DNA of 64,000 nt from an uncultured Bacteroidota bacterium (GCA_902587325.1 CACIKV010000007.1:3531-67530); one strand, 5' to 3'; positions 1-64,000 are shown, counted from the stretch's first letter. Program-made: numbers and translations. Notes: generated from the sequence alone by a model not told the origin.

Positions 1-1
1 T

Positions 2-493
2 AATGATGAATCAAGTCCCGAAATTAAATTTGAAAGAAAATTAAGATTTTCCTCTTTAGTTGAAGGTATAGTTGCTGATGAATCAAAAGGAAAAGTTTAC
101 ATAGGTCAAGAAAGAAGAGGGATTTGGGAATTAAGTGCCAATCCTAATTTAAGTGATGACAGAAAATTAATTTTTAAAAAAAATAAATATTTTAAACCTG
201 ATTTTGAAGGTTTAACAATAAGAGATGAGGCAGATGGTAAAGGATATTTGATAGCTTCTGTTCAAGGCTCGAATGGATATTTACTTATTGATAGAAAATC
301 TCTTAATGCCAAAATATTTTTTAGAATAATTGATGGCGATAAAATTGATGGAACAACAGAAACTGACGGAATTGATGTATCTTCAATTAAAACATCAAAG
401 TTTCCTAATGGATTTTTTATTGCGCAGGATGATGATAATGATGGTTTAAATCAAAATTTTAAATTAGTAGACTGGAATAAAATTATTAAATGA
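2..493 (+). CDS. beta-propeller phytase (3-phytase/BPP family), C-terminal part; 5' end lies outside the window
   Basis: Frame 2 is open from nt 2 to TGA 491-493, so the track's TTG at 248 is internal. The translation ...LVEGIVADESKGKVYIGQERRGIWEL...FEGLTIRDEADGKGYLIASVQGSNGY... matches BPP blade motifs as I recall them. Confidence 0.6.
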   Translation, partial: NDESSPEIKFERKLRFSSLVEGIVADESKGKVYIGQERRGIWELSANPNLSDDRKLIFKKNKYFKPDFEGLTIRDEADGKGYLIASVQGSNGYLLIDRKSLNAKIFFRIIDGDKIDGTTETDGIDVSSIKTSKFPNGFFIAQDDDNDGLNQNFKLVDWNKIIK

Positions 494-1311
494 AGAAAAT
501 AGTATTATTAACTCTACTAATTTTTAACTTTTCATTTTCTCAAAAAATCATTATGGACATCAACTTATCAAAATTAATTGATGAGACTTCCGGTTTAGAA
601 ATAGTAGATGGCCAATTTATCACTCATAATGACTCTGGAGGTGACCCTAAATTATATTATTTAAATAAAAAAGGAAAGATTATTTCTGAGAGAAAAATAA
701 CTGGAGTTAAAAATAATGATTGGGAAGATATTACTCAAGATGATAAGTTTATCTATGTTGCTGACATGGGAAATAACTACGACACCAGAAAAAATTTATG
801 TGTAATTAAAATACCAAAAGACAAAAATTCAGTTATTAACCCAGAGATTATAAAATTTAATTATCCAGAACAAAATGATTTTAGATATAAAAAACTTTCT
901 CAGTTTGATGCTGAAGCACTTATTTCCATAAATGAATTTCTTATAATTTTCACAAAAAATAGAGCTACTAAAATGACAGATATTTATTCGTTACCAAAAA
1001 ATGGTGGCGAGTATGAAGCAAAAAAAATTGGAAGTTTAAATACACAATCAATTATAACAGGAGGTGATTATGACCAAGAAAATGAACTTTTAATTTTAAC
1101 TAGTACAATATCTTTTGACGAATACTATATTTTAAAAATTAAAGATTTTTCATTTAAAAATAAAAAGGATTATAAAATTGAAATGTATGAAATTCCAATT
1201 GGTAAAACACAGGTTGAAGCAGTTAAGATAATAGATTCTAATACATTTTGGATTACATCGGAAGATGAAAAAAGTAGTTCTTCTGCAAGGCTAATGAAAA
1301 TTAGGCTGTAG
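490..1311 (+). CDS. secreted beta-propeller-like protein (phytase-like / SdiA-regulated YjiK-like), function unknown
   Basis: The ATG overlaps the phytase stop (ATGA). Signal peptide MKKIVLLTLLIFNFSFSQ. Motifs ETSGLE, HNDSGG, YVADMGNN and FDAEAL. Family assignment is from memory only. Confidence 0.5.
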   Translation: MKKIVLLTLLIFNFSFSQKIIMDINLSKLIDETSGLEIVDGQFITHNDSGGDPKLYYLNKKGKIISERKITGVKNNDWEDITQDDKFIYVADMGNNYDTRKNLCVIKIPKDKNSVINPEIIKFNYPEQNDFRYKKLSQFDAEALISINEFLIIFTKNRATKMTDIYSLPKNGGEYEAKKIGSLNTQSIITGGDYDQENELLILTSTISFDEYYILKIKDFSFKNKKDYKIEMYEIPIGKTQVEAVKIIDSNTFWITSEDEKSSSSARLMKIRL

Positions 1312-1362
1312 TATTTTAGCTGTAGTATTATTTTTCCCCTTTTAAAATATTAAATTGCACTC

Positions 1363-2682
1363 ATGAAATGGGAAAATCTATTGTCCTTAAAAAGACAGGG
1401 GGATAATTTAAAACGATTAAGAGCTGAACAAGACAATACAAGAGTTGGATTTGATGTTGATTATGACCGAATAGTTTTTTCATCTTTTTTTAGATCACTT
1501 CAAGATAAGACTCAAGTAATTCCATTTTCAAAAACAAGTTTTGTACATACACGACTAACTCATAGTCTAGAGGTTTCAGTAGTTGGAAGAAGTTTAGGAA
1601 GAATAGTTGGAAAGCACATTTTAAAAAAATATCCATACTTAAATCAAATTCATGGTTATCAAATAAATGATTTTGGGAGCATAGTTGCTGCTGCAAGCTT
1701 GGCTCACGATATTGGAAATCCTCCTTTTGGACATAGTGGTGAATCATCAATTGGAGATTTTTATAAAATTGGAGATGGTTTAAAGTACAAGGATAAATTA
1801 ACAGATGTTCAATATAAGGACCTTTGTACGTTTGAAGGTAATGCCAATGGATTTAAGATTTTAACAGAAAATAAACCTGGTTCACCTGGAGGACTAAGGT
1901 TGAGCTATGCAACTCTTGGAGCATTCACTAAATATCCAAAGAGTTCACTACCTGATAGACCCACAAAACATATTAAGGATAAAAAATATGGTTATTTTTC
2001 AAGTCAGTTTGATTTTTTTGATGAGGTTGCAATGGAACTCGGTCTAAAAACAAAGAACAATCTTTATCACAGGCATCCTTTAACATATTTAGTTGAAGCT
2101 GCAGATGATATTTGTTACACATTGATTGATTTTGAAGATGGTATTAATTTAGATTGGATACCAGAAGAATTTGCATTAGAATATTTAGTCAAACTTGTAA
2201 GTGAATCTATTGACAAAAAAAAATATAATTCTATGGGTTTAAAATCTCAAAGAATTTCATACTTAAGGGCGCTTGCCATTAATACTTTAATTAATGAGGC
2301 GGTTACAATTTTTATTGAAAATGAAGAAAAAATTCTTGCTGGAGAATTGGAAACATCTCTTATGGCTCTTTCTAAATATAAAGTTCAAATGGATAGTATC
2401 ATCGAGATTAGTATCGATAAAGTTTACAAATCCAAAGAGGTTATTGAAAAAGAGTTAACTGGTTATAAGGTTCTTAATTTTTTATTGAAAACTTTTACAA
2501 GTTCTGTGATTAATTGGAGGGAAGATAAGGTTAGTGCGTTTGATGAATTAGCATTAGAATGTATACCAAAAGAATACCTAAATAAAAACACAGATTTGTA
2601 TTCAAGCTTATTAGATGTTAGTTGTTTTATAGCAAGTCTAACTGATGGTTTGGCTTTGGAATGGTATAAAAAACTCAATTAA
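1363..2682 (+). CDS. dgt: dGTP triphosphohydrolase-like HD-domain protein
   Basis: HD motifs THSLEVSVVGRSLG and AHDIGNPPFGHSGE. The 439-aa length is typical of the family. Confidence 0.85.
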   Translation: MKWENLLSLKRQGDNLKRLRAEQDNTRVGFDVDYDRIVFSSFFRSLQDKTQVIPFSKTSFVHTRLTHSLEVSVVGRSLGRIVGKHILKKYPYLNQIHGYQINDFGSIVAAASLAHDIGNPPFGHSGESSIGDFYKIGDGLKYKDKLTDVQYKDLCTFEGNANGFKILTENKPGSPGGLRLSYATLGAFTKYPKSSLPDRPTKHIKDKKYGYFSSQFDFFDEVAMELGLKTKNNLYHRHPLTYLVEAADDICYTLIDFEDGINLDWIPEEFALEYLVKLVSESIDKKKYNSMGLKSQRISYLRALAINTLINEAVTIFIENEEKILAGELETSLMALSKYKVQMDSIIEISIDKVYKSKEVIEKELTGYKVLNFLLKTFTSSVINWREDKVSAFDELALECIPKEYLNKNTDLYSSLLDVSCFIASLTDGLALEWYKKLN

Positions 2683-3137
2683 TGAATCAGGAACAAAAAG
2701 ATCAATATTTTATGCAAAAAGCTTTACAGGAGGCTAAGTTTGCGTTTGAAAAAAATGAAGTTCCAGTTGGAGCAATTGTTGTTTCTAACGATAAAATTAT
2801 TGCTAGATGTCACAACTTAACTGAAACTCTTAATGATGTTACCGCTCACGCTGAGATGCAAGCAATAACTTCAGCTTCTAATCACATTGGCGGCAAATAT
2901 TTAAATGATTGCACCATGTATGTTACATTAGAACCTTGTCAGATGTGTGCTGGAGCGATGTATTGGGCTCAGTTGTTTAGATTAGTATACGGAGCTAGTG
3001 ACCCTCACAGAGGATATAAGCTTCTTGGAACAAAAATACATCCAAAAACAAAGGTAACTTCCGGAGTTATGTCTAAGGAATGTAAGCTTTTGATCGATGC
3101 TTTTTTTATAAAAAAAAGAAAAGAAAAAGGAAATTAA
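2682..3137 (+). CDS. tadA: tRNA-specific adenosine deaminase
   Basis: Zinc deaminase motifs HAEMQAI and PCQMCAGA. 151 aa. The start overlaps the dgt stop (TAATG). Confidence 0.9.
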   Translation: MNQEQKDQYFMQKALQEAKFAFEKNEVPVGAIVVSNDKIIARCHNLTETLNDVTAHAEMQAITSASNHIGGKYLNDCTMYVTLEPCQMCAGAMYWAQLFRLVYGASDPHRGYKLLGTKIHPKTKVTSGVMSKECKLLIDAFFIKKRKEKGN

Positions 3138-3340
3138 TCTTTGTATAAATAATCATCTAATTTTTTATTTCTGTACCTATAATACAGAAATATGGGCATG
3201 AACAAAAAGCAAAAAACAAGAACACTAATACCTATTAATTTTTCTCCAAAAATTATATCTGAACTTTTGATATATAATCCATAAAAAAGGATTATCATAT
3301 CACATATAAAAATTAAGTATAGACAAACTTTAAGAAACAA
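3134..3340 (-). CDS. hypothetical small membrane protein (2 hydrophobic helices)
   Basis: 68-aa ORF filling the gap between convergent tadA and aspS. No recognisable family; it could be spurious. Confidence 0.3.
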   Translation of the reverse strand: MFLKVCLYLIFICDMIILFYGLYIKSSDIIFGEKLIGISVLVFCFLFMPIFLYYRYRNKKLDDYLYKD

Positions 3341-3343
3341 AAC

Positions 3344-5071
3344 TTAATTTAATTTTATATTCAAATCATCTAATTGCTGATTGTCAATTTTTGATGGGCT
3401 ATCAATCATAACATCTCTTCCACTATTATTTTTTGGAAATGCAATGTAATCTCTAATAGTCTCATCATTATTCATTACAGCTACAAGCCTATCTAGTCCA
3501 AATGCAATACCACCGTGGGGAGGTGCACCATATTTAAAAGCATTTAATAAAAATCCAAATTGATCATCAGCTTCTTTTTCAGAAAAACCTAAAATTGAAA
3601 AAACTTTTTGTTGTAATTCTTTATTGTGAATTCTTATCGATCCTCCTCCAATTTCATTTCCATTAATTACTAAATCGTAAGCATTAGCAAATGTTTTAGA
3701 CGGATCTTTATTAATTACACCATCAACTGGTGATGTGAAAGGATGGTGCATTGAGTGATAGCTTTTTGATTCTTCATCCCATTCAAATAATGGAAAATCA
3801 GTTACCCAGATAGCCTCAAATTCTTTATTATTTCTTAATCCAAATCTTTCAGCCACTTCAATTCTTAATGCTCCTAATTGAGTGAGTGTTTTTTTCTTAT
3901 TTCCAGAGATTATGAAACTTATATCGCCAGGACTTGAGTTGGTCAAATTTTTTAATTGATCAGCATCAAAGAATTTATCAATTGAAGATTTAATTGAACC
4001 ATCCATATTATGTTTAATCCAAATAAGTCCAAGCGCCCCAATTTGTGGTCTTTTTACCCAGTCTACATAAGAATCAATTTCTTTTCTGGAAAGTTCGGCA
4101 CCAGATTTTACATTGAATCCATAAATAGCCTCACTTTCATCAAATATTTTAAACCCAGTCCCTTTCGCTTTTTCACTCAAGTTGAAAAAATCCATTTCAA
4201 ATCTTGTATCAGGTTTATCAGTACCATATTTTTCAATTGCTTCACCATACGAAATCTTTTTAAAATCTTTAAGATTTATATTCAAGCAGTTTTTAAATAA
4301 ATATTTTATTAAACCTTCAAAAGTTGAGATAACATCATCCTGATTAACAAATGACATTTCACAATCAATCTGGGTAAATTCTGGTTGTCTATCAGCCCTT
4401 AAATCTTCATCACGAAAGCATTTTACTATTTGAAAATATTTATCAAAACCACTGATCATTAGAAGTTGTTTAAATGTTTGTGGAGATTGTGGTAAAGCAT
4501 AAAATTCACCAAGATTAATTCTTGATGGAACAACGAAATCTCTAGCTCCTTCAGGCGTGGATTTTATTAAATAAGGTGTTTCTATATCAATAAACCCATT
4601 ATCCTTTAAATATTTTCTAATTTCAAAACTTAAATCGTTTCTAAAAATTAAATTGTTCTTAATAGGATTTCTTCTAAGGTCTAAATATCTATATTTCATT
4701 CTAAGTTCATCACCTCCATCAGATTCATCTTCAATTGTAAAGGGAGGAATTTCAGATTTGTTCAGAATCTCAATACTATCAACAGAAATTTCAATTTCAC
4801 CAGTAGCTATTTTATTATTGTAAGCTTCCCTTTCGATAACTTTACCATCAATAGAAATGACAAATTCTCTACCTAATAACTTTGTTGTTTTAATTACATC
4901 ATCGGAAACATTTTCAGAATTAATAAAAAGTTGTGTAATTCCGTATCGATCTCTAAGGTCAATCCAAATTAAAAACCCTTTATTTCTGATTCTTTGTACC
5001 CATCCAGAAAGTTTAACCTTTGAATTAATATCGGATTTTCTTAATTCACCGCAGTTATGAGTTCGATACAT
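3344..5071 (-). CDS. aspS: aspartate--tRNA ligase
   Basis: N-terminus [11 protein letters not shown]. Class II motifs [18 protein letters not shown] and [10 protein letters not shown]. 575 aa. Confidence 0.95.
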
Positions 5072-5104
5072 ATATGCAAATATCTAACAAAAATTAATAA
5101 TCAA

Positions 5105-8100
5105 TTAGTATAGCTTAAAGCTACGAATTTTTAGAGCGAGTCTTTTACTTAGGTAAAATGTTACTGGAACAATAATAAGAGTTAAGAAAGTAGCAAATGT
5201 TAACCCAAAAATAACAGTCCAGGCTAAAGGTCCCCAAAAAATCACATTATCTCCTCCGATATAAACATTTGGATTACCATTTAAAAATAAATTCATTAAA
5301 TCTATATTTAATCCAATTGCAAGTGGAATTAAGCCTAAAATTGTAGTGATGGCTGTTAAAATAACTGGTCTTAATCTTGCTTTTCCTCCTTTGACAATTG
5401 ATTCATAGATTTCGTTTTTTGGTAACATATTGTCTTTTTCTAAATTAAGTTTAGCTTTTTTTCTGTCCAGTAAAAGTTGTGTGTAGTCAATTAGTACTAC
5501 GCTATTGTTAACAACAATACCAGCAAGAGAAATTATTCCTAACATTGTCATGATTATAACAAAAGTCATATCAAAAATAATTAGACCAAGAAATACACCA
5601 ATGAAACTTAGGAAAATGGACAATATTATTATAAGTGGTTTTACAATGGAGTTAAACTGAAAGACAAGTAATAATAAAATTAACATTAATGCCATGATAA
5701 GAGCTGTATTTAGAAAATCTTGGTTTTTGTCTTGCTCTTCAATTTCACCAGTAAATTTATATTTAACATCATTTGAAGTTTCAAATCCATCCAGCTGAAA
5801 TTTAATTTGATCTACTATTTCTTTAGCATTGTATCCTGCAAAAATAGATGAATATAAAGTAACAACTCTGGTTAAATTTCTATGCTTAATAGCGCTGTAG
5901 GTTTCAATATTTTCAGACTTAACTAGGGACGCAATAGGGACCTCTACTAATTGCCCATTATTCATATTCTTGAAAATTACATTTTGATTAAATAGTAACG
6001 ATTTATCGTATCTATCCTCCTTATTAAATCTAACATTAATGTCATAATCTTCACCGTCTTTTTTGTAAATACCAGCTTTCTCTCCAAATAGAGACCTTCG
6101 AAGAACAAGCCCAATTTGACTAGGATTTATACCAAGTTCCCCTGCTTTTTGTCTGTCAACTTCAATTTGAATTGAAGGTTTATTTTTATTTACATCAATT
6201 TTTAATTCCTCAATTCCAGCAATTTTTTGATCGTTAATAAAAATTCTCATCTCCTCAGCTGTACGTATTAGTTCCAGATAGTCCTTGCCAGTAATTTCAA
6301 TATTAACTGGGTAACCAGCTGGAGGTCCATTTTCATCTTTCTCAACAGAAACAGCTAGACCAGGGTATTTACCACTCAATTTTTTTTGGACATCACTTCT
6401 TAAATTTTCACTAGAATATCCATTTCTATATTTAAATTCGCGAAGAGTAACTGTAATTTTGGCTTTTTGAGGCATATCTGCCTGAGATCCAAAATCATTT
6501 TGTTGATTACCAGCTCCTTCTCCAACTTGAGCAAGCATAGATTCAACCATGAAGTTATAAGTTCCCTCAAAATATATTTTATTATTGATTACATCTAAAA
6601 TTTCATTTTCAAGTTTTTTTGTTATTGAATTGGTCTTTTCAATATCAGTACCTTGCGGATATTCAGCGTATACGATTATTTGATTTGGTTGATTATCAGG
6701 GAAAAATTCTATTTTTGGACCAGCAATTCCAACAATAATCATTGTCAGAAATAATAAAGCAATTGTTCCAAAAAGAAAAGCAAATGCTCTCCATCCGCGA
6801 AGCGCAAATCTCAAAAATCTTTCGTATCTATCTTCAAGCCACCCTAAAAATATTGTTCTAAATTTTAGCGCTAATGCTTTTATGTAATACGAGTATAGCC
6901 AAAAGAAAATATTTATTACGATAAATAATGTTCCAAACCCTCTGGAAACGCCACCAATTATGAAAAGAACTAATCCAATACCAGATAAAAAGTACGTTAA
7001 TCTTATTAAATCTTTCTTTGAAAGATTTTTTTCGTCAATGCTCATAAATTTTGAAACTAACATTGAGTTAAAAAATATAGCAACAAATAAGGACGAGCCT
7101 AATACAATGGAAAGTGTTATTGGCAGATAGATCATAAATTGACCAATCGTGCCAGGCCACAAACCAAGTGGTACAAAAGCTAGTACTGTAGTTGCCGTTG
7201 AAACTATAATAGGGTAAGCAATTTCGCTGATACCAAGTTTAGCAGCTTCAACCTTTGACATGCCTTCTTTCTCCATCAGTCTGTATACATTTTCAACGAC
7301 CACAATTCCATTATCAACTAGCATCCCTAGACCCATAACCAAGGCAAATAAAATCATTGTGTTTAAGCTGTAACCTAACGCCGATATTATCATTAAAGAC
7401 ATAAACATTGACATAGGAATTGCAAACCCTACAAACAATGCATTTCTAAAACCAAGAAAAAACATAAGTACAGTAGTAACTAGAAAAATTCCAAACAAAA
7501 TATTATTAACTAAATCATCAACTTGACTTATTATTCTGTTGGACATATCATTGGTAATTACAACTTTAAGATCATTTGGAAACTCATTTTTGACAACTTC
7601 ATTAACAATTAAATCAATTTTGTCAGCAGCATTTATTAAATTTTTACCTGATCTTTTTTTAACTGCAAGTGAAACTAAATTTTTTGCAAATTCACGAGCA
7701 TAACTTTTCTTTTCACTCTCTTTAAAATTTATTTCTGCAACATCGTTTAGGTAAACTGGACCAAATTCGTTTTTAATAACAAAGTTTTTTAAATCGTTTG
7801 GATTTTCAATTTCACCTATAATTCTAAGTGTTCTTCTTTGTCCATCAGAAACAATATTGCCAGCAGCAATAGTTCTATTTCCGAATGCAATAGCACTTAA
7901 TATGTCTTCAAAACTTACTTTTGCAGCAGTCATTTTTTTTATATCAACTGCAACTTCAATTTCTTCATCTTGAGCTCCAAGAATATCAACCTCTTTGATT
8001 TCATCAAGTTTTTCAATTCTGTCTTCAATAATTTCAGCATACTTTTTTAGTTGTTCTGTTGGGTAGTCACCTTGAATATTTACATTTAATATTGGCATTT

Positions 8101-8542
8101 CCTCTGCCAAACTCATGCTTAATATATCAGGTTCAACCTTTACATTATTAAATGTTGGCCAGTCCTCACCAGAAATTACTGAATCAATTTCATCTCTAAC
8201 TTTTTGTTTGGCAAGCTCAATATCAATTTCCTCATCAAATTCTAAACTTATTATTGAATAATTTTCAAGCGATGTAGATTTTATATCAACCAGGTTACTT
8301 ACACCTTTTACTGCTTCTTCCAATGGGACTGTAATAAATCTCTCAATGTCTTCAGGCGTGTTTCCAGGATTAATAGTGCTGATAAAAACATCACTAGTGA
8401 TTATTTCCGGAAAGTCTTCTCTGGGTAGATTATTGTAAGCATTAATACCAAATGCCAAAAAGATAAACATCAAAAAATAAATGATGTTAGATTTACTAAT
8501 AGCCCAAACAGAGGGTTTAAACTCTTTATCTACCTTACTCAT
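5105..8542 (-). CDS. RND efflux transporter permease (AcrB/HAE1-like)
   Basis: 1145 aa with two TM clusters separated by large loops. Last gene of the overlapping tetR-tolC-mfp-rnd string. Confidence 0.9.
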   Translation of the reverse strand: MSKVDKEFKPSVWAISKSNIIYFLMFIFLAFGINAYNNLPREDFPEIITSDVFISTINPGNTPEDIERFITVPLEEAVKGVSNLVDIKSTSLENYSIISLEFDEEIDIELAKQKVRDEIDSVISGEDWPTFNNVKVEPDILSMSLAEEMPILNVNIQGDYPTEQLKKYAEIIEDRIEKLDEIKEVDILGAQDEEIEVAVDIKKMTAAKVSFEDILSAIAFGNRTIAAGNIVSDGQRRTLRIIGEIENPNDLKNFVIKNEFGPVYLNDVAEINFKESEKKSYAREFAKNLVSLAVKKRSGKNLINAADKIDLIVNEVVKNEFPNDLKVVITNDMSNRIISQVDDLVNNILFGIFLVTTVLMFFLGFRNALFVGFAIPMSMFMSLMIISALGYSLNTMILFALVMGLGMLVDNGIVVVENVYRLMEKEGMSKVEAAKLGISEIAYPIIVSTATTVLAFVPLGLWPGTIGQFMIYLPITLSIVLGSSLFVAIFFNSMLVSKFMSIDEKNLSKKDLIRLTYFLSGIGLVLFIIGGVSRGFGTLFIVINIFFWLYSYYIKALALKFRTIFLGWLEDRYERFLRFALRGWRAFAFLFGTIALLFLTMIIVGIAGPKIEFFPDNQPNQIIVYAEYPQGTDIEKTNSITKKLENEILDVINNKIYFEGTYNFMVESMLAQVGEGAGNQQNDFGSQADMPQKAKITVTLREFKYRNGYSSENLRSDVQKKLSGKYPGLAVSVEKDENGPPAGYPVNIEITGKDYLELIRTAEEMRIFINDQKIAGIEELKIDVNKNKPSIQIEVDRQKAGELGINPSQIGLVLRRSLFGEKAGIYKKDGEDYDINVRFNKEDRYDKSLLFNQNVIFKNMNNGQLVEVPIASLVKSENIETYSAIKHRNLTRVVTLYSSIFAGYNAKEIVDQIKFQLDGFETSNDVKYKFTGEIEEQDKNQDFLNTALIMALMLILLLLVFQFNSIVKPLIIILSIFLSFIGVFLGLIIFDMTFVIIMTMLGIISLAGIVVNNSVVLIDYTQLLLDRKKAKLNLEKDNMLPKNEIYESIVKGGKARLRPVILTAITTILGLIPLAIGLNIDLMNLFLNGNPNVYIGGDNVIFWGPLAWTVIFGLTFATFLTLIIVPVTFYLSKRLALKIRSFKLY

Positions 8543-9698
8543 TATTATTGTAGATTTTTACATTCTGACCCCCTTTAACAATCCTTCCACCTTCATTAAT
8601 AACTGTTTGATTTACATTTAAACCATTAACAATTTCAATCATTCCGTTTTGAGTATAACCAGTTTCTACAATGGTTTTCTTGGCTTTATTATTTTCAATA
8701 GTGTAAAGGAATTTATTGTTTTCAGAGTCTTCAGAAACTATAGACTCTGGGACTAAAATTGCTTCTGAATTTGTATAATCCAATATATTGATCTCAACGT
8801 TTAAATTTGGAATTAAGTCTAATTCATTTTCAGGGACTGATACTTCAATTTTGAATGTTCTAGATAATTTATTAATTGAACTAACAGAGTGTTTGATTGT
8901 AGAATTAAAAGTTTTATTTAGGACTGGTATTTCAACTAATACCTGTGCACCTTTCTTTATTTTACCAATAAAATTTTCCGGAATAACAGCTTCAACATAT
9001 AATTCATTGAGGTTTACAATTCTAAAAGCATTTCCTTGATCAGGCATCATTGGAGGTGAGACTAAGTTTCCTTCCTCTATAAAAATTTCATCAATAGTAC
9101 CACTGAAGGGTGCATCAATTGTTGTTTTAGCAAGGGATTGTTTTAGACTTTCTAATCTATTTTTTTGTATTTCATAATTAGTTTTTGACTCTAAATACTG
9201 AATTTCTGAACCAATTTTATCATTCCACAGTTTAGATTGTCTATCGAAAATTGTTTTAGTAAGCTTAGTTTGACTTTCAACTAATTTAAGCTCATTGAAA
9301 AGACCTCCGTCATCAATTTTAGCCAAAGCTTGTCCTTTATTTACCCTGTCTCCTTCATTAACATATACTTTTATAATTCTTCCACTGAACTCAGGATACA
9401 GTATCATATTTTGATCAGTTTTTATTATGCCTTGAAATTTTGAATAGTGATTAATCATTTCTTTCTTGGTAGTAACAGTGTTAACTAAAACAAAACTCTT
9501 TGCAGTATCGAGTATTGAAACTCCTTCAGTTATTTCATCAAGCTCTCTATTAATTTGACCTTTTTGAATAATCAGGCTGGATCTTCTTTCTTGTAATTCT
9601 TCAAGATTTCCCTCTTTTATTAAATCATCAATTGTTTTTTTATTGTCGCTATCGCAACTGATTATTAGTAAGATTATTAGATAAAAATATTTTTTCAT
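8535..9698 (-). CDS. RND efflux periplasmic adaptor (HlyD/AcrA family) lipoprotein
   Basis: Lipobox LLIISC and a coiled-coil plus barrel layout. Overlaps both neighbouring genes. Confidence 0.85.
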   Translation of the reverse strand: MKKYFYLIILLIISCDSDNKKTIDDLIKEGNLEELQERRSSLIIQKGQINRELDEITEGVSILDTAKSFVLVNTVTTKKEMINHYSKFQGIIKTDQNMILYPEFSGRIIKVYVNEGDRVNKGQALAKIDDGGLFNELKLVESQTKLTKTIFDRQSKLWNDKIGSEIQYLESKTNYEIQKNRLESLKQSLAKTTIDAPFSGTIDEIFIEEGNLVSPPMMPDQGNAFRIVNLNELYVEAVIPENFIGKIKKGAQVLVEIPVLNKTFNSTIKHSVSSINKLSRTFKIEVSVPENELDLIPNLNVEINILDYTNSEAILVPESIVSEDSENNKFLYTIENNKAKKTIVETGYTQNGMIEIVNGLNVNQTVINEGGRIVKGGQNVKIYNNNE

Positions 9699-11032
9699 GA
9701 CTTATTTAATAGGATTTCAAGGTTAATTTTATTCTCAATAATTTTAAGAGTTGCTTCTAAATATTCATTTTGAATAGCGTAAAGCTGATTTTGTGCTTGT
9801 CTTAAATCAAAACTTGATGCTAAACCCTCATAAAATTTTATTTGATTTTTCTTTTCAATACTTTCCGCCAGAGTTAAGTTTTTTAACGCTGTCTCATAGT
9901 TATTAATTGAATATGTATAATCACTTTTAGCTTTTTCAACTTCAAGATTTAATTTGTTTTCAGTTTCTTTTAAATTTAAAAGAGCTTTATCCAATTCTAT
10001 TTTTGCTTTTTGAGTTGAAGCAGTTCTTTGAAGAGAGCTAAAGATCGGCAAGGACATATTAATTCCTAATTGCGAGGAACCATACCAATTTTGTTTTGGA
10101 TTAGTGATTCTAAATGATTCGTTGTATCCATTGTAGGACCCAGAAATATATGCACTAATGGTTGGTAAGGACTTAAATTTTTCGAGTTGTAATCTTTTCT
10201 TATTTCCTTCACTTGCGTTAAGAGCAATTTTATAATCAATATTTTCTGATATTTCAAACTCTTGATTAACAAGTGATGGATTAATATTTTTAATTGCTAT
10301 TGTTTCAATATTATCATTTAAAATTAAAATATCACTTAGTTCAATACCCAATAAAAGTTTTAAAATATTCAAGGATAATAATTCAAATTTCTCAGCATAA
10401 TTAAGTGAATTTTCAATTGAACTTGTTGTTATTGTAAGTTGCTCAACATTTTCTATTTCAGTTAATCCATTTTCATATATTTTTTTTGTTTCTATTAAGG
10501 TCTTTTTAATATTATTTAAATTATTAGCAAGTATTTTAACTCTCTCAGCGCTAACCAGAGCATTTCCATAAGCATTTATAACTTGTCTTTTAACTTCAAG
10601 ATCAGTCTTAATTTTAGCTTGACTAGAAAGTTGTAAAAATAGTTCTATTGATTGTAATCCTATCAAATAAGACCCATCAAAAAGTAATTGATTTAAAATT
10701 AATTCACCACTAATACTTTGCTTAGTTCCAAAACTTATCTCGGCAAATTCACCTTCATTTCCTCCAAAAAACTCAGCTGGAATAAGTGAGATTGGATCTT
10801 TTATTCTATTATTAAATTCAAAAAAAGATGATATTTGAGGAAGTCCTACAGCGATAGTTTCCCATTTCTCTTTCTGAGATATTAAAACATTTTTTTCAGC
10901 ATATATAGAGTTTTTATTATTCTCTAAAGCAAATACAACGGCTTCATCAACAGTAAACGAATACTGATTTTGACCAAGTAAACAATTACAGAAAACAAAA
11001 CAGATAATTGTAAATAAATTCTTATTAGTCAT
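9695..11032 (-). CDS. TolC-like outer membrane efflux protein
   Basis: Signal peptide, 445 aa, two-repeat coiled-coil composition typical of outer membrane factors. Operon context supports the call. Confidence 0.85.
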   Translation of the reverse strand: MTNKNLFTIICFVFCNCLLGQNQYSFTVDEAVVFALENNKNSIYAEKNVLISQKEKWETIAVGLPQISSFFEFNNRIKDPISLIPAEFFGGNEGEFAEISFGTKQSISGELILNQLLFDGSYLIGLQSIELFLQLSSQAKIKTDLEVKRQVINAYGNALVSAERVKILANNLNNIKKTLIETKKIYENGLTEIENVEQLTITTSSIENSLNYAEKFELLSLNILKLLLGIELSDILILNDNIETIAIKNINPSLVNQEFEISENIDYKIALNASEGNKKRLQLEKFKSLPTISAYISGSYNGYNESFRITNPKQNWYGSSQLGINMSLPIFSSLQRTASTQKAKIELDKALLNLKETENKLNLEVEKAKSDYTYSINNYETALKNLTLAESIEKKNQIKFYEGLASSFDLRQAQNQLYAIQNEYLEATLKIIENKINLEILLNKS

Positions 11033-11624
11033 TTTTTAAAATTGAATCGAGTTTTTTTAAGCCTTTGGCAGTAACAATTGATCTCAAAAAATACTCACGG
11101 TAACTTTCTAGACAACTGTCTAGAGTATAAATTTTTGAAGGATATATTTCAGGGTTCATTAGTCCACTTATACTATTGAAGTAAACTCTTGAAATAAAAT
11201 CTACGTCAATGTTTTCACGGAATAAACCAAATTCTATACCATTACTTAAAACTTCTCCAAAAGATTTTATCATAAAGTCCAAGTGTTTTCTTTTTACATT
11301 TGAATAAATGTCAGGGTAGAATTTCTCGAGCTGATATATAGAGTGATTCCTTTGGTCGTGTAAATGTTCCATAACAAGATCCTTGACTTCAAAAAACTCA
11401 TTTATTGGGTCATTCGAGTTTTTTCTAATTTGAGACATGCCTATTACCAATTGATCATGTAAATTATTTGCTGTAGCATCAACTAATTCAGTCTTATTTT
11501 GAAAAAAGTTGTAGATTGTTTTTTTGGATATTGTAAGATCGTTTGCTATGTCATCCATAGTTACTGATTTAAATCCAAACGATATGAATAGATACTGAGC
11601 TTTCTTAATTATTTTTTCCCTCAA
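11025..11624 (-). CDS. TetR/AcrR family transcriptional regulator
   Basis: N-terminal HTH FGFKSVTMDDIANDLTISKKTIYNFFQNK. First gene of the efflux operon. Confidence 0.85.
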   Translation of the reverse strand: MREKIIKKAQYLFISFGFKSVTMDDIANDLTISKKTIYNFFQNKTELVDATANNLHDQLVIGMSQIRKNSNDPINEFFEVKDLVMEHLHDQRNHSIYQLEKFYPDIYSNVKRKHLDFMIKSFGEVLSNGIEFGLFRENIDVDFISRVYFNSISGLMNPEIYPSKIYTLDSCLESYREYFLRSIVTAKGLKKLDSILKND

Positions 11625-11654
11625 TTATGAAAATTTGAGCGCAAATATAATTAA

Positions 11655-11682
11655 GGAAACTAAAAAAACCAAATTAGTTTCC
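11655..11682. promoter_or_regulatory. inverted repeat GGAAACTA-N12-TAGTTTCC, candidate TetR operator
   Basis: Perfect 8-bp arms in the 115-bp divergent region between tetR and the polyprenyl synthase gene. Confidence 0.35.
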
Positions 11683-11739
11683 AAAGTTTCTTAATCGATT
11701 TCCTGTATTTTAATAATCATAAAATGTAAATTAGCGTAG

Positions 11740-12699
11740 ATGTTTGAAAACTATTTTCTTAAAATAAATAATTCAATAGAATTACTTATCAATGATCTGA
11801 ATGATTCAAAAATATATGATCCAATCAAATATTTTTTAAGACTACCATCAAAAAGAATTCGTCCCATTGCTACAATTATTTCTAATAAATTATTTAATAA
11901 TAATATAGATTATGCACTTCCTGCTGCTCTTGCAAATGAGGTCTTTCACAATTTTACTTTAATACATGATGACATAATGGATTCATCAAAAATTAGAAGA
12001 GGAAATGAAACAGTACATACAAAATGGAATTTGAATCAAGCAATACTTTCTGGGGATTCAATGCTAATTTTATCTTATAAGTTATTGGAAAAATATCCTA
12101 ATGAAATTCAAAAACTTTTATTAAAATTATTTAATGATACAGCATTACTAATATGTGAGGGTCAACAGTTAGATATTGATTTTGAAAGTCAAAATGAGGT
12201 TGAGTATTTAAGTTATATAAATATGATTGAATATAAAACTGCAGTTTTATTAGGATCTTCATTGAAAATGGGAGCATTAATAAACAGTACTGATAATTCA
12301 ACGTCTGATCTATTATATAAATGTGGTGTTAACCTTGGAATAGCATTTCAGATTCAGGATGACTATCTGGATTTATTTGGAGATGAAAAAATTATTGGTA
12401 AAAAAATTGGAGGGGATGTAGTTGAAAATAAAAAAACAATTCTCTATCATTTGTGTTTTGCTAATGCAAATAAAAGTCAAAAATTATTATTGAATGAAAT
12501 TTATAATTCATCAAACAAAAATAAAATTCACAATGCAAAAAAATTATTTGCAGAAACTAAAGCAGATTTAGAATCTAGAAATTTGGTAAAGAAATACTCT
12601 GAACTTGCTATTTCACAAATAAACGATTTAGAAATGGATTCATCTAAAAAGTTTGAATTAGAAGCCTTATCAAAGTTGCTATTAAAAAGAAAATTTTAA
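11740..12699 (+). CDS. polyprenyl diphosphate synthase (trans-isoprenyl diphosphate synthase family)
   Basis: FARM LIHDDIMD and SARM FQIQDDYLD. Confidence 0.85.
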   Translation: MFENYFLKINNSIELLINDLNDSKIYDPIKYFLRLPSKRIRPIATIISNKLFNNNIDYALPAALANEVFHNFTLIHDDIMDSSKIRRGNETVHTKWNLNQAILSGDSMLILSYKLLEKYPNEIQKLLLKLFNDTALLICEGQQLDIDFESQNEVEYLSYINMIEYKTAVLLGSSLKMGALINSTDNSTSDLLYKCGVNLGIAFQIQDDYLDLFGDEKIIGKKIGGDVVENKKTILYHLCFANANKSQKLLLNEIYNSSNKNKIHNAKKLFAETKADLESRNLVKKYSELAISQINDLEMDSSKKFELEALSKLLLKRKF

Positions 12700-12755
12700 T
12701 TAAAAAATTAAAATAATTTTATAGTTTTGCACTGGTGAACTTTCATGTTTTATAA

Positions 12756-13604
12756 ATGGAATCAGTTTTAGAATTTTTTAAATCGGAATCAAGTCCAATA
12801 TTGCAAGCATTATATGCAGGATTATTTACATGGGCATTAACATCAATTGGTGCTGCATTAGTTTTTCTTTTCAAATCTTCAAACAGAAAAATGTTAGATG
12901 CAGCTTTAGGTTTTACTGGAGGTGTTATGATAGCGGCAAGTTTTTGGTCATTAATTGCGCCTGCTATTCATGCAGTCGAGGTTCAAAATGATTTAGGCCA
13001 ATCTAGCTTACCATCTTTTTTACCACCAGCTATAGGTTTTTTTCTTGGTGCACTTTTTATGTTTTTTTTAGATAAGTCAATACCTCACTTACATATTTTT
13101 GGAAAAATGAAGGAAGCAGAAGGTCCAAAATCTGATCTTAAAAAAACTTCATTATTAGTTCTTGCTATTGCAATTCATAATATTCCAGAGGGACTAGCAG
13201 TAGGTGTTGCTTTTGGAGCACTTGTTATTCCAGAATTTGCTAATGTATATTCACTTGGTGCTGCTGTTGCACTTGGAATAGGAATAGGAATCCAAAATTT
13301 TCCTGAGGGATTTGCTGTTTCAATGCCACTTAGAAGAGCAGGGGCTAGTAGAAAAAAGTCGTGGTTTTGGGGTCAATTATCCGCAATTGTTGAACCCATT
13401 TTTGCTGTCATTGGAGCAGCTCTTGTAATACTTGTATGGCCAATATTACCATACGCATTGTCTTTTGCAGCTGGAGCGATGATTTTTATTGTTGTTGAGG
13501 AGGTTATTCCAGAAAGTCAAAGAGGTGGAAATACAGATTTGGCTACAATGGGCTTAATAGCAGGCTTTATTATTATGATGAGTTTAGATGTTGCTTTAGG
13601 TTAA
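12756..13604 (+). CDS. ZIP family divalent metal transporter (GufA/ZupT-like)
   Basis: Polytopic protein with motifs HNIPEGLAVG and QNFPEGFAVS. Confidence 0.85.
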   Translation: MESVLEFFKSESSPILQALYAGLFTWALTSIGAALVFLFKSSNRKMLDAALGFTGGVMIAASFWSLIAPAIHAVEVQNDLGQSSLPSFLPPAIGFFLGALFMFFLDKSIPHLHIFGKMKEAEGPKSDLKKTSLLVLAIAIHNIPEGLAVGVAFGALVIPEFANVYSLGAAVALGIGIGIQNFPEGFAVSMPLRRAGASRKKSWFWGQLSAIVEPIFAVIGAALVILVWPILPYALSFAAGAMIFIVVEEVIPESQRGGNTDLATMGLIAGFIIMMSLDVALG

Positions 13605-13613
13605 ATTGATAAA

Positions 13614-14456
13614 TTAATCTTGATTTAATTCTCTCAATTTCCCGTTAGCTGATGAAGCAGCAAAAAAGTTTTCTACAGCTTTACCATAATAATCCTTAGC
13701 ACTTTCAAAATCACCTTCATTATAGTAAAATTCTCCCATTGAATCATAAGAATTATATCCATTTGGATAAAGTTCAAGATACTCTTCAAAAAGAGACTTT
13801 GATTTTTCCTTATCGCCAATACCATAATAAAAATATCCTAACAAATTTGTAGCAGGAGCTATCATGTAAGAGTGATCACCACTGACTGGAAGAGATTCAC
13901 TATCACCTACACCATCTCTAAGTTCAGACAACAATGATTCAGTTTCTTTAATTTTGTTCTCAATACCGGGAATTGTGAATGAATAATAATAATGAATTAG
14001 TTTACCTTTTGGTTCAACTGATCTCATTTTTGCCCACTTCTCATGTGCGCCTGGACCTAATAAAGGCCACCATCTTGATTGTCTAGGTAGATCTAAGAGT
14101 GAAACAAAAATCTTGGAGGTTTCATTATTATCAGCAACATTTTCTTTCGCTTTTTGTATATGCATCTCAGATTTTTCAGAGCCCTCTGGAGATAACCCAG
14201 CTAATACTACATGAGGACCAAAAAGAGATGGATCGTATTCAAGTGCTTTTTCAAAAAATACCTTCGCTTTCTCATATTCAACATTATATAAATGAACCAT
14301 AGCTGCATTTGTCATTTCATTTGCAAAATCATTATCACTTTGCCACTGAATGTAGTCACCTGTTGATGAATCAAAATCCCAATTTGCATTATCTCTGTTT
14401 TGATTAGTTTCGCATCCAACAATTAATGCGGCTAGTAGTAAAAATATTTTTTTCAT
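13614..14456 (-). CDS. TPR-repeat lipoprotein
   Basis: Lipobox ALIVGC. TPR-like helices YEKAKVFFEKALEYDP and FESAKDYYGKAVE. Confidence 0.55.
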   Translation of the reverse strand: MKKIFLLLAALIVGCETNQNRDNANWDFDSSTGDYIQWQSDNDFANEMTNAAMVHLYNVEYEKAKVFFEKALEYDPSLFGPHVVLAGLSPEGSEKSEMHIQKAKENVADNNETSKIFVSLLDLPRQSRWWPLLGPGAHEKWAKMRSVEPKGKLIHYYYSFTIPGIENKIKETESLLSELRDGVGDSESLPVSGDHSYMIAPATNLLGYFYYGIGDKEKSKSLFEEYLELYPNGYNSYDSMGEFYYNEGDFESAKDYYGKAVENFFAASSANGKLRELNQD

Positions 14457-14573
14457 AATTTTTTGGTTTCTATAAATTTACTAAAACCGTTTGATTAATT
14501 TTTAATTAAAAAAAATATTGTTTAACATCACAAACTGTGAAATTTGATTCAATTAATTATTAAGTTAAAAAAT

Positions 14574-15116
14574 TTAATTTCTTTGAGCTTGAGCAATCTC
14601 CTTAAAATCAATTCCTAAATATTGAAAAGTTTGAGTTTCAAAAAGACCATTCCCGTATTGTTGACTCCAATCCTTATGAAGATTTAATTCATAGTCAGAT
14701 GGGGGAATCACGTTGAAAATTACATCATATTTATCATCAATATTTCCAGGAAGTGAAATATTTCTGGCGTAGTGAAAATTATCAATAAGATTTATGTGAG
14801 GTAACAAATCAATGAATGTACTTAGTCCTGTCGACGAGTTAATAATTTTTGAATTTAATCTCATGTAAGGAATAAATCCACCAGCTGGAGTTCCCAACGG
14901 GATATTGGTTGTGTCCCAATTTACTCTAGCCTCAATATGAATATTGGTTTCATTGATTTTTAAATTATTATTTTTTGGAAAAACTTCGTCTTTAATGGCT
15001 CCTTCAAAAATTAAAACTATTCCAGGCTCAATTCTTTCCTTTCCAATTATCAATTCTTGGCTAAATATGTTAACAGTTAGAAAAAAAAGAAAAATATATA
15101 ATGTGTATTTTTTCAT
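14574..15116 (-). CDS. periplasmic P19/FetP/Tp34-like iron-transport family protein
   Basis: Signal peptide. NIHIEARVNW, GGFIPYM, FHYARNISL and YDVIFNVIPP align by eye with the P19 blocks HLEADIHA, EWIPYL, PHYGANI and YKVTYHIEPP. Confidence 0.5.
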   Translation of the reverse strand: MKKYTLYIFLFFLTVNIFSQELIIGKERIEPGIVLIFEGAIKDEVFPKNNNLKINETNIHIEARVNWDTTNIPLGTPAGGFIPYMRLNSKIINSSTGLSTFIDLLPHINLIDNFHYARNISLPGNIDDKYDVIFNVIPPSDYELNLHKDWSQQYGNGLFETQTFQYLGIDFKEIAQAQRN

Positions 15117-15118
15117 AT

Positions 15119-15799
15119 TTAAGATTTATTGTAGGAATCTTGTAAAATTTTTATATCCGAAATTATTTTATTCATTTCTTCCATTTTTGTTCCGTCATAA
15201 AATCCCCTAATTCTTTTTTCTTTGTCAACTAAAACAAAATTTTCTGTGTGTATCATGTCATGAGAGCCCATTTGTGGATTATCCTTAACAACTAAAAAAG
15301 ATTTTCTAGCAAGATTATAAATTTGTTTTTTATCACCTGTCATTAAGTTCCATTTTCTATCATTAACTCCTTTTTCTATAGCATATTTTTTCAAAACTTC
15401 AACTGAATCAATTTCAGGTGTTACAGAAAATGAAGCAAACATGACATCTTGCTCGCTCAATTCATTTTGTAAAAAAACCATATTTCCAGTCATAATGGGG
15501 CAAATAGTTGGACATGTAGTAAAGAAAAAGTCTGCAACATATATTTTTTTATCATAATTATTTTGAGTTGTTTCTTCTCCATTCTGATTAACTAAATTAA
15601 AATCAGAAATTCTATGATATTTTTTTACATGTTTTAGTTCATCATCTACCAAATCGGGACTTACCATTGATGGACTGTAAATTGGTAATTTTTTTTCAGG
15701 TGTTAGCGCTATGTTAAAAATTGAAACCCCACAAATAGTAAAAATTACTGTAAATAAAATTAGATACTTATATCTATTCCAAAATTCTTTATTATTCAT
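15119..15799 (-). CDS. SCO1/SenC family copper chaperone / thiol-disulfide protein
   Basis: N-terminal anchor, thioredoxin fold and CxxxC motif FFTTCPTICP. 2-nt gap to the P19-like gene. Confidence 0.85.
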   Translation of the reverse strand: MNNKEFWNRYKYLILFTVIFTICGVSIFNIALTPEKKLPIYSPSMVSPDLVDDELKHVKKYHRISDFNLVNQNGEETTQNNYDKKIYVADFFFTTCPTICPIMTGNMVFLQNELSEQDVMFASFSVTPEIDSVEVLKKYAIEKGVNDRKWNLMTGDKKQIYNLARKSFLVVKDNPQMGSHDMIHTENFVLVDKEKRIRGFYDGTKMEEMNKIISDIKILQDSYNKS

Positions 15800-15893
15800 T
15801 AACGTAAAATTAATTTAAAATAAAAACAATTCAATTATCACACCATTTTTTTCAAAAGATAAAAAAGGTTATTTTTGGAGACCAAAATTTATT

Positions 15894-17204
15894 ATGGAAG
15901 TAATTTTAATTAAAGGATTTCAATTAATTTTAAGTTTATCAATTCTTGTTTTTCTACATGAATTAGGACATTATATTCCAGCAAAACTTTTTGGAACAAG
16001 AGTAGAAAAGTTTTATTTATTTTTTGATTGGCCATTTTCTGTATTTAAGAAAAAAGTTGGAGATACTGAGTTTGGTGTTGGAGCATTGCCATTGGGCGGA
16101 TATGTTAAAATTTCAGGTATGGTTGATGAAAGTTTTGATACTAAACAGCTGGAAACTGAACCAAAGGATTGGGAATTTAGATCAAAGCCTACTTGGCAAA
16201 GATTAATTATAATGCTTGGCGGTGTAATTATCAACTTTATTTTAGGATTTGTCATTTATATGATGGTAACATTTGTTTGGGGAAAGACCATTGTTACTTA
16301 TGATGATTTAAATTCTGGATTTAAAGTTTCAGAAACAATGAAAGAAATAGGATTTGAAGATGGTGATAAAATTTTAAAAGTTGATGGAACAGAAGTCGAA
16401 AATCAATTAGAAATAGCTATGATGATTGTTTCTAGAGGTGTAGATAATATTGAGGTTTTGCATGATGATGGAACTAGAGATTTAATTGATATTCCCAATG
16501 ATATAGGTCTTAAAATTATTGCTTCTGGCACTTCTCCTTTTACTCCTTTACCTAATTTTGAAGTTGACTCTATTCAAAATCTTTCACCTTCAGCGTCTAG
16601 TAATATAATGGTTGGAGATATAATTGATAAAGCAAATGGATCTAAGATTTATAATTTTGATGATTTAGAAGAAGCTAAAAAAATCAATGCTGATTATGTT
16701 GAGTTAGAATTAATAAGAGGAGAAGATAAAATAACTACAGTAATTCCTTTCTATTCTGATGATAAAAAAATCGGTATTTATCCGCGATACAATTTAGAGG
16801 GAACAACTTTAAGGTATGATTTATTTGAAAGTATAACAAAAGGAGCTGAAACAGCTTACTATACACTAACCGATTATATGAACCAAATGAAATATCTAGC
16901 AAGCTCTGAGGGAGCTTCCCAGCTAGGTGGTTTTGGTACTATTGGGAGTATTTTTCCAGCTCAATGGAACTGGAAAAGATTTTGGGAAATGACGGCTTTT
17001 CTTTCAATAATTCTAGGATTCATGAATGTACTCCCAATACCCGCACTTGATGGGGGTCATGTAATGTTTTTACTTTACGAGATGATTACAGGTAAAAAAC
17101 CTAATGATAAGTTTATGGAATATGCTACAATGACAGGTGTTATTCTTTTAATAGGATTAGTACTTTATGCAAATGGTATGGATATTTTTAGAGCGTTTTC
17201 CTAA
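15894..17204 (+). CDS. rseP: RIP site-2 zinc metalloprotease
   Basis: HELGHY motif, internal PDZ-like region, and C-terminal NVLPIPALDGGH. Confidence 0.9.
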   Translation: MEVILIKGFQLILSLSILVFLHELGHYIPAKLFGTRVEKFYLFFDWPFSVFKKKVGDTEFGVGALPLGGYVKISGMVDESFDTKQLETEPKDWEFRSKPTWQRLIIMLGGVIINFILGFVIYMMVTFVWGKTIVTYDDLNSGFKVSETMKEIGFEDGDKILKVDGTEVENQLEIAMMIVSRGVDNIEVLHDDGTRDLIDIPNDIGLKIIASGTSPFTPLPNFEVDSIQNLSPSASSNIMVGDIIDKANGSKIYNFDDLEEAKKINADYVELELIRGEDKITTVIPFYSDDKKIGIYPRYNLEGTTLRYDLFESITKGAETAYYTLTDYMNQMKYLASSEGASQLGGFGTIGSIFPAQWNWKRFWEMTAFLSIILGFMNVLPIPALDGGHVMFLLYEMITGKKPNDKFMEYATMTGVILLIGLVLYANGMDIFRAFS

Positions 17205-17242
17205 AAATTAATTGATACTTAATATTTGAAATAAAATATAAT

Positions 17243-17250
17243 TATATTTG
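17243..17250 (+). promoter_or_regulatory. Bacteroidota-type -7 box TATATTTG (TAnnTTTG) upstream of tRNA-Asn
   Basis: Exact match to the published -7 consensus, 13 nt before the tRNA 5' end. An upstream TTTG at 17225-17228 sits closer than the usual spacing. Confidence 0.3.
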
Positions 17251-17263
17251 CCCACACTTAAAT

Positions 17264-17337
17264 TCCTCCTTAGCTCAGTTGGTTAGAGCATCTGACTGTT
17301 AATCAGAGGGTCCTTGGTTCGAGCCCAAGAGGGGGAG
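17264..17337 (+). tRNA. tRNA-Asn (anticodon GTT)
   Basis: Hand-folded cloverleaf: acceptor TCCTCCT/AGGGGGA, D stem GCTC/GAGC, anticodon stem TCTGA/TCAGA with loop CTGTTAA, T stem CTTGG/CCAAG with loop TTCGAGC, discriminator G. CCA is not encoded. Confidence 0.9.
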
Positions 17338-17375
17338 CAAGCTAACCGCTACATCACATATTCTTAAAGCCCACT
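17287..17375 (+). repeat. left direct repeat (attL-like): 3' 51 nt of tRNA-Asn plus 38 nt downstream
   Basis: Identical to 27236-27324 except C17347 versus T27296, compared base by base. Confidence 0.9.
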
Positions 17376-17392
17376 CACAGGTGGGTTTTTTC
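17370..17392 (+). terminator. rho-independent terminator after tRNA-Asn
   Basis: Stem CCCAC/GTGGG with loop TCACAG, followed by a T run. Confidence 0.6.
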
Positions 17393-17436
17393 TTAGCCAA
17401 TATTTAAGATGAACATTAAATTAAAGATATAAAAAG

Positions 17437-17457
17437 TTGTCAGTTATTTGTCAGTTT
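17437..17457 (+). repeat. TTGTCAGTTA-TTTGTCAGTTT tandem half-sites (candidate integrase arm-type site)
   Basis: The same 21-mer with 1 mismatch occurs at 27140-27160 across the integrase start codon. Confidence 0.4.
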
Positions 17458-17537
17458 GATCTTTTAGTAGAACTAAACTTGAAAAAACTTGATTATTCAA
17501 GATTGAAAAACTTTGATTAATCAAACATTAATAAAGA

Positions 17538-17603
17538 TTAATTAATTCTTAAGGTTAAAAAAACAAGCGGAATAAATAGTAATAGTAGAATTAATTTTTT
17601 CAT
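17538..17603 (-). pseudogene. truncated 5' fragment of an exported-protein gene (MKKLILLLLFIPLVFLTLRIN*)
   Basis: The first ~42 nt are near-identical to the 5' end of the gene starting at 18156. The reading frame stops after 21 codons. Confidence 0.6.
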
Positions 17604-17616
17604 ATATATAATTTAT

Positions 17617-18156
17617 CTAAATAGTTGATTTAGATTTATTTAAAACAACAATTGATTTTAAAAAAATTTTAAATTCAGACAAAAATGAAGCTGCAGTGTT
17701 CTTTTTTTTTGCACCAAACTGTATCAAAATAACCTTTTTATTAATAATCACATATGACTGAATCAAGTAGAATTGATTTTCTAAAAACAAAGAATCTGAT
17801 ATCATTCCTGGATAACTATCAATTGAAAAGTATGAGTATTTTCTTTCTCCAAAAAAAGGATATTTATTGAGCTTAATTAAATTTCTGTATTCTTCATTAG
17901 TGTAATTATAAAGCTCATCATTTGTGGGAATAGATTTAGTTAAGAAGGTTATTAAAATTTGGTTTTCAGGTGAAAAATTATTTAATACAACCAAACTTTC
18001 TTTTGATTTTGGCTTAATAACTTTAAAACCCTCTGGAATTTTAAACTTTAAATCAATACCATTTGATAAAGGATTATTAATAATCTCATAATAATTATCT
18101 TTTTGCCCAATAGAAACAAGCGGAATAAATAGTAATAGTAGAATTAGTTTTTTCAT
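17617..18156 (-). CDS. hypothetical secreted protein
   Basis: I prefer the ATG at 18156 (MKKLILLLLFIPLVSIGQ signal peptide, ATGA overlap with the upstream stop) over the track start at 18177. Confidence 0.7.
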   Translation of the reverse strand: MKKLILLLLFIPLVSIGQKDNYYEIINNPLSNGIDLKFKIPEGFKVIKPKSKESLVVLNNFSPENQILITFLTKSIPTNDELYNYTNEEYRNLIKLNKYPFFGERKYSYFSIDSYPGMISDSLFLENQFYLIQSYVIINKKVILIQFGAKKKNTAASFLSEFKIFLKSIVVLNKSKSTI

Positions 18157-18512
18157 TTCTTTTTGTTTTGGACACATTTTTTTACATCCAAAGCTCCGTC
18201 ATCAAACATTGATATTTGACCCTGTGGATATACAGAAACTTCTTGAGCAACATCATTTACAGCAAAACAACTTCCACCTGAACCACCTAACGCCCATACA
18301 CCAACTCCTCTGTTTGGTATATCAAGTGCAACGAAATAAACATCGTCAAAGTCTTTAGACTTAATAGCACAAGTCTGATTAAAACCAGTATCACCTTTAA
18401 AGCCTGACATTATTGTACTATACTGTTTTTCTGTTGGTTCTATAAAGTTTTTTGATGGAGCTTCTTCACAACCTAAAAAGACAAAAAATAATATTATGAT
18501 TAGCTTTTTCAT
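18153..18512 (-). CDS. hypothetical small lipoprotein
   Basis: Lipobox FVFLGC. 119 aa with 4 further Cys. Part of a tight operon. Confidence 0.65.
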   Translation of the reverse strand: MKKLIIILFFVFLGCEEAPSKNFIEPTEKQYSTIMSGFKGDTGFNQTCAIKSKDFDDVYFVALDIPNRGVGVWALGGSGGSCFAVNDVAQEVSVYPQGQISMFDDGALDVKKCVQNKKK

Positions 18513-18513
18513 A

Positions 18514-18885
18514 TTAAAATTTAAACTCTGTTATATCACAATTTACGATACTAGATACTTTCGTTTGATTTATACAATCTTTAAACATTGCTTCTATCCA
18601 TACTTCATAATCCGGATAATTTCCAACTCCAAATTTTTTAATATAATCGTAAAAACTTCTATCAATTTTTAAATTAATTTCACCACCAACGCCTGAAGCA
18701 TAAAGAACTGCACCAACTTTATAATTATCAAAGTATTTATTTGACTTAGATATATAATCGTGAAATTGCATTATCAAGGTTATATCTTCATTTTTTTCCA
18801 TTGGCTCATTGTAACTGAAATAATTTTCAGGAAGTTCACCACAACTTAAAATGACAAACAGTAATAGTAGAATTATTTTTTTCAT
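18514..18885 (-). CDS. hypothetical small lipoprotein
   Basis: Lipobox VILSC. 123 aa. 1-nt gap to the next gene. Confidence 0.65.
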   Translation of the reverse strand: MKKIILLLLFVILSCGELPENYFSYNEPMEKNEDITLIMQFHDYISKSNKYFDNYKVGAVLYASGVGGEINLKIDRSFYDYIKKFGVGNYPDYEVWIEAMFKDCINQTKVSSIVNCDITEFKF

Positions 18886-18893
18886 ATTGAAAT

Positions 18894-19517
18894 TTAATTG
18901 AATAACTGTGTAAATACGTTTTTATATCCATCAGCATTAAACTTAAATTTATAATTTGACAGTCCGTATTCTTCTTTTGTTATAACAACTGAAACTTCTC
19001 CTCCAGCTAAAAGAATATTATGCATCTTACTTATATGATTTTTCTTAAAACTAGGGTCAAAATATACTCTTTTTCCTCCCTCATACATTTTGCCTGACAT
19101 TGAGTGTTTTATTCCACTCGAATCTTTGATGAGAATTTCATATTCATCAGTACTATATGCTTTTACAGGACTATTACCTGCATATTCATATAACTGTACT
19201 GCAATATCATCAGCTCCAGAAATTAGGAAATAGACATTTAAATTTGAATTAGTTGTTGCAGAGTTGCTAAATGTTCCTTTGATATAATAATCGTGAGCAA
19301 TATATCCTTCATCTGTTGGGTCACCAAAATCATCAACATAATACTTTATAGACCAAATTCCAGTTCCTTCAACTAATTTATTATCAACTTGAGTTTCATA
19401 ATTCCACGTTCCGTCGCTATTTAAAACAACCTTTTTTCCATTTTCATCGACAGTTGCAATTATTTGCGAAAAAGAAAAAAATGGAATTAATAGTAATAGT
19501 AGAATTAGTTTTTTCAT
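18894..19517 (-). CDS. hypothetical secreted protein
   Basis: Signal peptide MKKLILLLLLIPFFSFSQ. 207 aa. Confidence 0.65.
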   Translation of the reverse strand: MKKLILLLLLIPFFSFSQIIATVDENGKKVVLNSDGTWNYETQVDNKLVEGTGIWSIKYYVDDFGDPTDEGYIAHDYYIKGTFSNSATTNSNLNVYFLISGADDIAVQLYEYAGNSPVKAYSTDEYEILIKDSSGIKHSMSGKMYEGGKRVYFDPSFKKNHISKMHNILLAGGEVSVVITKEEYGLSNYKFKFNADGYKNVFTQLFN

Positions 19518-19519
19518 AA

Positions 19520-20044
19520 TTAAAGTGCGGAATCTGAATAATCTACCTCTTTAGCATCCTCATACTTGCCAATAACAATATTTAAATAAATATTTTTTCC
19601 ATATGGTGGTGTTCCAATATATATGTTTTTGCCTTTTTCTTTGTGTGAAAGTATGTAGGTTTCACCAGACGCATATTCAAGATAATTATCTCCAGATTTA
19701 GTATCAATATCATCATTTTCATAGCCCTGGCTGACTAGAAGGCGTACTAAATCTTTAAAAACAAGCTTTACTTGGCTTTCAGGCAATCCGTAAACACCTC
19801 CGCCCACTGGGTTGAGTTTTACAAATTGCAATTTCCCATTTGCATCGTATGTATTATTTTGATGGTAATGTCTCCAATAATAACTTCCTAATGTAATTTG
19901 TTTGTATTTATCTTTATTGGATTTAGCCTCTTTAACAGCTTCTTTTTTGGTCATTCCAGTATTTAATCCTAAAATTAAATTTTGAGAATCTTGACTAATC
20001 GATACAAGTGGAATAAGTAATACTAGAATAAATATTTTTTTCAT
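19520..20044 (-). CDS. hypothetical secreted protein
   Basis: Signal peptide MKKIFILVLLIPLVSISQ. 174 aa. First gene of the five-gene minus-strand string. Confidence 0.65.
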   Translation of the reverse strand: MKKIFILVLLIPLVSISQDSQNLILGLNTGMTKKEAVKEAKSNKDKYKQITLGSYYWRHYHQNNTYDANGKLQFVKLNPVGGGVYGLPESQVKLVFKDLVRLLVSQGYENDDIDTKSGDNYLEYASGETYILSHKEKGKNIYIGTPPYGKNIYLNIVIGKYEDAKEVDYSDSAL

Positions 20045-20264
20045 AATTAGTTATTTATCAACCTAATATATGAAATTATCCCTTTTTTATAGTGTTACAT
20101 TTTGTAACATTTTTAGAAACCTTACTGCGTTTAGGCATACTGAGTTTAATGATACTTTGTTTGCCAATAGTGATTATAGTGTGTTCACTTTTGTTCACTT
20201 TTATATAACTTGAAATTAAGTATAATACAAATTTTTACTATTTTAATATTTAAATAATATAAAT

Positions 20265-20708
20265 ATGAAATCATTGTATATAATTAATGCGAAAGGTAAT
20301 TCTCTTGTAAAGGCAGTTGAGCGTGGCTCAATAGAAATTTTTGATCAGGGTGTAAAATACAAATGGTATCAATTTGGATTTTCTGATGAAGTATTTATTC
20401 CAATGGATGAAATAACTGCGTTTGATATTAAAAAATTTGGATTTGGACTTCAAACAAATCTCAAACTTGATACATCTACAAAAACTCGTGTGCTTGCAAA
20501 TGTTAAATCTGAAGAAGCAAAAATAGCTATTGAAATTTTTACAAAGGCACGCTCTGATTTCAGAAATTCCCAACAAAACAATGTTGGTAATCAAAAGGAA
20601 AATTCTAACGATTTAACAGACCAATTGTTAAAACTTAGCGAGTTAAAAGATAAAGGGATATTGACTCAGGAAGAATTTGACAATCAAAAGAAAAAGTTGC
20701 TGTCTTAA
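20265..20708 (+). CDS. SHOCT-domain protein with PH-like N-terminal domain
   Basis: The C-terminus LLKLSELKDKGILTQEEFDNQKKKLL matches the SHOCT motif. No signal peptide. Confidence 0.6.
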   Translation: MKSLYIINAKGNSLVKAVERGSIEIFDQGVKYKWYQFGFSDEVFIPMDEITAFDIKKFGFGLQTNLKLDTSTKTRVLANVKSEEAKIAIEIFTKARSDFRNSQQNNVGNQKENSNDLTDQLLKLSELKDKGILTQEEFDNQKKKLLS

Positions 20709-20791
20709 TAAAAAAATTAAATCTGTTCCTGATTAATAATAGATGAATTAATTAATTCTTCAAAGATTTAGATGGGTTTAATAGAAAAGAA

Positions 20792-21346
20792 TTAGCTCTT
20801 GCAAGATTTTCCCCAGTTATCAATTTCCTCTCTTCCACATCCAAACTTAGACAAAGAAGTAGAATATCCTTTATTGTAATAAACTGCTTGAATAACATTA
20901 TCACATTTTGTGCAATATTTTCTTATGTCATACTTTAATTTAGACTTTTCCATTTCTTCCATAGCAATAGCTTTAATCATATAGACCAAAGACATACTTT
21001 CATCCCAATTTTTCTTTAATTCATTAAATTTTTCAATATCATTATTTTTTGTTTGATAAATTTTTTCAAGTATTTGCATAAAAACATTAACTACATCAAT
21101 AGACTCTTTCAATACATTTGTAAAATCATCTTTACCGAATGTAACCATCATTCTTTCCCAATATAAGTTTGTTGTTATACTTTTTTCTGTTGTTGGGCTT
21201 ATTTCAATTGCTTTTGTATAATAATAATGAGCACCTATTAAATCTTTTGAATCTCTAGCCTTAACAGCATTATCTACGTAATCCTCCCAGGTTTGAGAGA
21301 ATCCTAGATTAACAAAAAATATACCTATAAAAAACAAATACTTCAT
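20792..21346 (-). CDS. secreted TPR-like protein, Cys-rich C-terminus
   Basis: Signal peptide. TPR-like helix AHYYYTKAIEISP. The start overlaps the upstream stop by 1 nt (TAATG). Confidence 0.55.
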   Translation of the reverse strand: MKYLFFIGIFFVNLGFSQTWEDYVDNAVKARDSKDLIGAHYYYTKAIEISPTTEKSITTNLYWERMMVTFGKDDFTNVLKESIDVVNVFMQILEKIYQTKNNDIEKFNELKKNWDESMSLVYMIKAIAMEEMEKSKLKYDIRKYCTKCDNVIQAVYYNKGYSTSLSKFGCGREEIDNWGKSCKS

Positions 21347-22797
21347 TAATCACAATATAATGAAATTTGATTATACTTGGACCAACCTAATCTTACAGAT
21401 GCCCTAATATCTTCACAGGCACTGGAATTTTGTCTTAAACTTCTTTTAACACTCGCCCTGTATGCATAAGCTCTACCATAATTTGGGTTTAAAATAATTG
21501 CCATATTTAAATCTTTCATTGAAAGTGATCTATATCCAGATCCGTAACTTAAATTATAACAAACTGCCCTGTTAAAGTACCATTCTGAATTATTTGGATC
21601 AATCTCAATTAGTTTAGTAAAATCTTTAATTGCGTCTGTTAAATCCCAATCACTCATATCAGCTTCAAAAGGAGTTCCATTATCTCTGTACGCAAGACCT
21701 CTATATTCATAAGCTTTTAAATTTTCAGGATCTAATTCAATTGCAATACTTAAATCTGTTATTGACTCGTAGTAGTTTTTATTTCTGTATTTATAATATC
21801 CTCTTGTAAAATATGCTGTTGAGTTATAGGGGTCAGATTGAATTGCTTTATTTAAATCCAGCATAACATCGGGTGTTCCATATATAACCCTTCCTCTAAG
21901 ATCTGTATAAGTTTTAGTTATTTGGTTCTCATAATCTCTAACTAAAGCTCTCAATACGAAGTATTCTGATCTTGGATTAATTTTAATCGATTTACTATAA
22001 TCTTCAATAGCTCCTCTAAAATCTTTAAACTCTTCTTTTATACCAGCTCTTTTAGCATAATAGAATTCATTGTTAGGGTTAAAATCTATTGCTCTATTAT
22101 ATAAGATTAAAGCTGCAGCCATATTTCCACTTCTTTCTTTTTCAATTCCATTGTAATAGTATTCATCAGCAACTTTAATTTCATAATCACCAGTAATCAC
22201 AATATTCTCATTCCCTAAAGCTTTAGAGTAGCCTGTTTTAATAGCGGCTAACCTCTTGTTTTTACTTGGATGAGTTGAATAAGTGTCATCATCATTTGTT
22301 GTGATTAAGTCAATTGCTGCAATTGTTTGATTTAATGATGCTCCTAATTTGGCTAAAACAAAACCTGCAAAATTATCTGCTTCTAACTCTTCCTGTCTTT
22401 GTTTAGCTAATGAGTTATCATCTAATATTGGAGCTAGAAGATAATCTCTTGTATGGCCATTTATATGGTGTCCTACTTCGTGGGCTAATATAAAAGTGCT
22501 TGACCAATCATTAGTGAGTTCAGATATTTTTTTCATAAACTCTCCATCATATAATATATATCTCTCCCCTTTATATGTTACAGCAAGTGCATTGAATATA
22601 TTGTCACAAGGTGTTAGTGTAAAATTTCTAGAGGCTCCAATTACAGATAAAATTTTGTCTAAAGCTTCATTTGCTTCTTTGTCAGATGTGAAAGCACTTA
22701 CTGCTCTTTTGTATTCAAAACATAATTCAATACCCTCCTTTATCTGCCCAAAAGAAATAAGTGGAGCAAATAGCAATAATAGAATTAGTTTTTTCAT
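21346..22797 (-). CDS. periplasmic M48-like (BepA-like) zinc metalloprotease fused to TPR repeats
   Basis: Signal peptide MKKLILLLLFAPLISFGQ. Motifs ILAHEVGHHINGH, EELEADNFAG and STHPSKNKR, then about 6 TPR units (AALILYNRAIDFNPNN...). An M78/ImmA-like zincin cannot be excluded without an HMM. Confidence 0.65.
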   Translation of the reverse strand: MKKLILLLLFAPLISFGQIKEGIELCFEYKRAVSAFTSDKEANEALDKILSVIGASRNFTLTPCDNIFNALAVTYKGERYILYDGEFMKKISELTNDWSSTFILAHEVGHHINGHTRDYLLAPILDDNSLAKQRQEELEADNFAGFVLAKLGASLNQTIAAIDLITTNDDDTYSTHPSKNKRLAAIKTGYSKALGNENIVITGDYEIKVADEYYYNGIEKERSGNMAAALILYNRAIDFNPNNEFYYAKRAGIKEEFKDFRGAIEDYSKSIKINPRSEYFVLRALVRDYENQITKTYTDLRGRVIYGTPDVMLDLNKAIQSDPYNSTAYFTRGYYKYRNKNYYESITDLSIAIELDPENLKAYEYRGLAYRDNGTPFEADMSDWDLTDAIKDFTKLIEIDPNNSEWYFNRAVCYNLSYGSGYRSLSMKDLNMAIILNPNYGRAYAYRASVKRSLRQNSSACEDIRASVRLGWSKYNQISLYCD

Positions 22798-22958
22798 TTA
22801 CATAAATATAATTGAAAAAAGATTGATTAATCAATTTAATAACTCATACGTTTCGTTGAAAACTAAACTTGAATCTAAAAAATAAAGCTTGTAACTTGAC
22901 CAATGTAAGAAGATTCTTTCTTAATAATCGTTGTTATCAATCTCTGTATTTTATTAAT

Positions 22959-22978
22959 AAAAAGCGCCCCACAGGCGC
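22959..22978 (-). terminator. rho-independent terminator (minus strand)
   Basis: GC stem GCGCC/GGCGC (22964-22968 / 22974-22978) with a 5-nt loop. The A run 22959-22963 is a T run on the minus strand. Confidence 0.5.
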
Positions 22979-23147
22979 ATATATGTATATAACACTAGAA
23001 TAAAATATTTTTAAGCTTGTATACAGGATAGCTATGCTTAAGATTTAGTGATATATGTGCCCTTCGGGCAGATGTTTATGAAATGAATTTATAGTTGTAT
23101 TTTAAGCTAGAGTTATTAATTAAAATTTCTTTTTATCTAAATACTAA

Positions 23148-23300
23148 TTATAAATAATGAAAACAACTAGTGAGTTGCTTTGGTATTCCGTCTTGATGGA
23201 AGTTTCCGTTTTTGATCCAATTATATGCTATTCTTTTTGAATTAATAAAATCAACTGCTTGTTTGTTATTAAGTATATAATACCCTTTGGGGTGTTTTCC
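23148..23300 (-). pseudogene. possible excisionase/AlpA-like HTH (HTH_17) gene relic without a start codon
   Basis: The open frame reads ...KGKHPKGYYILNNKQAVDFINSKRIAYNWIKNGNFHQDGIPKQLTSCFHYL*. The S-x4-Y-x-W-I-K-x-G spacing fits MerR-type Xis HTH as I recall it. No ATG, GTG or TTG occurs in frame after the upstream stop. Confidence 0.3.
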
Positions 23301-23327
23301 TTTTGTTGTTGTATTTAGTTTGTAATT
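23301..23327 (+). repeat. 27-nt exact direct repeat, copy 1 (TTTTGTTGTTGTATTTAGTTTGTAATT)
   Basis: Identical to 23954-23980. The two copies bracket ORF 23326-23940. Confidence 0.9.
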
Positions 23328-23940
23328 ATTCTTGAGGAGACCCCCATCCTGACCACCATCTATCTATATTAAATTCACTTTTTTTCATAAAATAGGAACA
23401 ATATTTTGCATCATAGTATCGCTCATATTTTTCATCATTATTTTCACAAATATCAATTTGTTTTTTTTCTGCATCTGTCAAAAAATTAGCTTCGTTAATA
23501 TCATCAATTTCATATTCGTAGTGTCCTTTTGTTATAATGGACAAAATTTCTTCTCCATCACCTTCAACAATACTTTCTATAAAATCTATGCTGTGATGAG
23601 GATGTTGCCAAATCCCACCTTTACCATCTTTTTCAAAATTCTGATAAGAAAACCTAGTGCATTTCATCATTAGGTATTTTTCTCCAAAACAATTTTCTAA
23701 AAATTCCGTAATCCCCATATAATCATCTAGATTTGAATTTAGACCAAACTCTTCACCATTGAAGAATAAATCATCACCGCCAAAGGTATCATAACCTTCA
23801 TTTAATTCCTCCAGTGTTGTCTCTAAATCCTCGTCGAACTCAATTCCATCTTTTGGCATTGAGTTATATAATTTTTCAATTGTAATATTTGAATCTATAC
23901 CACAAATTGATGTAACAATTGAGTCTTTTGTAAATTTCAT
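23326..23940 (-). CDS. hypothetical highly acidic cytoplasmic protein
   Basis: 204 aa, no signal peptide. By my count 46 Asp/Glu versus about 18 Lys/Arg. No family recognised. Confidence 0.6.
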   Translation of the reverse strand: MKFTKDSIVTSICGIDSNITIEKLYNSMPKDGIEFDEDLETTLEELNEGYDTFGGDDLFFNGEEFGLNSNLDDYMGITEFLENCFGEKYLMMKCTRFSYQNFEKDGKGGIWQHPHHSIDFIESIVEGDGEEILSIITKGHYEYEIDDINEANFLTDAEKKQIDICENNDEKYERYYDAKYCSYFMKKSEFNIDRWWSGWGSPQE

Positions 23941-23953
23941 AACTATATTATCT

Positions 23954-23980
23954 TTTTGTTGTTGTATTTAGTTTGTAATT
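23954..23980 (+). repeat. 27-nt exact direct repeat, copy 2
   Basis: See 23301-23327. Confidence 0.9.
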
Positions 23981-23986
23981 TACAAT

Positions 23987-24045
23987 TTAATGAATTTTAA
24001 GAATACGCATATCTTCCTCTGTTAATTCTGTTAGATAATTTCTTT
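23987..24045 (-). pseudogene. relic of a second integrase gene 3' end (..NYLTELTEEDMRILKIH*)
   Basis: Minus-strand translation parallels the intact integrase C-terminus ..TYLRGLELTELTDEDMPILL*. The nucleotide core 24007-24033 matches 26120-26146 at 26 of 27 positions. Confidence 0.55.
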
Positions 24046-24055
24046 AACTTTAAGT

Positions 24056-26119
24056 ATGCTTAAGCGTATAGTTGTTTTATTGTTTTTTTCATTAAACATC
24101 CATTATTCTCAAAATCCTTCAGATATTTTTGATAATGCATATTCAGAGGTTCTTGATAATGGTGGTTACAACCGGGGACTTATAACATCTTATGAACCTT
24201 ATGAACCTTACAGTCGTAATTTATATGAGGTTTCATTTGAAAAACTAAGTGAAAAAAATAATTACCCTTTTTTTCAAAAAAGGATATATGAAAAAATATT
24301 TGATCTAAAAATTAAGCCATTCATTGAATACATTCCTTCCAAAGATTCTGAGTACTTTACAAAAAGTTTAGTTTTCGAAGATTTAAATAAACCTAGAATT
24401 CTTGGCGGTAAACTTTTTAACCTTGATCCTTTCAGAAAAATTATTATTGGTGAAAATACTTACGAACGTCTTTATGAATATTTATTTTTTATTGAGGGTA
24501 AAGATCGGATTTCTGATAATTTTCTAAATGAAATTCCTTTTTGTTTGGATGATCCCGAATGTAATCGTAATCCAACAACTAGAGAGGATATAATATCAAG
24601 ATATAGAGGGAAAATATTTAGATTTTGCAAAAAAAACAATTGTACAATTTATTTACAATCAGAAATACTTGATGCTCTAAATCAAGAATATATATATGGT
24701 GATACCTATTTTATTGATTTGAATAAAGTTAACTCGAAACTTAATTCAACTAATTCCTATGAAAGTAATGAAATTAAATTTAGATCTACAGACCCTTTTA
24801 GTGAAGGAAATTTTGAAGATTATAAATTACTTTTTTATGACGACAACTGGATTAGAAATGTTATTGATAAATTGTATGGAGAAAAAATAAAATTTTCCTT
24901 AAATAATGATTTTGAGTTATTCTTTAATTTAGTGAATGATGCAACTTATAATGATTTTGATTGGACTGTGGATGTGGCTTTAGGTTTTAAAGAACCAGGT
25001 GTTTCAAAAAGTTGGAATAGTTTAATATCGAAGCGTGGAAATCTAAATCCATATCCCGAAATAGACTCAAGAAAAAATCATATTAGCTTTAAAATAAAAC
25101 AAGTTAAAGGTCAATATGCAGGAGTAGAAAAAACCTTATTGTATGTTAAAAAATATAAAAGAGGAATAAAAGTTATAGATCAAGCCTTCAATATTAAAAA
25201 CTATTTAAAAGTAAACCCATATGGACAACCCGAACCTTATGATAATCTCATCAAGGTTACAAGAATAAATGATGTTATTTACTTTTCAATAGAAGATGAT
25301 GTATTGTATAAAACAGAAATAGAGGAATTTGAAAATGATAAAATTTTAATAACTCACAAAAGCATATATGAGGGAGAAAAAGATTATTTAAAGAAACAAA
25401 ATATTTCAAAACTACTTACCGTTAATTTTTCAAATCAATTAATAAAACCAGAAATTATAATAAATGAAGATATAGAAAAACCATCTTGGAATGGTTCTGG
25501 AAGTGGATTTTTCATATCTAAATTTGGACATATTACCACAAACTACCACGTTATTAAGGATGCAAAAACTATTGAGATAAGCTATAATAATGGTAATAAT
25601 ATAATTAAATACCCTGCTGAAATAATTCAATCGGATCCTGCTAACGATCTAGCAATCTTAAAAGTCAAAGATTTAAACTTCAAAGAATTCGATGAGTTAC
25701 CTTACAATATAAAAACAAGAAGTTCAGATGTTGGTTCTGATGTTTTTGCCTTAGGATATCCGATGGCTCTGAGTGGAATGGGCGAAGAGATAAAATTTAC
25801 AGATGGAAAGATTAGTTCAAAAACTGGATTTAATGGCGACATCAGGACTTATCAAACCACTGCGCCAATTCAATCAGGAAATAGCGGTGGACCCTTATTT
25901 GATTACAATGGCAATTTGATTGGTATTAATTCATCAAAAATTTCATCTCAAGTTGCTGATAATGTTTCTTATTCAATTAAATCTTCTTATTTGAATAACC
26001 TAATGGATGTACTGCCTGAAAATATTTCTTTGCCTAGCGATAAAACTCTGAGCGGAAAGCCATTAACAGAAATAATAAAAATATTATCTAAATACGTTGT
26101 TCTAATTAAAGTAAAATAG
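24056..26119 (+). CDS. secreted trypsin-like (S1C, DegP-type catalytic domain) serine protease with ~470-aa unknown N-terminal region, no PDZ
   Basis: Signal peptide. C-terminal GSGFFISKFGHITTNYHVI (His), NDLAILKV (Asp) and GNSGGPLFD (Ser). Confidence 0.75.
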   Translation: MLKRIVVLLFFSLNIHYSQNPSDIFDNAYSEVLDNGGYNRGLITSYEPYEPYSRNLYEVSFEKLSEKNNYPFFQKRIYEKIFDLKIKPFIEYIPSKDSEYFTKSLVFEDLNKPRILGGKLFNLDPFRKIIIGENTYERLYEYLFFIEGKDRISDNFLNEIPFCLDDPECNRNPTTREDIISRYRGKIFRFCKKNNCTIYLQSEILDALNQEYIYGDTYFIDLNKVNSKLNSTNSYESNEIKFRSTDPFSEGNFEDYKLLFYDDNWIRNVIDKLYGEKIKFSLNNDFELFFNLVNDATYNDFDWTVDVALGFKEPGVSKSWNSLISKRGNLNPYPEIDSRKNHISFKIKQVKGQYAGVEKTLLYVKKYKRGIKVIDQAFNIKNYLKVNPYGQPEPYDNLIKVTRINDVIYFSIEDDVLYKTEIEEFENDKILITHKSIYEGEKDYLKKQNISKLLTVNFSNQLIKPEIIINEDIEKPSWNGSGSGFFISKFGHITTNYHVIKDAKTIEISYNNGNNIIKYPAEIIQSDPANDLAILKVKDLNFKEFDELPYNIKTRSSDVGSDVFALGYPMALSGMGEEIKFTDGKISSKTGFNGDIRTYQTTAPIQSGNSGGPLFDYNGNLIGINSSKISSQVADNVSYSIKSSYLNNLMDVLPENISLPSDKTLSGKPLTEIIKILSKYVVLIKVK

Positions 26120-27146
26120 GCATATCTTCGTCTGTTAATTCTGTTAATTCTAATCCACGTAAGTAGGTTAAACTTACTTGCAAACTAGAGTGTCCCATAG
26201 CTCTTTGAAGCTTGGTTAATGATCCAGTTCTTTTAAAGATTTCTATCGCTCCTGAGTGTCTAAATGAATAGATTGTTACATCTTTATCTATCTCTGAATT
26301 AAGCTTCTTAAAACGCTTCCAAAGTGTACTAAAATAACCTCTATTATATGGCCTTTCTTTACCTGTAAAGATGTTTATATTATTATGTGATTTCTCAAGG
26401 CCTAAATAGGGCACAGGTACGATTCTATTACGCTTAGACTTCACTTTATTTCCAGACAAACTAATGCGCGATAAATCTTCATTAAAATCACCCCACTTAA
26501 GCAATCTTATTTCTTGATGAGGCCTCAATAAACAACAATAAGTAAGAACACAGCATAGATACAAGTTCTCATTAAACATCTTTATTCTTTCAAGCAGATC
26601 TTTAACGTTATCTACAGGCTTGTGTAACTTTTCTATTTGCTTCTTACTTTTGAGTTTAGACCTTTCTATATCAAATCCATTTTCTTTGAGATGATTAACA
26701 AGTACGTTTACGTGTCTGCGTGTTGTATTATAGCTTGTCGCATTATCATACTGTAGAGACAAAGAATCTATAAAATCTACACTTATATTTTTTTTACTAA
26801 TAAGCTCTTTACGAAACCTAACTACAATTTTTTCTAGAGCTCTTTTATACAATAACGATATAGGTTCGTTAAGCTTTTTGTCTATAAGTAAATCAAATTG
26901 TTCAAGCTTGTTATATACTCGCATAAACGAATAATTATTGTTAGAGAGAAAGTCGTAAACTTCTTTTGCAAGCTTTAATGCTTCTGTACGTCTATGCTTA
27001 ATTGGAAAGGTATTAGGAGCAGTAGAAGAATTTATTCTTCGTCCACTAAACATCCTTACACGCTTGTTGTTTAACTTAAAGTCTATCCAGTATTTACCGT
27101 ATTTGTCTTTACATACTTTAGGGTATGATATGCTATTTTTTGTCAC
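26106..27146 (-). CDS. tyrosine-type site-specific recombinase/integrase
   Basis: GTG start. N-terminal arm-binding-like KYGKYWIDFKLNNKRVR. C-terminal YSFRHSGAIE...GHSSLQVSLTYLRG (R-H-R-Y type catalytic region). Adjacent to the right direct repeat. Confidence 0.85.
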   Translation of the reverse strand: MTKNSISYPKVCKDKYGKYWIDFKLNNKRVRMFSGRRINSSTAPNTFPIKHRRTEALKLAKEVYDFLSNNNYSFMRVYNKLEQFDLLIDKKLNEPISLLYKRALEKIVVRFRKELISKKNISVDFIDSLSLQYDNATSYNTTRRHVNVLVNHLKENGFDIERSKLKSKKQIEKLHKPVDNVKDLLERIKMFNENLYLCCVLTYCCLLRPHQEIRLLKWGDFNEDLSRISLSGNKVKSKRNRIVPVPYLGLEKSHNNINIFTGKERPYNRGYFSTLWKRFKKLNSEIDKDVTIYSFRHSGAIEIFKRTGSLTKLQRAMGHSSLQVSLTYLRGLELTELTDEDMPILL

Positions 27147-27160
27147 TTATTTGTCAGTTT
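27140..27160 (+). repeat. TTGTCACTTA-TTTGTCAGTTT tandem half-sites overlapping the integrase start
   Basis: 20 of 21 positions match 17437-17457. Confidence 0.4.
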
Positions 27161-27218
27161 AGTTAATACATATTTCTCAATGTTTAACTTAATATATTGA
27201 CTATTAGTATGTAACAAT

Positions 27219-27286
27219 TACTTCTTAGCGAGGTAAGCATCTGACTGTTAATCAGAGGGTCCTTGGTTCGAGCCCAAGAGGGGGAG
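27219..27286 (+). pseudogene. decayed tRNA-Asn copy (D-arm deletion); its 3' 51 nt form the right att-like repeat
   Basis: The 5' part TACTTCTTAGCGAGGTA aligns with TCCTCCTTAGCTCAGTTGGTTAG with 2 acceptor mismatches and 6 nt missing from the D arm. From 27236 onward it is identical to the intact gene. Confidence 0.6.
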
Positions 27287-27324
27287 CAAGCTAACTGCTA
27301 CATCACATATTCTTAAAGCCCACT
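27236..27324 (+). repeat. right direct repeat (attR-like)
   Basis: See 17287-17375. Confidence 0.9.
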
Positions 27325-27342
27325 ATAAAGTGGGTTTTTTCT
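27319..27342 (+). terminator. rho-independent terminator after the tRNA relic
   Basis: Stem CCCACT/AGTGGG with loop ATAA, followed by a T run. Confidence 0.55.
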
Positions 27343-27475
27343 TTATCATTATTTATATTGAACGTAAATTAAAAGTATAAAATTCTTGGCAACTATATGG
27401 CAATTGAAAAAACTTGATTATTCAAGATTGAAAAACATTGATTAATCAAACATTAATAAAGATTAATTAATTTTT

Positions 27476-27529
27476 TTAGGTTAAAAAAACAAGTGGAATA
27501 AATTGTAATAGTAGAATTAGTTTTTTCAT
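27476..27529 (-). pseudogene. truncated signal-peptide gene fragment (MKKLILLLQFIPLVFLT*)
   Basis: Homologous to 17538-17603. Its ATG overlaps the stop of ORF 27526-27732 (ATGA). Confidence 0.55.
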
Positions 27530-27732
27530 TTTTTCTTTTTGTTAAATAATTGTTCAAATTCATCCCCTCTACAAAAGAATAAAGCTATAAGAAAAACAAT
27601 TATAAATTTTCCTAGTCGTTTACCATCCCAGTCAAGAATATTAAAGTGCATTTCAAAAGGAAAGAGATCAATTGCAATAACTAGATATACAATAAAGGCA
27701 GATGAAAAAAGAAATTGAGCTAGCTTTTTCAC
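27526..27732 (-). CDS. hypothetical small membrane protein (2 TM)
   Basis: 68 aa. GTG start preceded by GGAGGA. No family recognised. Confidence 0.4.
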   Translation of the reverse strand: MKKLAQFLFSSAFIVYLVIAIDLFPFEMHFNILDWDGKRLGKFIIVFLIALFFCRGDEFEQLFNKKKK

Positions 27733-27968
27733 AATTATCCTCCTCTTCCAACCTTTCTAACTCCAGAAGATTTTGAATTATTATTTTTACTATTAAATTT
27801 TTGTTTAAAACCTTTTTTTTTAGATTCTATCTTTTGAGTTCGATTACCAAAAAACTTACTAGACATAATTTTATTATTTACACATAAAGTAAATAAAAGT
27901 TAATTATTTATATTAAATTTTCCAAAATGAATAATTTAAACTAGATTCGCGTTTTAATTATAATTTTT

Positions 27969-28163
27969 ATGAACACAGGAAAAGTAAAATTTTTTAATGT
28001 AACCAAAGGTTTTGGTTTTATTAAAGACAATGAATCGGGCGAGGAGTATTTCGTTCACTCAACAGGGTTAATTGACAGAATCAAAGAAGACGATGATGTT
28101 GAATATGAATTGAAAGAGGGAAAGAAAGGGATGAATGCATTTAACGTTAAAATCAGTAGTTAA
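27969..28163 (+). CDS. cold-shock domain protein (CspA family)
   Basis: GKVKFFNVTKGFGFI (RNP1-like) and EYFVH (RNP2-like). 64 aa. Confidence 0.9.
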   Translation: MNTGKVKFFNVTKGFGFIKDNESGEEYFVHSTGLIDRIKEDDDVEYELKEGKKGMNAFNVKISS

Positions 28164-28198
28164 TTAACAATATTTTTAACACATTAAGATTTTATAGG

Positions 28199-28224
28199 CC
28201 CCTTTAATTGAAGGGGTTTTTTTA
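28199..28224 (+). terminator. rho-independent terminator after csp
   Basis: Stem CCCCTT/AAGGGG with loop TAATTG, followed by a T run. Confidence 0.6.
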
Positions 28225-28270
28225 TTCTCCAGTTTTAAAATAATTTTATATTTAATAAATAAAATTTTAG

Positions 28271-28831
28271 ATGAATATCACAAAAATAATTCAAAGTAGA
28301 AGAGCGATTTATCCCAGTCAGTTTGAAAATGGTGATATAAATAAAGATCAGATATATAAAATTTTAGAAAATGCTAATACAGCACCATCGCATAAACTTA
28401 CTCAACCTTGGTTTTTTAAAGTGTTTAAAACCGAACATAAAAATAAACTTGCAACTGAAATGGTAAATGCTTTTGAAGCATTTTTTAATAAAAAATCTGA
28501 TTTAAAGAAAAAAAAAATTCATGAAAAATGCAGTAAATCAAATTGTATTATTGCGATTTTTATGAAAAGAGATATTAAAGAGTCTATACCCGAATGGGAG
28601 GAAATTGCTGCAACTGCAATGGCGGTGCAGAATATGTGGCTTACTTGTGTTGGTTTAAAAATTGGGTGTTATTGGAGTACACCAAAATATATCACAAAAA
28701 TGAACCATTTTTTTAAGCTTAAAAAAAACGAAAGATGTCTAGGTTTTTTCTACATGGGTAAATATGATCATTTAAATACTGAAAGTAAGTTGCGAAAATC
28801 CATTATTGAAAAAACAGAATGGAATTTATAA
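28271..28831 (+). CDS. nitroreductase family protein
   Basis: SRRAIYPSQF and NTAPSHKLTQPWFF. 186 aa. Confidence 0.8.
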   Translation: MNITKIIQSRRAIYPSQFENGDINKDQIYKILENANTAPSHKLTQPWFFKVFKTEHKNKLATEMVNAFEAFFNKKSDLKKKKIHEKCSKSNCIIAIFMKRDIKESIPEWEEIAATAMAVQNMWLTCVGLKIGCYWSTPKYITKMNHFFKLKKNERCLGFFYMGKYDHLNTESKLRKSIIEKTEWNL

Positions 28832-29372
28832 TGAATTTATATTAAAAGAGGTGAGTAAAAACTTTTCAAATAATAAAATATTGATTGAAAATATTCCTTC
28901 TGCAGAGAATATAATCATGAGTGGAATTGAAAAAAAATATATAAATATTATGATATTTAATAGATTTTTGTGGTGTATCATAAGCTTAATCGGCTGTATA
29001 ATTTCAATAAAATATATTGGGTTTGTTGAACAATTCTCTTATATAATTTATATATCAACATTAATATTATGGGCTGTTATTTTTTCATTAACAGGGATTA
29101 GTTTTAAAAGAAAAAAGTATGTTTTTAGAGATCATGACTTAATGTACTCATCTGGTGTAATTTTTACCTCTACTGTTCTAATTCCCTACAATAGAATTCA
29201 ACATCTTGCGATTCATCAAGGATTTCTTTCAAGAGTTTTTGATTTAGCCTCATTGCAGTTTTATACAGCAGGTGGATCATATACTGATATTAGCATTAAA
29301 GGTTTAACAAAGATGGATGCTGAAATGTGGAAAGAATTTGTCTCAGCAAAAATTGAAAAAATAAAAAAATAA
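28806..29372 (+). CDS. membrane bPH_2 (YdbS-like PH domain) protein
   Basis: Two TM helices followed by a PH-like block ending IPYNRIQHL. The true start may be an internal ATG, because the track start overlaps the nitroreductase gene by 26 nt. Confidence 0.65.
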   Translation: MKKQNGIYNEFILKEVSKNFSNNKILIENIPSAENIIMSGIEKKYINIMIFNRFLWCIISLIGCIISIKYIGFVEQFSYIIYISTLILWAVIFSLTGISFKRKKYVFRDHDLMYSSGVIFTSTVLIPYNRIQHLAIHQGFLSRVFDLASLQFYTAGGSYTDISIKGLTKMDAEMWKEFVSAKIEKIKK

Positions 29373-29376
29373 ATTC

Positions 29377-30885
29377 TTGTCAAAACTAAATAAATCTATT
29401 ATTCAAAAATTCTCTGTTGAACAAAAACAATCAAAGGTGGGTATGGTTGTTATATTTTTTGACAAATTTATTTCCATAGTTAAAAACTATGCAATCTTTT
29501 TAATAATACCGATGTGGAAAGATTTTGATTTAATTTTATTAATCATTTTAATTCTACTTATTGCTTTATTTACTGCAGCTCTAACTGTGATAGAGTTTAA
29601 ATATTTTACTTTTCAATTCGATTTTAATAAAAATGATTTTATAGTAAAAAAAGGATTCTTAAAAAAAACCAAATTGAGTGTGCCTCTAAATAAAATCCAG
29701 CAAATTAATTTAAACCAAAATTTTATACATAAATTTCTAAATCTTTACGAAATTCAAATGGATACTGCAGGATCTGACTCAAAAGAAGTTAGTATAAAAG
29801 CAGTAAAAGAAGATATAGCATTTGAGATTAAAGACTTCACAGATTTTCTCAAAGAAAAAAATATTGATATTGATTTAGAAAAATCAAATGAAAGTAAAAG
29901 TTTGGAAATTGACTTTTACACTTTAATAAAAACTGGGTTAACATCAAGATATTTTCAAACATTAGGCTTTATCATTGCCTTGTTTTTTGGGGCTCTTGAA
30001 TATTTAGATGCTTTGGGAATAAATTTTATCCCTAGCTTTTCATCTTTTATTAAAAATGGAAATTTTGGTTTTATTGCAATTTTAGTTTACATAATATTAA
30101 TTTTTTTAGCTGTCTTTGCTTCAAACCTGATTTCGACAATTATAAAATTTTATAAATTTTCAGCTTCAAAAACAAATAATAATTTAAGTGTTAGTTATGG
30201 TTTAATATCTACGAAAACAATTTTAATGAATCCTAATAAAGTTCAAGTTTTTTCATTTACCCAAAATTGGATTCAAAAAAAAATTGATTTATGTAACATA
30301 ATTATATATCAAGCCTCAAGTAATATGAATATTTCTAGTGATAAATCTAAAGAAGGTTCTAAAGTAAATATTCCAGGAGCTAATTCATCTGATAAAAAAA
30401 CAATTTTTGAATTTATTTATAAATCTTTTGATGATAATGAATTTATAATAAAACCAAATATTAGAAAATTTTCAGTTAATTTCTTTTTAATTGGAGTTAT
30501 TCCATCCATATTATTTTTTGGAATTAATCACTTCTTTGAATTGTTAAGCTCATTAAATTACATAATGATCCAGACAATTTACTTAGCTGTTATATTATTT
30601 GTTTCATACAGGCTATATAAAAATAATATCATGAGTGTATCAAAAAATTTTATAAAAGTCCAGTCAGGTTTTTGGGATATTACAACTAAAATAATAGAGA
30701 TTCATAAAATTCAATCAATTGTGATTGATCAAGAGATTTGGTATAAGAAGTTGAACTTAGCAAATTTAACATTATGTACTGCAGGAGGAATGATAAGATT
30801 TAGTTATATGGATTATTTTATTTTAAGAAAAATTACAGATAATTTTTTATTTAAAGTTGAAGTTTCAAATAAAAGTTGGATGTAA
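29377..30885 (+). CDS. membrane protein with three bPH_2 repeats (YdbT-like)
   Basis: TTG start. Repeated TM-pair plus PH-like units (LNKIQQINL, NPNKVQVFS, EIHKIQSIV). Confidence 0.65.
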   Translation: MSKLNKSIIQKFSVEQKQSKVGMVVIFFDKFISIVKNYAIFLIIPMWKDFDLILLIILILLIALFTAALTVIEFKYFTFQFDFNKNDFIVKKGFLKKTKLSVPLNKIQQINLNQNFIHKFLNLYEIQMDTAGSDSKEVSIKAVKEDIAFEIKDFTDFLKEKNIDIDLEKSNESKSLEIDFYTLIKTGLTSRYFQTLGFIIALFFGALEYLDALGINFIPSFSSFIKNGNFGFIAILVYIILIFLAVFASNLISTIIKFYKFSASKTNNNLSVSYGLISTKTILMNPNKVQVFSFTQNWIQKKIDLCNIIIYQASSNMNISSDKSKEGSKVNIPGANSSDKKTIFEFIYKSFDDNEFIIKPNIRKFSVNFFLIGVIPSILFFGINHFFELLSSLNYIMIQTIYLAVILFVSYRLYKNNIMSVSKNFIKVQSGFWDITTKIIEIHKIQSIVIDQEIWYKKLNLANLTLCTAGGMIRFSYMDYFILRKITDNFLFKVEVSNKSWM

Positions 30886-30888
30886 ATT

Positions 30889-31713
30889 ATGTCTAAGGTT
30901 GTATTAATCACAGGTGCCTCTTCTGGAATTGGATTAGAAACTGCAGTATACCTAGCAAATAAAAAATTTATTGTTTACGGATGTGCCAGAAGATTAGAAA
31001 AAATGAAACCTATTAAAAAAGCTGGGGGTTTTATTCTAAAGCTTGATATTAATAATGAAAAAGACATCAATCATGTCGTAAGTTATGTAATAAAAAAAGA
31101 GGAAAAAATTGATGTTTTATGGAATAATGCTGGTTTTGGATTATGGGGAGCAGTCGAAGATATTTCAATCAAAAGAGCTAAATATCAGTTTGATGTTAAT
31201 TTATTTGGATTAGCTTTAATTACCAAAAAAGTATTGCCATTTATGAGAAATGAAAAAAATGGTTTAATTATTAATACTTCGTCTGTTGGTGGAAAAACAT
31301 ATACTCCCTTGGGGGCGTGGTATCATTCTACAAAACACGCTATTGAAGGTTGGTCTGATTGTTTAGCTTACGAATTAAAAAAATTTGGTATTAATGTTTG
31401 TTTGATCCAACCAGGTATCATTAAATCAGAATTTGGTAATGTAATGTTGGAAAATTTACATAAAAATTCAAAAAATTCAGCTTATAAAAAGTTGAACTCA
31501 GCTATGTCGAATGCAATTAAAAAAAATATTAAAAATCCTATTGGGTCTCATCCAATTATTGTAGCAAAATGTGTCGAAAAAATAATTAACTCAAATAAAC
31601 CAAAAAAAAGATATTTAGTTGGATATGGTGCTAGGTCAATGTTATTCATTAGAAAATGGTTTGGGGATAATTTTTATGAATTTATTCTAAAAATTGTTGG
31701 GTTGAGAGGTTAA
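30889..31713 (+). CDS. short-chain dehydrogenase/reductase
   Basis: TGASSGIG, NNAG and YHSTK. Confidence 0.85.
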   Translation: MSKVVLITGASSGIGLETAVYLANKKFIVYGCARRLEKMKPIKKAGGFILKLDINNEKDINHVVSYVIKKEEKIDVLWNNAGFGLWGAVEDISIKRAKYQFDVNLFGLALITKKVLPFMRNEKNGLIINTSSVGGKTYTPLGAWYHSTKHAIEGWSDCLAYELKKFGINVCLIQPGIIKSEFGNVMLENLHKNSKNSAYKKLNSAMSNAIKKNIKNPIGSHPIIVAKCVEKIINSNKPKKRYLVGYGARSMLFIRKWFGDNFYEFILKIVGLRG

Positions 31714-32502
31714 ATGTTTTTCTTAACTTTAATTTTAGACTTTTATATTATGAAAAAATTAATTTTCCTTTTAGTAGTTGTTTTTAGTTCTTGTAATCAA
31801 AATGATGGGTGGCAAAATTTATTTGATGGTGAATCACTTGATGGTTGGGATATGAAAATAAGATACCACGATTTTGGTGATAATTACAATAACACTTTTA
31901 AAGCAAAGGATGGTGAAATAGTTGTTTCTTATGAAGAATATGATGAGTTTGAGGAAAAATTTGGACATATTTTTTACATGAAAGAAAAATTTGTGAACTA
32001 TCATTTAAGTTTGGAATATAAATTTAGTGGTCAACATTTGAAAGGTGCTCCTGATTGGTCTTTAAAAAATAGTGGAATTATGCTTCATTGTCAAAATCCA
32101 AAAACCATGTTAATTGACCAAGAGTTTCCAGTAAGTGCTGAAACTCAACTTTTAGGAGGTTTAGGAGAGGGTTCAAGACCAACAGCTAATATTTGTACGC
32201 CAGGAACAGATGTCGATATTGATAATTCACTGGTCAAAAAACATTGCATTAATTCAACTTCTAAAACTTATAACAATGATGATTGGGTAAATGTGGAAGT
32301 TATTGTTTATTCTGACTCTTTGATACATCATATTGTAGAGGGGGAAAAAGTCTTAACATATACAAATCTTAAAGTCGGAGGGAATAAAGTTCCAGAAAAT
32401 TTTATGGAAAAAATAGGTATGCCTTTGAAAGATGGCTACATATCATTACAATCTGAGGGTCATCCTGTATCATTTAGGAATATAAAGATTAAGAAATTGT
32501 AG
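31714..32502 (+). CDS. DUF1080 (3-keto-disaccharide hydrolase-like) lipoprotein
   Basis: WQNLFDGESLDGW and GYISLQSEGHPVSFRNIKI. The likely true start is ATG 31750 (MKKLIFLLVVVFSSC). Confidence 0.75.
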   Translation: MFFLTLILDFYIMKKLIFLLVVVFSSCNQNDGWQNLFDGESLDGWDMKIRYHDFGDNYNNTFKAKDGEIVVSYEEYDEFEEKFGHIFYMKEKFVNYHLSLEYKFSGQHLKGAPDWSLKNSGIMLHCQNPKTMLIDQEFPVSAETQLLGGLGEGSRPTANICTPGTDVDIDNSLVKKHCINSTSKTYNNDDWVNVEVIVYSDSLIHHIVEGEKVLTYTNLKVGGNKVPENFMEKIGMPLKDGYISLQSEGHPVSFRNIKIKKL

Positions 32503-32864
32503 TGATTCATTACATTATTATAAGGATAAAAAGAATATTTACGGCGCTGAGTGGTATGTTTTTTTTAATCTTGTCAGAATCTTCAATCCAAATCCAGCTT
32601 GCTGTTATTTTAATATTTACTTTTCTTGGATTTTATTTAAGAATATCTTTTGACGATTGGATTATTCAAATTTTTTTATCTGGATTTGTTTTATCAATTG
32701 AAGCTTTAAATACTTCAATTGAAAAAATATGTGATTTTATAAATCCTAATTTTAATAAAAAAATAGGCTTAATTAATGATATTGGTGCTGGAGCTGTTTC
32801 ATTTGCAGTAATATCTTCTTTAATTATACTAACTATTATATATTATCCTTATTTATCTAACTAG
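32502..32864 (+). CDS. dgkA: diacylglycerol kinase (prokaryotic DagK family)
   Basis: 120 aa, 3 TM, SIEALNTSIEKICD motif. GTG start overlaps the upstream stop. Confidence 0.7.
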   Translation: MIHYIIIRIKRIFTALSGMFFLILSESSIQIQLAVILIFTFLGFYLRISFDDWIIQIFLSGFVLSIEALNTSIEKICDFINPNFNKKIGLINDIGAGAVSFAVISSLIILTIIYYPYLSN

Positions 32865-33943
32865 TGAAATTATTTTGGAAGACTTTGTTGGTATTAATTA
32901 TATCGTGTTCTGATGTTCATAACTTAGATATTAATCTTACGGACAAGATTATAATTCCCAAAACTTATGTAGTAAATAGATCAGAGAATAGAATCGTTAT
33001 TGATGGTAATGATGATGAATGGGAAAATTCAATTTATTCACAGGATTTCGTAGATATTGAAGGATTTAAAATACCGAGTCAAAAGACAAATATTAAAATG
33101 CTCTGGGATGATAATAACTTATATGTTTTTGCCAAGCTTTTTGAAAAACATATATGGGCTGATATAAAAAAGAGAGACGAAGTTATTTATTTGAATAATG
33201 ACTTTGAAGTATTTATAAATCCAAATGATAATGTTTTTAATTACTGTGAAATCGAAATTAATGCCCTTGGTACTGAATGGGATTTGTTTTTAAATAAACC
33301 TTATAGGCTTGGAGGAAAAGCAGACAGTAGTTGGGATATTGAAGGTTTGAAATCAGCTGTATCGATTAATGGAACTTTAAATAATCCTGAGGATGAAGAT
33401 AAGTACTGGACGGTTGAAATGGCAATTCCAATTGATCAAATAAGTCAATTGAAGTACCCTCCAAAAGTTGATAAAATCAAAAAAGGTATTGTTTGGAGAA
33501 TAAATTTTTCAAGAGTAAATTGGGATTTTGAGCTTATTGATAATAAATATTATAGAAAAAAAATAGATGGCAAATTTTTGCCTGAATATAATTGGGTGTG
33601 GTCAAATCAAGGAGAAATAAATATGCATATCCCTGAAAATTGGGGATATTTAATTTTTAACGATAGCTATTTAAATTCAAAGATTTCGTCAAAAATGGAT
33701 TTAGAGCTTGAACATACATTATATGCAATTTTCAGAGAGATTAAATTTGGAGATTATAATTACATGAAGGAATTAAAGGAAGGTAGTATAGTTAAATTTA
33801 AACCTGAAAAAATAAATGGTAAAATAATTTTGAGTTTTTTTGAAAAAACGGAAGAAGGTTTTAATGTTAATTCAAAATATAAAGATGGAATTTTAAATTA
33901 TTCTATTGATCAAACTGGACTTATAAATAGAGGAACTTTATGA
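32864..33943 (+). CDS. carbohydrate-binding family 9-like lipoprotein
   Basis: Lipobox LIISC. IDGNDDEWENS plus WTVEMAIP and RINFSRVNW blocks. Family assignment from memory. Confidence 0.5.
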   Translation: MKLFWKTLLVLIISCSDVHNLDINLTDKIIIPKTYVVNRSENRIVIDGNDDEWENSIYSQDFVDIEGFKIPSQKTNIKMLWDDNNLYVFAKLFEKHIWADIKKRDEVIYLNNDFEVFINPNDNVFNYCEIEINALGTEWDLFLNKPYRLGGKADSSWDIEGLKSAVSINGTLNNPEDEDKYWTVEMAIPIDQISQLKYPPKVDKIKKGIVWRINFSRVNWDFELIDNKYYRKKIDGKFLPEYNWVWSNQGEINMHIPENWGYLIFNDSYLNSKISSKMDLELEHTLYAIFREIKFGDYNYMKELKEGSIVKFKPEKINGKIILSFFEKTEEGFNVNSKYKDGILNYSIDQTGLINRGTL

Positions 33944-34998
33944 AAAAACTAAAAATTATATTTTCCTTCTTAATTGTTGTTTCATGTTCTGAAACTAATT
34001 TGGATAAGTTTACCTTTAGCACTTGGGTCGGTGCAGGAAGTAAATTTGATAAAAATACATGGACAAAAAAAATAAACTATTATGATTCTTTAGGCATTTC
34101 CGAAATATTAGTTGGAGGATCGCCTGATATTTTAAAAAAAATTATTCCACTGGCTAATAAAAAAAATATTAAAGTACATGGTTGGATGTGGACACTTAAT
34201 AGACCTGGGGATACAATTGCTAATAAAAATCCTGATTGGTATGCTGTTAATAGAAAGGGTCAAAACTCTTTAGAATTTAGAGCATATGTTGATTACTATC
34301 AATGGTTATCACCTTTTCATCCAGATGCTAGAGAGCATATAATAAATAATGCTAAAAAACTAATCGAAGTAGAAGGTCTTGAATCTGTTCATTTGGATTA
34401 TGTAAGATTTCCTGATGTAATTCTTGGTGCAGATCTTCAACCTAAATACAATATAATTCAAGACAGGGAACTTCCAGAATATGATTATGGATATCACCCA
34501 ATAGCTCGGAAAGAATTTAAAAAAATTTTTGATAAAGATCCGATTGATTTTGATTATCCTGAGCTTTCAACTGAGTGGAGACAATTTAGATTAAATTCAA
34601 TCTCAACTTTAGTTAATGAAATAATTTCAATTGCTCACTCTAATAATAAAAAAGTAACTGCAGCAGTTTTTCCTTTTCCGGAAATGTCAAGACAGATGGT
34701 AAGACAAGCTTGGAATGATTGGAATCTTGATAAGGTTTATCCAATGCTTTATCAAAATTTTTACAGAGAAAATATTAATTGGATTGGTTTTGCTACTAAG
34801 CAAGGAGTTTCAGATGTTGATTTTCCATTGATTTCTGGATTATATAGCCCTGCTCTTAAAAACCCAAAGGATTTGGAAAGAGCAATTTTAATTTCAAAAG
34901 AAAATGGAGCACAAGGTATTTCAATATTTACTGCTGATGGATTAAATAAAGAACAACAAAAGGTTTTTATAGAACTTTCAAATAAATTAAATCAATGA
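33940..34998 (+). CDS. glycoside hydrolase-like 10 (GHL10/YngK-like) lipoprotein
   Basis: Lipobox VVSC. HLDYVRFP motif and TIM-barrel-like spacing. Confidence 0.5.
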   Translation: MKKLKIIFSFLIVVSCSETNLDKFTFSTWVGAGSKFDKNTWTKKINYYDSLGISEILVGGSPDILKKIIPLANKKNIKVHGWMWTLNRPGDTIANKNPDWYAVNRKGQNSLEFRAYVDYYQWLSPFHPDAREHIINNAKKLIEVEGLESVHLDYVRFPDVILGADLQPKYNIIQDRELPEYDYGYHPIARKEFKKIFDKDPIDFDYPELSTEWRQFRLNSISTLVNEIISIAHSNNKKVTAAVFPFPEMSRQMVRQAWNDWNLDKVYPMLYQNFYRENINWIGFATKQGVSDVDFPLISGLYSPALKNPKDLERAILISKENGAQGISIFTADGLNKEQQKVFIELSNKLNQ

Positions 34999-36731
34999 GA
35001 TATTTTTTTTTATTATATGCGTTTTTGTTTTTTTCTAAAACCAATTCACAGGTTTTTAAAAAACAGGACAGAAAGCCTAACGTAATTTTAATTATTACAG
35101 ACGATCAAGGATTTGGAGATTTAGGATTTAATGGTAATCCTCATATTATAACACCTGTTTTAGACGAACTTGCAAGCAATAGTATGAGATTTAATAACTT
35201 TCATGTTTCGCCAGTTTGTGCACCGACAAGGTCTAGCTTATTAACTGGTAGATATTCCTTAAGAACAGGTGTAACGGATACCTATAATGGTGGTGCTATG
35301 ATGTCAAATGATGAAATTACTTTAGCTGAAATTCTTAAAGAAAATAACTATGAAACTGGTATTTTTGGCAAGTGGCATTTAGGAGATAATTATCCTTTTA
35401 GACCAACTGATCAAGGCTTTAATGAATCTTTGATTCATCTATCAGGAGGTATTGGTCAAGTAGGAGATTTTACAAATTATTATGCGGGTAATCGTAGTTA
35501 TTTTGATCCAGTTTTATGGCATAATAATCAACAAAAAAAATATGACGGATATTGTTCGGATATTTTTACAGATGAAGCAATAAAATTCATTGAAAAAAAT
35601 AAATCTGATCAGTTTTTCTGTTACTTATCATTTAATGCTCCTCATACTCCATTACAACTTCCTGAAAAATATTATAATCTCTATAAAAATATTGACCCAT
35701 CATTAATCTCTGAATCAGAGACAATAAAAATGAGTAGAAAGGATATCAATGATGCAAAAAAAATTTATGGAATGATAACTAATATTGATGATAATGTCGG
35801 AAAGCTCATCTCAAAATTGAAGGAGCTAGAGATTGATGATAACACAATATTAATTTTTATGACTGACAATGGCCCACAACAACTAAGATTTAATGCCAAT
35901 TTAAAGGGAAGAAAAGGTAAAGTATACAATGGTGGAATTAGAGTTCCATTTTATTTACACTATCCAAAAATTCATGAAAATGGTTTAGATATTAATTCCT
36001 TTTCAGCACATATTGATGTCCTGCCATCAATTTTAGGCTTATGCGATATTAAATTGCCTAATGACAGAAAAATTGATGGTATTAATTTATTTAATAAAAC
36101 TAACAGAGATACAATAAATAGATCATTCTTTTCTTATTGGACCAGAAAATTTCCTGAGTTATACCATAACATATCTTTAAATAAAGGAAATTATAAACTT
36201 GTTGGAAATACAGGGTATGATTCTTCCATTAATAATTTTGAGCTTTATGATATTGATACAGATCCTAATGAAAGAGAAAACTTAATTAGTAAGAATACTA
36301 AAATTGCAAATGCAATGAAAAAAGAAATGGATAATATTTACAATGAATTAATTAACTCAAAAAATATAAAAAATAAGCCAAGAATTATAGTGGGCAGTAA
36401 ATTTGAAAATCCTACTTTTTTAAATAGAAATGATGCCAGTGGACAGCGTCATATTTGGACAAATGATGAAGTTTTTGGTTTTTGGAGAATAAATATTAAA
36501 AAAGGAAACTATGACTTCAAATTTAAGTTCAACAATTTAGAATTGTCAAATGGTAAAATATTTATTGAACTTGGAGAGAGAATTCTTAGTAAGAATATTC
36601 AAATTGATAAAGATGGTTTTGTTTTGTTGAAAAATATTTACACTGAACAAGGTGAGTTTGACTTTACACCTTTTTACAACCACAATGGTAAAAATATTTT
36701 TCCTTTATTGGTAGAAATCAATAAATTATGA
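34995..36731 (+). CDS. sulfatase (formylglycine-dependent arylsulfatase family)
   Basis: ITDDQG and SPVCAPTRSSLLTGR (CxPxR). Confidence 0.9.
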   Translation: MRYFFLLYAFLFFSKTNSQVFKKQDRKPNVILIITDDQGFGDLGFNGNPHIITPVLDELASNSMRFNNFHVSPVCAPTRSSLLTGRYSLRTGVTDTYNGGAMMSNDEITLAEILKENNYETGIFGKWHLGDNYPFRPTDQGFNESLIHLSGGIGQVGDFTNYYAGNRSYFDPVLWHNNQQKKYDGYCSDIFTDEAIKFIEKNKSDQFFCYLSFNAPHTPLQLPEKYYNLYKNIDPSLISESETIKMSRKDINDAKKIYGMITNIDDNVGKLISKLKELEIDDNTILIFMTDNGPQQLRFNANLKGRKGKVYNGGIRVPFYLHYPKIHENGLDINSFSAHIDVLPSILGLCDIKLPNDRKIDGINLFNKTNRDTINRSFFSYWTRKFPELYHNISLNKGNYKLVGNTGYDSSINNFELYDIDTDPNERENLISKNTKIANAMKKEMDNIYNELINSKNIKNKPRIIVGSKFENPTFLNRNDASGQRHIWTNDEVFGFWRINIKKGNYDFKFKFNNLELSNGKIFIELGERILSKNIQIDKDGFVLLKNIYTEQGEFDFTPFYNHNGKNIFPLLVEINKL

Positions 36732-36953
36732 TTTTTTTCTATCTCTCATTATCTGAGTAATTTTTACTACTTGAATTGAAATAACTACAATATTTAGAAA
36801 AATGATTGAATATGAATTTGCCACAATTCCATAAATGAGCCAAGCAGATGCTCCTACTAAGTTGTAAGACCTAAGTTTTAAGGTATCGTTATGTAAGAAT
36901 GATATAATTACAAATGTATTTCCAATCCAGCCTATTAACTCAAGAGTACTCAT
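36726..36953 (-). CDS. hypothetical 3-TM small membrane protein
   Basis: 75 aa. Convergent with the sulfatase gene and overlapping it by 6 nt. Confidence 0.45.
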   Translation of the reverse strand: MSTLELIGWIGNTFVIISFLHNDTLKLRSYNLVGASAWLIYGIVANSYSIIFLNIVVISIQVVKITQIMRDRKKS

Positions 36954-37041
36954 ATTAAATAAAAAATCAAAAATAAGTTAAATGATATTAAACTATATTA
37001 TTTTTGTTTCAAATAATATAATTCTCATTCACTAAATAAAA

Positions 37042-39264
37042 TTGAAACAGTTTATATATATATTATTTATTTCATTAATAAATATTTCCTTTTCTCAAGA
37101 ATTTGTTTCAGGGAAAGTTCTTTTTAATGATAATGGTATTGATTTTCCAATTGAAGGAGCTAATGTTTTTTGGCTAAATACCAATCAAGGAACTATAACA
37201 AAATCTGCAGGGGAGTTCAATATCCAAAAAATTAAAGATGTAAAAAATCTAGTGATTAGTTACATAGGTTTTAAAACAGATACAATTAATATTGCTGATA
37301 AAAAATTTATATCTCATTATTTAACATTTTCAGATGATAATGAATTAGATGAAGTGACAGTTACTAAAAAACGAAAAACACTTCAGAGAACATATTTACT
37401 TCCTCAAAATATTGTAAAAATTTCTGAGGAAGAATTACTAAAAGCGGCATGCTGTAATCTTTCTGAGAGTTTTGAAACTAATCCAACAGTAGATGTAAAC
37501 CACAATGATGCAATAACTGGAACTAAACAAATTGAAATGCTAGGTTTAAAAAGCCCATATATCTTAATTACAGAAGAAAATATTCCAATGGTCAGAGGTG
37601 CTTCACAGACTTTTGGTTTAGGTTTTACGCCAGGAACTTGGATAGAGAGTATTCAAGTTACGAAAGGAATGGGTAGTGTAACCAATGGATTCGAAAGTAT
37701 TGTAGGTCAAATTAATACAGAGATTAAAAAACCTTTCAATGATATACCATTCTTTTTTAACTTATTCAATGGTTTTGATGGTAGAGTTGAAGCTAATGCC
37801 CATGTAAAATCAACCTTAAGTGAAAAAATTCATACTACTTCTTTTATTCATTACAATGAAAGAAAAAAAGTTAATGATAAAAATGGAGATAAGTTTCTTG
37901 ATAAACCTGTTCAAGATCAGCTAAATATTTTAAGTAAGTGGCAGTACACAGATCTTACAAAAGGTATTGTAAGTTTTTTAAATATCAGGTATTTGGAAGA
38001 CAATAAAAGAATAGGAAGTATTGATTTTAATGAAAAAATAGATTTATCTAAATTTTGGGGAGGTGAAATATTTACAAACAGATTTGATTCTTCATTTAAA
38101 CTTGGTTATGTAAACCCAAATATTCCTTATCAAACTTTAGGTTTTCAAGTAGCATATAATTTTCATGATCAAGAATCTTATTATGGATTAAATGATTACA
38201 ATATTTCTCAAAAAAGTATTTTTTTTAATTTGATCTACAACTCAATAATTTCTAATACTAAGAATAAAATTAAAGCAGGTTTGAATTTTTCAAGTGATTC
38301 TTATGATGAGTATGTATTTAAATCAAATATTGAAAGAACAGACAGTTCACTAGGTGGTTTTTTTGAATATAGCTTCGATAATCTTAATGACTTTAATTTT
38401 GTTTTTGGTTTAAGATATGATATTCATAATAACATTGGGTCATTTTTTACACCAAGACTTCACTTTAAATACTTATTTAATGAAAATTTTTCAATTAAAG
38501 GATCAGCTGGAACTGGCAGAAAAATAGCAAATATTTTTGCTGAAAATCAATCTATATTTTTAAGTAATAGAATAAACATGAATAAATCTTTTAATAATAA
38601 TTTATACGGTGTTAATCCAGAAAAGGCTACTAACTTAGGATTTAGCTTAGATCATAAAGTTTTTGTTTTTGGAGGTCAAGGAAATTTAATTTTTGATTAT
38701 TATAATACTACTTTTGATAACAGAGTTATTATTGATTTTGAAACTCCTGGTGAATTTAATTTTTATAATTCAACACTAGGAAAATCAAAATCAAATAGTT
38801 TTCAAGTTGAGTTTTTATTTTCAAAAAATAATTGGAATATAACAGCAGCATATAAAAAATATGACGTAAAATCTTTTTATAATTCTGGCTTAAAAGAAAA
38901 ACCAATTCAACCTAGAAATATTGTATTTTTTAATTATGGTATAGAATCCAAAAAAACCAATAATAAATATTGGAAATTTGATATTACTTACAATAGGCTA
39001 GGAAAACAAAGACTTGTTAGTAATTCTAGAGATAATTTTGAGTTTACAGATCCACATTTTTCAATAAATTCTCAAATTACAAGAGTATTTAACTCAAAAT
39101 TTGAAGTATATTTAGGAGGAGAAAACTTAAATAATTATAAACAAGAAAATCCAATAATAATGGTAGATAATCCTTTCGATCAAATGTTTGACGCATCAAT
39201 TGTACATGGCCCAATTTTTGGATCTATTTATTATTTGGGGTTAAGATTTAAAATATTAAATTAG
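37042..39264 (+). CDS. TonB-dependent receptor with CarboxypepD_reg-like N-domain
   Basis: TTG start and signal peptide. VSGKVLF..GANVFW..GTITKSAGEF, then plug and barrel, with a terminal aromatic-rich strand. Confidence 0.85.
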   Translation: MKQFIYILFISLINISFSQEFVSGKVLFNDNGIDFPIEGANVFWLNTNQGTITKSAGEFNIQKIKDVKNLVISYIGFKTDTINIADKKFISHYLTFSDDNELDEVTVTKKRKTLQRTYLLPQNIVKISEEELLKAACCNLSESFETNPTVDVNHNDAITGTKQIEMLGLKSPYILITEENIPMVRGASQTFGLGFTPGTWIESIQVTKGMGSVTNGFESIVGQINTEIKKPFNDIPFFFNLFNGFDGRVEANAHVKSTLSEKIHTTSFIHYNERKKVNDKNGDKFLDKPVQDQLNILSKWQYTDLTKGIVSFLNIRYLEDNKRIGSIDFNEKIDLSKFWGGEIFTNRFDSSFKLGYVNPNIPYQTLGFQVAYNFHDQESYYGLNDYNISQKSIFFNLIYNSIISNTKNKIKAGLNFSSDSYDEYVFKSNIERTDSSLGGFFEYSFDNLNDFNFVFGLRYDIHNNIGSFFTPRLHFKYLFNENFSIKGSAGTGRKIANIFAENQSIFLSNRINMNKSFNNNLYGVNPEKATNLGFSLDHKVFVFGGQGNLIFDYYNTTFDNRVIIDFETPGEFNFYNSTLGKSKSNSFQVEFLFSKNNWNITAAYKKYDVKSFYNSGLKEKPIQPRNIVFFNYGIESKKTNNKYWKFDITYNRLGKQRLVSNSRDNFEFTDPHFSINSQITRVFNSKFEVYLGGENLNNYKQENPIIMVDNPFDQMFDASIVHGPIFGSIYYLGLRFKILN

Positions 39265-39269
39265 TAATA

Positions 39270-39611
39270 ATGAAAAAATATATTGTATTATTTTTGCTTG
39301 TTCCTTTTTTCACATTTAGTCAATCGAATGACAAAAATACCAAGGAGACTTTTTCAGTTGAGGGAAACTGTTCAATGTGTAAAAAAAGAATTGAAAAAGC
39401 TGCGTTGTCTTTAGAAGGTGTAAAATATGCCAAATGGAATAAGAAATCAGGTGATTTTTCAATTATTTATAATAATGAAAAAGTTAATATTCAAGAAATT
39501 AGGAGAAAAATTGCCCAGTCAGGACACGATAATGGGGAATACGTAACTACAACTGAAGTCTATGACAAGTTGCCTGATTGTTGTAAATACAACGATAAAG
39601 GAAAACATTAG
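39270..39611 (+). CDS. exported heavy-metal-associated (HMA) domain protein
   Basis: Signal peptide. GNCSMCKKRIEKAA (CxxC). C-terminal CC pair. Confidence 0.7.
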   Translation: MKKYIVLFLLVPFFTFSQSNDKNTKETFSVEGNCSMCKKRIEKAALSLEGVKYAKWNKKSGDFSIIYNNEKVNIQEIRRKIAQSGHDNGEYVTTTEVYDKLPDCCKYNDKGKH

Positions 39612-39616
39612 ATTAA

Positions 39617-40318
39617 TTGGCTTTAATAAAGGGGAAAACATCACAAAAAATTAGAACTACTCATCGTTATCTAGGTTTGTTTCTTGGCATTCAATTTCTT
39701 TTTTGGACAATTAGTGGTTTATATTTTTCGTGGACTGAATTAGATGAAATTCATGGGGACCATTTTAAAAAAGTTAAAGTTAAAAATCAGTTTAAAAATT
39801 TATTAAGTCCATCCGAATTAAATTTTGGCGCTGCTATTAATTTTTTAGAACTAAAAGAAATTGCAGGAATACCTTATTATTGGATTAACGGAACGAAACT
39901 CATAAATGCTTACGATGGAGATGTAAAAGATTCAATTACAAAACAAGAGGCTATAATAATTTCAAATAATAATATTCTTGATGAATATAAAATTAGTGAT
40001 ATTGAAATTATTAATGAGGTTGGAAATCACCATGAATATAGAGGAAGACCATTACCTGCATATGTGATTTCTTATGAGGGTAGTGATAAATTAAAATCAT
40101 ATATATCTATTAAAGATGGTCAGTTTCAAACTGTTAGACACAGAAGTTGGAGATGGTTTGATTTTTTATGGATGACTCATACAATGGATTATGAAAGTAG
40201 GGATGATTTTAATAATAAATTTATTAGAGCTTTTTCTATTTTGGGTCTGATAACTGTTATGAGTGGTTTTTTACTCTGGCTTGTAACTTCTAAAACAATC
40301 AGAAAAATTATTAAATAA
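39617..40318 (+). CDS. PepSY-associated TM protein
   Basis: THRYLGLFLGIQFLFWTISG N-terminal helix, PepSY-like middle region and C-terminal TM. TTG start. Confidence 0.6.
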   Translation: MALIKGKTSQKIRTTHRYLGLFLGIQFLFWTISGLYFSWTELDEIHGDHFKKVKVKNQFKNLLSPSELNFGAAINFLELKEIAGIPYYWINGTKLINAYDGDVKDSITKQEAIIISNNNILDEYKISDIEIINEVGNHHEYRGRPLPAYVISYEGSDKLKSYISIKDGQFQTVRHRSWRWFDFLWMTHTMDYESRDDFNNKFIRAFSILGLITVMSGFLLWLVTSKTIRKIIK

Positions 40319-40377
40319 AACCTTTATAGTATAAAATCATTATAATAAGTTACTTTTACCGCAAGGATAAAAAAAAT

Positions 40378-42528
40378 CTAAAAGGTCAAAAAGAAATTTT
40401 TAGGAGGCTCTAATTCTTTTAAATGTTTTACAAAATAATCCCATTTTCTTCTCATAAAGTAATTGTTTTGATTACCGAATCCATGTTTTTGGTTTGGTAG
40501 AATAATTAAATCAAAATCTTTATTAGCTTTAATTAATTCATCAACTACAAGATAAGTGTTGTATGGGGGCACATTATTATCAATATTTCCGTGTGCCAAT
40601 AATAATTTTCCTTTAAGATTTTTTGCCAAAAGTTGATTTGCTTGATTATCATAATTTGTTTTGTTTAAATTATTTTCATTCAATCCTTGATCTCCCATTT
40701 TTTTTAAAAGCCCTTGCCATTTTTCTCCCCAGTCTGCTGCATAATTTCTATTATCGTGGTTACCTCCACTTGAAACAGCAACATCATAAAAGTCAGGGTA
40801 TTCAAACACAGCTCTAGTTGATGCGAATCCACCACCAGAATGCCCCCAAATACCAACTCTTTCAATATCCATAGCCTTATATTTTTTTGATAAATCTTTA
40901 ATTGCTTTGATATTATCAGGCAATCCGTTGTCACCCATATTTTTATAGTAAGCATCGTGAAATGACTTAGATCTTCCAGGTGTTCCCATTGCATTTATAG
41001 CAACAACTACAAAGCCTAATTCTGCCAGTGATTGAAAATCACGTGTAGTGGATTTGAAAGTAAAATCTCTAATACTACCTGCTTGTGGCCCTGGATAAAT
41101 ATAATTTAATACTGGATATTTATCTTTTTCATCGTAAAAACTTGGTAAATGTATTAGTCCATAAATATCTGTTTCATTGTCTCGAGCTTTAACAGAAAAT
41201 TCAATTGGTTTTTCCCAGTTATTCTCAATTAGTTTTGAAATATCTACTGTATTTATTTCTTTTAATGTTTCTCCATACCTATTTTTTAACAGAGTTATTG
41301 GTGGATTTTTTGTAGAAGAAAATGTTGTAACAAAATATTTCCAATTATCAGACGGATAAATATTGTGTGATCCTTTCTCAGGTGTTAGACATACTAAGTC
41401 TGATCCATCAAAATTAACTTTGTATAAGTAAACATGATACGGATTCCCTTCTTCTTTTCCTCCTGCTGTAAAAAATATTTCTCTTGAAAATTCATCAACG
41501 TACAAAACATCTCTTACTAACCATTTTCCAGTGGTAACTTTATTTTTTAATTTTCCAGTTTTTAAATCGTGTAGATAAAGATGGCCCCAATTATCTTTCT
41601 CAGAATACCACAAAAACTCATTTGAATCAAAAAAAACTTTCCAATTTTCTCCACTAACACCAGATTCGTAATAGGTTTCAGTTTTTTCTTTGTAAATAGA
41701 CTTAATATTTCCAGAATTAATATCTGCAATTTTTAAATGAGCTTCTTTATGATCTCTAGAAGATGAAATAAATGCTAATCTTTTATTATCACTACTAAAT
41801 TCACTGTCAAGTAGAGTACCATCAGTATCTGCAATATGGTCAGTTGTAGTAGATCTTTGGAAATCTCTTCCCATTTTGAAAGCAGTTATTTTACCAGAGT
41901 TAACATTTACAAATATTCTTTCAATTTCAAATATTTTTTCATCACCTGGTAGTGCATATTTCCATTTTTCAAGTTTGGGATGTCCAACATTTGTGGTAGT
42001 TAAATACATTTCTCCTACATCCCTTGCATCCTGTCTGAATGTTGCTATTATTTCAGAATTTGGCGACCATTTTAAGACGGGTCGATCATTTTTTATCCAA
42101 CCAGCATTATTTGTTGCATATCCATAATCTTTAAATCCATCAAATGTAAGTTGCTTACTAATATTTGTTTTTAAATCTTTAACCCACAGATTGTAATTTT
42201 TAATATAAATACTTTTTTTACCATCAGGAGAAATAAATTCATTAAAACTAAATTTATCATCGCTTACTACAGGATAACTTTCTTCAACAATTTCTAAATC
42301 ATTAATTTCTATTTTAAATGATTTAAAAATTGTATCATTTTTTACTTTAAAATAAAAAGTTTCACCAATCCATTCTTGAAAAATAATTTTATTCTCTACA
42401 AATTTATCTAGATTATGTGGTAAATGCTTTACAGCATTTTCATATAAACTAACATCTAAATGAGTAACAGATTTTGTACAGGATATAAATAAAAAAATCG
42501 CGAAGATTAAATAGCCTTTTTTTTTCAT
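40378..42528 (-). CDS. dipeptidyl-peptidase IV (S9B) lipoprotein
   Basis: Lipobox LFISC, beta-propeller N-half, and GIWGHSGGGF nucleophile elbow. Confidence 0.85.
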   Translation of the reverse strand: MKKKGYLIFAIFLFISCTKSVTHLDVSLYENAVKHLPHNLDKFVENKIIFQEWIGETFYFKVKNDTIFKSFKIEINDLEIVEESYPVVSDDKFSFNEFISPDGKKSIYIKNYNLWVKDLKTNISKQLTFDGFKDYGYATNNAGWIKNDRPVLKWSPNSEIIATFRQDARDVGEMYLTTTNVGHPKLEKWKYALPGDEKIFEIERIFVNVNSGKITAFKMGRDFQRSTTTDHIADTDGTLLDSEFSSDNKRLAFISSSRDHKEAHLKIADINSGNIKSIYKEKTETYYESGVSGENWKVFFDSNEFLWYSEKDNWGHLYLHDLKTGKLKNKVTTGKWLVRDVLYVDEFSREIFFTAGGKEEGNPYHVYLYKVNFDGSDLVCLTPEKGSHNIYPSDNWKYFVTTFSSTKNPPITLLKNRYGETLKEINTVDISKLIENNWEKPIEFSVKARDNETDIYGLIHLPSFYDEKDKYPVLNYIYPGPQAGSIRDFTFKSTTRDFQSLAELGFVVVAINAMGTPGRSKSFHDAYYKNMGDNGLPDNIKAIKDLSKKYKAMDIERVGIWGHSGGGFASTRAVFEYPDFYDVAVSSGGNHDNRNYAADWGEKWQGLLKKMGDQGLNENNLNKTNYDNQANQLLAKNLKGKLLLAHGNIDNNVPPYNTYLVVDELIKANKDFDLIILPNQKHGFGNQNNYFMRRKWDYFVKHLKELEPPKNFFLTF

Positions 42529-42561
42529 ATTAAATGATTATCTAATTTAATTAAATACTTT

Positions 42562-43767
42562 TTATAGCCTTGTATTAATAACACTATTATAGATAGATCC
42601 AAAGGTGTAACTAAGACCAATTGAAAAACTTGTTTTATAATCTGTGGCGATTTGTCTTTGTTGAAGAAGTAAGTCTTCAATTGTTGAAGTGCTACTAGCA
42701 GCCAAATTGTATTGGTCTCTAATTAAATTTATATTACTTGAAAATCTAACTGCCAGACCCTCAAAAACTCTTATGTCTAAACTGCTTCGCAATGATAACC
42801 TTTTTTTTGTGCCGTCGTTTAAAAATTGATCTCCGCGGATATATGAGCTTATATTCCCCCATTTTTTTCTAAACTTTACATTTAAGGTTAGTCCGTGTGG
42901 ATAAACCACTTGTTTTGTATACCCATAAATTGTTTTCTCAATATAATTTCTTTTACCAATACCAATTCTGTAAGCGAGTGTAACTTCTTTACTCAATACA
43001 TCTTCATAGGGAAATAAACTATATTCAATTGCAGGCATAATGTATCGTTGAAAATCTACATTTTCATAAGTATTTTGAAATCCACCAACAAATGCTCCAA
43101 TTGAAAAATGGTTCGATATGCTTCTAACAACCCTTGCTCTTAAACTAGTTGTTTTTCTATTGCTGGTGTATACATTATCTTCGCTGATAAAATTTCTGTT
43201 GGATTCATTTCTGCTAAAATCTATTCCAATTCGCCATTCTGGTGTAAGTTTGTCAATTTCAAATTCAATTTCATATCTATTGGTTTTTCTGCTTTCTTCT
43301 TTATCATTGTTGTAGGATCCAGATAACTCAAAAACCCAATTTTTCCATTTATCAATACTAAGAGTATAATCTTCTTGATTTGATTCTATATCAACATTTA
43401 GGTTATATCCTCCCATGTCTAGGAAAGGAACCAATGCCAATTTAACTTTGTTAAGTAATTTATCTCTTAGCGTGCTAGATGTATCATTTGAATATCCAAC
43501 AACTTTTGTTATAGTGTTTATTTCTTTATAAATTCCGTTACCATCAGCCCTTATTTCAAAAGATCTTGAGCCAGTTGGTGTGTATACATCAAGTATAAAA
43601 ATTTCAATATCTGCTAAATCTTGGTCTCTTACATATTCTAAGAAAGAAGTGTTCTGTTTTAGATAATTTTCATCGCAATTACAATCTAAATATACTTTCA
43701 ATTGATTTTCTTGACTGAAAAAAAAATTTGAAAAAAGCAATAATAATAAGCTGAAAATAAACTTCAT
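42562..43767 (-). CDS. hypothetical secreted, probably outer-membrane beta-barrel protein
   Basis: Signal peptide. The C-terminal two thirds show an alternating beta-strand pattern. No family recognised. Confidence 0.4.
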   Translation of the reverse strand: MKFIFSLLLLLFSNFFFSQENQLKVYLDCNCDENYLKQNTSFLEYVRDQDLADIEIFILDVYTPTGSRSFEIRADGNGIYKEINTITKVVGYSNDTSSTLRDKLLNKVKLALVPFLDMGGYNLNVDIESNQEDYTLSIDKWKNWVFELSGSYNNDKEESRKTNRYEIEFEIDKLTPEWRIGIDFSRNESNRNFISEDNVYTSNRKTTSLRARVVRSISNHFSIGAFVGGFQNTYENVDFQRYIMPAIEYSLFPYEDVLSKEVTLAYRIGIGKRNYIEKTIYGYTKQVVYPHGLTLNVKFRKKWGNISSYIRGDQFLNDGTKKRLSLRSSLDIRVFEGLAVRFSSNINLIRDQYNLAASSTSTIEDLLLQQRQIATDYKTSFSIGLSYTFGSIYNSVINTRL

Positions 43768-43808
43768 ATTATATTTATATTTAGTTTAACAAAATTTAGA
43801 CCTAATTC

Positions 43809-44942
43809 ATGAAAAAAGGATTAAAATTTTTTTTATCGCTTTTAATTATCCCAATTTTAATTTTAAATTCATGTAATTATCAAAAAGAAAATCATATGAT
43901 ATTCGGAAAATTGGAAAATGGTGATAATGTATACAAATATTTATTAAAAAATAATACATGTCAGGTTGAAGTAATTACTTATGGGGGTATAATAACTAGC
44001 ATTAAGGTTCCTGATTTAAATAGTAATTTAACTGATATTGTACTTGGATTTAATAACCTAGAATCATATTTACAAGGACATCCATATTTTGGAGCTATCG
44101 TCGGAAGATTTGCTAATAGAATTGATAATGGAAGTTTTTCAATTAATAATGTAGATTATAATCTCGCATTAAATAATAATGGCACATCCCTTCATGGAGG
44201 GCTTAAAGGTTTTGACAAGGTTAATTGGAATGTTATAAGCTATGATTCAATTAACCATAGTTATATTAAACTTAATTATTTATCTCAACATATGGATGAG
44301 GGCTACCCTGGCAACTTAAATATTTATGTAACTTATAGTTTAAATGAAAACAATGAATTATTAGTTGATTATGAAGCTCAGACTGATCAGTCAACAATAA
44401 TTAATTTAACTCAACATTCTTATTTTAATCTTTCTGGTGAAAGTTCAGGTGACATACTTGATCATGAGTTACAGTTAAATGCTAATGCATTTTTACCAGT
44501 TAATGAAAAAATAATTCCAACGGGTGAAATAAAAAATGTAAATGACACTCCTTTTGATTTCAGAAAAGGAAAAAAAATTGGTAGAGATATATATCATGAA
44601 AACACTCAGTTAAAACTTGGAAATGGTTATGATCACTGTTGGGTGCTAGATAATTATAATAAGCAATTGAGAAAAGTAGCTGAGTTATATAGTAATGAAA
44701 CTAGTATTAAAATGGAGGTATATACTGATCTTCCTGGAATACAATTATATACAGGGAATTTTCTTGATGGATCTTTGAACTCTAAAAAAGGTAAAAAGTA
44801 TGTTAATAGATCAGGATTATGCTTAGAGACTCAATTCTTTCCTAACTCACCTAACAATCAAAGTTTTCCATCAACAATTTTGGAACCGGGTATGAAATTT
44901 GCTTCACGAACCTCGTTTAAATTCACAACATTTAAAAAATAA
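43809..44942 (+). CDS. galM: aldose 1-epimerase (mutarotase)
   Basis: GRFANRI, SLHGG, TQHSYFNL and LCLETQ motifs. Confidence 0.9.
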   Translation: MKKGLKFFLSLLIIPILILNSCNYQKENHMIFGKLENGDNVYKYLLKNNTCQVEVITYGGIITSIKVPDLNSNLTDIVLGFNNLESYLQGHPYFGAIVGRFANRIDNGSFSINNVDYNLALNNNGTSLHGGLKGFDKVNWNVISYDSINHSYIKLNYLSQHMDEGYPGNLNIYVTYSLNENNELLVDYEAQTDQSTIINLTQHSYFNLSGESSGDILDHELQLNANAFLPVNEKIIPTGEIKNVNDTPFDFRKGKKIGRDIYHENTQLKLGNGYDHCWVLDNYNKQLRKVAELYSNETSIKMEVYTDLPGIQLYTGNFLDGSLNSKKGKKYVNRSGLCLETQFFPNSPNNQSFPSTILEPGMKFASRTSFKFTTFKK

Positions 44943-44955
44943 ATTTTAAATGGGT

Positions 44956-46302
44956 CTAAATTATAGAAGTGTGTAATTTACCTGTACTGTCAGAAAAACT
45001 TTCTTTTTCAATATCAAGTTTATGGAGCATACTGAGATATAAATTTGATAATCTTTCATGTTTTTCATCAAAAACAGTATATTTTCCATGATTGAGTCCA
45101 AGTTTAGATCCACCTGCCAAGATTAGAGGGTAATTTCTTGCATTGTGAGTTGTACTACATGCACTTCCATATAGAATTAGAGTATTATCCAATAACGATC
45201 CGTTAATATCTTTTGTGTTTTTCATTTTATCTAAGAAGTAAGCAAATTGTTTTGAATACCACCTATCAAGACGTCCCCATTCTTCCCAATGACCTGTGGT
45301 AACATCATGAGAAATTGTATGATGTCCTGCTAGTCCTAATGCAATCTTAGGGAAATTATCACCAAATCCCATTCCATCCTCACGTGCCATCATATAATTA
45401 ATTACTCTTGTACAATCTGTCTGGAATCCTAAAACAATAAGGTCCATCATTGAACGAACATAATCTTGAGGAGCAGAAACTGGATCTACATCTAAATTTA
45501 TTAAACTAGCATCAAATTCTTTCATAGGAACATCAAGCCATTTTTCATTTCGGACAAGTTGCATTTCTACTTGATTTAGTGAGGTCATATATTCATCAAG
45601 TTTTGATTGGTCATTAGATCCAAGTTTATTTTTTAAACTTTTACTATCCTCTAAAACTAAATCAACAATTTTTTTACCTTGATTGAGACTCTTTTTCCTC
45701 TCTTGTGTTGATGCTCCACCACTTGGCGAAAAATAGCGTTCAAAAATATCTCTTAATCTATGCTCAGATGGAATAGGTTTACCTGATGAATTAAATGATA
45801 ATGTGGAAGTTCTCGACTTGTAACCTACTCCTCCATCGGTTGATAATGATAAGTAAGGAAACCTAGTATATTGACTTAATTTCTCAGCGGCAACTTGGTC
45901 TACAGAAACACTGTTTTTGTATAATCCTCTTAAATCACCACCAGTTAAAAATGAATCCCCAGCCATGTGACCTAAAACACTTCTGCTGTTAGGGTGACTT
46001 AGTCCACCAATAATAGACATATTATTTCTATGTCTTTCTAAATGAGATAGTGATTTAGTTAGTTTATAATTTTTTCCTTCACCAATTGGAAACCAATGCC
46101 AGTTATTATAATATTCGCTATCAACAGGTGGTAAACCTACGCCGTTAGGGAAATAAAGAAAACAAAGTCTTTTAGTAGCAGCTGGTTCTGACAATTTAGA
46201 AAAATTCGTCATAGACATTGCTTCAAAGTAAGGTAACATACATGTTACCCCTAATCCTTTTAAAAAAGTACGTCTATCTAAATGCCAAGATTTTTTACTC
46301 AT
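44956..46302 (-). CDS. DUF1552 family protein with Tat signal
   Basis: LDRRTFLKGLG twin-arginine motif. 448 aa. ATGA overlap with the upstream PSD gene. Confidence 0.8.
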   Translation of the reverse strand: MSKKSWHLDRRTFLKGLGVTCMLPYFEAMSMTNFSKLSEPAATKRLCFLYFPNGVGLPPVDSEYYNNWHWFPIGEGKNYKLTKSLSHLERHRNNMSIIGGLSHPNSRSVLGHMAGDSFLTGGDLRGLYKNSVSVDQVAAEKLSQYTRFPYLSLSTDGGVGYKSRTSTLSFNSSGKPIPSEHRLRDIFERYFSPSGGASTQERKKSLNQGKKIVDLVLEDSKSLKNKLGSNDQSKLDEYMTSLNQVEMQLVRNEKWLDVPMKEFDASLINLDVDPVSAPQDYVRSMMDLIVLGFQTDCTRVINYMMAREDGMGFGDNFPKIALGLAGHHTISHDVTTGHWEEWGRLDRWYSKQFAYFLDKMKNTKDINGSLLDNTLILYGSACSTTHNARNYPLILAGGSKLGLNHGKYTVFDEKHERLSNLYLSMLHKLDIEKESFSDSTGKLHTSII

Positions 46303-49300
46303 TTTAATGCAAATAGTTTACTAAACCAATTTTTATCTGTTTTATAGAAAGAGGAGCTGAATATGATCTCCTTAATCAGGGTTCTAAAACTATATTTATC
46401 TTTAATTACTTGATTCACAATATAATTAATTTCATTTTTATCTGCAAAACCAACATCACGCCCATTTGCATAAGCAAATATATTTGAAACTAGGGAGTTT
46501 GTAAATTCATCAGTTTTAAAATTTAAGATATAGTCTTTAATGCCTTGAATCCCGTCAACCTCATTTCCATCAGGCAATATGGATTTCGAATCGATCATAT
46601 TACCATTAAATTTTTGTTGAAATCTTCCGGTAGCATCATAATTTTCAAACACCACACCATAAGGATCTATTTTCATGTGACAATCAATACAGGAGGCTTT
46701 ATTTCTATGTAAAAACAATTGTTCTTTTAGAGTTAAATTTTCAAACCCTGGAGTTTCAGGGTTGAGTTCGGGAACATTGGGTGGAGGTGGTGGAGGGTGA
46801 TCTCCCAGTATTTTTTCTTTTAACCAAACAGCTCTCTTGATTGCGTGGGGCTGAACACCATCTGAATGCCCTGTCAAGAAAGAGCCCTGTGAAAGGAGTC
46901 CACCTCTATTTTGATCTTTATCTAATTTTACAGCTCGGAATTCATTTCCTGAAACACCATTAATTCCATAAAATTCAGCTAGATTTTGGTTTAGCATAGC
47001 AAAATCTGAGTCAATAAAACTTAAAATACTCAGATCATTTTTTAAAACATGTTTCATGAACTCATATGTTTCATTAAACATATCTTCTTTAACAAATCTT
47101 GTATAATCTACATATTTGTTAACATCTACATCCATATTTTTATGTCTATCTAATCTAAGCCATTCAAAAGTAAATCCATCAATGAAATTTTTAATTTTTG
47201 GATTGTCAATCATTCTGTCAATTTCTTTTGATAGATTGTTATAGAGCTTATCTTTTGAAGCTAATTCAATTAATCTCTCATCAGGTGGTGAATTCCATAA
47301 AAAATATGATAATTGAGATGCTAAATAGAATTCATCATTAATGCTCTCGTTATCATACTCTTTTGGTTGATTTAAATAAATAAAGTTTGGTGAACACAAA
47401 ACAGCAATTAAAACTTCTTTAACACTATCCTCAAAAGAAACAAAATCATCTTTTATATTATTCCAAAAATCTAAATATCTATTTAATTCACCTGCGTTGA
47501 GAGGTCTTCTAAATGCATTAATCATAAATTTTTCAATTACCTCTTCAGCATATTTTTTATCATCACTTTTATTAATTGACTCAAAAAAAATTTTAGTATG
47601 TGATTCAGGCGGCCAAATTGGAAAATATGGAGCTTCAAACTCAACAGATTTAATTAATAAAGGAGGACCTTTTAAGTTACTTTCTTTTACAAGGTGATTA
47701 TTCCATAATCCGAAGGTTAGAATATTAGCGAGATCACCACTTACTTCACTGTCCCCCATTGGAATTGGAAGGTTTTCAAGCATTCCTGTAAATTCAAATA
47801 TTTCACTTTTACCAAAAGGTGTTTCAACCTCTATTGGATTATCAAGTGCTTTGTAATCCATTCCATCATCAGTTCTTGACCCAGCAAATGCCAATATTGA
47901 TGGGTTGGAATTTAAATATTCAGAATTATTTTTCTTTTCCTCTTCTTCTAAAATTTTTGGTAATGGATCATCGTTGCTTATTGGCGTGAATACTAGTTTA
48001 CTGAAACCAACAAAAAACTTACCACCGATCAAACCCTTATGCTTTCCTTTAGAAAAATATGCTAATGTAACTGGTGTAGTAATTTCATTATTAGTTGTTT
48101 TTTTCATTACATCTAATCTCTTACTAACAATTCCGTGTTCTTTTCTACCAAATAAACTGACTCTGTAAGAAGGCATTACATCTGAATCAACATAAGGATG
48201 AATTAAATCAATTTTATAAATTCCATCTTTAGGAATGTCATATGAAAATTCGATTTCTGACCAACTTGCAAATTCTTTTGGAATAAGCCATTTTTTATCT
48301 TTTAAAATAAATTTTTCATTCTTTTTTAAATTTTTTGCATGAATTGTTACAGCATTAGATAAATCCATTAAAAGATCTTCTTTTCTTAAATCAATTAACC
48401 TTTCGTTAGACAAAGAATTATAACCTTTAGATGCTTCAACTCTAAAAGCATATTTACCTTCTCTTGGGAAGTCCTGTCTAATGAGAAGTTTTAAATTTGG
48501 TGAGGGTCCTTGCCACGATTTTGGAGTAACTTCTTTCGCTGGAAGAGCAGAATTTAGAATCATACCATCGTCAACTACATAATATCTATTGCTAGCTGAT
48601 CCTCTCATACCAATTCCAATTTTATTTTTGATTTTTTGAACAGAATCATTTTTTCCAAATATTTGAACAATAAAATCTTTGTTACTGATAGGTGCGGTTT
48701 GGTATCCTCCAAATTCAGCACCTGAAATTCCATCACCTTTATTTTTACCTAATATTACCTTGTACTTTTTTGATTCAGGTTTAATTCCATTAACAATTGC
48801 TTTATTTAGAGCTTCCCTTGCTAATTTTTGATAATAATCAATATGTAGTTTTGAAGTTTGAAGTATATTTCCATTATTGGTAAATCCCATTTTAGATTTT
48901 CCATCATTTGGTAAAACATCTCCAAAATCTATATCTACATCTAAAAGTTCATTTAAAGAATTAGTGTACTGAGACTTAGTCATTCTTCTCATAACTATCT
49001 TGTTGTCTTTTTGCTTAGCTTCAGCTATATCTAAGTTTTTTGAAATCCAGTCAACTAACATTCTTCTTTCTTGATCAGTAAGTTGATCTTGATCTTCAGG
49101 TGGCATTTCTCCTAAATTAATTTCATTGAGCATCAAATTCCATTTTTCACCATCAAATCCATTAACCATATCCCAATTCAAATTATCAAATCTCATTTCA
49201 CCCTTTTGTTTTTCTTCACCATGACACTTATAGCAATAATTTTCAATGACTGGTTGTATATGATTTATATAATACGTAGACTCAACAGAACTCGAATCTA

Positions 49301-49871
49301 TTTTTGTATCAACTACTAAATAATTTTCTTCTTTATCAATATTTAAAACGCTTTTAATACCTTCAGGCATATATTTAGTTAAATAGTCCTCACCGTGTGT
49401 TAACATTCCTCCAAAATGTCCTGCTAGGGATAGAAAAATAACATTTGAATAAAGGACATAACGATATTTAAAAATACTTTTTTTATTATCTCTGTTCCTT
49501 AGAAAATATAGCCAAATACATGTAAAAGCAGTCAATAACCCCAACCATTTATGAATATTTAATAATTCATCATCATAACTAGCATTTGATGCAAGAAGAA
49601 AACCAAGAATGGTTGTTGGAATAATAGTAATAATAGAAAACCAAAGTAAAATTCTACATGCAGAGTCTAGTTTTAACTTTGGCCTATAGCTATTAATCAT
49701 TTCCATAACAAAAAGAGCTATTAATCCACCAATTGGAAGATGTAATAATATTGGATGAAATCTTCCAACAAAAAACACAAAAGTATTGTCAACCCTGCCG
49801 TCAAGAGGAATAAGCAAAAGTCCAAGTAACATGGAGCTCAAAAAAATAGTTATTTTTAGATTTTTACTCAT
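46299..49871 (-). CDS. giant PSD-type protein (DUF1587/1592/1595/1588/1585 set) with two CxxCH motifs and an N-terminal polytopic membrane domain
   Basis: CYKCHGEEKQKGEMRFD, NAFRRP and CIDCHMKIDPYG. The N-terminal 160 aa hold 4-5 TM helices with GRFHPILLHLPIG (DUF2231-like, from memory). Confidence 0.8.
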   Translation of the reverse strand: MSKNLKITIFLSSMLLGLLLIPLDGRVDNTFVFFVGRFHPILLHLPIGGLIALFVMEMINSYRPKLKLDSACRILLWFSIITIIPTTILGFLLASNASYDDELLNIHKWLGLLTAFTCIWLYFLRNRDNKKSIFKYRYVLYSNVIFLSLAGHFGGMLTHGEDYLTKYMPEGIKSVLNIDKEENYLVVDTKIDSSSVESTYYINHIQPVIENYCYKCHGEEKQKGEMRFDNLNWDMVNGFDGEKWNLMLNEINLGEMPPEDQDQLTDQERRMLVDWISKNLDIAEAKQKDNKIVMRRMTKSQYTNSLNELLDVDIDFGDVLPNDGKSKMGFTNNGNILQTSKLHIDYYQKLAREALNKAIVNGIKPESKKYKVILGKNKGDGISGAEFGGYQTAPISNKDFIVQIFGKNDSVQKIKNKIGIGMRGSASNRYYVVDDGMILNSALPAKEVTPKSWQGPSPNLKLLIRQDFPREGKYAFRVEASKGYNSLSNERLIDLRKEDLLMDLSNAVTIHAKNLKKNEKFILKDKKWLIPKEFASWSEIEFSYDIPKDGIYKIDLIHPYVDSDVMPSYRVSLFGRKEHGIVSKRLDVMKKTTNNEITTPVTLAYFSKGKHKGLIGGKFFVGFSKLVFTPISNDDPLPKILEEEEKKNNSEYLNSNPSILAFAGSRTDDGMDYKALDNPIEVETPFGKSEIFEFTGMLENLPIPMGDSEVSGDLANILTFGLWNNHLVKESNLKGPPLLIKSVEFEAPYFPIWPPESHTKIFFESINKSDDKKYAEEVIEKFMINAFRRPLNAGELNRYLDFWNNIKDDFVSFEDSVKEVLIAVLCSPNFIYLNQPKEYDNESINDEFYLASQLSYFLWNSPPDERLIELASKDKLYNNLSKEIDRMIDNPKIKNFIDGFTFEWLRLDRHKNMDVDVNKYVDYTRFVKEDMFNETYEFMKHVLKNDLSILSFIDSDFAMLNQNLAEFYGINGVSGNEFRAVKLDKDQNRGGLLSQGSFLTGHSDGVQPHAIKRAVWLKEKILGDHPPPPPPNVPELNPETPGFENLTLKEQLFLHRNKASCIDCHMKIDPYGVVFENYDATGRFQQKFNGNMIDSKSILPDGNEVDGIQGIKDYILNFKTDEFTNSLVSNIFAYANGRDVGFADKNEINYIVNQVIKDKYSFRTLIKEIIFSSSFYKTDKNWFSKLFALK

Positions 49872-49921
49872 ATTAATAATTCTACAAAATTAATAGATTT
49901 ATTACTTTTGAAAAAAAATTT

Positions 49922-50356
49922 TCAATCTTTGATAGCAGTAGCATCATTTAACCTGTAAACCCCACTTGTAATATCATCATATATAAGTTGCAGCTTGCCT
50001 GTAACAGTAACAAGTTCATCCATCAAAAAATTATCATGACCTGGTTTAAGAATTAATTCAATAGCAGTCTCTGGACCACCATAACCACAAAAAAAACAAT
50101 CTGCATATGGATTTTGGGATAAAACATATACTCCTTCGTCTGGAGCTAATGTTAACATATAACCAGTTATTGTAATCTCTTTATTATTTAAATATTCAAC
50201 ATTTTTCCCAAAAAAAGGTACTTGAAAATAACTATCGTACTCTTCACTGTATTGAGATTTGTAATGCACATCCCTAAGCTCTAACCAGTCGGTTTTGATC
50301 TGAGAAAAAATTGACATTGAAGTTAATATTAATAATAAAGAAAAAATTTTATTCAT
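49922..50356 (-). CDS. small secreted protein, possibly DUF3299-like ABC partner
   Basis: Signal peptide. 144 aa. CFFCGYGG motif. Overlaps the permease gene by 8 nt. Confidence 0.45.
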   Translation of the reverse strand: MNKIFSLLLILTSMSIFSQIKTDWLELRDVHYKSQYSEEYDSYFQVPFFGKNVEYLNNKEITITGYMLTLAPDEGVYVLSQNPYADCFFCGYGGPETAIELILKPGHDNFLMDELVTVTGKLQLIYDDITSGVYRLNDATAIKD

Positions 50357-51563
50357 CGGATAGAGTTTTAGAAATATCCATTCTGTAAACCTGGATACTT
50401 GGAATTAAACACGCAACCAAACCAATTATAATGGAAACTATTAGTAGCCACCATTCATCATTTAAAACACCTGTATTATTTAAACTATAATTGAAATTTG
50501 CATCCATAATTTTTGAAATAAAAATAATGCTTAATCTACTTAATCCGATTCCGATAAAAAATCCAATTATTGTTAACAATAATGATTCATAAATTAACAT
50601 TAAGGACAGCTGAAATCTTGTTCCACCGAGTGTTCTAATAAGAGCTAAATCATACTTCCTTTCTTTCATAGAATTAAATAAAGTAATAAAAATACTGATA
50701 CCAGAAACTAAAATAATTAAGTAGGCAAGTAATGAGATAGTCTCTATCCCAAATCCAAAGAGTTTAAATAACCTAGAAATCTCATAAGATGGAACTGCAG
50801 ATTGGAGGTTAGTTTGTTCATTTATATATCTTGGAAATTGGATGATATTCATTGGGCTTTTAAACTTAATAAGCATTGCAGTAATTTCCTTTTCATCATC
50901 ATCGTGGTCATGCTCATCATCGTGGTCATGCTCATCATCGTGGTCATGCTCAGCGTGAATTTCCCAAATACTTTCAGGAGAAGTCAAAATTAATTGATCA
51001 GCAACAGAGTTCGAAAACTCCAAAATACCTTTGATAATAAATGGGTTATTTGCGTGAGCTTCACCTGTTTCTCTAAGTCCATGAGAACTAATAAATTCAT
51101 CTTCCAGATTTAAATTTAATCTATCAGCAATCTTGCTACCAACAACCACTTCAAAATCTTTACTAAAAAAATTACCTGATTTAATATTTAATTCATATAA
51201 TTCAAAAAATTTAGAGTTAGTACCTACTATCCTATATCCATTGTAGTTGTCTCCATATAGTAACGGAACACTATATCCAACCATTTTATTATTTTCAATT
51301 GCTTTGGCTTCTTTCAAAGGAATATTCCCTGTAGGTGAATCTACATGATATACACTAGACAATATTAGTTGAAGTGGACTTCCTTTTGCTCCAACAACCA
51401 TATCAATCCCTTTTAAATTATTATCCATTTGTTCTTTTAGAACGGTGTTGATTAATATCAATAAAGAAATCATGCTGACCCCTAATGATAATAGCATAAT
51501 GCTAAGAACAGAACTCATAGGTCTACTAAAAATATTTTTTAAACTAAGTTTAAAAATGCTCAT
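50349..51563 (-). CDS. ABC transporter permease, FtsX/MacB type, with His/Asp-rich periplasmic insert
   Basis: TM1, a large loop, then 3 C-terminal TM helices. The loop contains HAEHDHDDEHDHDDEHDHDDDE. Confidence 0.8.
   Translation of the reverse strand: MSIFKLSLKNIFSRPMSSVLSIMLLSLGVSMISLLILINTVLKEQMDNNLKGIDMVVGAKGSPLQLILSSVYHVDSPTGNIPLKEAKAIENNKMVGYSVPLLYGDNYNGYRIVGTNSKFFELYELNIKSGNFFSKDFEVVVGSKIADRLNLNLEDEFISSHGLRETGEAHANNPFIIKGILEFSNSVADQLILTSPESIWEIHAEHDHDDEHDHDDEHDHDDDEKEITAMLIKFKSPMNIIQFPRYINEQTNLQSAVPSYEISRLFKLFGFGIETISLLAYLIILVSGISIFITLFNSMKERKYDLALIRTLGGTRFQLSLMLIYESLLLTIIGFFIGIGLSRLSIIFISKIMDANFNYSLNNTGVLNDEWWLLIVSIIIGLVACLIPSIQVYRMDISKTLSDE
50897..50950. repeat. perfect 18-bp x3 tandem repeat (CATCATCGTGGTCATGCT) inside the permease gene
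   Basis: Read directly from the sequence. On the minus strand it encodes (EHDHDD)x3. Confidence 0.95.
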
Positions 51564-52180
51564 AAGTCAAGGGAGTTTTTAAAATGTTTTTTTAATCTGC
51601 TATCATGAGTTATAACAACTAGCTGAGCTGCATATTTTAGAGCTTGTTCTTTTAAAATATTAATAACATTAGCACAATTACTATCATCAAGACTGGACGT
51701 GGGTTCATCTGCAAGAATTAATTTTGGAGAGTTAATTATCGCTATAGCAATAGACACTCTTTGTTTTTCACCATGGCTTAATTCTTTTGGTTTTTTATTT
51801 ATTTTATCTAGAATCTTTAGACTTTCTAGAGTTAATTTTATATCTCCTCTTTTGTTACGACCCAGAAATTGAGCCAACTCTAGATTCTCACCAACAGTTA
51901 GAGAATTAACGAAATGTGGTTTTTGAAAAATAATACCAATATTTTCCCCTCGAAACTTATCTAGTTCATACTCAGAAAATTTAGAAATATCATTATTAAA
52001 AATATTAATTGTCCCTGATTTTGGACGTAGAATTCCAGCAAGATTATGTAATAATGTAGATTTACCTATACCTGAATTACCAAGGATTAATAAATTTTCA
52101 GTTGATTTAAGATTAATATTAGGAAACTTAAAAATAAAATTATTATCGTAGCTAAATTCTAAAGATTTTGTTACTATCAT
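51560..52180 (-). CDS. ABC transporter ATP-binding protein
   Basis: Walker A GNSGIGKST, signature LSHGEKQR, Walker B LILADEPT. Confidence 0.9.
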   Translation of the reverse strand: MIVTKSLEFSYDNNFIFKFPNINLKSTENLLILGNSGIGKSTLLHNLAGILRPKSGTINIFNNDISKFSEYELDKFRGENIGIIFQKPHFVNSLTVGENLELAQFLGRNKRGDIKLTLESLKILDKINKKPKELSHGEKQRVSIAIAIINSPKLILADEPTSSLDDSNCANVINILKEQALKYAAQLVVITHDSRLKKHFKNSLDL

Positions 52181-52182
52181 GA

Positions 52183-52968
52183 CTAAAGAGACTTAATTAA
52201 TCCTCCATCTATAGGAATATTTATACCAGTTATATAATTAGCTTTATCAGAACACAAAAAAGAAGCCAAATATGCAAACTCTTCAGGTTGGCCAATTCTT
52301 TTCATTGGTACTTGATTTTTCATAGATTCATAAATCTGATTAATTGGAACATCTAATTTTTTTGCTTTTTCTAAATTAATTTCTTCAATTCTTTCAGTTT
52401 GGAAATATCCAGTTAAAATATTATTGACAGTTATATTGCAGTCAGCTACATCATTTGCTAATGTTTTAGCCCATGTTACTACTGATCCTCTAATCGAATT
52501 TGATAATGCCAGGTAGCTTAATGGTTCTTTTACAGAGATCGAAACCATGTTCAATATCCTTCCCCAATTATTTTTTTTCATGTGCGGTAAGGCTGAAATG
52601 GTTGTGAATACAAAAGATTTAAATAATAAATCAAATGCATTTTGATAATCTTGGATTAATAAACTTTCTATATCACCTGATTTGGGACCCTGAGTATTGT
52701 TAACTAAAATATCAATCTCATTTTTTTTTAGAAAAGATAAAATAGTTTTTTTAAATGAATTGAAATTATTGAAATCAACAACAAGATAACTGTGATTATT
52801 ATTAGTTTCCTTTTCTAATGAATAAACAATACCTTTTAATTTGTTTTCGTTTCTTGACATTAACGTCACAGATGCTCCAGAATATGCTAATTGTTTAGCT
52901 ACAGCAAGTCCAAGTCCACGTGAACTTCCACCAATTAAAGCTCTTTTTCCTTTAAGCGATATATTCAT
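52183..52968 (-). CDS. short-chain dehydrogenase/reductase
   Basis: GGSSRGLG and an NNTQG-like block. 261 aa. Confidence 0.8.
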   Translation of the reverse strand: MNISLKGKRALIGGSSRGLGLAVAKQLAYSGASVTLMSRNENKLKGIVYSLEKETNNNHSYLVVDFNNFNSFKKTILSFLKKNEIDILVNNTQGPKSGDIESLLIQDYQNAFDLLFKSFVFTTISALPHMKKNNWGRILNMVSISVKEPLSYLALSNSIRGSVVTWAKTLANDVADCNITVNNILTGYFQTERIEEINLEKAKKLDVPINQIYESMKNQVPMKRIGQPEEFAYLASFLCSDKANYITGINIPIDGGLIKSL

Positions 52969-53276
52969 TTATATTCTTCTCTTACAGGACTAAAAATATC
53001 CATAAGTTTACAATCAGTTAGTGCTAATCCAGAGTGCTCAATATTTGAAGGTATTATAACCAGATCTCCATCATTATAAATTTTTTTTACACCCCCTAGT
53101 GTAAACTCGAATTTACCATTAATTACATGCATTATTTGCTCGTGGTGATGTTTGTGAGAATCTACTCTGGCATTTTTTTTTACATCCCAAAATACACAAC
53201 TAATTTTTTCACCGTGAATAAACTTTCCTTCAAAACCAGGAAATATTTCTCTTATTTTAATTTTACTTAAATTCAT
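52965..53276 (-). CDS. cupin domain protein
   Basis: SHKHHHEQIMHVINGKFEF and PSNIEHS. 103 aa. Confidence 0.7.
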   Translation of the reverse strand: MNLSKIKIREIFPGFEGKFIHGEKISCVFWDVKKNARVDSHKHHHEQIMHVINGKFEFTLGGVKKIYNDGDLVIIPSNIEHSGLALTDCKLMDIFSPVREEYK

Positions 53277-53312
53277 TTTTTGAGATTAAAAGTTAAATTA
53301 CAAAACTTAAAT

Positions 53313-53744
53313 TTATTTTACCAAAACCTTTTTGTCGTTAATGTATACAGAATAAGTAATCTTTGCTGTTGCTTCTAATGTTTTAGAAACTGAACAATAT
53401 TTTGTGAAGGAAAGCTTACATGCTCTAAAAGCTTTATTATAATCAATATCTCCAACAAATTTTACATCAGCATGAATTTTTTTAAATAGTGAAGGTAGTT
53501 CTCCTTTTTCTCTTTCACCTGAAACTTCTATTGTTAATTCTTTAAATTTTTGTTTTTGTTTTTTTAATATTGAAATAATATCAATGCTACTGCATCCAGC
53601 AACTCCCATTAGCAGAAGTTCCATTGGCGATACTCCCTTTGGGTTTTTGACAGACTTATTGTCAATTGAAATAAAATTTCCATTTTCATTTTCAATAGTT
53701 GAATATGAATTAGAAATATTTTTCAACTTTATTTTCATTTTCAA
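53313..53744 (-). CDS. OsmC family peroxiredoxin-like protein
   Basis: SPMELLLMGVAGCSSID and YCSVSKTL (two conserved Cys). Confidence 0.8.
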   Translation of the reverse strand: MKMKIKLKNISNSYSTIENENGNFISIDNKSVKNPKGVSPMELLLMGVAGCSSIDIISILKKQKQKFKELTIEVSGEREKGELPSLFKKIHADVKFVGDIDYNKAFRACKLSFTKYCSVSKTLEATAKITYSVYINDKKVLVK

Positions 53745-55278
53745 TTAATTAATCTTGCTGATAAATCAGGGTCCTTCATATCCTTATCTAAAGGATACAT
53801 TGGCCGTCTAATATTTTTATAACCAAGTCTATCCAAATCCTGATCTACTCCTCCAGGTGTAAGTGCCATGATCCAATCTCCTCTAATATCATATAATTCA
53901 GGTACAAGATATCCAATTTTAACTACGAGTATTCCAGTTGAATCAGGTTCTAAATTTAATTCAGTAAAATCGGAAATATAATGATATGGTTTTCTTTTAT
54001 TTGTGACAATTATATAATTGTTATTAACCTTAACAACAGCTTCTAACTCAGCATTTAAGTCACCTCGTTTTAAAGAATGAACAATCCCGTTAATTTCGAT
54101 TGGTGGAGAATACCTATCATCAATCATTGCTCCCACAAAACCACTAACATTATTTCCAATACCTGCTTCAAATGCTTTTGAAATCAAATCGGGACCGGGA
54201 ATTGAGGCATAAATTAATTCTGGGCTATCGTTCTTTTTTAATTGTTCCATTTTTAATATTTTATCTAAAGTCCAGGTTACGTCACCTGCACCACCAGCAG
54301 TAGGATTGTCGCCCATATCACTTATTATAAATGGTTTAAAATCTAACCTTCTTTTGATATAATCAAAAGCATTATCAAATGCTATATCTAGAGTTGTTGT
54401 TGGTGCAACAAATTCAAATTCATGTCTAAAGTTCCAAAAATCATTTGCTAATTCCTCGGCACTTTCTATAACTTCTCTTTTGTCATCTCCATACGTCATC
54501 ACTACGGCATGATTCCTTGGAGCATCTCCCCAAGCATATCCAACCCATATTGCCGCATCAATAACCCCATTTTTTTTTGTCATTGGGTCAACTTTGCTGT
54601 ATAGTTTTTTTCCTGGATTAACTCTTGTGCTGGTTTTTTCACCAGGAAGTAAAATTGGAACGGGAATCCACGCTTTATATTTAGGTTTACCTTTTCCCGA
54701 AACAAGTCTTTCAATTAAATTATCCAAAGCTCTTTGTTTAGATTCCATTGCATCCTCATGAGGTGCCATCCTGTAACAAGTAATCAAATCAGAATTAGTA
54801 GCTAATTTTTTAGAAACATTTCCATGAGAATCCATGGATGTAGATATTAGAGTTTTAGAACCAATTACTTCTCTAATTCGTTCTATAAAATCACCCTCAG
54901 GATCATCCATTCCTTCAACATTCATTGCTCCATGAATATCAAAAATAATCCGTCTAGAGGTAAAGTTTTTTTTGTTCTTTCAATTATTTCATTTACCATT
55001 AATTCATATGATTCTTTAGTTACCACGCCACCAGGTAAGGCTCTAGCTCTCATGGTTGGAAACCAGTTTGCTTTATCCTTGTAACTCTCATCAAAAAAAG
55101 TATAGCTTGAGAATATTTCATTATTTTTTTTGATTTTAAAATCACTTATTGTTGTTCTAGAGGGAGAGAAACTACTAGATTCTATCCAAATGCCAGCAAT
55201 TCCGATTCTAGGTTTTTCTATACTGTTACATGAAACAGTTGTACAAATAATTAAAAGCAGTAATTTCAGTTTGTTCAT
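53741..55278 (-). pseudogene. M81 (MlrC-like) metallopeptidase lipoprotein, split by a 1-nt frameshift in a homopolymer
   Basis: ORF 54922-55278 ends ..LPLDGLFLIFMEQ*. The next frame reads DIHGAMNVEGMDDPEGDF, which restores the family block LDG..L(D)xHGAM. The shift lies in the A5 run at 54941-54945. Confidence 0.65.
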
Positions 55279-57383
55279 AAAATATCATTTTGTAATCCAA
55301 TAAGGAATGCATATTCCATAGCAATTTCTTTTAGGGCATTAAATCTTCCTGATGCTCCGCCATGACCAGTATCCATATTTGTATGAAGAAGTAAATGATT
55401 TTTAGATTTATTGTAATCACGAAGCTTAGCTATCCATTTTGCTGGTTCCCAATACTGTACTTGTGAGTCGTGTAAACCAGTAGTTATCATTAAATTAGGA
55501 TAATTTAATTTATTCACATTGTCGTATGGTGAGTAAGACAACATATATTTATAATATTCAATTTCATTTGGATTTCCCCACTCATCATACTCCAATGTAG
55601 TCAAAGGTATTGAATCATCTAGCATTGTAGTCATAACATCAACAAAAGGAACTGATGCGATCACACCATTAAATAATTCTGGTTCCATATTGATTACCGC
55701 TCCCATAAGTAATCCACCTGCTGATCCACCCATCGCATAAAGATTCTTGCTTGAGGAATATTGTTTATTAATCAAATGTTTGGCAGAGTATATAAAATCC
55801 AAAAATGTATTTTTTTTATTTAATAATTTTCCATTTTCATACCAATCTCTGCCCAAGTATTCACTTCCCCTAATATGTGCGATAGCATATACAAATCCTC
55901 TATCCAATAGACTTAATCTAGTTGTTGAAAAGTAAGGATCAATAGTTATTCCATAGGATCCATAACCATATAACAATAGTGGAGTATCCTTTTGTAAAAC
56001 TGTTTCTTTCCTTTTTACAATAGAAATAGGTATTTTAATACCATCGTGAGATTTAGCCCATATTCTTTTGGAGACATAATTGTCTGGATCAAAATTTTTG
56101 TCAATAACCTCTTGATTTTTTAAAACTTTTTTTAATTCAGTTTTCATGTCAAATTCAATTACAGAACTAGGATTGATCAATGATGATAAGTTATATCTAA
56201 GCTTTTGTGTGTTAAAATCTAAATTGGTGCCCAGTGATGCACTATAGGTTTCACCATTCATAGGCAGATAGTAATCATTTTTTTTATTCCAGTTTTTTAT
56301 TCTGATTTTAAGTAACCCTTTATGTCTTTCGACAATAACAAAATATTCATTAAATAATTCTATGTCCTCAATTAATACATCATCTCTGTGTGGTACAATT
56401 TCTTCCCAATTTGAAAAGGAGGTATTATTAATTGAGCATTTCATTATTCTAAAGTTTTTAGAATTCTTAGAATTTGTCATTATATAAAAGTTGTCACTAA
56501 AATGACTAATGCTATATTCATGATTATCTTCTCTTTTTAAAAACAACTTAAACTTTTCTTTTGGTTTATTAGAATTTAAATATCTAATTTCTGAAGACAA
56601 GGTACTTCTTGAATAAATTATTAAATAATCTTGTGATTTTGTTTTACTAATCCCTGTACTAAACTCATCATCTTTTTCTTCATAGACCAAAATATCTTTC
56701 TTACTTTCTGAATTTATTTCATGTCTAAAAATTTTATTCACTCTAAGAGTTGTGTCTTCCTTTTTAGAATAAAATACTGTTTTATTATCGTTAGCCCATG
56801 TAATTGACCCAGTTGTATTTTGAATAGTTTCTTTATAATATTTTCTTGATTCAAGATTTAAAAATTTTATGGAATACAGTCGTCTAGAAAGGGTGTCAAA
56901 ACTAAAAGCTAAAATCTTATTATTTGGACTTATACTTAATCCCCCAATGTTATAATATTTGTATTTTTTTGCAAGTTTGTTTACATCAATTAATATCTCC
57001 TCTTCATTTTCTAAGCTTTTATATTTTCTAGTATAAATTGGATAATCCTTCCCTTTTTCAAATCGCTTAATATACCAATATTCATTAAAAAAATAAGGAA
57101 CTGACATATCGTCTTTCTTAATTCTTGATTTCATTTCACCAAATAATTCTTTTTGTAGATCCTCTGTTTTTTTTAGCACCTGCTTTGTATATTTATTTTC
57201 AGTGTTTAAATAATTAATCACATTTTCATCGTTCTTATTATTCAACCAGAAATAGTTGTCAACTCTTACATCATTATGAGCTACTAATTCTTTTTTAATT
57301 TTTTTTGCAGACGGAGCTTCCAAATTCATATTACAAGATATAAGACAATTTAGTGTAAAAATCAAAGAAAGTTTTCTCATCAA
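55275..57383 (-). CDS. ptrB: oligopeptidase B (S9A prolyl oligopeptidase family)
   Basis: N-terminal propeller. GGSAGGLLMG nucleophile and C-terminal DTGHGG. Confidence 0.9.
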   Translation of the reverse strand: MMRKLSLIFTLNCLISCNMNLEAPSAKKIKKELVAHNDVRVDNYFWLNNKNDENVINYLNTENKYTKQVLKKTEDLQKELFGEMKSRIKKDDMSVPYFFNEYWYIKRFEKGKDYPIYTRKYKSLENEEEILIDVNKLAKKYKYYNIGGLSISPNNKILAFSFDTLSRRLYSIKFLNLESRKYYKETIQNTTGSITWANDNKTVFYSKKEDTTLRVNKIFRHEINSESKKDILVYEEKDDEFSTGISKTKSQDYLIIYSRSTLSSEIRYLNSNKPKEKFKLFLKREDNHEYSISHFSDNFYIMTNSKNSKNFRIMKCSINNTSFSNWEEIVPHRDDVLIEDIELFNEYFVIVERHKGLLKIRIKNWNKKNDYYLPMNGETYSASLGTNLDFNTQKLRYNLSSLINPSSVIEFDMKTELKKVLKNQEVIDKNFDPDNYVSKRIWAKSHDGIKIPISIVKRKETVLQKDTPLLLYGYGSYGITIDPYFSTTRLSLLDRGFVYAIAHIRGSEYLGRDWYENGKLLNKKNTFLDFIYSAKHLINKQYSSSKNLYAMGGSAGGLLMGAVINMEPELFNGVIASVPFVDVMTTMLDDSIPLTTLEYDEWGNPNEIEYYKYMLSYSPYDNVNKLNYPNLMITTGLHDSQVQYWEPAKWIAKLRDYNKSKNHLLLHTNMDTGHGGASGRFNALKEIAMEYAFLIGLQNDIL

Positions 57384-57489
57384 AAATAGTTTTAAATATC
57401 AATAAATTTAACTGAAAACCAACATAAATTTAAATTATAACTTTGATAAACAGAATAATATTTGTTTTTTTGCAAGCTAAATAAAGTTA

Positions 57490-57837
57490 ATGAGGAAAAT
57501 TTTAAAACATTCTGACATATTTGGTGCTACTTCTTCAGCATTGTGCCTGTTACATTGTATTGTTACCCCATTTCTATTTTTTGTTCCATTTTGGTGGTCT
57601 GGGTTAAATTTTGCTTTTATTTTTGTTTCCCTTTTTGCAGTTTACTACTCAGCCAGAAAAACCTCAAGAAAAATCATGAAACCATTGTTTTGGGTTGGTT
57701 TTTTAGTTCTTTCATTTTTAATCTTGAATGAGGAATATGGAACATTACATATTCCTGAGCTAGCTACTTACATTGCAGCATCAAACCTTGCATTTTTACA
57801 CATTTATAATTTAAAATATTGCCAGTGTGACGATTAG
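57490..57837 (+). CDS. MerC-like membrane protein
   Basis: SSALCLLHCIVTPFLF motif. 4 TM. 115 aa. Confidence 0.55.
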   Translation: MRKILKHSDIFGATSSALCLLHCIVTPFLFFVPFWWSGLNFAFIFVSLFAVYYSARKTSRKIMKPLFWVGFLVLSFLILNEEYGTLHIPELATYIAASNLAFLHIYNLKYCQCDD

Positions 57838-57864
57838 GAATGTTGTGCTGGTAAAAAATAATTT

Positions 57865-58767
57865 TTAAAAATAAATATCTTTTCCTAATCTGAACGTATT
57901 GCAGTGGGCCTCTATGATGTCTTGAATGTTTTCCGAGTATCCTCCACCCATGCTAATTTGTACAGGAATATTATATAATTTACATATACTCAATATAAAA
58001 AGATCTCTTTTTTTACAACCTTCAATACTGAGACCTAATCTTCCTAATTTATCAGTTTTAAGAATATCAACACCAGATAAATAAAATATAAAATCAGGTT
58101 TAAGTTTATGAATTAAATTAGGAATAACATTTTCTAGCTTTTTTAAATATTCGCTGTCATCAGCTTCATCATCAAACTCAACATCTAAATCACTTTTTTC
58201 TTTTTTAAAAGGATAATTTTTTTTTCCATGAAAGGATAAAGTAAAAACATTTTCATTATCATTAAAAATGGAAGCCGTTCCATTTCCTTGATGAACATCT
58301 AAATCAATAATCAAAATTTTTTTTGCTAAACCATTATTTAAAAGGTAGTTTGCAGCAATCGCTTGGTCATTAAGCATACAAAAACCTTCTGCTTTATCAT
58401 AAAAAGCATGATGTGTTCCTCCAGCTATATTCATAGAAATCCCATTTTTAAAAGAAAACTTTGTACATTCTATAGTTCCTTGAGCTATTTTTCTTTCTCT
58501 TTCAATTAGAAGCTCACTCATTGGAAATCCAATTGGCCGAATTTCTTTCAAAGAAAGAGATTGAGAGATTAATTTCTTATAATATTTCTTACTATGAGTT
58601 AAAATGATATCTTCCTCTTTTATTAAGCCAGGCTCAAAAAAATTTTCTTTGGAGAGAGTATTTTCGGAAATTAATTTTTTTGGAATTAAATCATATTTTT
58701 CCATAGGAAATCTATGATTTATTGGGAGAGGGTGTTTATATATTTTACTGTAAGCTACTTTAAGCAT
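57865..58767 (-). CDS. histone deacetylase-family (acetylpolyamine/AcuC-like) amidohydrolase
   Basis: GGTHHAFYDKAEGFCMLND and DLDVHQGNG. Confidence 0.85.
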   Translation of the reverse strand: MLKVAYSKIYKHPLPINHRFPMEKYDLIPKKLISENTLSKENFFEPGLIKEEDIILTHSKKYYKKLISQSLSLKEIRPIGFPMSELLIERERKIAQGTIECTKFSFKNGISMNIAGGTHHAFYDKAEGFCMLNDQAIAANYLLNNGLAKKILIIDLDVHQGNGTASIFNDNENVFTLSFHGKKNYPFKKEKSDLDVEFDDEADDSEYLKKLENVIPNLIHKLKPDFIFYLSGVDILKTDKLGRLGLSIEGCKKRDLFILSICKLYNIPVQISMGGGYSENIQDIIEAHCNTFRLGKDIYF

Positions 58768-58807
58768 AAATAAAATATTTTACACATGAATAAAATGATT
58801 ATAATTA

Positions 58808-60598
58808 TTAAGAATTAAAATTAAAAGCAGTTTCAATTAGAGCTAAATGAGAATAAGCTTGAGGAAAGTTTCCAAGTAATTCTTTAGATTTAAAATCGAT
58901 ATCCTCACTAAATAATCCTAGGTGATTACTATAGGATAATAGTTCATCAAACATTTTTTTAGCTTTTTTCTTTTCACCTATTTTATAAAGACTGTCAATA
59001 AACCAAAAAGTACAAACTGTGAAAGATGATTTAGGTTCACCGAAATCATCTTTGTTTTTATATCTAAATAGTAGCCCCTCAAACATGAGTTCTTTTTCAA
59101 TTGATTTTACTGTTTTGATAAACTTAGAATCAGAAGCTTCAATAAATCCATAACTCTCCATTAGCAGAACAGATGAGTCTAAATCGTGAGAGCCATATGA
59201 TTGAGTGAAAGCTTGCTTGTTTTCAGACCAGGCATTTTTAATAATATCACCATGAATTTCATCTCTTAATGATTCCCATTTTTTTGCTTTTTCACCTCTT
59301 TGAATTAATTCCGATATTTTAATTGCTCTATCAACAGCTACCCAACACAAAAGTTTTGAAAAGGTAAAATGCATATCTTTATTTCTGAATTCCCAAATAC
59401 CCTTATCGGCATTTTTCCAATTTTTATTAACCGACCATACAATTGACTTTACAATTGACCAAAGTTGTTCATGTTTATAATTATCATCTTGAAACTTTAA
59501 AATTTGAAAATGAATAGCATCCATTAAAATTCCATAGATATCATTTTGTTTTTGAAAGTACGCTGCATTTCCGACTCTTACTGGCTTTGAGTCCATGAAG
59601 CCTGACAAATGATCTAATTTTCTTTCTGTCAAAATTTTCTCACCGTTGATTCCATACATTATTTGAAGCTTTTCATTTTTATTAGGGATAAGATTTACGA
59701 TAAAGTCTATAAAGTTATTTACAATATTTACATGCCCTAGTTTCGTAATTATTTTTATAACCATTGAAGCATCCCTAATCCAGCAAAATCTATAATCCCA
59801 ATTCCTAACTTCACCAATTGTTTCAGGTATTGATGTAGTTGCAGCAGCCAGAACGGCTCCTGTTTTTTCAAAAGTAAGAAGTTTTAGAGTTATTGCACTT
59901 CTGTTGATTTGATCACCGTAATTTTTAAAATATGGATTCTTATTTGTCCAATTAAGCCAATAAACTTTCGTTTTTTCAAATTCAAAATAGATACTTTCAA
60001 AACTAGGAATATTTATTTTTTCGTTGTAAGAAACACAAAAAAATATTTTTTTATCAAGATTAATTTCATTTTGCTCTAAAATATCTTTTTTATTAACGTT
60101 TGTATATAAAAAAAGTGTTTCATAGTTTTTGTCTTCAACTATACTTACTATGAAGTTTTTTTTAATGTGTTTTTTTGTTTTTCCAGACGAATATTCCAAT
60201 TTGGGATCATAATTAACCTTTATTTTCGGATTACCCTTAATTGGTAAAAGTATTCTATGAATTTCAGGTGAAGAATAAAATGTGCCATCATCATTTTTAA
60301 ATCTTGGCATATAATCAATTAATTCAAATTCTTCATTATCATTTTTAAAATTAGTTACTAGAATAGCCGTATTCTTATAATAAGTTTGTTTAATAGAAAA
60401 TGATTCATCACAATTTATTTTAAAAGATCCACCAATCTCATTATCAAGAATTTTTCCAAAAACTGAAGAAGAATCAAATTGTGGTAAACAACACCAATTA
60501 ATTGAGGAATCTTCAAAAATCAATGCGGAAGATTTACAATTTCCTACTATACCATAATTTAGTAGAGATTTTTTTGCATGGAGTTTGTTGCTATACAT
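58808..60598 (-). CDS. glycoside hydrolase family 15 (glucoamylase/trehalase-like)
   Basis: NWDYRFCWIRDAS and a C-terminal (alpha/alpha)6 pattern ending FPQAYSHLALI. Confidence 0.85.
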   Translation of the reverse strand: MYSNKLHAKKSLLNYGIVGNCKSSALIFEDSSINWCCLPQFDSSSVFGKILDNEIGGSFKINCDESFSIKQTYYKNTAILVTNFKNDNEEFELIDYMPRFKNDDGTFYSSPEIHRILLPIKGNPKIKVNYDPKLEYSSGKTKKHIKKNFIVSIVEDKNYETLFLYTNVNKKDILEQNEINLDKKIFFCVSYNEKINIPSFESIYFEFEKTKVYWLNWTNKNPYFKNYGDQINRSAITLKLLTFEKTGAVLAAATTSIPETIGEVRNWDYRFCWIRDASMVIKIITKLGHVNIVNNFIDFIVNLIPNKNEKLQIMYGINGEKILTERKLDHLSGFMDSKPVRVGNAAYFQKQNDIYGILMDAIHFQILKFQDDNYKHEQLWSIVKSIVWSVNKNWKNADKGIWEFRNKDMHFTFSKLLCWVAVDRAIKISELIQRGEKAKKWESLRDEIHGDIIKNAWSENKQAFTQSYGSHDLDSSVLLMESYGFIEASDSKFIKTVKSIEKELMFEGLLFRYKNKDDFGEPKSSFTVCTFWFIDSLYKIGEKKKAKKMFDELLSYSNHLGLFSEDIDFKSKELLGNFPQAYSHLALIETAFNFNS

Positions 60599-60615
60599 AC
60601 TTTTGCGAATTATAA

Positions 60616-62829
60616 ATGGTAAAAAATGTAATTGTATCGAACCGCCTTCCGATCCAGGTAACTAAATTAGAAAATTCTTTTCAAATAACACCCTCTTCAG
60701 GAGGATTAGCTACTGGAGTTAATTCAATTAGAGATGAAAGTTCAGTTTGGATTGGTTGGTCAGGTATTAAGTCAGAGGATTTTACTGTTGAGTCTAAGTT
60801 AGAAATTGATAAAGTTTTAATAGATCAAAATTTAATTCAAATTGATCTTAATTCAGATGAAATCGAGAAGTACTATTATGGTTTGTCTAACAAAAGTTTA
60901 TGGCCTCTTTTCCACTACTTTATTGATTTTTCAAAATTTAATGAAGATCAGTGGAATAGTTATTATGAAGTAAATAAAAAATTTTGTGATGTAGTTATTT
61001 CAAATGTATCAACTAACGGAACAGTTTGGGTCCATGATTATCAGCTTATGCTTCTGCCTAAAATGATAAGAGACAAAAGACCTGATCTTTCTATTGGTTT
61101 TTTTCTTCACATACCATTTCCTTCTTTTGAAATTTTTAGAATTTTTCCAAGGAGAGAAGAACTTTTGAAAGGTATATTGGGAGCAGATCTTGTAGGCTTT
61201 CACACATACAACTATGAAAGACATTTTATAAGCTCAATAAAAAGAATATTAAGAAAAGATGTAAATTTTAACCGAGTATCTCATGAATCTCGTGAAGTTA
61301 CTGTGAATACTTTTCCAATGGGAATTGATTATGACAAATTTTTTAATGCTGCTAAAATTCATGAAAAATTAAAGAAATCTCAAGAATCGCATTTAAAGAA
61401 ACAATTAGATCTTCACAAAAAGTCCTCACAAAAGAGTAAACTAATATTATCAATTGATAGACTTGATTATACTAAAGGAATAATTAATAGAGTAAAGGCA
61501 TTTGAAATTTTTTTAGAAAAACATCCACAGTATTTAGAAAAAGTTAGGCTTGTAATGCTTACTGTTCCCTCAAGATCAGATGTTTTAGATTATAAAAATC
61601 TTAAAAAGGAAACTGATGAATTAGTAGGAAGAATTAATGGAAGGTTTGCAACTGTTAATTGGACGCCTGTTTGGTATTATTATAGAGCAATGGATTTTGA
61701 TGATCTAATTGACTTGTACATGAATTCTGATATTGCCATGATAACTCCGTTAAGAGATGGTATGAATTTAGTTGCAAAGGAATTTGTTTCAACTAGAGTC
61801 AACTCTGATGGTGTACTTATTTTAAGTGAAATGGCAGGTGCTTCCATTGAATTATTTGATTCCGTAAGAGTAAACCCTTTTGATTTAGATCAAATGGCTG
61901 ATGGAATTTGCGAAGCATTAGAAATGTCCAAAAAAGAGCAAACAAGAAGAATGCGTACTATGCAAAAAAGACTTTCACGGTATACAGTTCAAAGGTGGGC
62001 TGAGGATTTTATGAAAAAACTCTCTAAAAAATCCGATCTAAGCTCTGATCATAAAACTACTAGAATAAACAGAAATATAGAAATAGATATTTGTAAAAAA
62101 TTCAAAAATTCAGATAAACAAATTTTATTTTTGGATTATGATGGCACTTTAGTCGATTTTAAAAGTGATCCTGCATTAGCTATTCCTGATAAAAAATTAT
62201 TAAAATCACTAAAATTAATCAATAAAAATACCAATTTAGATATTTTTATAGTTAGTGGAAGAGATCAGAATTTTTTAGATAAAAATTTTGGAAAATTGAA
62301 TATTAATTTAGCAGCTGAGCATGGAAATTTTATAAAATATTCTAATTCCAAAAAATGGATATCAAAGACTAATGAAGATATTAAATGGAAAAATGACGTA
62401 TCACCAATTTTTCAATCATTCACTGATAATACACCAGGAACATTTATTGAAAATAAAAAAAATACTTTAGTATGGCATTACAGAAAAACAGATCCTGAAT
62501 TGGCCAAAAGAAGAATAATTGAATTAAAGACAGTACTATCAAGTTTAATAACCGATAAGATTAGTGTTATTGATGGTAATAAAGCATTGGAAGTAACTAA
62601 CGTTTCTGTTAATAAGGGTAATATTGTCAATGAAGCCTTAGCTAACAATGATTATGATTTTATTTTTTGTTGTGGTGATGATACTACCGATGAGTATATG
62701 TTTAATGCTCTTCCTGAAAATTCAATTTCAATTAAAATTGGAGAAAAAAATACTTCTGCACGTTATTACGTAAGATCAACTTTGGAGCTTAAGTCAATCC
62801 TTTCAAATTTTATAAAAAGTGATAAATAA
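60616..62829 (+). CDS. otsA: bifunctional trehalose-6-phosphate synthase / phosphatase (GT20 + HAD)
   Basis: SLWPLFHY, VHDYQLMLLP and MNLVAKEF (GT20). Then LFLDYDGTL and CGDDTTDE (HAD phosphatase). Confidence 0.9.
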   Translation: MVKNVIVSNRLPIQVTKLENSFQITPSSGGLATGVNSIRDESSVWIGWSGIKSEDFTVESKLEIDKVLIDQNLIQIDLNSDEIEKYYYGLSNKSLWPLFHYFIDFSKFNEDQWNSYYEVNKKFCDVVISNVSTNGTVWVHDYQLMLLPKMIRDKRPDLSIGFFLHIPFPSFEIFRIFPRREELLKGILGADLVGFHTYNYERHFISSIKRILRKDVNFNRVSHESREVTVNTFPMGIDYDKFFNAAKIHEKLKKSQESHLKKQLDLHKKSSQKSKLILSIDRLDYTKGIINRVKAFEIFLEKHPQYLEKVRLVMLTVPSRSDVLDYKNLKKETDELVGRINGRFATVNWTPVWYYYRAMDFDDLIDLYMNSDIAMITPLRDGMNLVAKEFVSTRVNSDGVLILSEMAGASIELFDSVRVNPFDLDQMADGICEALEMSKKEQTRRMRTMQKRLSRYTVQRWAEDFMKKLSKKSDLSSDHKTTRINRNIEIDICKKFKNSDKQILFLDYDGTLVDFKSDPALAIPDKKLLKSLKLINKNTNLDIFIVSGRDQNFLDKNFGKLNINLAAEHGNFIKYSNSKKWISKTNEDIKWKNDVSPIFQSFTDNTPGTFIENKKNTLVWHYRKTDPELAKRRIIELKTVLSSLITDKISVIDGNKALEVTNVSVNKGNIVNEALANNDYDFIFCCGDDTTDEYMFNALPENSISIKIGEKNTSARYYVRSTLELKSILSNFIKSDK

Positions 62830-64000
62830 CTTATCTAAAGAAGATTATTTTAAGAAAGAACTTTTTCAATTATATTCAAAAATTAAAAATCTTCCTAAGA
62901 GTAGGTCAGCTCATTACGCAAGAAATTTAGCTGCTACACAATTTTATAAATTTTTCTTGAACGCAAGTTTGATTATAAAGGGTTCTGAAAACTTACCATA
63001 CGAATCTGCATCAATTTTCATATACAATCATTTAAATACAAATCCTGAATATGAAATTGATTCAGATTTTCAAGTTACTCTCGATAGTCATTTCATTAGT
63101 AGTTTTATTCTCAATAAATATTACAAAAATCCTGGTATTAGAATTATAAGAAATTCATTATCATCAGAAAAAAATCACTCAAACTATTATGATAAATTTG
63201 ATTACATAAGAGTATATTCTAGAGATTTTCTTCCAAAAAATATTTCCAAAAAAAAATTAAAAGATTCTAAAAATGATTTTTTTGAAAAATCTTTAAATGA
63301 ATTAAAAAATAACAATAGTATAATAATTAGTCCTGAAGGGGTTTCATGTGAAACTGAAAATTCGCCAGGAAAATTTAAATCTGGTGCTTTTAAATTGGCT
63401 ACTATGTCAAGAATTGAACCTTATATAGTCCCTGTAGTAATGGTAAATTTTGACAAAATAATTTCTAATAATACCCTAAAATGTGAAATTCTAAAACCTT
63501 TCAAGATGAGTGATTATGGAATTACAAGTCCACATGATCCTAATTTGAAGAATGTCGTAGAAATCATAAATAAAAAGTATACAAAACAAATTAAGAGTTT
63601 GATTGATTTTAAACTTGATTTTAAAGATGAGATCTCATTACTTAAAAAGAAAATTAAGTTAAAAAAAAATAAAAATGATCTTATTGTTTTATATGGAAGC
63701 TCAACATTAAGATTATGGAAAAACTTTCATGAAGATTTTGAAAATTTTAATACACTGAATCTAGGTTTTGGCGGATCACAAATAAGTAATATGATCGATA
63801 ATTTTGAGGATTTATTTAAAGAAATCTCACCCAAAACAATAGTACTCTATTGCGGAGGAAATGATTTAGCAGTTGGACTTGATCCTGATGAGATTTTTAA
63901 AAAATTTATTTATTTAATTAAAATGATTAAAAAAAAATATAGAAAAATTAAAATTATCAATATTCAACTTAAACCTTCCATTGAAAGAATTTCTAAAATG
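62819..64000 (+). CDS. PlsC-like acyltransferase domain fused to SGNH/GDSL hydrolase; 3' end outside the window
   Basis: Not in the ORF track because it has no stop. The frame is open from 62816 to the window end. The only start-like codon near its 5' end is GTG 62819, overlapping the otsAB stop by 11 nt. Motifs: IYNHLNT, ISPEGVS, then LYGSSTLRLW, LGFGGSQ and LYCGGND. Confidence 0.55.
   Translation, partial: MINNLSKEDYFKKELFQLYSKIKNLPKSRSAHYARNLAATQFYKFFLNASLIIKGSENLPYESASIFIYNHLNTNPEYEIDSDFQVTLDSHFISSFILNKYYKNPGIRIIRNSLSSEKNHSNYYDKFDYIRVYSRDFLPKNISKKKLKDSKNDFFEKSLNELKNNNSIIISPEGVSCETENSPGKFKSGAFKLATMSRIEPYIVPVVMVNFDKIISNNTLKCEILKPFKMSDYGITSPHDPNLKNVVEIINKKYTKQIKSLIDFKLDFKDEISLLKKKIKLKKNKNDLIVLYGSSTLRLWKNFHEDFENFNTLNLGFGGSQISNMIDNFEDLFKEISPKTIVLYCGGNDLAVGLDPDEIFKKFIYLIKMIKKKYRKIKIINIQLKPSIERISKM

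Follow-up and report, generated by a model that had tools for sequence, protein, structure and literature searches.

The DNA analysed here, called the window, is a stretch of 64,000 nt from an uncultured Bacteroidota bacterium (GCA_902587325.1 CACIKV010000007.1:3531-67530), and the host is a marine flavobacterium. Features at the locus are given below; L numbers denote related sequences from other genomes and metagenomes.

17264-17338, plus strand: intact tRNA-Asn(GTT) called by ARAGORN; in all relatives, too, this gene comes after RseP
17287-17375, plus: attL copy of the repeat, 89 nt, made of 52 nt of the tRNA 3' part and 37 nt of the island P' arm
17291-17307, plus: anticodon stem-loop TCTGA-CTGTTAA-TCAGA, the putative crossover region (attR equivalent 27240-27256)
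17339-17603, plus: island P' arm, with 89.7% identity to the corresponding part of L110, a circular or tandem sister element
17366-17389: tRNA terminator hairpin in the P' arm (folding, -12.5 kcal/mol, z = -4.6)
17437-17453: arm-type repeat TTGTCAGTTATTTGTCA in the P' arm, from motif counts
17479-17545: conserved module of the P' arm, two TTGAAAAAC repeats and the palindrome TTGATTAATCAA
17538-17603, minus: stump of a signal-peptide gene, 21 aa, in the P' arm
17617-20044, minus: five small cargo genes (186, 119, 123, 207 and 174 aa) with N-terminal signal/lipoprotein peptides, no family match
20265-20708, plus: SHOCT-domain protein, 147 aa (PF09851, E = 3.9e-9)
20792-21346, minus: secreted 184-aa protein, no family match
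21346-22797, minus: secreted zinc metallopeptidase (HExxH; M48/U49-like) with TPR repeats, 483 aa (PF01435, TPR families)
23326-23940, minus: acidic 204-aa protein without signal peptide, no function assigned
23987-24033, minus: stump of a second integrase, last 15 codons (ending ELTEEDMRILKIH) and stop, 92-96% identical to the 3' ends/spacers of L108, L109 and L117
24056-26119, plus: secreted 687-aa protein with C-terminal trypsin/HtrA-like serine protease domain (PF13365, E = 2e-26; NCBIfam DegP-like)
26106-27146, minus: inward-facing tyrosine recombinase, 346 aa (PF00589; phrog_1, E = 6e-19)
27140-27235, plus: island P arm; arm-type repeat TTGTCACTTATTTGTCA at 27140-27156, degenerate 5' half of tRNA-Asn at 27219-27235
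27236-27324, plus: attR copy of the repeat, made of the displaced chromosomal tRNA-Asn 3' fragment (27236-27287) and 37 nt of an older-island stump
27288-27529, plus: P' arm stump of an older related island, outside the present island, also in the empty sites L003, L007, L018, L019 and L022
27315-27338: terminator in the older-island stump
27386-27402: arm-type variant TTGGCAACTATATGGCA in the older-island stump
27404-27470: conserved module in the older-island stump
27476-27529, minus: stump of an M48-TPR-like gene, 17 aa, in the older-island stump; the full-length gene is in L023

The two copies of the repeat agreed at 88 of 89 positions and differed only between 17347 (C) and 27296 (T), just as the first-pass annotation had stated. 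It had divided the repeat into 51 nt of tRNA and 38 nt downstream; the position over the tRNA 3' part and the following sequence was right, but the ARAGORN call gave 52 and 37 nt, with the repeat beginning just 5' of the anticodon stem. The 64 kb contained exactly two copies of a 23-nt piece of the repeat, where 0 would be expected. Homology of the copies ran past 89 nt with 83-92% identity and a 24-nt indel, to about 17603 and 27529; in both copies this is the ATG of a signal-peptide ORF that is truncated. The stump of an older related island is the source of this weaker homology and of the 37 nt that follow the tRNA. These last 37 nt of the repeat are homology of the island's own arm with the stump, which lies outside attR and is found in all the empty sites too. 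The recombination core is the tRNA part only, and the full 89 nt overstates it.

The tRNA-Asn gene at 17264-17338 would have a chromosomal 5' part, up to the anticodon arm, and an island-supplied 3' part. C at 17347 would be the island allele, and T at 27296 is shared with the closest empty sites, L003 and L007. The right-hand repeat is preceded by a degenerate 17-nt 5' half of tRNA-Asn (27219-27235), whose D-loop has lost 6 nt, and ARAGORN called a degenerate tRNA-Asn of 69 nt at 27219-27287. The intact tDNA lies at one end and its cognate 3' fragment at the other, both on the plus strand. A 3-mismatch search of the window detected no further tRNA-Asn 3' fragment that could be the far end of the older island. 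The left terminator hairpin was missed in a consensus terminator scan, and both copies formed a hairpin when folded.

The recombinase gene had been placed just inside the right copy; it is intact, and its start lies 89 nt from the right repeat. The start codon is GTG and is overlapped by the arm-type repeat TTGTCACTTATTTGTCA. The match to PF00589 scored only 36 bits, and PHROG integrase families matched as well. The catalytic residues R208, K236, R296 (Y-x-x-R), H319 and Y328 do not vary across the integrase and its family (alignment, 15 homologues). The best solved relative was an archaeal XerA-like protein (38 bits), and the family is very distant from characterised ones. An AlphaFold model from the 15-sequence alignment had a pLDDT of 54.7 and did not resolve the catalytic domain; three beta strands and a helix, predicted at moderate confidence, suggest an N-terminal arm-binding domain. 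Public data contained 2930 homologues; most were on short contigs, which probably reflects assembly breaks at such islands. An integrase profile scan of IMG/VR returned only matches of 31-32% identity and so did not connect the integrase with known phages. The island showed no recognisable excisionase or HTH gene.

The stump of the second integrase, 47 nt long, was detected through DNA comparison and not by blastx, which revealed no other scorable integrase remnant in the whole window against 120 integrase homologues. The spacer downstream of this stump extends to the start of the 204-aa gene, and a 33%-identical counterpart of that gene follows the integrase in L115. The 687-aa protease gene is flanked on both sides by a 32-nt direct repeat (24002-24033 and 26115-26146), which is formed by the integrase ends. 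The island is composite, that is, a fusion product.

The cargo encodes nearly exclusively secreted proteins: small lipoproteins, the M48-TPR metallopeptidase and the trypsin-like protease. Seven cargo proteins received no function from PHROGs or NCBIfam, and PHROGs matches were limited to the integrase, the SHOCT protein and generic peptidase/TPR families. PADLOC found no defence system in the cargo, only domain-level protease similarity to defence proteins. The earlier reading that capsid, terminase, replication and conjugation genes are missing agreed with Pfam, PHROGs and PADLOC. These three gave no match to primase, helicase, polymerase or excisionase among the 11 ORFs; relaxase, coupling protein and type IV secretion genes had no Pfam match, and an oriT may still be present. 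No copies of the cargo occurred elsewhere in the window. The "gene relics" reported before were reduced to two short stumps (23987-24033 and 17538-17603), while the remaining cargo consists of intact ORFs. GC content was equal to that of the host, giving no island signal, and tetranucleotide usage was only marginally atypical; composition therefore lends little support to a foreign origin.

Fourteen independent contigs (L001-L010, L018, L019, L022 and L024) span the site without the island, with flanks 92-99.8% identical. In relatives, which could have carried the same genes without the integrase, RseP-tRNA-Asn was joined to the csp side with neither integrase nor cargo. Precise excision predicts a distance of 816 nt between the RseP stop and the csp start, and 5 of the 14 contigs match this length (816-820 nt in L003, L007, L018, L019 and L022). 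The older-island stump is shortened in other empty sites. The island is absent from close relatives and present in the window, with the boundary exactly at the repeat. So the claim of an island integrated at tRNA-Asn between attL and attR was borne out, and we consider it very probable that this 9,949-bp integrative island entered the chromosome via site-specific recombination by its own tyrosine recombinase. The tRNA-Asn locus is a hotspot of serial integration, and the island landed beside the stump of an older one. The suggestion that it is probably decaying was not upheld for the mobility parts: a full-length integrase with all catalytic residues, both att copies and matched arm-type repeats are intact.

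The locus also varies without any integrase, and relatives show five or more arrangements on the right side of the tRNA: two shortened forms of the stump, its full 172-nt form, a ThuA gene in L008 and an M48-TPR-like gene in L023. Together with the host-like composition and six occurrences of conserved signal-peptide-coding gene starts, which could act as recombination points, this would suit a flexible region turned over by homologous recombination between strains or by deletion, in which the integrase is a passenger or dead and the repeat marks an old event. We regard this explanation as unlikely, because the presence/absence edge falls exactly at the att repeat, the mobility parts are all intact, and a sister element with contiguous attP and without chromosomal flanks was found in two samples.

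This sister element (L110/L114) has an integrase about 90% identical to that of the window and was recovered as circularly permuted 4.5-kb contigs from two metagenomes. L110 has a terminal overlap of 127 nt, and L114, from a different sample, is its circular permutation with 100% identity; such contigs could represent a free circle or a tandem array. The attP of the window island in circular form would be about 320-500 bp, in which a copy of the tRNA-Asn 3' part is enclosed by the P arm (27140-27235) and the P' arm (from 17339 to about 17603). This predicted attP is colinear with L110 (94.25% over 400 nt), where it is contiguous; an exact-pattern search of metagenome contigs gave 0 matches to the attP junction of the window island itself. 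Nearly identical P arms lie upstream of the integrases in L108, L110, L111 and L114.

One 17-nt tandem-repeat motif is common to both inner ends of the island, and the arm motif TTGKCANNTATWTGKCA has exactly 3 occurrences in the 64 kb, where 0.11 would be expected. Comparable motif pairs, co-varying with the integrase, were present in 16 of 22 complete related islands, and the TTGGCAACTATATGGCA variant was found on both arms of L014-type islands. The attP of lambda contains arm-type and core-type sites, with arm repeats distinct from the core on both arms. The island is similar in having short direct repeats, putative arm-type sites, on each arm; they lie between tens of nt and about 100 nt away from the crossover region, and one set overlaps the int gene start.

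A degraded prophage, or a phage satellite packaged through a helper phage, seems very improbable. The size (4.5-11 kb), the tRNA integration and the inward-facing integrase resemble satellites and tycheposons, and a circular or tandem form was recovered in metagenomes. But Pfam and PHROGs revealed no capsid, terminase, primase or repressor, the integrases in IMG/VR are so distant, and the 4.5-kb sister element codes for the integrase and three secreted proteins only.

The only public contig with the exact integrase, from a single cell and 100% identical to window 16106-27195, stops at 27195, 40 nt before attR. The link from integrase through attR to csp in the source genome was taken from the window itself and from identical P-arm-to-fragment junctions in independent contigs. 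Concatenation of the window at 27195/27196 was rejected, because independent contigs are continuous there. An assembly or scaffolding artefact at this junction, or a local tandem duplication of the tRNA region without any mobile element (the homology of about 325 nt is longer than a simple att core), is hardly credible, since the sequence over 27195/27196 is nearly identical in the independent L108, L110, L111 and L114, the spacing of 88-89 nt from integrase start to fragment recurs in L014, L015, L108-L111 and L116, the entire 9.9 kb is missing in relatives, and the older-island stump, with a different arm-motif variant, accounts for the extended homology.

For integration by its own recombinase, we propose that the integrase bound the arm-type repeats of both arms and the symmetric anticodon stem (TGA-N7-TCA), and that strand exchange took place inside or beside the 7-nt anticodon loop. 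The working tRNA would then consist of the chromosomal 5' part and the island-borne 3' part and terminator, and the original 3' part would have been displaced 9.9 kb, to beside the integrase gene. In relatives, the shortest 3'-type fragments begin at TGACT, 5'-type fragments end at raw tRNA position 43-57, and T-stem alleles are exchanged between attL and attR (L014 vs L015/L017). As the cargo is without transfer or replication genes, movement from cell to cell must use other means; transformation, vesicles and phage particles are candidate routes.

The island is an ordinary, already known type of element, a tRNA-gene island with a tyrosine integrase. Islander islands use a tyrosine integrase, sit in tRNA or tmRNA genes, and have an attP centred on the anticodon and a fragment of the tDNA 3' end; crossover centred on the anticodon arm is their commonest class (2083 of 3919 islands), and tandem and serial integrations at a single tDNA are known among them (PMC4383910). 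The window island shares the integrase gene inside the island, the crossover centred on the anticodon arm, and a tRNA gene split and then restored by the island, the regenerated gene and displaced 3' fragment marking the ends. Of the features that define Islander islands, an integrase with catalytic residues, intact tDNA with cognate fragment, and presence/absence polymorphism were found; as to a further one, excision as a circle with restored attP, the attP junction of this island had no match, and the contiguous attP of the sister element may come from a circle or from a tandem array. The window island differs in that the integrase adjoins the displaced fragment and not the intact tRNA, the integrase family is very distant, and part of the repeat is homology with the older stump.

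The 10K genomic island of Riemerella anatipestifer targets tRNA-Arg and has a perfect 53-bp repeat, with the integrase adjoining the tRNA; integrase and a short attP suffice for integration, and it is excised spontaneously as a circle without making phage (PMC6764341). Both islands are about 10 kb, belong to Flavobacteriaceae, have tRNA-linked direct repeats and vary in presence among strains. The likeness drawn here is one of description, and the window island differs in target (tRNA-Asn), in its 88/89 repeat and in the integrase adjoining the fragment. Tycheposons of Prochlorococcus and other marine bacteria have a lineage-specific integrase clade and shared replication/mobility hallmark genes; their integrases cluster by target tRNA, and relatives were reported in Proteobacteria, not Bacteroidota (bioRxiv 10.1101/2020.12.28.424599). 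Like them, the island is a small cargo element of streamlined marine bacteria, rare per genome, with an inward-facing tyrosine recombinase at one end, a full and a partial tRNA as flanks, and serial integration, with degraded remnants staying behind in tRNA-proximal islands. Unlike in tycheposons, the hallmark genes were not found in the island, and integrases of its family with >90% identity occur at different tRNAs.

The layout of RseP, tRNA-Asn, cargo, inward-facing integrase, 89 nt and tRNA fragment was also found in another genus (L014-L017), and species-representative genomes contained about 30 complete islands of 3-11 kb. Among 82 relatives, integrases >90% identical occupied different tRNAs; target and orientation were the same in 47% of integrase pairs at 85-95% identity and in 62% at 95-100%. 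The complete islands L072 (Asn, 3' half) and L084 (Ala, 5' half) have integrases 94.6% identical, and in L043 and L044 the attR is a hybrid, Asn-type in its 5' strand and anticodon but Met-type in its 3' part. The integrase family appears to switch between tRNA genes unusually easily. We tentatively suggest, at somewhat less than even chances, a large unnamed family of minimal integrase-and-cargo elements in marine Bacteroidota, in which the attP-borne tRNA copy, and not the integrase, sets the tRNA target and the duplicated half. Recognition by the enzyme would be confined to its own arm repeats and the anticodon stem's symmetric TGA-N7-TCA, and a swap of the core module would give the element a new target.

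The island is a precisely mapped gene gain in an uncultured, streamlined marine flavobacterium, and it can serve as an example with a clean empty site, a predicted attP and cargo of almost exclusively secreted proteins and peptidases. Its integrase family, with about 2,900 homologues, seems to be responsible for small, variable islands at several tRNA genes across marine Bacteroidota. If the attP-borne tRNA copy does set the target, the family would provide a naturally reprogrammable site-specific integrase for a phylum short of genetic tools, and a mechanism by which tRNA-proximal flexible islands accrete and are reshuffled.

The island lies between two copies of a repeat at tRNA-Asn(GTT), and the features at its ends and in its flanks are as follows.

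Features at the ends of the island and in the flanks (window positions)
15894-17204, RseP, M50 protease, left flank
17264-17338, plus strand, tRNA-Asn(GTT), ARAGORN
17287-17375, left repeat copy (attL)
17437-17453, TTGKCANNTATWTGKCA copy inside the island, 62 nt past the left repeat
26106-27146, minus strand, tyrosine recombinase ORF
27140-27156, TTGKCANNTATWTGKCA copy overlapping the integrase start codon
27219-27287, degenerate tRNA-Asn of 69 nt, ARAGORN
27236-27324, right repeat copy (attR)
27386-27402, TTGKCANNTATWTGKCA copy in the variant TTGGCAACTATATGGCA, outside attR
27969-28163, csp, right flank

The repeat pair with a single C/T mismatch, read by the first-pass annotation, was confirmed: the copies are identical at 88 of 89 positions, and the sole difference is C 17347 vs T 27296. 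A 23-nt stretch from the repeat has exactly two occurrences in the window (0 expected). The repeat starts four bases ahead of the anticodon stem and takes in the 3'-terminal 52 nt of the tRNA as called by ARAGORN and 37 nt past it. Past the 89 nt, homology of the two copies goes on at 83-92% identity with one 24-nt indel, up to about 17603 and 27529; in both copies it stops where a truncated signal-peptide ORF on the minus strand has its ATG. Immediately left of the right-hand repeat, 17 nt form a degenerate 5' half of tRNA-Asn from which 6 nt of the D-loop are missing.

Exact matches to the csp protein and to the 502-aa bPH_2 protein served to retrieve relatives from public assemblies. They were marine single-cell genomes and Tara or other metagenome scaffolds, with flanks 92-99.8% identical to the window. 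Fourteen independent contigs cross the site (L001-L010, L018, L019, L022 and L024), and RseP-tRNA-Asn was joined to the csp side in 14/14, with neither integrase nor cargo present at the site in any of them. The distance from RseP stop to csp start is 816-820 nt in L003, L007, L018, L019 and L022, and 816 nt is predicted once one repeat copy and everything between the copies are deleted; L003 has three substitutions and no indel relative to this predicted excision product. In public assemblies only one contig, from GCA_902617995.1, was found to have the exact integrase. Presence or absence of the island is a polymorphism whose boundaries fall at the repeat. The empty sites support the first-pass annotation in its view of an integrated tyrosine-integrase island at tRNA-Asn, and relatives which lack the integrase and keep the same genes at the locus, named there as the opposing case, were not what the 14 contigs showed.

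Another indel polymorphism lies 2.7 kb to the left of the tRNA: a 487-aa gene with no Pfam hit lies between a TPR gene and an Fe2+ transport gene in three relatives (L005 5243-6706, L008 4424-5887, L010 5023-6486), and the window (corresponding point 14544-14547) and its closest relatives do not have it. The single-cell genome AG-895-C20, source of the empty site L005, also has an 11-kb island of the same family at tRNA-Arg(TCT) (L073, CABYWQ010000001.1, 9829-20905; integrase 48% identical), so one genome can hold family members at other tRNAs.

The contig from GCA_902617995.1 (CACMYM010000001.1, 44.3 kb) matches window 16106-27195 at 100% identity and stops at 27195, 40 nt short of attR. An artificial junction at 27195/27196 was rejected, because the independent contigs L108, L110, L111 and L114 run straight across the equivalent of 27195 in near-identical sequence and the distance from integrase start to tRNA fragment is constant (88-89 nt in the window, L014, L015, L108-L111 and L116). 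We therefore consider the integrase-attR adjacency to be genuine.

The ORF at 26106-27146 was taken by the first-pass annotation as a tyrosine recombinase gene, which is borne out by matches to PF00589 and phrog_1 and by the catalytic residues R208, K236, R296, H319 and Y328, which do not vary when the protein is aligned with 14 homologues of 314-350 aa. There were 2930 homologues at E < 1e-5, for the most part on short marine contigs. In species-representative genomes a scan identified 276 relatives, and in about 30 cases the island is complete, with a length of 3-11 kb and tRNA-derived repeats at its ends. The structure model is poor overall (pLDDT 54.7), and its three N-terminal beta strands and helix (pLDDT 60-81) would fit an arm-binding domain without proving it.

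There are exactly three copies of the motif TTGKCANNTATWTGKCA in the 64 kb (0.11 expected). In 16/22 complete related islands a comparable tandem motif was found both around the integrase start and on the inner flank of the intact tRNA, and the motif itself varies by island (TGCCAA, TGTCAA, TGTCTGTCAAA and others). This layout is that of a lambda-type attP with putative arm-type binding sites. The P' arm gives the rebuilt tRNA a terminator hairpin (-12.5 kcal/mol, z = -4.6). A conserved P'-arm module, in which a palindrome (CTTGATTATTCAAG, TTGATTAATCAA) follows each of two TTGAAAAAC repeats, lies at 17479-17545 and 27404-27470, and inverted at 22803-22835; L110, the circular sister element, has it too, as does the end of L115. 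The module may bind an accessory or host factor.

The sister element L110 came from the metagenome scan, with 4648 nt and an exact 127-nt terminal overlap, and L114, which came from another sample, has the same sequence circularly permuted (100% identity). The 4.5-kb unit encodes an integrase about 90% identical to that of the window and three secreted proteins, and holds P arm, tRNA-Asn 3' part and P' arm in one contiguous stretch. The predicted attP of the window island is colinear with this stretch at 94.25% over 400 nt, and the alignment takes in the TTGTCAG-type repeat and a 24-nt segment missing from the chromosomal stump. Because the shared core is below assembler word size, junction-spanning reads must exist, so the L110/L114 element is either a free circle or a tandem array. 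The island had been described as probably decaying; no decay was seen in its mobility parts.

The crossover can be placed from the alleles. The closest empty sites share T 27296, and we infer C 17347 to be the island allele, so the crossover would lie left of 17347. The loci L014-L017, from another genus, have integrases 61% identical, the same architecture and the same RseP-tRNA-Asn locus with different cargo. Among their contigs two T-stem alleles are swapped between attL and attR, thus the crossover would be 5' of the T stem. L015 and L017 also have a second, shorter tRNA-Asn 3'-end piece (GAGCCCAAGAGGGGGAGC) about 100-150 nt beyond the attR fragment, followed by native downstream sequence, which we take as evidence of two successive integrations at this locus.

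The closest relatives hold the third motif copy and about 200 nt around it, and other relatives hold progressively shorter versions. In L014-L017 the homologous sequence (ACCGCTACATCACAYATT, terminator, then a TTGGCAAC-type repeat) lies inside the island beside attL, and the true chromosomal sequence past the displaced fragment differs from it. In L111, whose integrase is 95% identical to that of the window, the integrase adjoins a tRNA-Asn fragment and then the other, unrelated downstream sequence as in L014-L017. We conclude that the 37 nt past the tRNA and the degraded homology beyond are the P' arm of an older island of the same family, decayed in the lineage of the window. The "empty" sites are not virgin. 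We further conclude that the recombination core is the tRNA part of the repeat alone; of the 89-nt boundary proposed earlier, the position at the repeat stands and the length of the att core does not.

Right of the tRNA, near-identical strains have at one fixed start codon a ThuA gene (L008 8733-9763), an M48-TPR-like gene (L023 3-880) or a 17-aa stump alone (window, within 27476-27732). The stump, 27476-27529, is the start of the M48-TPR-like gene, which in L023 is full length as far as the contig reaches and 73% identical to the M48-TPR protein of the island; the ThuA gene in L008 uses the same start codon. The ATG of this variable gene overlaps the stop of a 68-aa ORF (ATGA), so the gene appears to be coupled in translation to a conserved small operon (43-aa/68-aa) that runs towards the tRNA. 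The right flank also holds two small ORFs, a nitroreductase and bPH_2 proteins.

Eleven ORFs lie between the repeats, integrase included.

Cargo between the repeats
five small proteins with signal or lipoprotein peptides, without family match
SHOCT protein
secreted 184-aa protein
secreted M48/U49-like zinc peptidase fused to TPR repeats
acidic 204-aa protein
secreted 687-aa protein with trypsin/HtrA-like domain

A second integrase gene has left its final 15 codons and stop at 23987-24033 (minus strand), and the spacer past this stump is the same as that past the integrase in L108, L109 and L117 (92-96% identity). A 32-nt direct repeat, 24002-24033 and 26115-26146, brackets the protease gene. 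The island is composite; fusion of two tandem islands with deletion of the inner integrase and att junction would fit, and so would insertion of the protease gene at the integrase 3' end. Gene relics had been reported in the interval, and this holds for the integrase stump and a 21-aa stump in the P' arm, with no other clear relic.

Six copies of a 71-nt gene start for MKKLILLLLFIPLVS-type signal peptides, 69-82% identical in DNA, were found at 17544-17614, 18097-18167, 19458-19528, 19985-20055, 22738-22808 and 27470-27540. Truncations and gene replacements at the island locus begin right after this sequence, which may be a recombination point; the dull alternative is likeness from shared codon bias.

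GC content is flat in the window (about 28%). Among 9.9-kb stretches of the window, the island has the most atypical tetranucleotide use, though the departure is slight (0.118 vs median 0.090).

PADLOC, PHROGs and NCBIfam added nothing specific for the island ORFs, and no phage, replication or conjugation gene was found among them, in line with the earlier reading of no capsid, terminase, replication or conjugation genes; a prophage, satellite or conjugative element was rejected on this ground. Tycheposons have ecology, size, inward-facing integrase and serial integration in common with the window island, but they are defined by hallmark replication genes, of which the island has none, and their integrases cluster by tRNA, which this family does not; none was reported in Bacteroidota (bioRxiv 10.1101/2020.12.28.424599). 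The tycheposon assignment was rejected on these two differences. The island agrees with the Islander definition (PMC4383910) in its integrase, in the intact tRNA with a cognate fragment at the other end and in its presence or absence among relatives, so every feature of the island itself is of a known kind, and we filed it as a tDNA-integrating genomic island. A 10-kb tRNA-Arg island of Riemerella excises on its own, and shows that integrase and a short attP can suffice for integration in Flavobacteriaceae (PMC6764341).

Among relatives with upstream sequence, 82 had a piece of tRNA ahead of the integrase start, at a distance of 46-171 nt (46-124 nt except two). The shortest 3'-type pieces start at TGACT, which is the inner stem and first loop bases, and the 5'-type pieces extend to raw tRNA position 43-57. 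Under a single mechanism for both types, exchange would be within TGA-N7-TCA of the anticodon arm, common to Asn, Met, Ala(GGC) and His tRNAs in this sample.

The tRNA 5' part (positions 1 to 43-57) adjoins the integrase on the same strand in 14/82 relatives (L031, L034, L036, L038, L039, L042, L046, L055, L064, L066, L084, L087, L092 and L098), and 8 more 5'-typed loci have a whole or nearly whole tRNA beside the integrase. As judged from this arrangement, the element must supply the 5' half of the rebuilt tRNA, and presumably its promoter also. The Islander database has 3760 islands with 3' fragments and 159 with 5' fragments (of 3919), and 2083 with anticodon-centred attP (PMC4383910). Defence cargo is also moved by this integrase family: a 7.4-kb island in L013 (10001-17232), flanked by two copies of tRNA-His and bounded by an integrase with 70% identity, encodes a PD-(D/E)XK protein and has a restriction-modification gene of MmeI type.

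Integrase protein and target with orientation were only loosely tied among the 82 relatives.

Integrase pairs with the same target and orientation
95-100% identical: 62%
85-95% identical: 47%
below 85% identity: about 15%, the background level

Two complete islands, L072 (Asn, 3' half) and L084 (Ala, 5' half), have integrases that share 94.6% identity. The P arms of L076 and L095 are near-identical up to the anticodon, and go on as Met in L076 and Asn in L095. In L043 (9860-9915) and L044 (9820-9915) the attR is hybrid: the 5' strand of the anticodon stem is of Asn type, with anticodon GTT, and the 3' part is of Met type, while the far end has an intact tRNA-Met. These sites look like fossils of an Asn to Met target switch. 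We read the three cases as probable traces of target switches through core-module swap, to which homogenisation of integrase genes between elements is the alternative. This target plasticity at the level of the family is the one lead worth following.
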